IMG/VR virus record: IMGVR_UViG_3300021437_000070
Span: 1 to 28,401 of that record
DNA: 28,401 nucleotides
Direction: 5' to 3' (one strand)
From: a virus
Taxonomy: Duplodnaviria; Caudoviricetes
In this document: in pieces, positions 1 through 28,401 of the stretch
How the letters are laid out: every line of letters starts with the position of its first letter
Position numbering within the stretch: position 1 is the first letter of the stretch
Position numbers and translations under genes: made by a program
Notes under the pieces: model-generated
Seen by the model: only the letters and a program-made list of their open reading frames with translations
What the model was told of the DNA's origin: nothing
The model's database searches: none

Positions 1-1635
1 TGGTCCGAGATCACGACCTACCTGCTGCCGCGCAACGGGCGCTACTTCGTCCAGGACCGCAACAAGGGCTGGCGCCGGCACAACACGATCTACGACCGCA
101 CCGCCACCGGCGCGCTGAAGACGCTGGCTGCAGGGATGATGGCCGGCATGACGAGCCCGGCCCGCCCCTGGCTCAAGTTCGCCACCCGTGACCGCGACCT
201 GATGCGCAGCCAGCCTGTGCGCCTGTGGTGCAACACGGTGACGAACATCGTCCTGACCATCTTCTCGAAGGGCAACACCTACCGCGCGCTGCATGAGGTC
301 TACAAGGAACTCGGCGCCTTCGGCACGGCCTCGACCGTCATCCTGGACGACTTCCGCGACGTCATGCGCCACTACACGCTGACGGCCGGCGAATACTGCA
401 TTGCGCAGGACTGGCGCGGCGACACCTGCACCCTTTACCGCGAGTTCCAGAAGACGGTGAGCGAGGTGGTGAAGGAGTTCGGCCGCGACAACGTGAGCAG
501 CACCGTGCGCTCGTTGTTCGATCGCGGCCAGCTCGACCAGTGGGTGCCGCTGATCCAGGCCATCGAGCCGCGCGAGGACCGGGACTACACGAAACGCGAC
601 TCGCTCAACATGCCCTGGGCCTCGTGCTACTTCGAGATCGCCGGCGACCCGGACAAGCCCCTGCGCGAGGGAGGCTTCAAGGACTTCCCCGCGCTGGCAC
701 CGCGCTGGGATGTGGCCGGCGGCGACATCTACGGCAACAGCCCGGGGATGGAAGCGCTGGGCGACATCAAGGGCTTGCAGCACCAGCAGCTGCGCAAGAG
801 CCAGGGCATCGACTACATGACGAAGCCCCCGCTGCAGTTGCCCACCGGCATGAAGAACCGCGAGGTCGACGCTATGCCCGGCGGCATCAGCTACCTGGAC
901 AACACCGGGCAGCCAGCGACGCGCAACCTCTTCCAGGTGCAGCTCGACCTGAACCACCTGCAGATGTCCATCCAGGACACGCGGCAGCTGATCAACAGCG
1001 CGTTCTACGCCGACCTGTTCCTGATGCTGGCCAACAGCACGAACCCACAGATGACGGCGACCGAGGTGGCCGAGCGCCACGAGGAAAAGCTGCTGATGCT
1101 GGGCCCGGTGCTGGAGCGTATGAACGATGAGCTGTTGAACCCGCTCGTCGAAGGTGCGTTCCACCGGGCGCTGGCTGCCGGCATGATCCCGCCGCCGCCA
1201 CCCGAAATGCACGGCATGCCGCTGGACATCGAATACGTCAGCATGTTGGCGCAGGCCCAGCGCGCGATCGGTTCCAACAGCATCGACCGCTTCGTCGGCA
1301 ACCTGGGCGCGGTGGCGCAATTCAAGCCGCAGGTGCTGGACAAGTTCGACGAAGACGAATGGGCCGATGCCTACAGCGACATGCTGGGTGTTGACCCCGC
1401 GCTGATCGTGGCCAGCGACAAGGTCGCCGTCATCCGCAAGCAGCGCGCGGCGCAGGCCCAGGCCGCGCAGCAGGCAGCGGTCAACAACCAGCGGGCAGAC
1501 ACCGCGGCGAAGCTCGCCCAGGTGCCGACGCAGGGCGGGGGCAGCAACGCAGCCACCGACATCATGGGCCAGCTTTCTGGCTACACCTCGCCGTCACCTG
1601 AACAGGTCGGCATCATGCAGCCTTCCGGCCAATAG
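1..1635 (+). CDS. Portal (head-to-tail connector), BPP-1 Bbp21 / epsilon15 gp4 / T7 gp8-like; 5'-truncated
   Basis: Frame is open from base 1 (WSEITTYLLPRNGR...) into ORF 136..1635. Family motifs GMTSPARPW, PRW..GG.IYG.SPGMEALGD and MTATEVAERHEEKL.MLGPVLER are present. Confidence 0.95.
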   Translation, partial: WSEITTYLLPRNGRYFVQDRNKGWRRHNTIYDRTATGALKTLAAGMMAGMTSPARPWLKFATRDRDLMRSQPVRLWCNTVTNIVLTIFSKGNTYRALHEVYKELGAFGTASTVILDDFRDVMRHYTLTAGEYCIAQDWRGDTCTLYREFQKTVSEVVKEFGRDNVSSTVRSLFDRGQLDQWVPLIQAIEPREDRDYTKRDSLNMPWASCYFEIAGDPDKPLREGGFKDFPALAPRWDVAGGDIYGNSPGMEALGDIKGLQHQQLRKSQGIDYMTKPPLQLPTGMKNREVDAMPGGISYLDNTGQPATRNLFQVQLDLNHLQMSIQDTRQLINSAFYADLFLMLANSTNPQMTATEVAERHEEKLLMLGPVLERMNDELLNPLVEGAFHRALAAGMIPPPPPEMHGMPLDIEYVSMLAQAQRAIGSNSIDRFVGNLGAVAQFKPQVLDKFDEDEWADAYSDMLGVDPALIVASDKVAVIRKQRAAQAQAAQQAAVNNQRADTAAKLAQVPTQGGGSNAATDIMGQLSGYTSPSPEQVGIMQPSGQ

Positions 1636-1644
1636 GAGTTCCAC

Positions 1645-1941
1645 ATGCTCAAGGTTTCACGCATCCTGCTGTCGCAACGGGGCCTCGGTTCCGGCAACGG
1701 CTTCATCCAGACCCAGGAGTACAGCGGCCTGGCGGTCACGCCTGCTGACGGCACGGACCTGCCCGGCGGTACGACGATCGGCTTGCTGGCCACCGGCGCC
1801 GGCAACATCAACGTCAACCTGGAAGGCGGCGGCACCGCGGTGCTGACCGGTCTGTCCGCCGGCCAGATCCTCGACATCGCGGTGACGCGCGTGCTGGCCA
1901 CCAGCACCACGGCCACCGGCATCGTCGCCCTCTACCGGTAA
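1645..1941 (+). CDS. Head spike base protein, RcGTA Rcc01079-like
   Basis: AGGAG RBS. AVTP.D..DL...G.I.V...G......AG..L.I.V.RVLAT.TTA.GIVAL matches the pattern recalled for this family. Confidence 0.7.
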   Translation: MLKVSRILLSQRGLGSGNGFIQTQEYSGLAVTPADGTDLPGGTTIGLLATGAGNINVNLEGGGTAVLTGLSAGQILDIAVTRVLATSTTATGIVALYR

Positions 1942-1947
1942 GCAGCC

Positions 1948-2310
1948 ATGGCCACCGTTGCCTTCACCGCCAACGCGCAGGCACCCCTGACGCACGGCAT
2001 CTACACCTGGACCCCGCTCACAACCACGAACACCGACGGCGCGCCCGTCGGCTTCGCGGGCAACGCTGCGACGATCCAGGCCAGTGGCACGTTCGGCGTC
2101 GGCGGCACCGTGGTGCTGCAGGGCTCGAACGACGGCACCAATTGGGCCACGCTCAACGACCTGGGCGGCGCGGCCATCAGCTTCACCGCGGCGGGTCTGA
2201 AGAGCGTGCGCGAGGCGCCGCCGTTCATGCGCCCCTTCGTGACCGGCGGTGACGGCACGACCAGCCTCACGCTGATCCTCGCCCTGCGCCGCCAGCTGGT
2301 GAACGCGTGA
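1948..2310 (+). CDS. Small beta-rich virion or decoration protein
   Basis: 120 aa, Gly/Thr-rich, GTF..G.TVVLQGSNDG.NW motif typical of phage jelly-roll decoration proteins. Lies in the late operon. Confidence 0.6.
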   Translation: MATVAFTANAQAPLTHGIYTWTPLTTTNTDGAPVGFAGNAATIQASGTFGVGGTVVLQGSNDGTNWATLNDLGGAAISFTAAGLKSVREAPPFMRPFVTGGDGTTSLTLILALRRQLVNA

Positions 2311-2483
2311 GCTACACCGTGCCGGGGTGCTACACCACGGACGGCCAGCCTGTCGTGGTGGCTGACCGTTCGGTGGTCATCGTGCCGCCGTTCGAGGGCA
2401 AGGCGCAGCCCACCCCCGCGCAGGCCGCCGCCAGCGTGGCGAAAGCCATCGCCGCGCTGACCCCGCAACCGAGCATCCTGTGA
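2307..2483 (+). CDS. Hypothetical 58-aa protein (not in ORF track)
   Basis: GTGA start/stop overlap with the upstream gene. MSYTVPGCYTTDGQPVVVADRSVVIVPPFEGKAQPTPAQAAASVAKAIAALTPQPSIL fills the gap before 2493. Confidence 0.65.
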   Translation: MSYTVPGCYTTDGQPVVVADRSVVIVPPFEGKAQPTPAQAAASVAKAIAALTPQPSIL

Positions 2484-2492
2484 GGTGACACC

Positions 2493-3221
2493 GTGAGCGG
2501 CTATCTCATGCGGGAGACCGCGGACCTGTTCGACCAGACCACCGGCGCGTGGGTCGGCGTCATCGACCTGAACGGGCGCGAGCAGCTGCTGGACAGCGTG
2601 GTCTACGTCGGCACCTGGGCCAATCGCCCGCTGCCGACAGCTGTCGGTGTCGGCAGCCAGATGATCACCACCGACATCGGCAGCTTCCGCATCTGGTGGT
2701 ACAGCGACGGCACCTACTGGCGCCCCCTCAACGGGCGCGCGGGGATCTCGACGCAGTACGGCACGGTGGCCGCGCCGTTGGCCACGCTCACCGCCACGGG
2801 CGCGATCCAGACCGCGGCGCTGCCCATCATCCCGTCGATCCCACCGAACATGCTGATCCCCGGCGCGCGGGTGTGCACCGACGTCCGAGGACTGAAGACG
2901 GGCGCGACGGCCAGCCACTACTTCGGCGCCGGCATCGGCCCGACGCAGAACCCAGGCGCTGCACTGGCGCCGATCCTGCTGGGCGGCGCAATGCCTGCGC
3001 AGAGCGGAGCCGCCGGCCCCAGCATCGCCTACGCGCAGGTGCTGTCGGCCACCAAGATCGCGTCGCCGAGCTACACCGGCACCGGGTTCTCTTCGGCGGG
3101 CTACAGTGAAGCGACCATTGACCTGACCGTGACGAACTATGTCAACGTGCAAGTCAACAACCAGTTCGCCTCACCCGACACGCTGGCGATCTTCTCGGTC
3201 AACGTCTGGCTGGAGTTCTGA
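2493..3221 (+). CDS. Putative head fibre or spike protein
   Basis: GAGGTG RBS and GTG start. TWANRP...G....TD.....WYSDGTYWR fibre-type motif, then a beta-rich C-terminal domain. Confidence 0.55.
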   Translation: MSGYLMRETADLFDQTTGAWVGVIDLNGREQLLDSVVYVGTWANRPLPTAVGVGSQMITTDIGSFRIWWYSDGTYWRPLNGRAGISTQYGTVAAPLATLTATGAIQTAALPIIPSIPPNMLIPGARVCTDVRGLKTGATASHYFGAGIGPTQNPGAALAPILLGGAMPAQSGAAGPSIAYAQVLSATKIASPSYTGTGFSSAGYSEATIDLTVTNYVNVQVNNQFASPDTLAIFSVNVWLEF

Positions 3222-3571
3222 TGCCCATCACCAAACCCGCCGACCAGGTCACCGATGCGGACCGCCCGTTCGTGTGCTCGCGCGGCAATGCTGACGGCAC
3301 CGTGACGCTGTACTACGTGGGTGACACCGTGCCGCCGCTGCCGACACCGACGCCGGCTGAGATCGCGGCAGCGCAAGCTGCGATCCAGCAGCGCTTCGCC
3401 AACTCCGTCGCGGCGCGCAGCTACGCAAAGCTGACCGCGATGCGCGCGATGTCGCCGGCCCAGCTCCAGGTCTGGATCGCGGCGAATGTCACCACCCTGG
3501 CGCAGGCGCAAGATGCGCTCCTGACGCTGGCCGTCGGCCAGTGCTTGCTGATGAACGAAGGCGGCCTATGA
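3221..3571 (+). CDS. Hypothetical protein (NADGTVT paralogue A)
   Basis: TGATG coupling, 116 aa. N-terminus is similar to the next gene. Confidence 0.7.
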   Translation: MPITKPADQVTDADRPFVCSRGNADGTVTLYYVGDTVPPLPTPTPAEIAAAQAAIQQRFANSVAARSYAKLTAMRAMSPAQLQVWIAANVTTLAQAQDALLTLAVGQCLLMNEGGL

Positions 3572-3765
3572 GCATCACCTTGCAGTATCACGAGGTCACC
3601 GACGACCACCTCGGCTTCACCTCGGCCAGGCACAACGCCGACGGCACCGTGACCATCTTCTACGGCGACGAGCCTCTGCCGCTGCCTGAGCCGGTGGAGA
3701 TCGAGCCGGTGCCGCCGACGCGCTGGCAACTGTTCAAGGCCTTCTTTACGGGGAAACTCGCATGA
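3568..3765 (+). CDS. Hypothetical protein (NADGTVT paralogue B)
   Basis: ATGA overlap at 3568-3571. MSITLQYHEVTDDHLGFTSARHNADGTVTIFYGD... Confidence 0.7.
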   Translation: MSITLQYHEVTDDHLGFTSARHNADGTVTIFYGDEPLPLPEPVEIEPVPPTRWQLFKAFFTGKLA

Positions 3766-4079
3766 AACTCGTCAACATGAAGAGCGACACCGACGATGGC
3801 TACGCCACCGTCGGCTCACCCGCAAGCTACCCTTATGGCTTGTGCCTGTACCTGAGCGAGGACCAGTGCGAAGCGCTGGGCATCAGCAAAGCGCTGAGGC
3901 CCGGAACGCAGTTGACGATCAGCGCAAAGGCGATCGTCACGAGCGCGACCGAGAGCCTGGAGCGTGACGGCGACGACAAGGGCAACGACGTGAGCCTCAG
4001 CGTGCAGATCACCGACCTGGGCGTCCAGGCCAACGGTGTCGTGCGCAACGCGGCCGCGGAGCTGTACGGCGCCAGCTGA
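3762..4079 (+). CDS. Capsid staple protein, epsilon15 gp10-like
   Basis: MKLVNMK...YPYGLCLYL...LG...VSLSVQITDLG matches the gp10 pattern. ATGA overlap. Confidence 0.8.
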   Translation: MKLVNMKSDTDDGYATVGSPASYPYGLCLYLSEDQCEALGISKALRPGTQLTISAKAIVTSATESLERDGDDKGNDVSLSVQITDLGVQANGVVRNAAAELYGAS

Positions 4080-4082
4080 CCC

Positions 4083-4117
4083 CCGGTATGCGTCCCGCGG
4101 GGAGCCCGCCGTAGACT
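4083..4117 (+). promoter_or_regulatory. Putative late promoter: CCGGTATGCG-N19-TAGACT
   Basis: Intergenic. The same 10-mer with the same 19-nt spacing to a -10-like hexamer recurs at 20972-21006. Confidence 0.6.
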
Positions 4118-4124
4118 CTTGCGC

Positions 4125-4463
4125 GTGACGCACGATCCAGTTGACTTAGCCCTTCTCGAAGCGCGACAAACCGAGGCCGATGAAAAGGCCCGGATCGACC
4201 GCCTGACCGAGATCGGCGACTTCAAGTGGATCGTGTCGAATAAGCGGGGTCGCCGGTTCGTCTGGCGGCTTCTCGAACAGGCCGGCGTTTTCAGACTGTC
4301 CTTCACCCCCGGTGACCATTCCCTGACTGCCTTCAACGAAGGTCGCAGGAACTTCGGTCTCCAGGTCTGGGCCATGATCCAAGAGCACGCCCCCGAGAGC
4401 TATGCGCTGATGCTGAGCGAACGAAATGTCCGACCCAACGACCGCACCGACACCGCCGGCTGA
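4125..4463 (+). CDS. Bbp19-like protein (conserved gene before the scaffold)
   Basis: D.KW......GRRFVWRLL..AGVF..SF.....TAFNEGRRN.GL motif. GTG 4125 chosen as start (TTG 4119 is the alternative). Confidence 0.85.
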   Translation: MTHDPVDLALLEARQTEADEKARIDRLTEIGDFKWIVSNKRGRRFVWRLLEQAGVFRLSFTPGDHSLTAFNEGRRNFGLQVWAMIQEHAPESYALMLSERNVRPNDRTDTAG

Positions 4464-5061
4464 ACCGGCCGCGAGCCCGACGCCTGCTGCACCCGCGGCA
4501 GCTCCTGCCGCGCCTGTTGCAAGCCCCGCGCCGACCGCACCCGCGGCCGAGCCGGTTGCGCCGCCTGCCGCCGAACCGGCGCCGCCCCCGGGCGCGCCGG
4601 AAAAGTACGAGTTCAAGGCGCCCGAAGGCCAGGGGTTCAACGACACGGTCATTGCCAAGTTCGGCGATACGGCCCGCGCGCTGAACCTGCCGCAGGACGC
4701 CGCGCAGCGGATTCTCGACGAGGTGGCGCCCGCCATCCGCGAGAGCAACCTGCAAGCGCTCACCACCTTCTACGCCGACATCGGCGGCATGCCGGACACC
4801 TGGCAGGCCACGATCGAGGCGGACAAGGAACTCGGCGGCCCGAAGTTGCCCGAGAACCTGGCCGTCGCCAAGAAGGCCCTGGATCTTGGCGGCCCCGGCC
4901 TGGTGGCGGTGCTCGGCAAGACTGGCCTGGGCAACCACCCGGACCTGGTGCGGTGGGCGTTCAAGATCGGCAAAGCGCTCAGCGAAGAGAAATTCGTCTC
5001 GGGTGGCGGCGGCAGCTCTGCTGGCTCCGACGCCGCAAGCAAACTCTACGGCTCCAAGTAG
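4426..5061 (+). CDS. Capsid scaffolding protein
   Basis: Pro/Ala-rich N-terminus, APEKYEFK, GLGNHP.LVR..KIGK.LSE. Directly upstream of the major capsid gene. Confidence 0.85.
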   Translation: MSDPTTAPTPPAEPAASPTPAAPAAAPAAPVASPAPTAPAAEPVAPPAAEPAPPPGAPEKYEFKAPEGQGFNDTVIAKFGDTARALNLPQDAAQRILDEVAPAIRESNLQALTTFYADIGGMPDTWQATIEADKELGGPKLPENLAVAKKALDLGGPGLVAVLGKTGLGNHPDLVRWAFKIGKALSEEKFVSGGGGSSAGSDAASKLYGSK

Positions 5062-5076
5062 CCCAAGGACTGAACC

Positions 5077-6081
5077 ATGGCAACTCTGAACACCAACGCC
5101 CTGACGCTGGCCGATTGGGCCAAGCGCCTGGACCCGGACGGCAAGGCGCCCGTCATCGCCGAACTGCTGTCGCAGAGCAACGAAGTCCTGGAGGACTTCC
5201 TGCTGGTCGAGGGCAACCTGCCGACGGGCCACACCGTCACCATTCGCACCGGTCTGCCGTCCGTCTACTGGCGCCAGATCAACCAGGGCGTGCCGTCGAG
5301 CAAGTCGACGACCGCCCAGGTGACGGAAGGCCTCGGCATGCTCGAAGCCTACGCCCGCGTGGACGTCGACCTGGCCAACCTGAACGGCAACACCGCGCAG
5401 TTCCGGCTGAGCGAAGACTTCGCCTTCCTGGAGGCGATGAACCAGACCCAAGCCCAGACGATGTTCTACGGCAACGTGGCCACCAACCCGGCGGCCTACA
5501 CCGGCCTGGCCACGCGCTACGGCACGATCTCCGGCGCCGGCAACGCGCAGAACATCATCGACGCCGGCGGCACCTCGTCCAACAACACCTCGGTGTGGCT
5601 GGTGGGCTGGGGCGAAAACACCGTCTTCGGCACCTTCCCCAAGGGTTCGAAGGCGGGCCTGCAGCACCAGGACATGGGCCAGCTGACGGTCTACGACAAC
5701 AACAACAACCCGTACCAGGCCCTGCAGACCCACTACCAGTGGAAGAACGGCCTGGTGGTGAAGGACTGGCGCTACATCGTGCGCATCTGCAACATCAACA
5801 CGGCCAACCTGGTGGCGCAGTCCAGCGCCGCCGACCTGGTGGTGCTGATGAGCCGCGCGCTCGACCGTATCCCGAATTGGGCCATGGGCAAGTTCGCGTT
5901 CTACATGAACCGGACCGTCTACTCGATGCTGCGCGTGCAGGCCCTGAACAAGAGCCAGAACGTGCTCACCGTCGAGAAGGGCCTCAACCAGTTCGGGACG
6001 GCCATGACCTGGCTGTCGTTCCAGGGGGTGCCGCTGCGCCGCGTCGACCAGCTGCTGAACACCGAGGCCCGCGTCGTCTAA
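5077..6081 (+). CDS. Major capsid protein, epsilon15 gp7 / BPP-1 Bbp17-like
   Basis: LTLADWAKR.DP.G, EGNLPTGH...RTGLP, DWRYIVRI.NI, F.GVP.RRVD.LLNTEARV. AAGGA RBS. Confidence 0.95.
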   Translation: MATLNTNALTLADWAKRLDPDGKAPVIAELLSQSNEVLEDFLLVEGNLPTGHTVTIRTGLPSVYWRQINQGVPSSKSTTAQVTEGLGMLEAYARVDVDLANLNGNTAQFRLSEDFAFLEAMNQTQAQTMFYGNVATNPAAYTGLATRYGTISGAGNAQNIIDAGGTSSNNTSVWLVGWGENTVFGTFPKGSKAGLQHQDMGQLTVYDNNNNPYQALQTHYQWKNGLVVKDWRYIVRICNINTANLVAQSSAADLVVLMSRALDRIPNWAMGKFAFYMNRTVYSMLRVQALNKSQNVLTVEKGLNQFGTAMTWLSFQGVPLRRVDQLLNTEARVV

Positions 6082-6109
6082 GCACGCGCACCACCAGAAG
6101 GAAATCACC

Positions 6110-6577
6110 ATGATCACCGACGCACTCCTGCAACTCTCGGGTGGTTTTTCCAGTGGCGTCGCCACCGGGCAGACCGTCACCGGCACCAACACCACGGTGC
6201 TGTCCACCAACACGATCGACCTGGGCTCGGCCCGCGACATCGGCAAGGGTGAAATGCTCGAAATTGCCATCGAAGTTATCACCGCGGCCAGCGGTGGCAC
6301 CTCGGTGCAGTTCCAGCTGATCGAGGCCGATGACGCGGCGCTGACGACCAACGTCCAGGTCATCGTGCAGACGGACGCCATCGCGGTCGCCACGCTGACC
6401 GCCGGCGTCCAGGTGCCGCTGCACTACGACCGGGTCGACCCGTACCCGGCGCGGCGCTACATCGGCCTGCGCTATGCGCTGGTCGGCGCGGTTGCGGCGG
6501 GCGCATATTGGGCGGCCGTCGTCAAGAACATCGCCGACAAGCAGGTCAACTACGCCAACGGCTTCGCCGTCCTGTAA
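6110..6577 (+). CDS. Capsid cement protein, Bbp16-like
   Basis: MITDALL..S...STNTIDL...RDIG.G...RYIGLRY. Follows the capsid gene. Confidence 0.85.
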   Translation: MITDALLQLSGGFSSGVATGQTVTGTNTTVLSTNTIDLGSARDIGKGEMLEIAIEVITAASGGTSVQFQLIEADDAALTTNVQVIVQTDAIAVATLTAGVQVPLHYDRVDPYPARRYIGLRYALVGAVAAGAYWAAVVKNIADKQVNYANGFAVL

Positions 6578-6579
6578 TT

Positions 6580-6649
6580 CGCGGGTGTGGAAGCCCCTCT
6601 GCCGTAAGGCAGTTGGGGCGGCGGGTTCGACTCCCGCACCGCGTTCACC
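6580..6649 (+). ncRNA. tRNA-like structured element (T-arm plus acceptor-like stem, no anticodon)
   Basis: T-arm GCGGG-TTCGACT-CCCGC (6621-6637). CGCGG 6580-84 pairs with CCGCG 6639-43. Inner stems GCCCC/GGGGC and CTGCC-GTAA-GGCAG. Confidence 0.65.
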
Positions 6650-6660
6650 CTGGAGCCACC

Positions 6661-6993
6661 ATGCCCCGCTACCGCGTCAAAGAGATCTCTTTCATCAACA
6701 ACACCCTGTGCCAAGCGGGCGAGGAAGTGGACTACGCCGGTGACCCCGGCGCCAACCTCGAAGCGCTGGACAAGGGGGCCTCGGCCGCGGTCAAGGCCGC
6801 CGCGCAGGTGGCCCCGGCTGTCGCCGACCTGATCGCCAAGGTCAGGCAGCACGCCGCGACCCGCGGCGTCACGCCAGACGAAGTGAACCAGAGCGACTTC
6901 GACGAGGTTCTGAACGTGCTGCCCAACAAGCCGAGCGAGGCCGTCGTGGCTGCCGCGCTCACCCTGACGATGCCGGCGGCCAGCGTTTCCTGA
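6661..6993 (+). CDS. Conserved small late protein, epsilon15 gp9-like
   Basis: GGAG RBS then ATG 6661. MPRYRV...S.I.N.L...G.EV.Y.G.PG..LE.L motif. Confidence 0.75.
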   Translation: MPRYRVKEISFINNTLCQAGEEVDYAGDPGANLEALDKGASAAVKAAAQVAPAVADLIAKVRQHAATRGVTPDEVNQSDFDEVLNVLPNKPSEAVVAAALTLTMPAASVS

Positions 6994-7014
6994 CCCACGC
7001 CGGGCGTCAACCTG

Positions 7015-7038
7015 ACGGGGGCCTCGCGCCCCCGTTTT
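7015..7038 (+). terminator. Intrinsic terminator after the head genes
   Basis: ACGGGGGC-ctcgc-GCCCCCGT hairpin followed by a short T run, so probably leaky. Confidence 0.7.
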
Positions 7039-7056
7039 CGCATGAAGGACTGAACA

Positions 7057-7725
7057 GTGGCCTCGGAAGTCGACATCTGCAACCTGGCGCTGGCGCACCT
7101 CGGTGATGTGGCCAACGTCTCGGCCATCAACCCGCCCGACGGCAGCGCGCAGTCGGTGTACTGCGCACGCTTCTACCCGATCGCCCGCGACTCGCTGCTG
7201 GAGACCCACCCCTGGGGCTTTGCGACGAAGCGCATAGCGCTCGCGCTGACGACCAACAGCAGCAACCAGTGGTCCTACGTCTACGCCGGCCCGACCGATG
7301 TCGTGAACTACCTGCGCGTGATGGACCCGAACGCGGTCGACGACTTCAGCGGCACGCTGGCGCTGCCGAACTCGTTGCCCGGGTCTGTGAACGCCGGGCA
7401 GGGGCTCTATACCCCGCAGCCGTTCGTGGTCGAGATCGACAGCAGCGGCGCCGACGTCATCTACACCAACCAGCAGGACGCAGTGTTGGTCTACAGCGCG
7501 CTCGTCACCGACACCACGAAGTTCAGCCCGCTGTTCGTCACAACGCTTGGCTACCTGCTGGCTACGGCGCTGGCGGGGCCTCTCATTAAGGGCGCCAACG
7601 GCCGCGCGGTGGCCAAGGAAATGATGACCGCCGCGATGATGTGGATGGGCAAGGCCGCCGGCTCGGACGCCAACCAGCGGCGCACCAACATCGCGCAGTC
7701 GGTCAGCTGGATGGTCAACCGCTGA
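7057..7725 (+). CDS. Tail tubular protein A / adaptor (gp11-like)
   Basis: MASEVDICNLALAHLG...C..FY..ARD..LE.HPW.FA..R..LA motif. AAGGA RBS and GTG start. Confidence 0.9.
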   Translation: MASEVDICNLALAHLGDVANVSAINPPDGSAQSVYCARFYPIARDSLLETHPWGFATKRIALALTTNSSNQWSYVYAGPTDVVNYLRVMDPNAVDDFSGTLALPNSLPGSVNAGQGLYTPQPFVVEIDSSGADVIYTNQQDAVLVYSALVTDTTKFSPLFVTTLGYLLATALAGPLIKGANGRAVAKEMMTAAMMWMGKAAGSDANQRRTNIAQSVSWMVNR

Positions 7726-10055
7726 TGGCCACTGTTCGCAGCTTCACGCGTGCCTTCAGTTCCGGCGAGGTGTCGCCGGAACTGTTCGGACACTTCGACC
7801 TGGCGCGGATGGCGCAGGCGGTCGCCACCATGCGCAACTTCATCGCGCTGCCGCACGGCCCTGCGGCGAACCGCACGGGCACCGAGTTCGTGAAGGAAGT
7901 CGGCGGCAACAGCGCCACCAAGGTGCGGTTGGCCCCCTTCAGCTACAACAACACCCAGACCTTCGCAATCGAGGTGGGCTCCGGCTTTCTCCGGTGGCAC
8001 ACGCTCGGCGCCACGTTGCTCTACACCGCGACGGCGTGGGTGTCCAACCGACCCTACTTTGTCGCCGACCTCGTCACCTTCGGCGGCAACACCTACGCCT
8101 GCACCGTCGCGGTCACGAGCACCACCGACCCGGCGACCGACGGCGCGCACTGGCGCCTGGCGGCCTACAACGGCGCCACCACCTACGGCGTTGGCGACTT
8201 GGTCACCTCGGCGGGCTCCACCTGGTACAGCCTGGCGGCGGCGAACACCGGCAACACCCCGAACATATCACCCACCTGGTGGTACGCCCTGCCGGCCGAC
8301 GGCACCTACGAGATCCCGAACCCCTATGTCGAAGCAGAGCTTTTCGACATCCACTACACGCAGTCGGCTGACGTCCTGACGCTGGTGCACCCGAGCCATC
8401 CGCCGCTGGAGCTGCGGCGTTACGGACCTTCGAACTGGCAGCTCGCCCAGCCGACCTTCCAACCCACGATCTCCGCGCCGACGGCGCCGGTGGCCACTCC
8501 CACCGGCGCGGGCGCGACCGCCTACAGCTACGTCGCCACCGCGGTCTCCAGCACCAACAACCTCGAAGAATCCGTCGCGTCGAGCGCCGCGTCGTGCAAC
8601 AACGACCTGACCCTGGCCGGGCACAGCAACGTCCTGACCTGCACCGCACCGAGCGGTGCGGCGCGCGTGAACTGGTACAAGTTGGCCAACGGGCTTTACG
8701 GCTACATCGGCCAGATGGCGCCGGGCACCTCGTTCACCGACGCCAACATCACCGCCGACGTCTCGCACACGCCGCCGGTGATGGACGCAGGATTCGCCGC
8801 CGGCAGCACCACCTACCCCGCCGCCGTCGGCTACTTCGAACAGCGCCGGGTGTTCGCCGGCTGGTCGGCCGGGCCGCAGAACCTGATCGCCACGCGGTCC
8901 GGGACTGAATCCAACATCGGCTACCACATCCCGACGCTGTCGGATGACCGCATCGCATTCAGGATCGCCGCGCGCGAGGCCAGCGCGGTGCGCCATATCG
9001 TGCCGCTGCAGAACTTGATCCTGCTGACCGCCACCAATGAGTTCAAGGTGGCCAGCGCCGACGGCAGCGCGCTGACCGGGGCCAACGTCAACGTGCGGCC
9101 CCAGGCCTATGTCGGGGCCAACAATGTGCAGCCGGTGGTGGTGAACTCCACGGTGCTCTACGCTGCTTCGCGCGGCGGCCGTGTGCGCGAAATGTCCTAC
9201 TACTGGCAGGGCCAGTCCTACCAGTCCAGCGACATCAGCCTGATGGCGCCGCACCTGTTCGACTACCTCAACGTGGTCGACATGACACTGGCCAAGGCCC
9301 CCTACCCTATCCTGTGGTGTGTGAACGATGCGGGCGCGCTGCTGGGGATGACCTACGTCCCCGAGCAGCAGATCAGCGCCTGGCATCGGCACGACACCGA
9401 CGGGCTCTTCGAATCCTGCTGTGCGGTGAGCGAGAACGGGGAGGACATGCTCTACCTCGCGGTGAAGCGCACGATCAACGGCGCGGCAAAGCGCTACGTC
9501 GAGCGGCTGCACTCGCGCCGCGCGGCCACAGCGGCCGACTCGTTCTACGTCGATTGCGGGCTCACCTACAGCGGCGCGCCAGTGACGACGCTGTCCGGCC
9601 TCGGCCACCTGGAAGGGAAGACCGTCAGCATCCTGGGTGATGGCGCGGTGATGCCGCAGCAGGTGGTGACGGGCGGCGCACTGCCTTCGGCGCTGCCGGC
9701 GGCCTGCAGCAAGATCCAGCTCGGGCTGCCGATCACCGCCGACCTGCAGACGTTGCCTCTTGCGGTGGATGGCATCCCGGACTTTGGCCAGGGGCGCCAG
9801 AAGAACGTCAACAAGGTCTACTTGCGCGTGGCCTCGTCGTCCAGCATCTTCGCCGGGCCGAGCTTCACGTCACTGCGCGAGTTCAAGCAGCGCACCACCG
9901 AGCCCTACGGCTCGCCGCCGAACCTCGTCAGCGGCGAGGTGGAGATCGTCCTCGACAACGCCTGGGGCTCGTCGGGGCAGGTGTGCGTGCGCCAGCCCAA
10001 CCCGTTGCCGCTCACAATCGTGTCGGCTACGCTCGACGTCGCAGTAGGAGGTTGA
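7725..10055 (+). CDS. Tail tubular protein B / nozzle (Bbp13, T7 gp12-like)
   Basis: Start at TGATG 7725. F..GE.SP, QSADVL..VHP..PP.ELRR, YP.AV.YFEQR..F, EQ...AWH.H.T.G, GL.HLEGKTV.IL.DG. Confidence 0.92.
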   Translation: MATVRSFTRAFSSGEVSPELFGHFDLARMAQAVATMRNFIALPHGPAANRTGTEFVKEVGGNSATKVRLAPFSYNNTQTFAIEVGSGFLRWHTLGATLLYTATAWVSNRPYFVADLVTFGGNTYACTVAVTSTTDPATDGAHWRLAAYNGATTYGVGDLVTSAGSTWYSLAAANTGNTPNISPTWWYALPADGTYEIPNPYVEAELFDIHYTQSADVLTLVHPSHPPLELRRYGPSNWQLAQPTFQPTISAPTAPVATPTGAGATAYSYVATAVSSTNNLEESVASSAASCNNDLTLAGHSNVLTCTAPSGAARVNWYKLANGLYGYIGQMAPGTSFTDANITADVSHTPPVMDAGFAAGSTTYPAAVGYFEQRRVFAGWSAGPQNLIATRSGTESNIGYHIPTLSDDRIAFRIAAREASAVRHIVPLQNLILLTATNEFKVASADGSALTGANVNVRPQAYVGANNVQPVVVNSTVLYAASRGGRVREMSYYWQGQSYQSSDISLMAPHLFDYLNVVDMTLAKAPYPILWCVNDAGALLGMTYVPEQQISAWHRHDTDGLFESCCAVSENGEDMLYLAVKRTINGAAKRYVERLHSRRAATAADSFYVDCGLTYSGAPVTTLSGLGHLEGKTVSILGDGAVMPQQVVTGGALPSALPAACSKIQLGLPITADLQTLPLAVDGIPDFGQGRQKNVNKVYLRVASSSSIFAGPSFTSLREFKQRTTEPYGSPPNLVSGEVEIVLDNAWGSSGQVCVRQPNPLPLTIVSATLDVAVGG

Positions 10056-10056
10056 C

Positions 10057-10617
10057 ATGGGGTTCACAACGCAAGCCGCCGGCGCTGCCGTCTCGGCCTA
10101 TGGCGCGAGCAAGGCGGCGCGGACGCGCAAGAACGCCTACGCGGCGCAGGGCCAGATAGACAGCAACAACGCCCAGATCGCCGAATGGCAGGCGGCGCAA
10201 GCCGAGACCGCGGGCGCGCAGCAGGAACAGAACGCCCGCTTGCGCGGTGCGCAGGTTGCCGGCGGCCAGCGCGCTGAAATGGCCGCCAACGGGATCGACC
10301 TCGGTTCTGGCAGCGCCACCGACGTGTTGGCCAGCACGAAGCTGGTCAATGAGATCGACGCGCTGACCATCCGCGACAACGCCACACGCACAGCCTGGGG
10401 CTACCGCACGCAAGGCACGAACTTCACCAACGATGCGAATATGTCTGCCTCGGCCGCCGACAGCATCAACCCCGGCCTGGTCGGCTGGAGTTCGTTGCTC
10501 GGCAACGCCGGCGCGGTTGACGCCAGCTGGACGGCCAAGCAGAAGAACGGCGGCTGGAGCCGCCCCAGCTGGCTGACGAGCCAGCCGGCCGTGAATAGCC
10601 CGCGCGGAGGCTACTGA
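10057..10617 (+). CDS. Internal virion / ejection protein (T7 gp14-like position)
   Basis: AGGAGG RBS. G.QRA.MAANG.DL..GS..D.......E.DALTIR.NA motif. Confidence 0.85.
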   Translation: MGFTTQAAGAAVSAYGASKAARTRKNAYAAQGQIDSNNAQIAEWQAAQAETAGAQQEQNARLRGAQVAGGQRAEMAANGIDLGSGSATDVLASTKLVNEIDALTIRDNATRTAWGYRTQGTNFTNDANMSASAADSINPGLVGWSSLLGNAGAVDASWTAKQKNGGWSRPSWLTSQPAVNSPRGGY

Positions 10618-12377
10618 TGGCCCGCGTTCCACTGATGGTGGTGCCCCAGGCCGAGCAGTCACAACTGCCCGGCCCTATGGCGGACGACCGCGCGCCGCTG
10701 CGGCGCATGGACGGTGGCGGTCAAGAGGTGCAGCAGCTCGGGCAGAGCCTGATGCGTGCCGGCACGGACTACGACCGCCTCGCCGCGCAGCAGCAGGCGC
10801 TGACCAACGAATCCACGGTCAAGGACAGCACCGCGCAGCTGCACGACATGGTGTCGAAGCTCATGTACGACCCCGAGACGGGGTACATGAACGCCAAGGG
10901 CAAGAACGCTCTCGGGGCTGCCGAGGGTGGCCGGTTCGACGACGTGCACGACGCCCTGCAGAACGCAGTCCGGGATCTCGGCGGCAAGCTGACGAACCCC
11001 GAGCAGCAACGTATGTTCGGCCAGGTTGCCCAGCAGGTCACCGGCGCGGCGGTCAACGCCATGCGCCAGCACGCCTCACAGCAGAACACGGTCTACGCAA
11101 TGGACTCGTCGCGGGCGCGAGGCGACGCCGCCGGCGAATCCGCAGTGCTCGCTTTCAACCCGATGCCCGGGGCCGACAACAGCCTCTACCAGCAGGGCGT
11201 TGCGGTGCGCACCGCCGAGCTGCGCGACCAAGCGCGCCTGGCCGGGCTCGACGCCGACAGCGCGGCCGGCTTTGTCAAGGCAGGCTTGGCGAAGACCTAC
11301 ACCTCGGTCCTCGACCACCTGCTGGCCAACGGCCAGACGAAGGCCGCCAACGACTACTTCGGCAGCGTGCGCGACCAGCTGCCCTCGCAGGTGGCCGACA
11401 AGATCACCGCTGCGCTGACCGCGGGCCGGGCCAAGGACGACGGCATCAACTTGGCGCTGACCCTGGGGCAGAAGTTCGGCACGCTCGCACAGCAGGAAGC
11501 CGAGCTGAACAAGCGCAAACTGGCGGGCGATGTCGACGCCGACACCTACACCGTCGCGCAAGCCCAGCTGCGCGCCGGCGACGCCATGCGCAAGAGCGCA
11601 CAGGCCGACGCCGAAAAGCAGTTCCTTGGGTCGATCTGGGACGCGCACCGGCAGAACCCCGCGATGACGGTTGCAAACCTGACCCCGCAGCAGTTGGCGT
11701 TCGTGAAGGCCAGCAACCTGGGGCCCCACGTCGACAACATCCTGCGGCCGGACACCGCCCCGAAGATCGACGACATCGAGACCGTCGTGCAGCTGCGTCA
11801 CATGGCGGCTGACGACCCGGTTGGCTTCGTCCACTTGGACTTGCACAAGTTCGGGCTGAACCCGTCCAGCCTTTTGGACTTGTCGGCAAAGCAGGACGGC
11901 ATCACCAAGAAGGGCGCCATTCAGCTGTCCGTCGACAAGCTGATGAGCGGCGCGGTGCGCACCGCGGTCGGTGAGCTGAAAGTTGCCGGCGTCGACCCCG
12001 GCGCGAAGCCTGGAACCGACGCTGCGCAGAACTACGCCGACTTCCAGAACGCCGCGTTCAACGCCCTGGAGGATGAGGTGAAGGCGCGCCAGGCCTCGAA
12101 GCTCAAGCCGATGACCGACGCCGACGCGCGGGCGGTGGTGCTCGGCGTGGTGAAGAAAACCACGCTGGCCGGCACCGGCGTGCTCGGCTTCTTCCAGGAC
12201 GACGGCCCGGCCTACCAGGTGGTCAGCAAGATCCCCGCGGCCGACCGTGAGCAGATCACGCAAGCGCTGCGCGCCAAGGGCCGCGCGGTCACGCCGGCGG
12301 CGATCGTCGACCTTTACAACGCTGTGCGCGCGAAGCCGGCGGTCAAGCCTGCGACCGGCGCGCAAGGAAGTTGGTGA
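10617..12377 (+). CDS. Internal virion / ejection protein (gp15-like position)
   Basis: TGATG coupling, MARVP start, helical 586 aa, LMYDPETGY...KGKNA motif, position in the operon. Confidence 0.75.
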   Translation: MARVPLMVVPQAEQSQLPGPMADDRAPLRRMDGGGQEVQQLGQSLMRAGTDYDRLAAQQQALTNESTVKDSTAQLHDMVSKLMYDPETGYMNAKGKNALGAAEGGRFDDVHDALQNAVRDLGGKLTNPEQQRMFGQVAQQVTGAAVNAMRQHASQQNTVYAMDSSRARGDAAGESAVLAFNPMPGADNSLYQQGVAVRTAELRDQARLAGLDADSAAGFVKAGLAKTYTSVLDHLLANGQTKAANDYFGSVRDQLPSQVADKITAALTAGRAKDDGINLALTLGQKFGTLAQQEAELNKRKLAGDVDADTYTVAQAQLRAGDAMRKSAQADAEKQFLGSIWDAHRQNPAMTVANLTPQQLAFVKASNLGPHVDNILRPDTAPKIDDIETVVQLRHMAADDPVGFVHLDLHKFGLNPSSLLDLSAKQDGITKKGAIQLSVDKLMSGAVRTAVGELKVAGVDPGAKPGTDAAQNYADFQNAAFNALEDEVKARQASKLKPMTDADARAVVLGVVKKTTLAGTGVLGFFQDDGPAYQVVSKIPAADREQITQALRAKGRAVTPAAIVDLYNAVRAKPAVKPATGAQGSW

Positions 12378-15300
12378 TGAGCGGCAACCCGTATCTCGAC
12401 ACCCTGGAAGCGCAAGAGGAAGACGGCACAACGCCGGTTCCGCGCGCCGCGGGCAACCCCTACCTGGCCACGCTCAACCAACAGAGCCAGAACACCCGCG
12501 CGCAGGCCGCGCTGGCGATCAGCACGCAGCTCGACCAGAACCCCGACAAGGCCTCGCAGAACACGCAGCTGGCCCGGCGGTTCAAGGTGCCGCCGGCGGT
12601 GGTCGACCAGTGGCCGGAAGAGTTCCGCACACGCGCTGTCACCGACGCCGCGCGCGAAGCGCTGGGCGACGCGCCCACGCTGTCGCGCACGCTGGCGGCG
12701 GACCCGCGCGCTGCGGCGAACATCCACGACGACGTGCCGATGACCGTCGCCACCGAGAAGACCGCCCGCAGCCTGCCGCAACGTGCGCTGGACTACGTCT
12801 TCAGCACGCACGGCATCACCGACGACGCGTCGGAGAATCTGGCGTCATTCGCTGCGTCGGTGGTGCGTTCGGCTGCCGCTACGGTCGAGCCCGTCGCTGT
12901 CCACTACCCGGCGCTCGCCGCCGGCGCGCTGACGCTGCCGGTCGACTGGATGCTGGGCACAGACCTTGCTTCGTACCCGTTCACCCTGGCCTACCGTCAG
13001 GGCCTGCTGGCCGATCAGGAGAAGGCGCGCGCTGCGGCCGACAAGACTTTCAGCGGCAAGCTGGCCAGCGCCACCGGCGGCACGCTGGGCGTGCTCGGCG
13101 AAGCCATGGCGACCGGGGGCGAGGCCACCGCGGCGCGCCTCGGCGCCGGCACCTGGGAAGCGCTGTGGCCCGCCATTCAGCACGGCATCCGCTCGATGCT
13201 GGTGCCGTCGGCTGCAGCCAGTGCCGAGACCGCACAGCAGGTGCGGGACGCCGGCGGCACGCCGGGGCAAGCTGTCGGCGCTGGCTTGGCGTCCTACGCC
13301 TCGAACACCCTGGGCGGCATCGTGCCCTTCGCCAAGGCCGGCGCGCCGCTGCTCAGCCGGATCGCGTCAGGCGCAGCGATGGGCCCGATCACCGGCGAGG
13401 TGTCGCGCCAGCTGATGAACGCGACGTTGCCCGAGAGCATGCAGACGGCGCGCCCCGGCGCTGACGACCTGGCGATTCAGGCCATCACGGGCGGCGTGTT
13501 CGGCGGCCTGGTTGGTGGCCACGACGAGGCGACGCAAAGCCGCGTCATGCGCGAGTACGTGCGAAGCACCTACGACGCGGCGAACGCCCACGACGCTCTG
13601 CAGGCCGAGGCCACGCTGCGCTCGCTGAGCGCGATCGTTCAGGAAGGCAAGCTGCGCAGCCGCGACATGGACAGCTTCAAGCAGCTGCTGACCGATGTCG
13701 GCGACGACGCGAACATCGACGGGGTCTGGATAGACGCGCGCAAGCTCACCGAAGTGCTCGACGCGGCCGGCCTGGAGGGCGAGCACCTGCGCGAGGTGCT
13801 GCCGAAGGTGGCCAGCCAGATGCGTGAGGCGCTGCAGACCGAAGGCCAGGTGCGCATCGGCCTTGACGACTACGGCACGCACATCATGGGCAGCACCGTC
13901 GAAGATGCGCTGATCCCGCACCTGCGCGTCAAGGAAGACGGGCCGACGATCGGCGAGGCGCAGAAGTACGCCGGCGGTCAGCGCGAGCGCATGGCCGGCG
14001 AGGCGGCGCGCATCCTGGCCGAGAAAGCGGCCGACGAGGACTTCGCGGCCTCGCGCCAGAAGGTGCTCGACGACACCCAGGCGCAGCTGGCCGCGACCGG
14101 GCGCTTTCCGCCCGACGTCGCCAAGCTGTACGCGAACCTGCACGCCGACTGGTTCACCGTGTTGGGCGCCGAGCTGGGGCTGAAGCCCCACGAGGCGCGC
14201 GAGCGCTACGCAGTCAACGTGGCGGGCGAACGAGGCACCGGCGCCTCGGTCATGGACCAGCCCGGCGCGGTGAGCGTCGAGGGCTACCACTTCAGCCATG
14301 AGGACCGGCCAACGCTGTCGACCGCGGCCTACGGCACGGGGCTGCGCGGCAGCGCGCGCGACGAGATCCTGAACCACCCCGATCAGCGGTTGAGGCAGCG
14401 CCTGTCGTTCTACTTCGACAAGGGCACCGGTGTGAGGCCCGAGGATGGTGTTGGTGGCCGGGCGCACCGCGTCCAGCTGGACAACATCTACGACGCCGAC
14501 GCCGACCCGCTGAAGCTGCGCAGCGGCGACGCGCGGGCGTTCGAATCCAAGCTGCTGGATCTCGGGTACAAGGGCTACCTCAACCGCATGGAGGGCACGC
14601 AGCCCGGCCAGGTGATTGCCCTCGGGCCCCAGACCTTCCGCCCCGAGCTGCTGGGCGCGCAGTCCAAGATCGAGGGCGGTCAGCGCGTGCCGGCGCTGCC
14701 GGCCGAAGCACCCACCTGGCGCACCGAGGCCAGCGGTTCGCCCGAGGCGATGCAGGCCAGGCTGGAGCGCATGAAGGCGAACCCGGCCTGGGCCGGCTAT
14801 GACCTGCGCGTCGAGGGCCGCGAGCTGCAATCGCTGAAGCGCGGGCCGGTCGACGAGGACCGCAACGCCCCGCCGCCCGCGGTGTTCCAGCAACATGCCG
14901 ACCAGAAAGGACTGACAGATGGACCTGCCGCCGCCCCCGGAGCTGAAGGACTTCCCAGATCAGGAGAGCTTCCAGGAGGCGCGGGGGTTCTGGCAGGCGA
15001 GGGTCGGCCGGATCAAGGGGCTGGCCGCGAGCCCGACGGCAGTCTCCGCGGCCTCCCCCGTGACGTCGGCGGCTACCGTGCGAGCGCCTTCCCGGAAGCC
15101 CAGCGCGTAGCGCGCGACTACATGGCGAAGGCCGGGCTCCCCTACGAGCCGCCGGCCACCTACGCCAAGGTCGACGTGCCGCGCGCGAAGCGCATCGCGC
15201 AGGCCTTCGAGGCGATGAAGCATGACCCGGAGAACCCCGAGGTCAAGGCGGCCTACGCCAAGATGGTCGAAGAGGTAACCGCGCAGTACCAGGCGGCGTT

Positions 15301-18300
15301 GGACGCCGGCCTCAAAGTCGAGTTCGTCACTGGCGACGACCCCTACAAGGGCAACCCCCGGGCGATGACCGAGGACGTGCGGCAGAACAACCATATGTGG
15401 GTGTTCAGCACGCGCGACGGGTTTGGCACCGACGCCACCTTCGACCCCGCCGGGAACCCCCTGTTGGCAGAGACCGCGCACGAGATCAGCGGCCAGAAGG
15501 CCCTGGCCAACGATCTGTTCCGCGTCGTGCACGACTACTTCGGCCACGTCAAGGAAGGTGTCGGGTTCCGTGCCGCTGGGGAGGAAAACGCCTGGCGGGC
15601 CCACATGGCGATGTTCTCGCCCCTGGCGCGCAAGGCCGCTACCACCGAGACCCGCGGCCAGAACTCGTGGCTGAACTACGGCCCCCACGGCGAAACGAAC
15701 CGAACAGCCAAGGTCGAGGACACGCACTTCGCCGACCAGAAGATCGGCTTGCTGCCGGACTGGGTGGTCAACGAGGGGCGCACAGACGCGCCGCAAGACG
15801 CCCACATCAATGTCGGCATGGACGTGCGGCCGGACTTGCGAGACCAGCCGCTGAAGGTCGACGAGATCACCGACGCGCTGCGCGCCGCCGGCGTGCACGT
15901 GCTTGACTCGGCCGTCCACCAGTCCGATACCGAGAAAACCTTCGTCGGCCACCTGGACCGGCCGCTCACGCCAGAAGAGGGCCACGCCCTGAGCGTGGCG
16001 CTGAAGCAGGAAGCCATCGCCCAGAAGACCGGCGACACCGGCGCGTTGTACGGGCCCGAGGCCTCGAAGTGGGGTGGCTACAACCCGGACTACTTCCTGA
16101 TGCCGGACGGGCGGCGTGCCAGCGACACCACGTTTGCGCAGGCCGATCTGTTCCCGGAAGATCTTGCTGACAAGAACACGACCGTTGAGACTTCGCGCGT
16201 CGTTTCGTCAAAGGGTGCGACAGAACGCGGCACCAACACCAACAGTGCCGGGCAGCGCATAGCGTCGACCGTTCAGGGACTGCGCAACTTCTGGCGTTGG
16301 TTCGGCAACAGCGATGCTGTTGACGCTGACGGCGCCCCCCTGGTCCTGTACCACTCGACGAACGCGGACACCGCCACGTTGGAAGCGAACCGCAAGACCA
16401 CCAACAATTACGGCATTCTGGGTGACGTCGATGTCTCGCGTGCGGCGGTCTTCCTGACGCCTGACCGCGCCTTCTCGCAGGAGTACCTGCGCAGCGGCGA
16501 AGGCCAGAACGTAATGCCCGTGTACGCGCGCATGGAGTATCCGTTCGATCTTCGCAAGGGGCTTAGCGAAACCCAAGAGCAGGAGCTTGAAGCGGCCGGC
16601 GTCAATACCCGTTACATACACAACATCGGGCATCATTGGGAGCTGTTCGACAACGCGGACGACGGCACGAACCTCTTCGTGGACACGTTAAAGCGCCTCG
16701 GTTACGACGGCGCGCTCTTCAGAGAAGCCGATCAGGCCGGCGCGGTGCACGACACCTATGCGGTGTTCAGTGGCGAACAGGTCAAGAGCGCTACAGGCAA
16801 CCGAGGCACCTTTGACGCCAGCGCCGCTGTCCACAACCAAGACACCCCTGGCGGGGGCTCCGTCGGCACTTCGCCGCCCGGCAGCCCCGACCCTCTGAAG
16901 CCCGGCGCCGGCGCCCGCGGCCAGATCAGCTTCGCCGACGACATCACCTCGGCGCCGAGCACCATCAGCTTGCTGAAGAACGCCGACCTGTCGACGTTCC
17001 TGCACGAGACCGGTCACTTCTTCCTTCAGGTCTACGCCGACGTGGCCGGCCGGCCCGACGCGCCGGCGAAGATCGCCGCCGACATGCAGCACCTGCTGGA
17101 CTGGTTCGGTGTCAAGGACGTCGCCACTTGGCAGGCAATGACCGCCGACCAGCAGCGCGAGTTCCACGAGCGCTTCGCCCGCGGCTTCGAGGCCTACCTG
17201 ATGGGCGGCGAAGCACCGAGCCTGGCCCAGCAGTCGATGTTCCAGCGGTTCGCCTCCTGGCTGACGCAGGTCTACCGCTCGCTGGCCGGGCTCAACGTCC
17301 AGCTGACGCCCGAGGTGCGCGGCGTCATGGACCGCATGTTGGCGTCCGAGAATGCCATCAAGGAGGCCGAGGCCGCGCGCGGCCTGCGCTCGCTCTTCGA
17401 GACCCGGCCCGAAGGCATGACCGACGACGCCTGGGCGAAGTACCAGACGGACGCGCTGGCGGCCACCGGCGCGGCCGTGAGCGACTTGCAGCGTCGGTCG
17501 ATCAAGGATATGCAGTGGCTGGCCAACGCAAAGGCCGGCGCGATGTCCGTGCTGCAGCGCGAGGCGCGCGAGAAGCGCAAGGCCATCACCGCCGAGGTGA
17601 CCGCCGAAGTCGACGCGCTGCCGGCCTTCGCCGCCAAGGCCTACCTTGACCGCGCCACCGATCCGTTGGGCGACTACAAGGCGGCGATGGCCGCCTGGCG
17701 CGAGCAGCGCAACGCCGTCGCCAAGGACGAGCGGCCGGCGTGGCTGGCCGCGCACCCCGAGCCGGAGAAGCCGGCATCCGATGTTCCGGCGTGGGAGGCC
17801 CGCCGCGAGGCGGAGCAGGCCCGTGCGCGCGACGAAGAGAAGGCCCGGGTAGGTGAGGGGCTGACCGGGATTGCGAAGGGCCAGGCGCTGGCCAAAGCTG
17901 CGCGCGAGATCGACAACAACGTCGAACGCACGATGATCGCCTGGGACCGCGCGAACCCGCGCCCGACGGTCGAGCGCCCGAAGGTTGACCTGGAGGTGAC
18001 CGCCGACCGCTTCGGGTTCAACTCGGCCGACGAAATGCTGCAGGCTATCAAGGACGCCGGCAGCCGCAAGGACGTCATCGAAGCCATGACCGACCAGCGC
18101 ATGCTGGAGCGGCATGGCGAGCTGGTCGACCCCGTCAGCATCGAGCGTGCGGCCGAGGCCGCCATCCACAACGACGTCCGCGCCCGCGTCCTGGCGCGCG
18201 AGCTGAACGCGCTGGCCAAAGCCACCGGCAGCCCGCGCTTGCTTGCCAAGGCTGCCGAAGAGGCCGCGCAGGCAGCGATCGGCGCCAAGGTCATCAAGGA

Positions 18301-20971
18301 CTTGCGCGCCAAGCAGTACGGCGTGGCCGAAGGCAAAGCCGGCCGCCTGGCCATGGAGGCCTTCAAGAAAGGCGACACCGAGACCGCCGCAATCCAGAAG
18401 CGCGCCCAGCTGCTGAACAACGCCCTGATGAAGGAAGCCTTGGCCGCCGCCGACGCGGTGCGTAAGGGTCTTACCTACCAGGGCAAGTTCGACCGCGCCA
18501 GCGTGCGCGAGAACCTGGACGGCGAGTTCCTGGAGCAGATCGACCGCCTGCGCTCACTCGTCGACTTCCGGCGCAACGCGCCGGCGCAGGACCGGCAGCT
18601 GCGGTCGCTGCTGGAGTTCGGTCAGGCGCTGCGGGCGCAGGGCTACGAGCCCCAGGTGCCGGACTGGCTGGCTGGGCTGACGCAGCGTACACGCTACGAC
18701 GCGCTGACCGTCGACCAGTTCCGTGGCGTCATCGACGCCATGCGGTCGCTGGAGCACATCGCCCGCGACCGCCAGCGGGTGCGCCTGGGCGCCGAGCGTG
18801 CGACGGTGCGCGATGTGGTCGACAACCAGTTGCTGCCGCGCCTGGAGCAGCGCGGCGAGGCCTTCAGCAAGGTCGACCTGCTCGATACCCCGCAGGCCAA
18901 GGTCGACGGCTTCTGGAAGGCCTTCACCCACTGGATGGGCGTCAAGGCGCGGCTGATCCACTCGGACCTGCTGGGCGCCGACTACCGCTTCAACAAGTAC
19001 GACCTGCACGACCTGCAAGGCCCGTTCCGCCAGCTGATCCTCGACCGCTTCCTGGAGGCGAACTACCGCAAGGTGGACCTGACGAAAGCGGTCAGCGACC
19101 GGGCCGGCGCCGTCGGCGACGCCCTCGGCAAGGACTGGCAGCGCAGCCTCTACGATGTGCTGCCGAACCGCACGCTGATGGACCCGGACCTGACCGTCGA
19201 AGGCAAGCCGCCGGTGCCGCTGAAGATGACCCGCGGCAAGCTGCTGGCCATCGCCAGGCACGTCGGCAACGAGAGCAACTTCGACAAGCTGGTCAAGGGC
19301 TGGGGCTGGCAGCCGGACACGGTGGTGGCCTATTTGAAGGAACACATGCGTGCCGCCGACTGGCAGGCCACACAGGCGCATTGGGACAGCTTCGACCCGC
19401 TGTGGAAAGAGACCGAAGCCATGGTGCGCCGCGTCGGCGGCGTGCCCCCGCCGAAGGTGCCGGCGCGTGAGTTCTCGGTGACCACCAAGGACGGCCAGAC
19501 GATCAACATGCGCGGCGGCTATTCGCCGATCGACTATGACCCGGTGCGCTCGAAGCTGAGCGTGCGCAAGGGGGAGTTCAGCCTCGACCCCAGCGACAAG
19601 GTGGAGAACATGCCGCGGTACACCGCGACGACCACCAGCAACGGCTCGTTGAACGCCCGCGCGCAGGGCTACACCGACCGGGTGTCGCTGGACTTCCATG
19701 GGGCCGACGCGCGCATCCGCGACACGATCCACGACCTGGCCTACCGCGAGGCGCTGATCGACGCCACGAAGATCATCAACGACAAGGCCTTCCGCGAGAA
19801 GTTCATGTCGGTCTACGGCCGCGAGGAATACCAGGCGCTGGTCGACTGGATGCGCAGCATCCGCGACACCAACGTCCAAGACCCGCGCACGCGCAACTTC
19901 GACAAGGCCATGCAGTACACCCGCCAGGGCGTGGTGCTGACGGGCATCGGCTACCGCGTCAGCACGGTCCTGAAGCACGGCGGCGCGGCCGCGCTGAAGA
20001 GCCTGGGCTACCTCGGCAACGCCGACGGCGCCGCGTTCTTCGCCGCGCGCCTGGGGCGGATGGGCTCGGGCCACGCCGGCGAAGACATCGCGGCAGCCAA
20101 AGAGAAGTTCGACGAGATCCGCGCGCGGGCGCTCCAGATGGACCGCGACTACAAGGAAGGCTCGCGCTCGATGTACGAGGCCGAGGGCCTGCTGCAGAAG
20201 AACGACCGTTTCGGCCACGCCATGGTGGCCTGGTCGGATCTGCTGTCGGCCGTGCCGACAGCCTGGGCCGCCTACGACCTGGCCACAACGAAGGGCATCC
20301 CCAAGAGCATGGGCGGCACTGGCGTGCCGATGGGCGAAGCCGAGGCGGTGCGCTACGCCAACAGCATCGTGCGCCAGGCCCACGGCAGCGCGCTGGAGGT
20401 GTCGCGCTCGAACTTTCTGCAGTCGCGCGGCGCCAAGGGGTTCTTCGGTGCGCTGTACGGGTTCATGAACAACACCTACGGCCAGATGGCCGATCTGCTG
20501 GACAAGAGCACCAGCAACGGTTTTTTCAGGAACAACCCCGCGGTAGCGGCCCGCCTCCTGGCCACGTTCCTGATCCCTGCGGTGTGGACCGAATGGCTCA
20601 AGGAGCAAGGGCCGGAAGACGGTCACACCTGGCTGGGCTGGCTCGGCAAGGCGCTAGTCGCCGAAGGCTCGGCCATGGTGCCGTTTGTGCGCGACGCCGT
20701 CAGCATCCTGGAGTACGGGCGCAACCCCAGCGTGGCGCCGGCGCAAGCCTTCAGCGACGTGCTGAATGCCGGCAAGGATCTGTGGAAGGAAGCCCACGGT
20801 GAGAGCACGCGGCTGATCCAGGATCTGTCGAACGCCATCGGTGAATGGGCCCACATCGCCGGCCTGGGCCAGCTCGGCCACATTCTGCAGCACATGCGCG
20901 ACGTCGCCAACGGCAAGAAAGAGCCGAGCGCCTGGCACGCTGTCGTCGGCGGCAAGGAAGAGCACAAGTAG
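12377..20971 (+). CDS. Giant ejection protein (Bbp10 / epsilon15 gp17-like scaffold) with inserted polyvalent enzyme modules
   Basis: About 2864 aa from ATG 12377 (TGATG overlap, AAGGAAG RBS). Hydrophobic N-terminal segments, ADLSTFLHETGHFF zincin motif, ART-PolyVal-like module, and GGY.PI.YD in the C-terminal half. Confidence 0.88.
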   Translation: MSGNPYLDTLEAQEEDGTTPVPRAAGNPYLATLNQQSQNTRAQAALAISTQLDQNPDKASQNTQLARRFKVPPAVVDQWPEEFRTRAVTDAAREALGDAPTLSRTLAADPRAAANIHDDVPMTVATEKTARSLPQRALDYVFSTHGITDDASENLASFAASVVRSAAATVEPVAVHYPALAAGALTLPVDWMLGTDLASYPFTLAYRQGLLADQEKARAAADKTFSGKLASATGGTLGVLGEAMATGGEATAARLGAGTWEALWPAIQHGIRSMLVPSAAASAETAQQVRDAGGTPGQAVGAGLASYASNTLGGIVPFAKAGAPLLSRIASGAAMGPITGEVSRQLMNATLPESMQTARPGADDLAIQAITGGVFGGLVGGHDEATQSRVMREYVRSTYDAANAHDALQAEATLRSLSAIVQEGKLRSRDMDSFKQLLTDVGDDANIDGVWIDARKLTEVLDAAGLEGEHLREVLPKVASQMREALQTEGQVRIGLDDYGTHIMGSTVEDALIPHLRVKEDGPTIGEAQKYAGGQRERMAGEAARILAEKAADEDFAASRQKVLDDTQAQLAATGRFPPDVAKLYANLHADWFTVLGAELGLKPHEARERYAVNVAGERGTGASVMDQPGAVSVEGYHFSHEDRPTLSTAAYGTGLRGSARDEILNHPDQRLRQRLSFYFDKGTGVRPEDGVGGRAHRVQLDNIYDADADPLKLRSGDARAFESKLLDLGYKGYLNRMEGTQPGQVIALGPQTFRPELLGAQSKIEGGQRVPALPAEAPTWRTEASGSPEAMQARLERMKANPAWAGYDLRVEGRELQSLKRGPVDEDRNAPPPAVFQQHADQKGLTDGPAAAPGAEGLPRSGELPGGAGVLAGEGRPDQGAGREPDGSLRGLPRDVGGYRASAFPEAQRVARDYMAKAGLPYEPPATYAKVDVPRAKRIAQAFEAMKHDPENPEVKAAYAKMVEEVTAQYQAALDAGLKVEFVTGDDPYKGNPRAMTEDVRQNNHMWVFSTRDGFGTDATFDPAGNPLLAETAHEISGQKALANDLFRVVHDYFGHVKEGVGFRAAGEENAWRAHMAMFSPLARKAATTETRGQNSWLNYGPHGETNRTAKVEDTHFADQKIGLLPDWVVNEGRTDAPQDAHINVGMDVRPDLRDQPLKVDEITDALRAAGVHVLDSAVHQSDTEKTFVGHLDRPLTPEEGHALSVALKQEAIAQKTGDTGALYGPEASKWGGYNPDYFLMPDGRRASDTTFAQADLFPEDLADKNTTVETSRVVSSKGATERGTNTNSAGQRIASTVQGLRNFWRWFGNSDAVDADGAPLVLYHSTNADTATLEANRKTTNNYGILGDVDVSRAAVFLTPDRAFSQEYLRSGEGQNVMPVYARMEYPFDLRKGLSETQEQELEAAGVNTRYIHNIGHHWELFDNADDGTNLFVDTLKRLGYDGALFREADQAGAVHDTYAVFSGEQVKSATGNRGTFDASAAVHNQDTPGGGSVGTSPPGSPDPLKPGAGARGQISFADDITSAPSTISLLKNADLSTFLHETGHFFLQVYADVAGRPDAPAKIAADMQHLLDWFGVKDVATWQAMTADQQREFHERFARGFEAYLMGGEAPSLAQQSMFQRFASWLTQVYRSLAGLNVQLTPEVRGVMDRMLASENAIKEAEAARGLRSLFETRPEGMTDDAWAKYQTDALAATGAAVSDLQRRSIKDMQWLANAKAGAMSVLQREAREKRKAITAEVTAEVDALPAFAAKAYLDRATDPLGDYKAAMAAWREQRNAVAKDERPAWLAAHPEPEKPASDVPAWEARREAEQARARDEEKARVGEGLTGIAKGQALAKAAREIDNNVERTMIAWDRANPRPTVERPKVDLEVTADRFGFNSADEMLQAIKDAGSRKDVIEAMTDQRMLERHGELVDPVSIERAAEAAIHNDVRARVLARELNALAKATGSPRLLAKAAEEAAQAAIGAKVIKDLRAKQYGVAEGKAGRLAMEAFKKGDTETAAIQKRAQLLNNALMKEALAAADAVRKGLTYQGKFDRASVRENLDGEFLEQIDRLRSLVDFRRNAPAQDRQLRSLLEFGQALRAQGYEPQVPDWLAGLTQRTRYDALTVDQFRGVIDAMRSLEHIARDRQRVRLGAERATVRDVVDNQLLPRLEQRGEAFSKVDLLDTPQAKVDGFWKAFTHWMGVKARLIHSDLLGADYRFNKYDLHDLQGPFRQLILDRFLEANYRKVDLTKAVSDRAGAVGDALGKDWQRSLYDVLPNRTLMDPDLTVEGKPPVPLKMTRGKLLAIARHVGNESNFDKLVKGWGWQPDTVVAYLKEHMRAADWQATQAHWDSFDPLWKETEAMVRRVGGVPPPKVPAREFSVTTKDGQTINMRGGYSPIDYDPVRSKLSVRKGEFSLDPSDKVENMPRYTATTTSNGSLNARAQGYTDRVSLDFHGADARIRDTIHDLAYREALIDATKIINDKAFREKFMSVYGREEYQALVDWMRSIRDTNVQDPRTRNFDKAMQYTRQGVVLTGIGYRVSTVLKHGGAAALKSLGYLGNADGAAFFAARLGRMGSGHAGEDIAAAKEKFDEIRARALQMDRDYKEGSRSMYEAEGLLQKNDRFGHAMVAWSDLLSAVPTAWAAYDLATTKGIPKSMGGTGVPMGEAEAVRYANSIVRQAHGSALEVSRSNFLQSRGAKGFFGALYGFMNNTYGQMADLLDKSTSNGFFRNNPAVAARLLATFLIPAVWTEWLKEQGPEDGHTWLGWLGKALVAEGSAMVPFVRDAVSILEYGRNPSVAPAQAFSDVLNAGKDLWKEAHGESTRLIQDLSNAIGEWAHIAGLGQLGHILQHMRDVANGKKEPSAWHAVVGGKEEHK
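14919..15110 (+). CDS. Nested overprinted 63-aa ORF inside the giant gene
   Basis: AAAGGA RBS 7 nt before the ATG. The host frame here is a low-complexity G/P/A linker. Confidence 0.6.
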   Translation: MDLPPPPELKDFPDQESFQEARGFWQARVGRIKGLAASPTAVSAASPVTSAATVRAPSRKPSA

Positions 20972-21006
20972 CCGGTATGCGCAGCGGCCGCCACGGCCGC
21001 GAGAAT
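20972..21006 (+). promoter_or_regulatory. Putative late promoter: CCGGTATGCG-N19-GAGAAT
   Basis: Second copy of the 4083 motif, in the gap before the tailspike gene. The spacer holds a GCGGCCG-cca-CGGCCGC inverted repeat. Confidence 0.55.
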
Positions 21007-21029
21007 CCAGTCTCCACGAGGACCACCCG

Positions 21030-23285
21030 ATGACCATATCCAGCACCACGCGCACCGCGGGGCCCTACGCAGGCACAGGCCTGGTGACCACCTACCCGTT
21101 CGCCTTCAAGGTGTTCGCCACTTCCGACGTCTTCGTCGTGCGCACCGTGTCGGGCGTGGACACCACGTTGACGCTGGGCTCGGACTACACCGTCACACTC
21201 AACGCGAACCAGGACTCCAGCCCCGGCGGCAACGTGGTGCTGTTCTCGGTGCTCGCCGTGGGCGCGACGCTCAACATCCGGTCCAGCGTGCTGGCGCTGC
21301 AGTTGACCGACATCACCAACGCTGGCGGCTTCTACCCCCAGGTCATCGAAGACGCCCTGGACAAGCTGACGATCTTGTTGCAGCAGCTGGGGGTGGTCGG
21401 TCTGCTGCAGTATTTGCGGGTGCCCGAGGTGGCCGGCGTGCCCGCGCTTCCGGTTGCCGCCGTCCGGGCCAACACGGTGCAGGCCTACGACAGCAGCGGC
21501 AATCCGACGGTCCTGGTGCCCGCGAGCGGCAGCGCGGCCGACGTCCTGATCCAGCTCGCCGACATCACCAGCGCGGCGAAGAATGCGGCGCTGATGCTGT
21601 ACTCGGCCTCGCTGACCTACGCCGACGGCACATCCGGCGCGCACATGGCGATGGTGCGCAGCGCCAAGGACTACCCGTACCTGGCGCCGACAAACGGCAG
21701 CTCGGCCAACGCGGCCTTGACGGCGTTCTTCACTGCGGCCTCGAACGGCGTGAACTTCCTGCCGGCGGGCACCTACACCTTGACGTCGCTGCTGGACCTG
21801 TCGGCCGTGCCGCTGTCCAACTGCGTCATCAAGGGTGTGCCGGGGTTGACGAAGATCACCGGCAACTTCGACTTCCGGACCATTCTGCTGGGTGCGCTCA
21901 ATCATGTTGTCTTCGAGGACATCATCTTCGAGAACACCTACACCAGCGCGGCGGTCAACAACACTTACGCAGCGGTCTACACGGTCAACAACGACATAAA
22001 GGAGGTCAGCTTCCGCCGCTGCAAGTTCACCTCGCCGAACTGTGACGGGAATGGGCTTTACCACTATTCGAGAACAAACCCCGCCGGCTCCGAGACCTGC
22101 GTCATTGACGGGTTGTGGGTGACGGACTGCGAGTTCACCAGCCTGGGGCAAGTCGGGTTCGGCATCAACAACAACCAGGTAAGCGCCGACAAGTACACCG
22201 CTGTTCGCCGAGTTCACATCCGACGCAACAAGTTCGACGTAATGGGGATCAAGCTGCGTTACGGCATGGCCGTAACGCTCAACGGCTTTCTCTCGGCTTT
22301 CTCGGTCGACGACAATTACGTCAATTCGCCTTACGGTGTTGGCATCGAGAACACGTTCGGCATTGACGGCTCGATGAAGGACAACCGGTTCCTGTTCGAC
22401 CCGGCGAAGAAATCGCGGGCGATGTCGGTGGCCGACGCCAGCGCGACTTACCCTTCGCGCGGAATGACGATCAGCGGGAACAAGTGCCTCAACGATGCGA
22501 GCTATCACAGCTACGCCAGCTTCTGCAACGACTCCACACTCTCGGGGAACACCTGGCGCTTCACCGGCGCGGTGACCGGCGAAGAGGATGCGTTCTGGGT
22601 TCTCGACTCGAACCGCATCAAGATCACCGGCGACTTCTTCATCAGCGACAAGAAGTACGCGATGCGTTTCGTCTCGACAACCGGGACGTGTTCCGGGAAC
22701 CGGCTGCGTAATTGCACATTCGACACGAGCGCGTCGGCGGCGGTAACTGCGACCGTCAACTTCGACGGTGCGAGCACGACCGACAATTACGCCGAAGGGA
22801 AGATGACCAAGGGTACGGGTGGCTCAGCCTGGACCCAGACCAACAGCGCTGCGAACAACGCCTACGGCTATGACCAGTCGGGCGCCTGGACGCCGGACAT
22901 CACCTTCGCAACGCCGGGTGACCTGGCAAAGACGCTGACGGTCACTGGCAACTACAACCGGGTCGGCAGGGTCTGCACCCTCACGTTCCAGATTGACTCC
23001 ACAGCGTTCACCTGGACGACAGCGGCGAGCTTCCTGCGCATCACCGGCATGCCCTTCGCGGCGGCGAATATCGGCCAACTGGACTACGCTGCGCTCGGCA
23101 CGTTCCGAGGGATCACAAAGGCCGGTTTCAGCCAGTTCGCCCTGCGCACTGTCCAGAATCAGACCTACATGCAGGTGACCGCCAGCAACAGCGCGGCGGT
23201 GCCGTCCGGGGTTGTCGCCGCCGACATGCCCAGCGGCGGCACCCTCGCGCTGTACGGGACGATCTCTTACCAGGTGCAGGACTGA
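21030..23285 (+). CDS. Tailspike / tail fibre with probable right-handed beta-helix
   Basis: GAGGA RBS then ATG 21030. MTISSTTR.AGP..G.G....PF.FKVF...GGFYP.VIEDALDKLT anchor domain, FLPAGTY, Asn/Gly-rich repeats, and a C-terminal G.WTP...G.Y.RVG...I.G.PF domain. Confidence 0.88.
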   Translation: MTISSTTRTAGPYAGTGLVTTYPFAFKVFATSDVFVVRTVSGVDTTLTLGSDYTVTLNANQDSSPGGNVVLFSVLAVGATLNIRSSVLALQLTDITNAGGFYPQVIEDALDKLTILLQQLGVVGLLQYLRVPEVAGVPALPVAAVRANTVQAYDSSGNPTVLVPASGSAADVLIQLADITSAAKNAALMLYSASLTYADGTSGAHMAMVRSAKDYPYLAPTNGSSANAALTAFFTAASNGVNFLPAGTYTLTSLLDLSAVPLSNCVIKGVPGLTKITGNFDFRTILLGALNHVVFEDIIFENTYTSAAVNNTYAAVYTVNNDIKEVSFRRCKFTSPNCDGNGLYHYSRTNPAGSETCVIDGLWVTDCEFTSLGQVGFGINNNQVSADKYTAVRRVHIRRNKFDVMGIKLRYGMAVTLNGFLSAFSVDDNYVNSPYGVGIENTFGIDGSMKDNRFLFDPAKKSRAMSVADASATYPSRGMTISGNKCLNDASYHSYASFCNDSTLSGNTWRFTGAVTGEEDAFWVLDSNRIKITGDFFISDKKYAMRFVSTTGTCSGNRLRNCTFDTSASAAVTATVNFDGASTTDNYAEGKMTKGTGGSAWTQTNSAANNAYGYDQSGAWTPDITFATPGDLAKTLTVTGNYNRVGRVCTLTFQIDSTAFTWTTAASFLRITGMPFAAANIGQLDYAALGTFRGITKAGFSQFALRTVQNQTYMQVTASNSAAVPSGVVAADMPSGGTLALYGTISYQVQD

Positions 23286-23289
23286 CGCC

Positions 23290-23541
23290 ATGCCGAACTA
23301 CACGCAAGACGCCCCTCAACACCCCGCGCTGATCGACGCCAAGGTGGACATCGCGGTCCTGCAGAGCCAGTACAAGCTGCTGCAGGAAGAGATCGCAAGC
23401 ATGCGTGTCACCCTCGGGGAGGTGAAGGAACTGCTGTCGGAAGCGAAGGGCGGCTGGCGCACCGCCATGCTGATAGGCGGCGCCGGCGCCACCTTCGCCA
23501 CGATCGCATCATGGCTGGTGGCGCACGTCACGTTCAGGTAA
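23290..23541 (+). CDS. Coiled-coil plus single transmembrane protein, putative holin-like lysis protein
   Basis: AGGA RBS, heptad N-terminus, KGGW followed by a hydrophobic C-terminal helix. Position after the tailspike. Confidence 0.55.
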   Translation: MPNYTQDAPQHPALIDAKVDIAVLQSQYKLLQEEIASMRVTLGEVKELLSEAKGGWRTAMLIGGAGATFATIASWLVAHVTFR

Positions 23542-24286
23542 CCTCTTCGGCCCTCATGTCGACCCAGCGCTGAAGGCTGGCCATGGCCTCGCGCACATCG
23601 CGCGCGGCGTCTTTGCCCCCACGAGAGCCCGGCACCAACAGCTTTTTGATGGCGTGCTGCAAGCACGGGTCGGCCACCTCGAACATCAGCAGCACCCGGT
23701 AGACGTCGACCTCGGTGAAGGGGCAGGGCTTGAAGTAGTGGCTGAACGGCCGGGCCTTCTGTTCAGCTTGAACGCCGGCCGAAGCCGCCGCACCTTGCCG
23801 CGCAAACCCGCCGTCCGCGACCACCTGCACATCCGCACCTTCGAGCGGGTCAGGCGCCGGCCGCCGGTAGGCACCGAGCAGGCGTTCGCCTTGGGGGTCG
23901 GCCGCAATGTGGTTGTCCAGGCGCTTGGCGCCCGTCCACGGGTTGTACTTCCACACGGCATCAGGCCACCGGTAGAGGGCCGCGCGCCGGAGTTCACCGC
24001 CCACCAGTTCACGCCCATTCAAGGGGCTGTAGGTCAGCAGCGGCAGTTGCCCTGGGATGTCTTCAGGTTCTGCCGCCCGCATCGGCCCCCAGGCGTCGGA
24101 CCAGATCAGCAACCCATGGGGGTCGCTGCCGATGTCTTCCTGGTGTCGAGGCAAGCCCGTCCACGGGTTGTACTTCCACACGGCGTCGGGCCACCTGTAC
24201 CGGGCCGCGTCACAGCACCCGGTCAACAGCCTGTGTCCGTCCAGGGGGCCGTAGACCAGTGGCGGCTGCCCGTTGTTCTCGCTCAT
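23534..24286 (-). CDS. Hypothetical protein: two YNPWTG repeats plus a DUF3310-like C-terminal domain
   Basis: RWPDAVWKYNPWTG occurs twice. C-terminal HY...VDVYRVL..F.V.DPC.QHAIKKLL..G.RG.K...D..EA...L.R. ATGA coupling to the helicase. Confidence 0.7.
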   Translation of the reverse strand: MSENNGQPPLVYGPLDGHRLLTGCCDAARYRWPDAVWKYNPWTGLPRHQEDIGSDPHGLLIWSDAWGPMRAAEPEDIPGQLPLLTYSPLNGRELVGGELRRAALYRWPDAVWKYNPWTGAKRLDNHIAADPQGERLLGAYRRPAPDPLEGADVQVVADGGFARQGAAASAGVQAEQKARPFSHYFKPCPFTEVDVYRVLLMFEVADPCLQHAIKKLLVPGSRGGKDAARDVREAMASLQRWVDMRAEEVT

Positions 24287-25713
24287 CGTTTACCTTTCAT
24301 GTGTTCCAGCAGAAGATCCTGCACGGTCCGCTTGCTGGTGCGGCGGGCCATGACAACCTCGTCAACCGTGTCCTGGGCGACGATGTAGTGGAGGGTGACG
24401 GCCCGGTCCTTGCCGGCCTGCATCTGGCGCACCGGGCCTATGCGCTCGATGAACTGCTGCCACTGTTCCAGGTCGTACCAGTGACCGAAGAAGCACGCCG
24501 TGTGGCAGTGCTCCTGCAGCCCGTCGACCCCGTGGCCCATGCTGGCGGGGTGGCCCACCCACAACCGGCCCTCGCCACGCTTGGCGCGCGCCAGGCCGTC
24601 CGGCGTGGCCACGTTGATTGCGTAGGGGAAGGCACGCTGTATGCGTGCCAGGTCCGACTTGAAGTGATAGGCCACCAGCACCGGGTCGCCGTTCTGTTCT
24701 TCGAGCAGGGACTCCAAGGCCTGCAGCTTGGCGTCGTGAACCTCGACCGTCTTCGGCTCGCCCGAGGCCTCGTTGCCGTGTTCGTTCGGGTCCAGGTAGG
24801 CCGCGCCGTTGGCCAGCTGCAGCAGCTTTAGGCTCTTGGCGGCCACGTTGAAAGCCTCGACGGTGTGCCCGTCGATCTCGGCCAGGAACTTGCGCTCCAG
24901 CTCGCGGTAGGCCCGCCTGGCCGGCGCCGGCAGCTCCACCGGGATGATGTTGACGATCGGCTCGCGCAGGTCGAACCAGTCCTTGGGGTCGATCGTAAGC
25001 GAGCAGTCCGCCAGGCGCCTCATGATCTCGTCCTGGGCGTTGGGGAGGATGATCGGCTGCAGGCCGGGCTTGCCCGACAGCGCATCCTTCACACGCCGAT
25101 AGGCGAACCAGCGGCCCTCGAAGGCGTCATAGGTGAGGCCCAGCCGCTGACCCTTGTCGATGAACCACTGCTGGCCCCACAGATCTTTCAGCCCGTTGGG
25201 GCTGGGCGTGCCGGTCAGGTTGATCCAGTCGGTGATGTGGGTGTGCGCAACCTTACCCAGCACCTTGGCGCGCGATCCGCCCTGCTTCAGGCGGAAGTTC
25301 TTCAACCTGGTGCTCTCGTCCGCCACCACGCGCTTGAAAGGCCACGGGCGCCGGTTATCGGCCAGGTGCTCTTCGAGCCACTGCAGGTTGTCGTAGTTCG
25401 TCACGTAGACCTGAGCCGGGCGGCGCAAGGCCGCCGCGCGTTCGGCCGGCGTGCCGACCACCGGTGATACCGTGAGCTCTGCCAGGTGGGTCCACTTCCT
25501 CGTCTCGCTGGGCCAGACGTCTCGGGCCACGCGCAAGGGGCCGAGCACCAGCGTGGGCGCGTCTTCGCCGCCGATGTTGTAGACCGCATCGAGGTAGGTC
25601 TCCACCAGGGACGTCTTACCCAGGCCCATGCCGGCCCACAGGTTGCACCGCCGGTGCTCCTGCAGGAAGGCCCACACGCGCGGCGCGAAGGCCCGCGGCC
25701 GGTAGACCCTCAC
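24283..25713 (-). CDS. SNF2-family (SF2) helicase
   Basis: GMGLGKT (I), VVADES (II), LTGTP (III), HPASMGHGVDGLQ (V), Q..ERIGPVRQ (VI). True start is likely GTG 25713 (GTGA overlap), not 26133. Confidence 0.93.
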   Translation of the reverse strand: MRVYRPRAFAPRVWAFLQEHRRCNLWAGMGLGKTSLVETYLDAVYNIGGEDAPTLVLGPLRVARDVWPSETRKWTHLAELTVSPVVGTPAERAAALRRPAQVYVTNYDNLQWLEEHLADNRRPWPFKRVVADESTRLKNFRLKQGGSRAKVLGKVAHTHITDWINLTGTPSPNGLKDLWGQQWFIDKGQRLGLTYDAFEGRWFAYRRVKDALSGKPGLQPIILPNAQDEIMRRLADCSLTIDPKDWFDLREPIVNIIPVELPAPARRAYRELERKFLAEIDGHTVEAFNVAAKSLKLLQLANGAAYLDPNEHGNEASGEPKTVEVHDAKLQALESLLEEQNGDPVLVAYHFKSDLARIQRAFPYAINVATPDGLARAKRGEGRLWVGHPASMGHGVDGLQEHCHTACFFGHWYDLEQWQQFIERIGPVRQMQAGKDRAVTLHYIVAQDTVDEVVMARRTSKRTVQDLLLEHMKGKR

Positions 25714-25886
25714 CGCGCCGCCTGCTGCGCCCGGAAGGCCGCGCTGCGGTGGTCGCCGCCCCGCTGGCGCGGGGGTATCACCTGTTCCTCGGTCCAGAAG
25801 GTGTGCTCGTTGCCGCACTTGCGCCGGCGGCGCGTGCCGCGCGTGTCGGTGACCAGGGTCCACGCCTGGCAGTGCGGGCACTTCAC
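25710..25886 (-). CDS. 58-aa zinc-ribbon protein (NrdR N-terminal / Ogr-Delta-like), not in ORF track
   Basis: MKCPHCQAWTLVTDTRGTRRRRKCGNEHTFWTEE..., with GTGA overlaps at both ends. Confidence 0.8.
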   Translation of the reverse strand: MKCPHCQAWTLVTDTRGTRRRRKCGNEHTFWTEEQVIPPRQRGGDHRSAAFRAQQAAR

Positions 25887-26230
25887 GGCAGACCCCCCAG
25901 CTGCCAGACCGAGTTCGGCGTGCCCGGCGCCATCGGTGGCTTGCGCCTGGCGCGCAGCCGTGCGCTACGCTCGGCGTAGCCCAGCGGTGCCGGCTTGCGC
26001 GCGTCGCGCTTGTTGCCCAGGGCGTAGACGGCGCGCAGATAGGTCTTTGTCCCGCTGGTGTCGCGCGTCCACGCCTTGACGTAGACCTGCGGTGTGGCCA
26101 GGTGGCGCAACGTGCTGATGACCGCGGCCACATCCTGGTGGCGGTGGCCTGGGAAGAACGCGGCGGCCTCGCGGCCGGTCATCGGTTGCGCAGCGAGCAC
26201 GCTGCGCACGTTTTCGTGGGTGAGCTTCAT
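25883..26230 (-). CDS. Putative winged-helix DNA-binding protein
   Basis: 115 aa, basic, PMT..E.A helix-turn-helix-like start, VYV..W.R......RAVYALG. Coupled at both ends. Confidence 0.65.
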   Translation of the reverse strand: MKLTHENVRSVLAAQPMTGREAAAFFPGHRHQDVAAVISTLRHLATPQVYVKAWTRDTSGTKTYLRAVYALGNKRDARKPAPLGYAERSARLRARRKPPMAPGTPNSVWQLGGLP

Positions 26231-26391
26231 CCGAGTAGCTTCTGCAGTTCGAGGATGGCGGCGCGCTGCTGGGCGGTCTTCGCGTTGGCGCCGACCGGTG
26301 CTCGGTCGCCGACGCGGCGCTTTTTGTCCTGCACCTGGCCGAGCGTGCTGTAGGCCTTCTGGCCGATCGGGTTGTACTTGAAGAGCTTCAT
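26227..26391 (-). CDS. Hypothetical 54-aa basic protein
   Basis: MKLFKYNPIGQKAYSTLGQVQDKKRRVG..., with ATGA overlaps at both ends. Confidence 0.65.
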   Translation of the reverse strand: MKLFKYNPIGQKAYSTLGQVQDKKRRVGDRAPVGANAKTAQQRAAILELQKLLG

Positions 26392-26678
26392 GCCAGCAGC
26401 GCCTCGACGCTTTCGACGCTGTCGATGACCACGACGCGCTGGCCCATCGCGCGCATGCGGGCGTGCTCGCGCAACTGGTGCGGCTCCGGCGCGACGCCGG
26501 GGGCTTTCAACTCGACCCAGACGGACAGATGCCGGCCGCCCAGCTCGCCGGCGGTGGTGCGCGCCATCACCAAGCGATCCGGCGCGCCGTTGCGGCCCGG
26601 CCACTGGACCTTGCGCACCTCGCCGCCCAGCTCTTTGACGCGCTTGACGAGGTGCTTCTCGATGACGGATTCACGCAC
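26388..26678 (-). CDS. VRR-NUC domain nuclease
   Basis: GGAGG RBS then GTG. RES.IE..L.......GG...K...PG..G.PDR...VELKAPG...Q (PD-(D/E)xK). Confidence 0.92.
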   Translation of the reverse strand: MRESVIEKHLVKRVKELGGEVRKVQWPGRNGAPDRLVMARTTAGELGGRHLSVWVELKAPGVAPEPHQLREHARMRAMGQRVVVIDSVESVEALLA

Positions 26679-26751
26679 GGTAGTTCCTCCAGGGGCAGCG
26701 GTGGGCGAGGTGCCCTTCCTTGCCACAGTAGGTGCAGAACTTGCTTTCCAT
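26671..26751 (-). CDS. 26-aa CCHC zinc-knuckle microprotein (not in ORF track)
   Basis: AGGAG RBS then ATG. MESKFCTYCGKEGHLAHRCPWRNYRA has exact CX2CX4HX4C spacing. Confidence 0.75.
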   Translation of the reverse strand: MESKFCTYCGKEGHLAHRCPWRNYRA

Positions 26752-26780
26752 CGCTTTCTCCTAGGGTTTCAAGCGACTAG

Positions 26781-26797
26781 ATCTTAGCACATGCTAA
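26781..26797 (-). promoter_or_regulatory. Extended -10 promoter overlapped by a palindromic operator
   Basis: TTAGCA-ca-TGCTAA palindrome (26784-26797). The - strand reads TGcTAAGAT upstream of an AGGAG RBS in an AT-richer gap. Confidence 0.55.
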
Positions 26798-26917
26798 AGC
26801 GGCGTGCGTCTCGTCGGCGGCAGTTTTCCGCCCCGGTGACCACCTCCAGGTGGTCCGGGTTGATGCACCACTGCTCGCCGCAAAGCGCATCTGGATCTCG
26901 GTGGCGGTGTAGTTCAT
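26784..26917 (-). pseudogene. Internally deleted HNH endonuclease remnant
   Basis: Coupled start MNYTATEIQMR, then in another frame LCGEQWCINPDHLEVVTGAENCRRR...stop, with no in-frame start. Confidence 0.75.
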
Positions 26918-27108
26918 GGCGCCGGCGTGAAGTCAGAATCGGTCACGCAGTTGTGCTCGACACCTGGCGTCGAGCTGAAGAGAACCCACTTACCGCCCTG
27001 CTGGCGCCAGCGCACGTCGGTGGACCCGCAGCGCCTGCACTTGACGGGCCGACGCTCGCCACTGTCCAGGTCGGACGGATCGTAGTCGTATTCTTCCCAC
27101 ACGTTCAC
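26914..27108 (-). CDS. Small zinc-ribbon protein
   Basis: AAGGA RBS then GTG. CRRCG...W......W.L.......H.C. Confidence 0.75.
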   Translation of the reverse strand: MNVWEEYDYDPSDLDSGERRPVKCRRCGSTDVRWRQQGGKWVLFSSTPGVEHNCVTDSDFTPAP

Positions 27109-27111
27109 GGC

Positions 27112-27375
27112 TCAGTCCTTCCTGTAGCGGTAAGCCTCGTTCATCAGCACCAATTCGGCGGGCGTGAAGTCGCGGGCTGCGTACTTTGCTTCTGCGCACG
27201 GTCGGCAACTCGCCGCGCGTTTGTCCAAGTCAATGCACACCGCCCCGCATGTGAGGCAGGCGCCCATGTAGCGCCCCGGCGCGTAGCCGTAGGGCAGCAG
27301 GTGCTCCCACTCGCTGCGGGGCCTAACCCGGCGCTCAAGCGGAGCGCCAACGGCCTTGGTAAGTTCGCCGCTCAT
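27112..27375 (-). CDS. Cys4 zinc-finger protein starting inside the attC site
   Basis: AGGA RBS. GYAPG.Y...CLTC......DKRA..C..CA. C-terminus is identical to that of the polymerase. Confidence 0.8.
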   Translation of the reverse strand: MSGELTKAVGAPLERRVRPRSEWEHLLPYGYAPGRYMGACLTCGAVCIDLDKRAASCRPCAEAKYAARDFTPAELVLMNEAYRYRKD

Positions 27376-27424
27376 GTCCTATTCCTGCGCGGGCCGCTGG
27401 TGCCCGCTTAGCTCTGCGTTCACG
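27321..27424 (+). mobile_element. Integron attC-like recombination site (59-base element)
   Basis: R'' GCCTAAC, 5 nt, L'' GCTCAAGC ... L' GCTTAGC, 5 nt, GTT. A 21-bp imperfect stem with two extrahelical bases. Confidence 0.85.
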
Positions 27425-27426
27425 GT

Positions 27427-28401
27427 TCAATCCTTCCTGTAGCGGTAGGCCTCGAAGCCGGCGGCGGCCAGCGGAATGCCGGGGGCCCAGCTGGGGGCGC
27501 GGGCCATCAGCCCGGCCAACGTGTAGGCGCTGAAGTCCTCGCTGTCCGGCGCCTCGGTCAGAAGTTCGTCGTGCACGCTCAGCACGATCGCATAGCCGCT
27601 GTCCTCGATCAGCTGCATGTTCGCCGCCATGATGTCGCGGGCGAAGGCCTGGGTGCAGTTCTCGATGATCTTGCCGCCGTAGGTCTTGACCCTCTTCCAC
27701 TGCCTGGTGTACTGGTCGACGCCGAGGTAGCTGATCTGCCCGCTGTTGTCCACCTGCGGCTTGCAGTAGCACAGGTAGCGGCCCGACGGTAGGCGTAGGC
27801 GCAGCCAATCGCCGTCGACCCGGGCCCGCAGGTGCTCGCCGATGCTGAAGGTCTGGCCGGGCCGCTCGATGGCCTTGGTGACCGCGTCCTTCGCGGCAGC
27901 CCACAGCGCTTCGGTGTTCGGGTGCGCGTCGCGCCAGGCGCGCTTCAGCAGCTCGCATGCGATGTAGACGTGATCGGTCAGACCGAAGGTGCTGCGCTTT
28001 TTCTTTTTGACCCAGGCCAGGACGCCGGCGGCGTCGTCCAGCGCCTCGCGGCTGGCGGTGGCCCACACGGCGTCGGCCAGCTCGTCCAGGTCCATGTTGT
28101 AGACCGCGGCGAAGGTCAGGAACGCGGCCACGCCGCCCTCATAGCCGAGGCCCAGCTCCTGCACCTTGCCGATCTGGCGCTGGCTCTTGCCGACGGTCTC
28201 CGGTGCCACGTTGAAGGCGCGGGCGTAGGCCATCACGTACAGGTCGGGGCCCGCGCGCAGAGCCTTGCCGTCGGCGTCGTAGCCGGTGACGGTGTCGTAG
28301 TCCTTGAAGGCCTTCAGCTTCCAACGCTCGCCGGCCAGGTAGGCCAGCCCGCGGCCTTCGATGTTGGCCAGGTCGGCGACGACCAGCTTCTTGCCGGGCG
28401 G
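27427..28401 (-). CDS. Phage DNA polymerase, family A (C-terminal part; 5'-truncated)
   Basis: Frame is open to the window end. Motif A DLANIEGR, motif B RQIGKVQELGLGY, TYGGK..EN..QA.ARD, motif C VHDE. Confidence 0.96.
   Translation of the reverse strand, partial: PPGKKLVVADLANIEGRGLAYLAGERWKLKAFKDYDTVTGYDADGKALRAGPDLYVMAYARAFNVAPETVGKSQRQIGKVQELGLGYEGGVAAFLTFAAVYNMDLDELADAVWATASREALDDAAGVLAWVKKKKRSTFGLTDHVYIACELLKRAWRDAHPNTEALWAAAKDAVTKAIERPGQTFSIGEHLRARVDGDWLRLRLPSGRYLCYCKPQVDNSGQISYLGVDQYTRQWKRVKTYGGKIIENCTQAFARDIMAANMQLIEDSGYAIVLSVHDELLTEAPDSEDFSAYTLAGLMARAPSWAPGIPLAAAGFEAYRYRKD

Follow-up and report, generated by a model that had tools for sequence, protein, structure and literature searches.

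A conserved +1-frame gene nested in the polyvalent protein gene of a podophage, and the predicted binding of its product to the adjacent HDYFGH module

The giant gene and the reading frame nested in it

The window, i.e. the whole stretch of DNA analysed here, is a virus record of 28,401 bases which carries the structural genes of a BPP-1-like podophage (portal, GP7-family capsid, Bbp16 and tail tubular proteins). A gene of the T7_gp14 family and a gene with an endolysin domain precede a giant open reading frame (ORF) at 12371-20971, which from this gene order probably takes the position of the large ejection protein. The giant protein contains LPD22 at residues 45-136 (E 1.5e-8), ART-PolyVal at residues 1318-1481 (E 1.8e-19) and also phrog_11722 and a HETGH motif at residue 1545; several polyvalent-type domains are hereby united in one large phage protein. 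Because of LPD22, ART-PolyVal, the peptidase motif and the virion-gene context, we regard it as a polyvalent protein in the sense of the passages covered of Iyer et al. 2017 (PMC5512222). These passages deal with the polyvalent proteins of phages, mention MPTases with a HEXXXH motif and liken the domain cassettes to polymorphic toxin systems.

A sequence-only reading had claimed that the giant gene hides an overprinted +1-frame ORF, whose product, a cognate inhibitor or chaperone, would protect the producing cell and travel with the HDYFGH module encoded just behind it. The features concerned are the following.

12371-20971, plus strand: gene of the giant polyvalent protein (2866 aa), at the probable place of the ejection protein in a BPP-1-like podophage
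14908-14915, plus strand: ribosome-binding site (RBS) AGGACTGA, 11 nt before the ATG at 14919
14919-15110, plus strand: nested +1-frame gene (P0001), 63 aa, predicted cognate binder or inhibitor of the HDYFGH module
14925-15026, plus strand: conserved core of the nested gene, "motif A", residues ~3-36, LPxxPxRxxFxxxEEFEEAxxxWxxRVGRI
15095-15790, plus strand: HDYFGH module, host residues ~909-1140, likely a metal-binding enzyme domain
5077 (ATG), 7057 (GTG) and 14919 (ATG), plus strand: starts behind AGGACTGA of capsid, tail tubular A and nested ORF
23290 (ATG), plus strand: start behind AGGACTGA inside the ORF 23212-23541
27108 (GTG), minus strand: start behind AGGACTGA

The nested ORF, located and described correctly in that reading, begins with ATG at host residue ~850, ends with TAG and is offset by +1 against the giant ORF. 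Its RBS had been said to be common to the capsid, the tail A, the 23278 and the minus-strand 27108 genes, and AGGACTGA indeed lies 11-12 nt before all those starts. The window holds six copies (plus strand 2888, 5066, 7046, 14908 and 23278; minus strand 27119), compared with a chance expectation from base composition of ~0.3 copies per strand. Five of the six are placed 11-12 nt ahead of a start; the copy at 2888 has no start after it. The host frame had been described as turning into a linker here, and glycine, arginine, alanine and serine account for 404 of 810 residues over the ORF across 27 homologous loci. The ORF also directly precedes the phrog_3170 match of the module (host residues 912-1122), which agrees with its proposed site just before HDYFGH.

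The Shine-Dalgarno sequence (SD) together with an ATG or GTG start is kept in 25 of 29 non-redundant family loci, and the family is always in +1. In alignment A1 of the small protein P7 and E20 are invariant and 24 of 26 rows have A21; towards the C-terminus the sequence varies. A helical protein is suggested by how the conserved F18, A21, W25, R28/V29 and I32 are spaced. The 63-aa product gave no Pfam or PHROG match and no usable Atlas feature match, which has no bearing on novelty or absence. The giant gene of the window contains five other SD-bearing +1 or +2 ORFs, none of which belongs to any conserved cluster. No internal sigma-70 promoter was found within 14000-15300.

Directly upstream of the nested gene, a domain at 14264-14650 (plus strand, giant residues ~632-760) is shared by 35 of the 123 representative loci. 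Pfam gave no match for it, and profile comparison gave a weak resemblance to ART-PolyVal (probability 15%). Elsewhere in the window, the small gene at 23290-23541 (plus strand), called holin-like in the sequence-only reading, follows the AGGACTGA copy at 23278 and encodes a hydrophobic C-terminal segment. The minus-strand gene at 23534-24286 encodes a 249-aa protein whose N-terminal half contains an aromatic-rich stretch twice and which ends in a phrog_2452 domain.

Linkage to the module and selection in the +1 frame

For an analysis of linkage, the module alone was used as bait and 80 viral loci and 63 genome loci were fetched. A hidden Markov model (HMM) of the small protein, grown iteratively on the viral loci with a threshold of E<1e-3, matches 31 of 81 loci (the 80 viral loci and the window, near-duplicates included), in all cases in +1; 30 of the matches lie 143-191 nt before the module and one lies at 587 nt. 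Among 12,948 peptides no HMM match was found outside the +1 frame. This count is circular, since the rows were picked by a +1 profile that favours this frame, and the profile was therefore applied unchanged to the 63 held-out genome loci. Five of them match, all in +1 and at -161 to -182. DNA patterns blind to the module recovered 11 viral loci, five of them on contigs not fetched earlier, and all 11 carry the module 164-191 nt downstream. The co-occurrence of small gene and HDYFGH module expected from the sequence-only reading is thereby found by profile and by pattern. A tight linkage of one small gene to one domain across varied contexts is also a feature of effector-immunity systems.

A chance ORF, or the shadow of conservation in the giant frame, could look similar at a single locus, as high-GC DNA is rich in long off-frame ORFs and the window alone has 140 of at least 60 aa. 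A test free of any profile was made on 144 module loci, reduced to 123 non-redundant ones, of which 95 could be used, their host frame being open far enough upstream. In +1, 49 of these 95 loci have an ORF with SD and ATG, 35 aa or longer, that ends near the module start, as against one of 95 in +2. At 13 control anchors the same ORF test gave +1 rates between 1/77 and 11/95. The arrangement at the module start exceeds chance. The remaining 46 of the 95 usable loci are without an SD+ATG nested ORF at the module start, although partners elsewhere are possible. Together with the wobble pattern described below, the held-out matches and the copies that survive a closed host frame, the excess of +1 over +2 makes a chance ORF or conservation shadow barely conceivable.

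The domain upstream of the nested gene in the window is present in just three of the 29 family loci, and a linkage of the nested gene to this domain instead of the module was rejected. The loci compared show that, as far as gene order tells, the place of the nested gene is fixed to the module whatever domain stands upstream.

The two frames differ in what they conserve. Over the 30-codon core of 27 non-redundant ungapped rows, the +1 frame reaches an amino-acid identity of 38.5%, the host frame 24.5% and +2 24.0%; the rows were chosen by the +1 profile, which favours +1. Nucleotide identity over the nested core is 0.565/0.552/0.403 by +1 codon position, compared with 0.794/0.849/0.390 for the host codon positions of the module. 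Variation hence peaks at the +1 third position in the nested gene and at the host third position inside the module. Reduced synonymous variability had been proposed as a check, and wobble variation follows the +1 codons. In 29 loci the host frame has no stop across the nested gene, where synonymous recoding would lead one to expect 50.4. Between 14927 and 15002 a strain variant in run X2 (one contig) differs by six changes; four replace an amino acid in the giant protein and leave the small one as it is, and two do the opposite. By these substitution patterns, the comparison shows the small gene to be under protein-level selection in +1, with the giant frame held open across it. Two features of overlapping genes are present, namely a conserved start and RBS of its own and +1 selection with the host frame open. 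We are practically certain that the nested ORF is a real gene. The idea of an overprinted gene holds in so far as a nested gene exists; its direction appears to be turned round, since the small frame is constrained and the giant frame tolerated, so that it is the linker which seems to have been printed over the small gene.

The ORF might also act as a translational device, either a frameshift leader or a re-initiation coupling which yields a shorter module-bearing product. The strong RBS lies just ahead of a domain boundary, and the window has an ATG in the host frame, 14 nt downstream from the first base of the stop codon. However, a slippery heptamer and a host-frame start near the stop are each found in one of 29 family loci, so that neither frameshift nor re-initiation is supported, and the stop positions are spread from -479 to +16. 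Amino-acid conservation and the free-standing copies described below favour a function of the protein, and we judge a translational device to be very improbable.

The module also occurs in cultured phages. BD1, Mel-JY33 and gp102 of mycobacteriophage Rizal showed no nested ORF before the module, which can thus occur with no such partner close by. In Rizal (L185:2752-4053, NC_011272.1 gp102) it forms part of a separate 433-aa gene with no nested partner seen. A distant form of the module is found in 199 mycobacteriophage records, with ~32% identity among the matches listed.

The HDYFGH module and the predicted complex

The module matches phrog_3170 (E 6.9e-14), and its AlphaFold2 model has a pLDDT of 95.5. 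In 68 module sequences H146, D147, H151, E163, H170, E185 and Q189 are invariant. The motif is thus an invariant H-D-x-x-G-H, with Asp at the position of the catalytic Glu of zincins, and not the HEXXH or HEXXXH with catalytic Glu of zincin-like MPTases. Another zincin feature, a conserved Glu in the following helix, is present, as E163 is invariant and located inside the predicted helix 160-171; E163 may be a metal ligand. Compared with the HEXXXH MPTases in the passages covered of PMC5512222, the HDxxxH module is not assignable to MPTase. Profile comparison of the module with the HETGH peptidase domain of the same giant protein gave a probability of 2%. The iron motif of aromatic amino acid hydroxylases in the Biopterin_H fold is H-[DE]-x-x-G-H. 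Against 28 bacterial PF00351 (Biopterin_H) sequences, hhalign aligned only 10 columns with a probability of 25-30% (shuffled maximum 0.9%), and in Foldseek an aromatic amino acid hydroxylase reading reached E >= 0.19. Weaker structural matches in BFVD (rows 22-32) are to uncharacterised proteins of ~150-200 aa from Pseudomonas phages LKA1, shl2 and phiGM22-3 and Caulobacter phage Percy; by the structural models, these are possibly stand-alone forms of the module core.

Co-folding, a check named in the sequence-only reading, was run for module and peptide. The complex prediction scored 0.86 (runs 0.86, 0.82 and 0.86), and the best of three controls scored 0.00. The score mark is reached by 116 of 157 solved and two of 215 mismatched pairs, a calibration which is rough here, own alignments having been used. 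Contacts agree to at least 82%, and the pLDDT of the partner is at least 74. A sequence search for solved relatives of the module came up empty (best E 0.2), which makes it less likely that the score reflects a memorised structure. Peptide residues 1-9 and 15-38 belong to the predicted interface. Of the 25 invariant residues of the module, 10 are among the 37 interface residues (Y84, T106, N139, R143, H146, D147, F158, E163, Q189 and A213; hypergeometric p=0.002). The prediction supports docking of the peptide on the conserved His-Asp face of the module, which is likely the active site. We consider it probable, on these models, that the small protein binds the module. The claim of a cognate partner travelling with the module therefore stands on its linkage side (31/81 and 5/63 loci), and on its partner side it has gained a likely binder by controlled prediction.

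Binding leaves several roles for the peptide. The modelled site and the linkage point, with somewhat better than even confidence, to a cognate inhibitor that travels with its domain. Giant protein and small protein would be made from the same late mRNA, and the short helical product is predicted to cover the likely active-site face of the HDYFGH domain. The enzyme domain would hereby be held off during synthesis and packaging of the giant protein. Ejection proteins pass the tail partly unfolded. On ejection of the giant protein the peptide may be removed or stay behind, and on this proposal the domain would be active solely in the newly infected cell. Nesting in the flanking linker would allow domain and antidote to be shuffled between polyvalent genes as one in-frame cassette.

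Instead of inhibiting the module, the bound peptide may help it to fold, aid its packaging, activate it or be co-ejected as a subunit. Linkage and predicted complex would look alike for any obligate partner, the activity of the module is putative, and docking on a conserved face also suits a substrate, an activator or a chaperone. Against this, the predicted contacts centre on invariant putative catalytic residues (10/25), an obligate subunit would be expected with every module, yet 46 of 95 loci have no nested ORF, and free-standing copies without the module would be hard to explain for a chaperone. We give this group of roles a minor share of the probability.

Further +1 motifs, free-standing copies and known systems

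Motif A is not the only conserved stretch in the +1 frame. In a survey of 157 loci, with seeds picked by eye, small numbers and near-duplicates included, six other +1 motifs (B, C, D, E, H and I) each trail one particular upstream host domain. Pairs with similar upstream sequence were 19/21 for B, 3/3 for C, 9/10 for D, 3/3 for E, 3/3 for H and 1/1 for I, with a background of 86/3486 for all module loci. The domains ahead of motifs C, E and I match DUF7178. Motifs F (2/36 such pairs) and G (1/6) instead sit before the module, as motif A does. In a quick tree of 110 modules with motif labels assigned by regular expression, motif F is limited to one module clade without motif A (10 of 13 rows, SH-aLRT 100). 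Motifs of neighbouring domains may share one ORF, namely B+A (L004, L005, L024), H+A (L051, L054, L085), B+F (L103, L109) and D+F (L091). Since motifs D and E occur more than 1 kb away from the HDYFGH module, the nested layer is not limited to it; they were seen behind their own host domains at L021:1768, L036:1687 and L101:4579. None of the sought motifs is present in 76 of 123 representative loci.

Outside polyvalent genes, the small gene is found on its own. Among 27 metagenome pattern hits two are non-members, five are nested before the module, one is nested with the contig ending and 19 are free-standing. In these 19 copies (~12 distinct by eye) the giant frame is closed and no module lies downstream. 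The small gene thus persists alone with the giant frame closed, so its product would be useful as a separate protein; this shows that the small gene outlives its host frame. Neighbours were inspected for 15 of the 19 and include HsdM (L158), ParE (L164), HNH (L166), HipA (L173), RelE with an HTH partner (L176), IS integrase (L157, L161), ADP-ribosylglycohydrolase (L171) and an outer-membrane barrel (L169, L178). Fragments of polyvalent domains are still present in L158, L167 and L173. At L158:572-2132 a broken polyvalent remnant, made up of a C-terminal piece of the module, motif C and an intact motif A gene, lies directly before hsdM. At L169:1961-2260 and L178:585-899 (both minus strand) a free-standing B+A fusion of ~100 aa follows a gene for an outer-membrane beta-barrel; the giant frame is closed there as well. 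By analogy to toxin systems, the free-standing copies are possibly captured orphan immunity genes; remnants of decaying prophages, or a target of their own, would explain them as well. A search for orphan copies in 400 scored genomes of one class gave a sole match (G001), which is a nested copy. Among 1.84 billion proteins, 370 clusters at 50% identity match A1 with E<=1e-3. Two of the matched proteins, P0004 and P0005, have three matched motif A stretches each, and several others have two.

These copies bear on a further alternative, that the small protein has a host or competitor target of its own and hitch-hikes in polyvalent genes since linkers tolerate a second frame. The 19 of 27 metagenome hits that are free-standing or fused to unrelated proteins, near HsdM, ParE, RelE, HipA, HNH or IS genes, would agree with it, as would the tandem motif repeats and the mostly missing module within ~2 kb of the free-standing copies. 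On the other hand, the gene keeps its position relative to the module whichever unrelated domain lies upstream (that of the window in 3/29), the 11 viral loci found blind to the module all carry it, and the controlled complex prediction was passed. To our mind an own target is improbable, and a cognate inhibitor is still the reading we prefer.

A wider proposal would join these observations. Polyvalent virion proteins may carry a systematic second coding layer with one antidote per enzyme cassette, placed in +1 in the linker beside it; adjacent antidotes would fuse into "polyvalent antitoxins" during domain shuffling, and bacteria would capture copies as orphan immunity to effectors that phages inject. 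We put this forward tentatively and would not expect it to hold in full.

Polymorphic toxins typically have their immunity protein encoded by a separate gene that follows immediately downstream. As in effector-immunity pairs, a small cognate gene is tied here to a likely enzyme cassette, the partners depend on the clade, and free-standing copies exist. Unlike in such pairs, the gene lies out of frame inside the ORF of the effector itself and upstream of the domain, delivery is by a phage virion, and motifs of neighbouring domains fuse in one small protein. Since neither a separate downstream gene nor a partner for every effector copy is found (46/95 loci are without one), the nested gene is not classed as an effector-immunity pair, even though it is likened to one in its presumed function. 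In polymorphic toxin and T6SS systems, the free-standing copies have a parallel in orphan immunity genes (PMC12247911, PMC10470768) and the linked arrangement has one in effector-immunity pairs (PMC3482391), as far as the passages covered describe them.

Out-of-frame genes inside phage genes are already known, e.g. ShiLan, which the passages covered of PMC11855218 describe as a selfish homing nuclease encoded by an out-of-frame ORF inside a phage gene with no detectable RBS. As with ShiLan in that description, a functional ORF in another frame lies in a phage gene whose own frame reads through as a tolerated loop. In contrast to it, the nested gene has a strong RBS and no nuclease domain, and its product is a predicted binder of the host protein. 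A hidden HNH element of this type was considered and rejected, as the 63-aa product is without an HNH motif and without a Pfam or PHROG match.

Rz1 in lambda Rz is a +1 nested gene with its own start, and its product interacts with the product of the hosting gene. The present gene is likewise nested in +1 with its own start, and the hosting gene's product is the predicted partner. Rz and Rz1 differ in that spanins are membrane lysis proteins forming one machine, whereas here a soluble peptide is predicted to lie over an enzyme site in a shuffled cassette.

A literature search, with most subscription journals outside its scope, returned no paper on domain-paired nested inhibitors in polyvalent proteins. 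The main text of PMC5512222 has no occurrence of "overlap", "linker", "frameshift" or "small protein", and its passages covered mention no cognate inhibitors. The present analysis adds the predicted active-site docking, the pairing of one motif per domain with fusions, and the free-standing copies.

Enzyme domains that look aggressive are numerous in polyvalent virion proteins, and how phage and producing cell withstand them during assembly is not addressed in the passages covered of PMC5512222. A domain-specific nested inhibitor, if true, would explain this tolerance, and the proposal is testable with a 230-aa domain and a 40-aa peptide. Nested partners would then also provide a handle for cloning and assigning uncharacterised polyvalent domains. 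If free-standing copies protect bacteria, they would represent a new kind of anti-phage defence against injected effectors.

The findings indicate a class of genes that annotation has missed in the records checked (MinM2, MW202675). In the cultured Synechococcus phage MinM2 an unannotated +1 ORF of 69 codons precedes the module, and its motif resembles motif A by eye. A nested ORF is also carried, at about 18098-18307, by the cultured phage of record OQ594354.1. This phage record and two others (OL906435.1 and PP438419.1) are each 65,014 bp long, have an identical match score and were deposited under three different cyanobacterial hosts.

Follow-up and report, generated by a model that had tools for sequence, protein, structure and literature searches.

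attC sites are already on record in bacteriophages. According to the available text of Qi et al. 2023 (PMC9892861), 17 phage attC clusters were collected, two or more sites being required for each; lone attC sites therefore fall outside that set. The same text reports that IntI1 recombined 5 of the 6 phage attC sites tested, that two PH101 sites were recombined by IntI1, and that P12002L attC1 was the one site failing in the assay. When the sequences are inspected for orientation, the TJE1 cassettes prove to be of the classical sense type. In P12002L, attC2 has the sense orientation, and the call for attC1 is opposite to the flanking genes. In PH101 (NC_029094.1 75919-77990, locus L283) four sites lie on one strand and the annotated genes on the other, the annotated starts being outside the sites. 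PH101 thus indicates that reversed phage cassettes with IntI1-active sites were already present in the Qi et al. data, unremarked, as the words antisense, opposite and reverse are absent from the main text (PMC9892861). Two of the four PH101 sites are nearly identical to each other. No paper on reversed phage cassettes starting inside an attC site was found, in a literature coverage that excluded most subscription journals.

The locus described here adds to these data a lone attC site, with a readable insertion scar, in a core replication operon, and in a phage group whose five checked records are free of such sites.

Genome setting

The window, that is the whole stretch of DNA analysed (28,401 nucleotides), is a linear viral record of 28.4 kb. 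With a completeness of about 66%, it lacks about a third of the genome. Its gene content includes head, tail, helicase, endonuclease and family A polymerase genes, the best named matches are to Bordetella phage BPP-1 and Burkholderia phage BcepC6B, and by these predicted products the phage is classed as a BPP-1-like podophage. Family and named phage matches identify the family A DNA polymerase gene at 27427..28401 on the minus strand; only its 3' part, cut by the contig end, is present, and its stop codon is at 27427-27429. The attC site and its gene sit in this minus-strand replication operon, 2 nt past the polymerase stop codon. On their other side lies a 64-aa zinc-ribbon-like gene (26914..27108, minus strand). 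In the 8 homolog loci carrying a relative of the latter, the gene directly follows the polymerase in 5, is separated from it by one gene in 2, and resides in another context in 1. Assorted other genes are found at the polymerase junction of 8 polymerase relatives, a set that leaves out L012 (38% identity). Accessory phage genes of this polymerase-nuclease-junction type are known as 'morons'.

Three other reading frames of the window deserve mention. A 26-codon ORF at 26671-26751 encodes a CCHC zinc knuckle scoring above the Pfam cut-off. A 2866-aa ORF (12371-20971) features two domains known from large polyvalent proteins of phages, ART-PolyVal (ADP-ribosyltransferase-like) and LPD22. A 250-aa ORF (23534-24286) contains an internal duplication (23930-23984 and 24155-24209; 55 nt, 91% identical, copies 225 bp apart), which repeats the YRWPDAVWKYNPWTG motif.

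Anatomy of the attC site

The attC site measures 104 nt (27321..27424, plus or top strand), and is recognized by its anatomy and by homology to bacterial and phage sites. The R'' box GCCTAAC, which fits RYYYAAC, is at 27321-27327, the loop at 27356-27391 and the R' triplet GTT at 27418-27420, all on the plus strand; the predicted IntI crossover falls between 27418 and 27419. L boxes are separated from R boxes by 5-nt spacers, within the 5-8 nt used to define attC sites. Sequence and alignment place the extrahelical bases at 27336 and 27343, corresponding to G16 and T23 on the bottom strand; counted from R'', positions 16 and 23 are those of the attCaadA7 numbering in the available text of PMC5027507. 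R' reads GTTCACG, hence R-box pairing with R'' is limited to the triplet. The full attC anatomy announced in a preliminary description of this DNA is thus present, each feature being where it had been placed. The same description noted an abrupt change to phage DNA after GTT, without the expected AGGC. The change is there; its use as proof of a breakpoint was rejected, as 31 of 133 bacterial sites have a non-AGGC ending too.

The folding energy of the site is not in excess of that of shuffled sequences (z -1.10 for the top strand, -0.67 for the bottom strand), and its identification as attC therefore rests on homology. The minimum-energy fold of the bottom strand is the recombinogenic hairpin, with a probability of 0.31; values for four bacterial sites, three of them linked to intI, range from 0.05 to 0.31. 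In 9 close phage sites 98.6% of cells are paired, and no two-sided (compensatory) change is seen. A structural finder developed for this work, which demands perfect L-box pairing, yielded one hit in the window versus 0.1 per shuffled window. No match was obtained in the Rfam library, which is not built for attC, and BLAST of the site against plasmids and named phages gave short partial matches only. Contigs of two sequencing runs from different studies, one of which may be the source sample, cross both junctions of the module without differences (X1, 26610-27468; X2, 26911-27675). Because they span both junctions, the module is not an assembly artefact. On the sequence evidence, the attC site is to be regarded as real.

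Related sites in bacteria

The left arm of the site was found in at least 162 bacterial-genome loci, mostly of Betaproteobacteria, in the 22 of 64 parts scanned. At least 133 distinct full sites among those loci also match the right arm, which was absent from the left-arm search pattern. A model made from 42 bacterial sites scores the window site at 50.2 bits (E 4.5e-14), the next hit reaching 11.3 bits; as the left arm had served to select the training sites, this score is partly circular, and the consensus structure of the model was poor. The identification made in the preliminary description is borne out by these homologies. Integron integrases (TIGR02249) above the curated cut-off were detected at 3 of 153 loci (L035, L041 and L059), about half of the 153 covering 300-nt flanks only. 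By the likeness of its arms, the window attC is assigned to a betaproteobacterial family found beside intI genes. Model R1, run on five related phage records, gave a best score of 15.5 bits, with no attC anatomy on inspection.

The cassette gene

The gene associated with the attC site (27112..27375, minus strand) is an ORF of 87 aa which has its ATG in the attC loop and its first 18 codons within attC. A predicted Shine-Dalgarno sequence, AGGA, is located in the loop at 27383..27386 (minus strand), 7 nt before the ATG, and the same layout is observed in 8 related phage sites. These coordinates agree with the earlier account of a reversed gene deriving ribosome site, ATG and N-terminus from attC. 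The 14-codon leader of that account corresponds to a frame (27379..27423, minus strand) that runs across the right arm and ends 3 nt before the ATG; the frame is present, but the start with which it opens is the duplicated one of the 64-aa gene. Its translation may possibly be coupled to that of the 87-aa gene. In L189, L203 and L213 the frame that corresponds to the window's leader belongs to an upstream gene extending across the right arm of attC, and in this layout attC can also supply a C-terminus and a stop codon.

The last 8 codons and the stop of the 87-aa gene are supplied by a copy of a repeat described below. As the repeat carries the polymerase 3' end, the 87-aa protein ends in the last eight residues of the polymerase. 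The closest homologs have a different C-terminus (3 of 3, and also P0004). The protein has four conserved cysteines, and is predicted to be a small zinc-binding protein of no named family; PHROG, NCBIfam and Pfam contain no family matching it, and atlas matches are unnamed. In a structure model made from 4 sequences (pLDDT 74.7) the first 14 residues are disordered, and a fold search with the model retrieved unnamed viral folds only, and nothing in the PDB.

The 38-nt repeat and the 315-bp insert

The attC site and its gene are bracketed by a 38-nt direct repeat, absent from the preliminary description, with copies 315 bp apart. The left copy (27102..27139, plus strand) duplicates the polymerase 3' end and stop together with the ribosome site (27116-27119) and start of the 64-aa gene. 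The right copy (27417..27454, plus strand) is the true polymerase 3' end plus the attC junction. The copies differ at 3 positions, two synonymous and one intergenic. Both start one base before a GTT (27103-27105 and 27418-27420), the right-hand GTT being the attC crossover triplet. The repeat thus begins one base ahead of G^TT, and its opposite end coincides with a 4-nt match.

Since relatives either join the polymerase to the 64-aa gene or hold other genes there, attC and the 87-aa gene constitute a real 315-bp insert between the two. The insert departs from a clean cassette: it lacks a G^TTAGGC end of its own, and the copy of the polymerase end stands in that place. A classical cassette has a far end G^TTRRRY complementary to R'', which the window insert lacks and which the homologous cassettes in L226, L227, L229, L234 and L236 possess; nor does a sense gene precede the attC site in the window. 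Promoters and terminators were searched in the interval 26600-27700 and none was found, so that the insert brings neither.

Empty-site alleles, which the preliminary description proposed to look for, did not turn up in the sets searched. The exact junction pattern had 0 hits in viral contigs, no joint skipping the 315 bp, as expected of an empty or excised allele, was present in runs X1-X5, where contigs drop rare variants, and insert-free relatives are distant. No RNA dataset including the locus was among those listed.

Run X1 contains three further records of this region. Records 6 and 7 (window 27420-27478) are related polymerase ends followed by other sequence devoid of attC; related phages lacking the insert thus co-occur in this run. 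Record 5 (window 27392-27436), a 151-nt contig with a depth of 3.7, has the same right arm and polymerase junction, and differs in the loop, where a GGAG and a start codon of its own are found. It is a possible second allele, and hints at an exchange of gene heads at this site, or could be an error.

Reversed cassettes in other viral contigs

A scan of viral contigs with the right arm yielded 43 loci. Eight distinct viral sites show near-identity to the window site, and different reversed genes begin at them; the largest arrays, L189 and L194, hold nine sites in 6 kb. With sites de-duplicated by exact sequence only, hence not fully independent, and with a bacterial set that is essentially one family, a reversed start plus Shine-Dalgarno was found by our finder in 34/49 long viral sites versus 3/199 bacterial ones, and a sense gene ending at the site in 32/73 viral versus 166/216 bacterial sites. 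The role of translation start unit, which had been attributed to the window attC, would accordingly to these predicted starts be general among phage sites of this family.

Homologs of the 87-aa protein were found at 57 loci, the window's own contig excluded, and 6 of them have an attC-encoded head. The remaining loci carry the domain without attC, which qualifies it as a promiscuous small domain. In L226, L227, L229, L234 and L236 another attC or its R box comes after the gene, and G^TT is the point at which neighbours switch.

Among 52 adjacent pairs in phage and metagenome arrays, R'' is complementary to the far end of its own cassette in 41, and to the other end in 20 (discordant pairs 24:3, p 2.5e-5 if independent; 13:1 in bacteria). 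Such agreement is expected of circular cassettes that cross over at G^TT. In L194 an identical cassette occurs twice on the reverse strand (1315-1761 and 4056-4503), from GTT to GTT, and travels with the attC holding its start. A crossover at R'' was rejected on this ground, the L194 gene moving with the attC in which it starts. Pairs sharing the attC and differing in the gene also exist, as L181 and L188. Near-identical attC sites fused in frame to unrelated gene bodies at R'' were noticed in L181, L188, L179, L176 and L189, and bear on how inverted cassettes are made.

Judged by sequence organization, shuffling at G^TT has left its footprint in phage arrays. Identity of the window site with related phage attC sites stops at GTT. 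No intI was found in the 10 array- or site-bearing viral records (9 incomplete, one complete). The window has one attC only, and the absence of intI noted at first extends to any tyrosine recombinase across the 28.4 kb of this partial genome; it is neither a complete integron nor a CALIN. The suggestion that the phage borrows a host integron integrase to acquire or shuffle genes hence finds its footprint in the arrays, but the window has a single site, for which IntI action is deduced.

Discussion

The reading that we favour, and hold to be fairly probable, is that host IntI inserted a phage cassette, in inverted orientation, at a secondary GWT site; a later microhomology crossover would then have restored the start of the neighbouring gene. 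The involvement of IntI is itself likely. The donor would be an inverted cassette from a pool of phage attC arrays, in which each attC holds the ribosome site, start and N-terminus of its own gene. Host IntI would recombine the folded bottom strand with a GTT spanning the first codons of the 64-aa gene, and this insertion would separate the latter from its ribosome site and start. A second crossover, not mediated by an integrase, would then take place at a 4-nt microhomology which the gene tail shares with the polymerase end in a relative that lacks the interruption; it would remove the far end of the cassette, duplicate 38 nt, and restore the translation signals of the neighbour, and for this restoration it may have been selected. 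As part of the replication operon, the 87-aa gene would now be expressed from it. Two steps are proposed, as the most economical account, because plain IntI insertion keeps the far end of the cassette, and cannot explain the 38-nt duplication.

In support of IntI, the target fits GWT at -1 to +2, the consensus of IntI secondary sites in the available text of 10.1101/2022.09.11.507474, a motif that is very common. In support of insertion, homologous genes exist elsewhere as complete cassettes. Several data weigh against. The hotspot CRGM reported in the same text at +6 to +9 is one base off, a match being present at +5 to +8 in the left copy only. Of 20 further loci in which a similar end of the gene precedes AACG, none carries attC there, and the 38-nt duplication is unique among 13 non-canonical array ends. 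Neither does pairing exceed that of shuffles, nor do the 9 close phage sites exhibit compensatory changes. P12002L attC1, the site that failed in the assay of Qi et al., is likewise called opposite to its flanking genes. At the GTT junction there is a 4-nt microhomology as well; the right half of attC and the target zone share only four of these, and for this reason the position of the junction favours IntI only a few-fold.

The same donor cassette could have been joined at both ends without IntI, by microhomology template switching or by a phage annealing recombinase acting on 4-nt matches, with attC carried along only as holder of the ribosome site and start. We regard this as rather unlikely, yet as the strongest of the alternatives. 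Matches of 4 nt are found at both repeat ends, one switch out and back 38 nt earlier would produce the duplication in one step, the polymerase junction receives many unrelated small genes without attC, and the 4-nt matches available in the zones defined here are just four. That the insert ends exactly at the IntI crossover argues for the integrase; so does the turnover of arrays of the same family at G^TT. Two parental alleles account for the three differences between the copies better than one template does, later drift being also possible.

It is improbable that the 315-bp unit is an active chimeric cassette, which IntI excises between the two G^TT points and re-inserts, giving filled and empty alleles and exchange of gene heads. 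A joint skipping the 315 bp is missing from runs X1-X5, with the proviso on rare variants given above; excision was notable in just 2 of 24 clones of the published study; the variant contig is single, with its depth of 3.7; and R-box pairing limited to the triplet is a further argument against such activity. A chance hairpin or an assembly chimera, to which the fold energy no better than shuffles and the missing Rfam match would be congenial, can practically be dismissed in view of the two-arm identity with 133 bacterial and 8 phage sites, the model score of 50.2 versus 11.3 bits for the next hit, and the contigs of two studies spanning the module without differences.

The proposed insertion by IntI followed by a microhomology crossover would have broader implications. 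Tentatively, and with odds that we see as unfavourable, phages may keep a pool of inverted cassettes in which attC is a plug-in translation start, and host IntI may spread these cassettes within arrays and into any GWT site in the core operons of unrelated phages. The window locus would be an example caught in the act, still excisable as a chimeric cassette, and inversion would silence phage genes behind the host integron promoter, and host cassettes in the phage. If so, phage and host cassette pools would share one enzyme, not expression. If host IntI placed the insert, integrons would be a route for moving genes between phages, and phage mosaicism would have a site-specific route in attC sites endowed with ribosome site and start that a host integrase can insert into a core phage operon. 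The locus bears on how small accessory genes come to be joined, in frame, to functional translation signals in phage genomes, and on the origin of integron cassettes. It provides a short, directly testable pair of substrates, the attC site and its apparent target.

Comparison with known systems

Among known systems, a close counterpart is provided by the attC sites and cassettes of sedentary chromosomal integrons of Betaproteobacteria (Rubrivivax and other Burkholderiales). Measured against the attC anatomy given in the available text of PMC5027507, R boxes, 5-nt spacers and L boxes are shared, as are G16 and T23, near-identical arms and the recombinogenic bottom-strand fold. The phage attC measures 104 nt and has an open loop, whereas the betaproteobacterial sites are mostly 129 nt with a long stem. 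The phage gene is reversed and starts in the attC loop, a layout featured by 3/199 of the long bacterial sites; a sense gene ends at the site in 166/216 bacterial sites, in contrast to the antisense gene of the window. Unlike chromosomal integrons, the window has no intI, attI or array.

Like the window, the CALINs of Qi et al. (PMC9892861) are phage attC sites without an integrase; the available text describes no insertion scar for them, whereas the window site has one. The attC x attG insertions reported in the available text of 10.1101/2022.09.11.507474 share with the proposed event a G^WT crossover outside an integron, and later imprecise rearrangements of the flanks. They were shown for bacterial chromosomes in E. 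coli, not for phage operons, and such a reaction yields no 38-nt duplication.

Variable small genes reside also at the polymerase-nuclease junction of other BPP-1-like podophages, where they make up the accessory genes. The junction accessory genes of the relatives examined have no attC; the window insert carries one.
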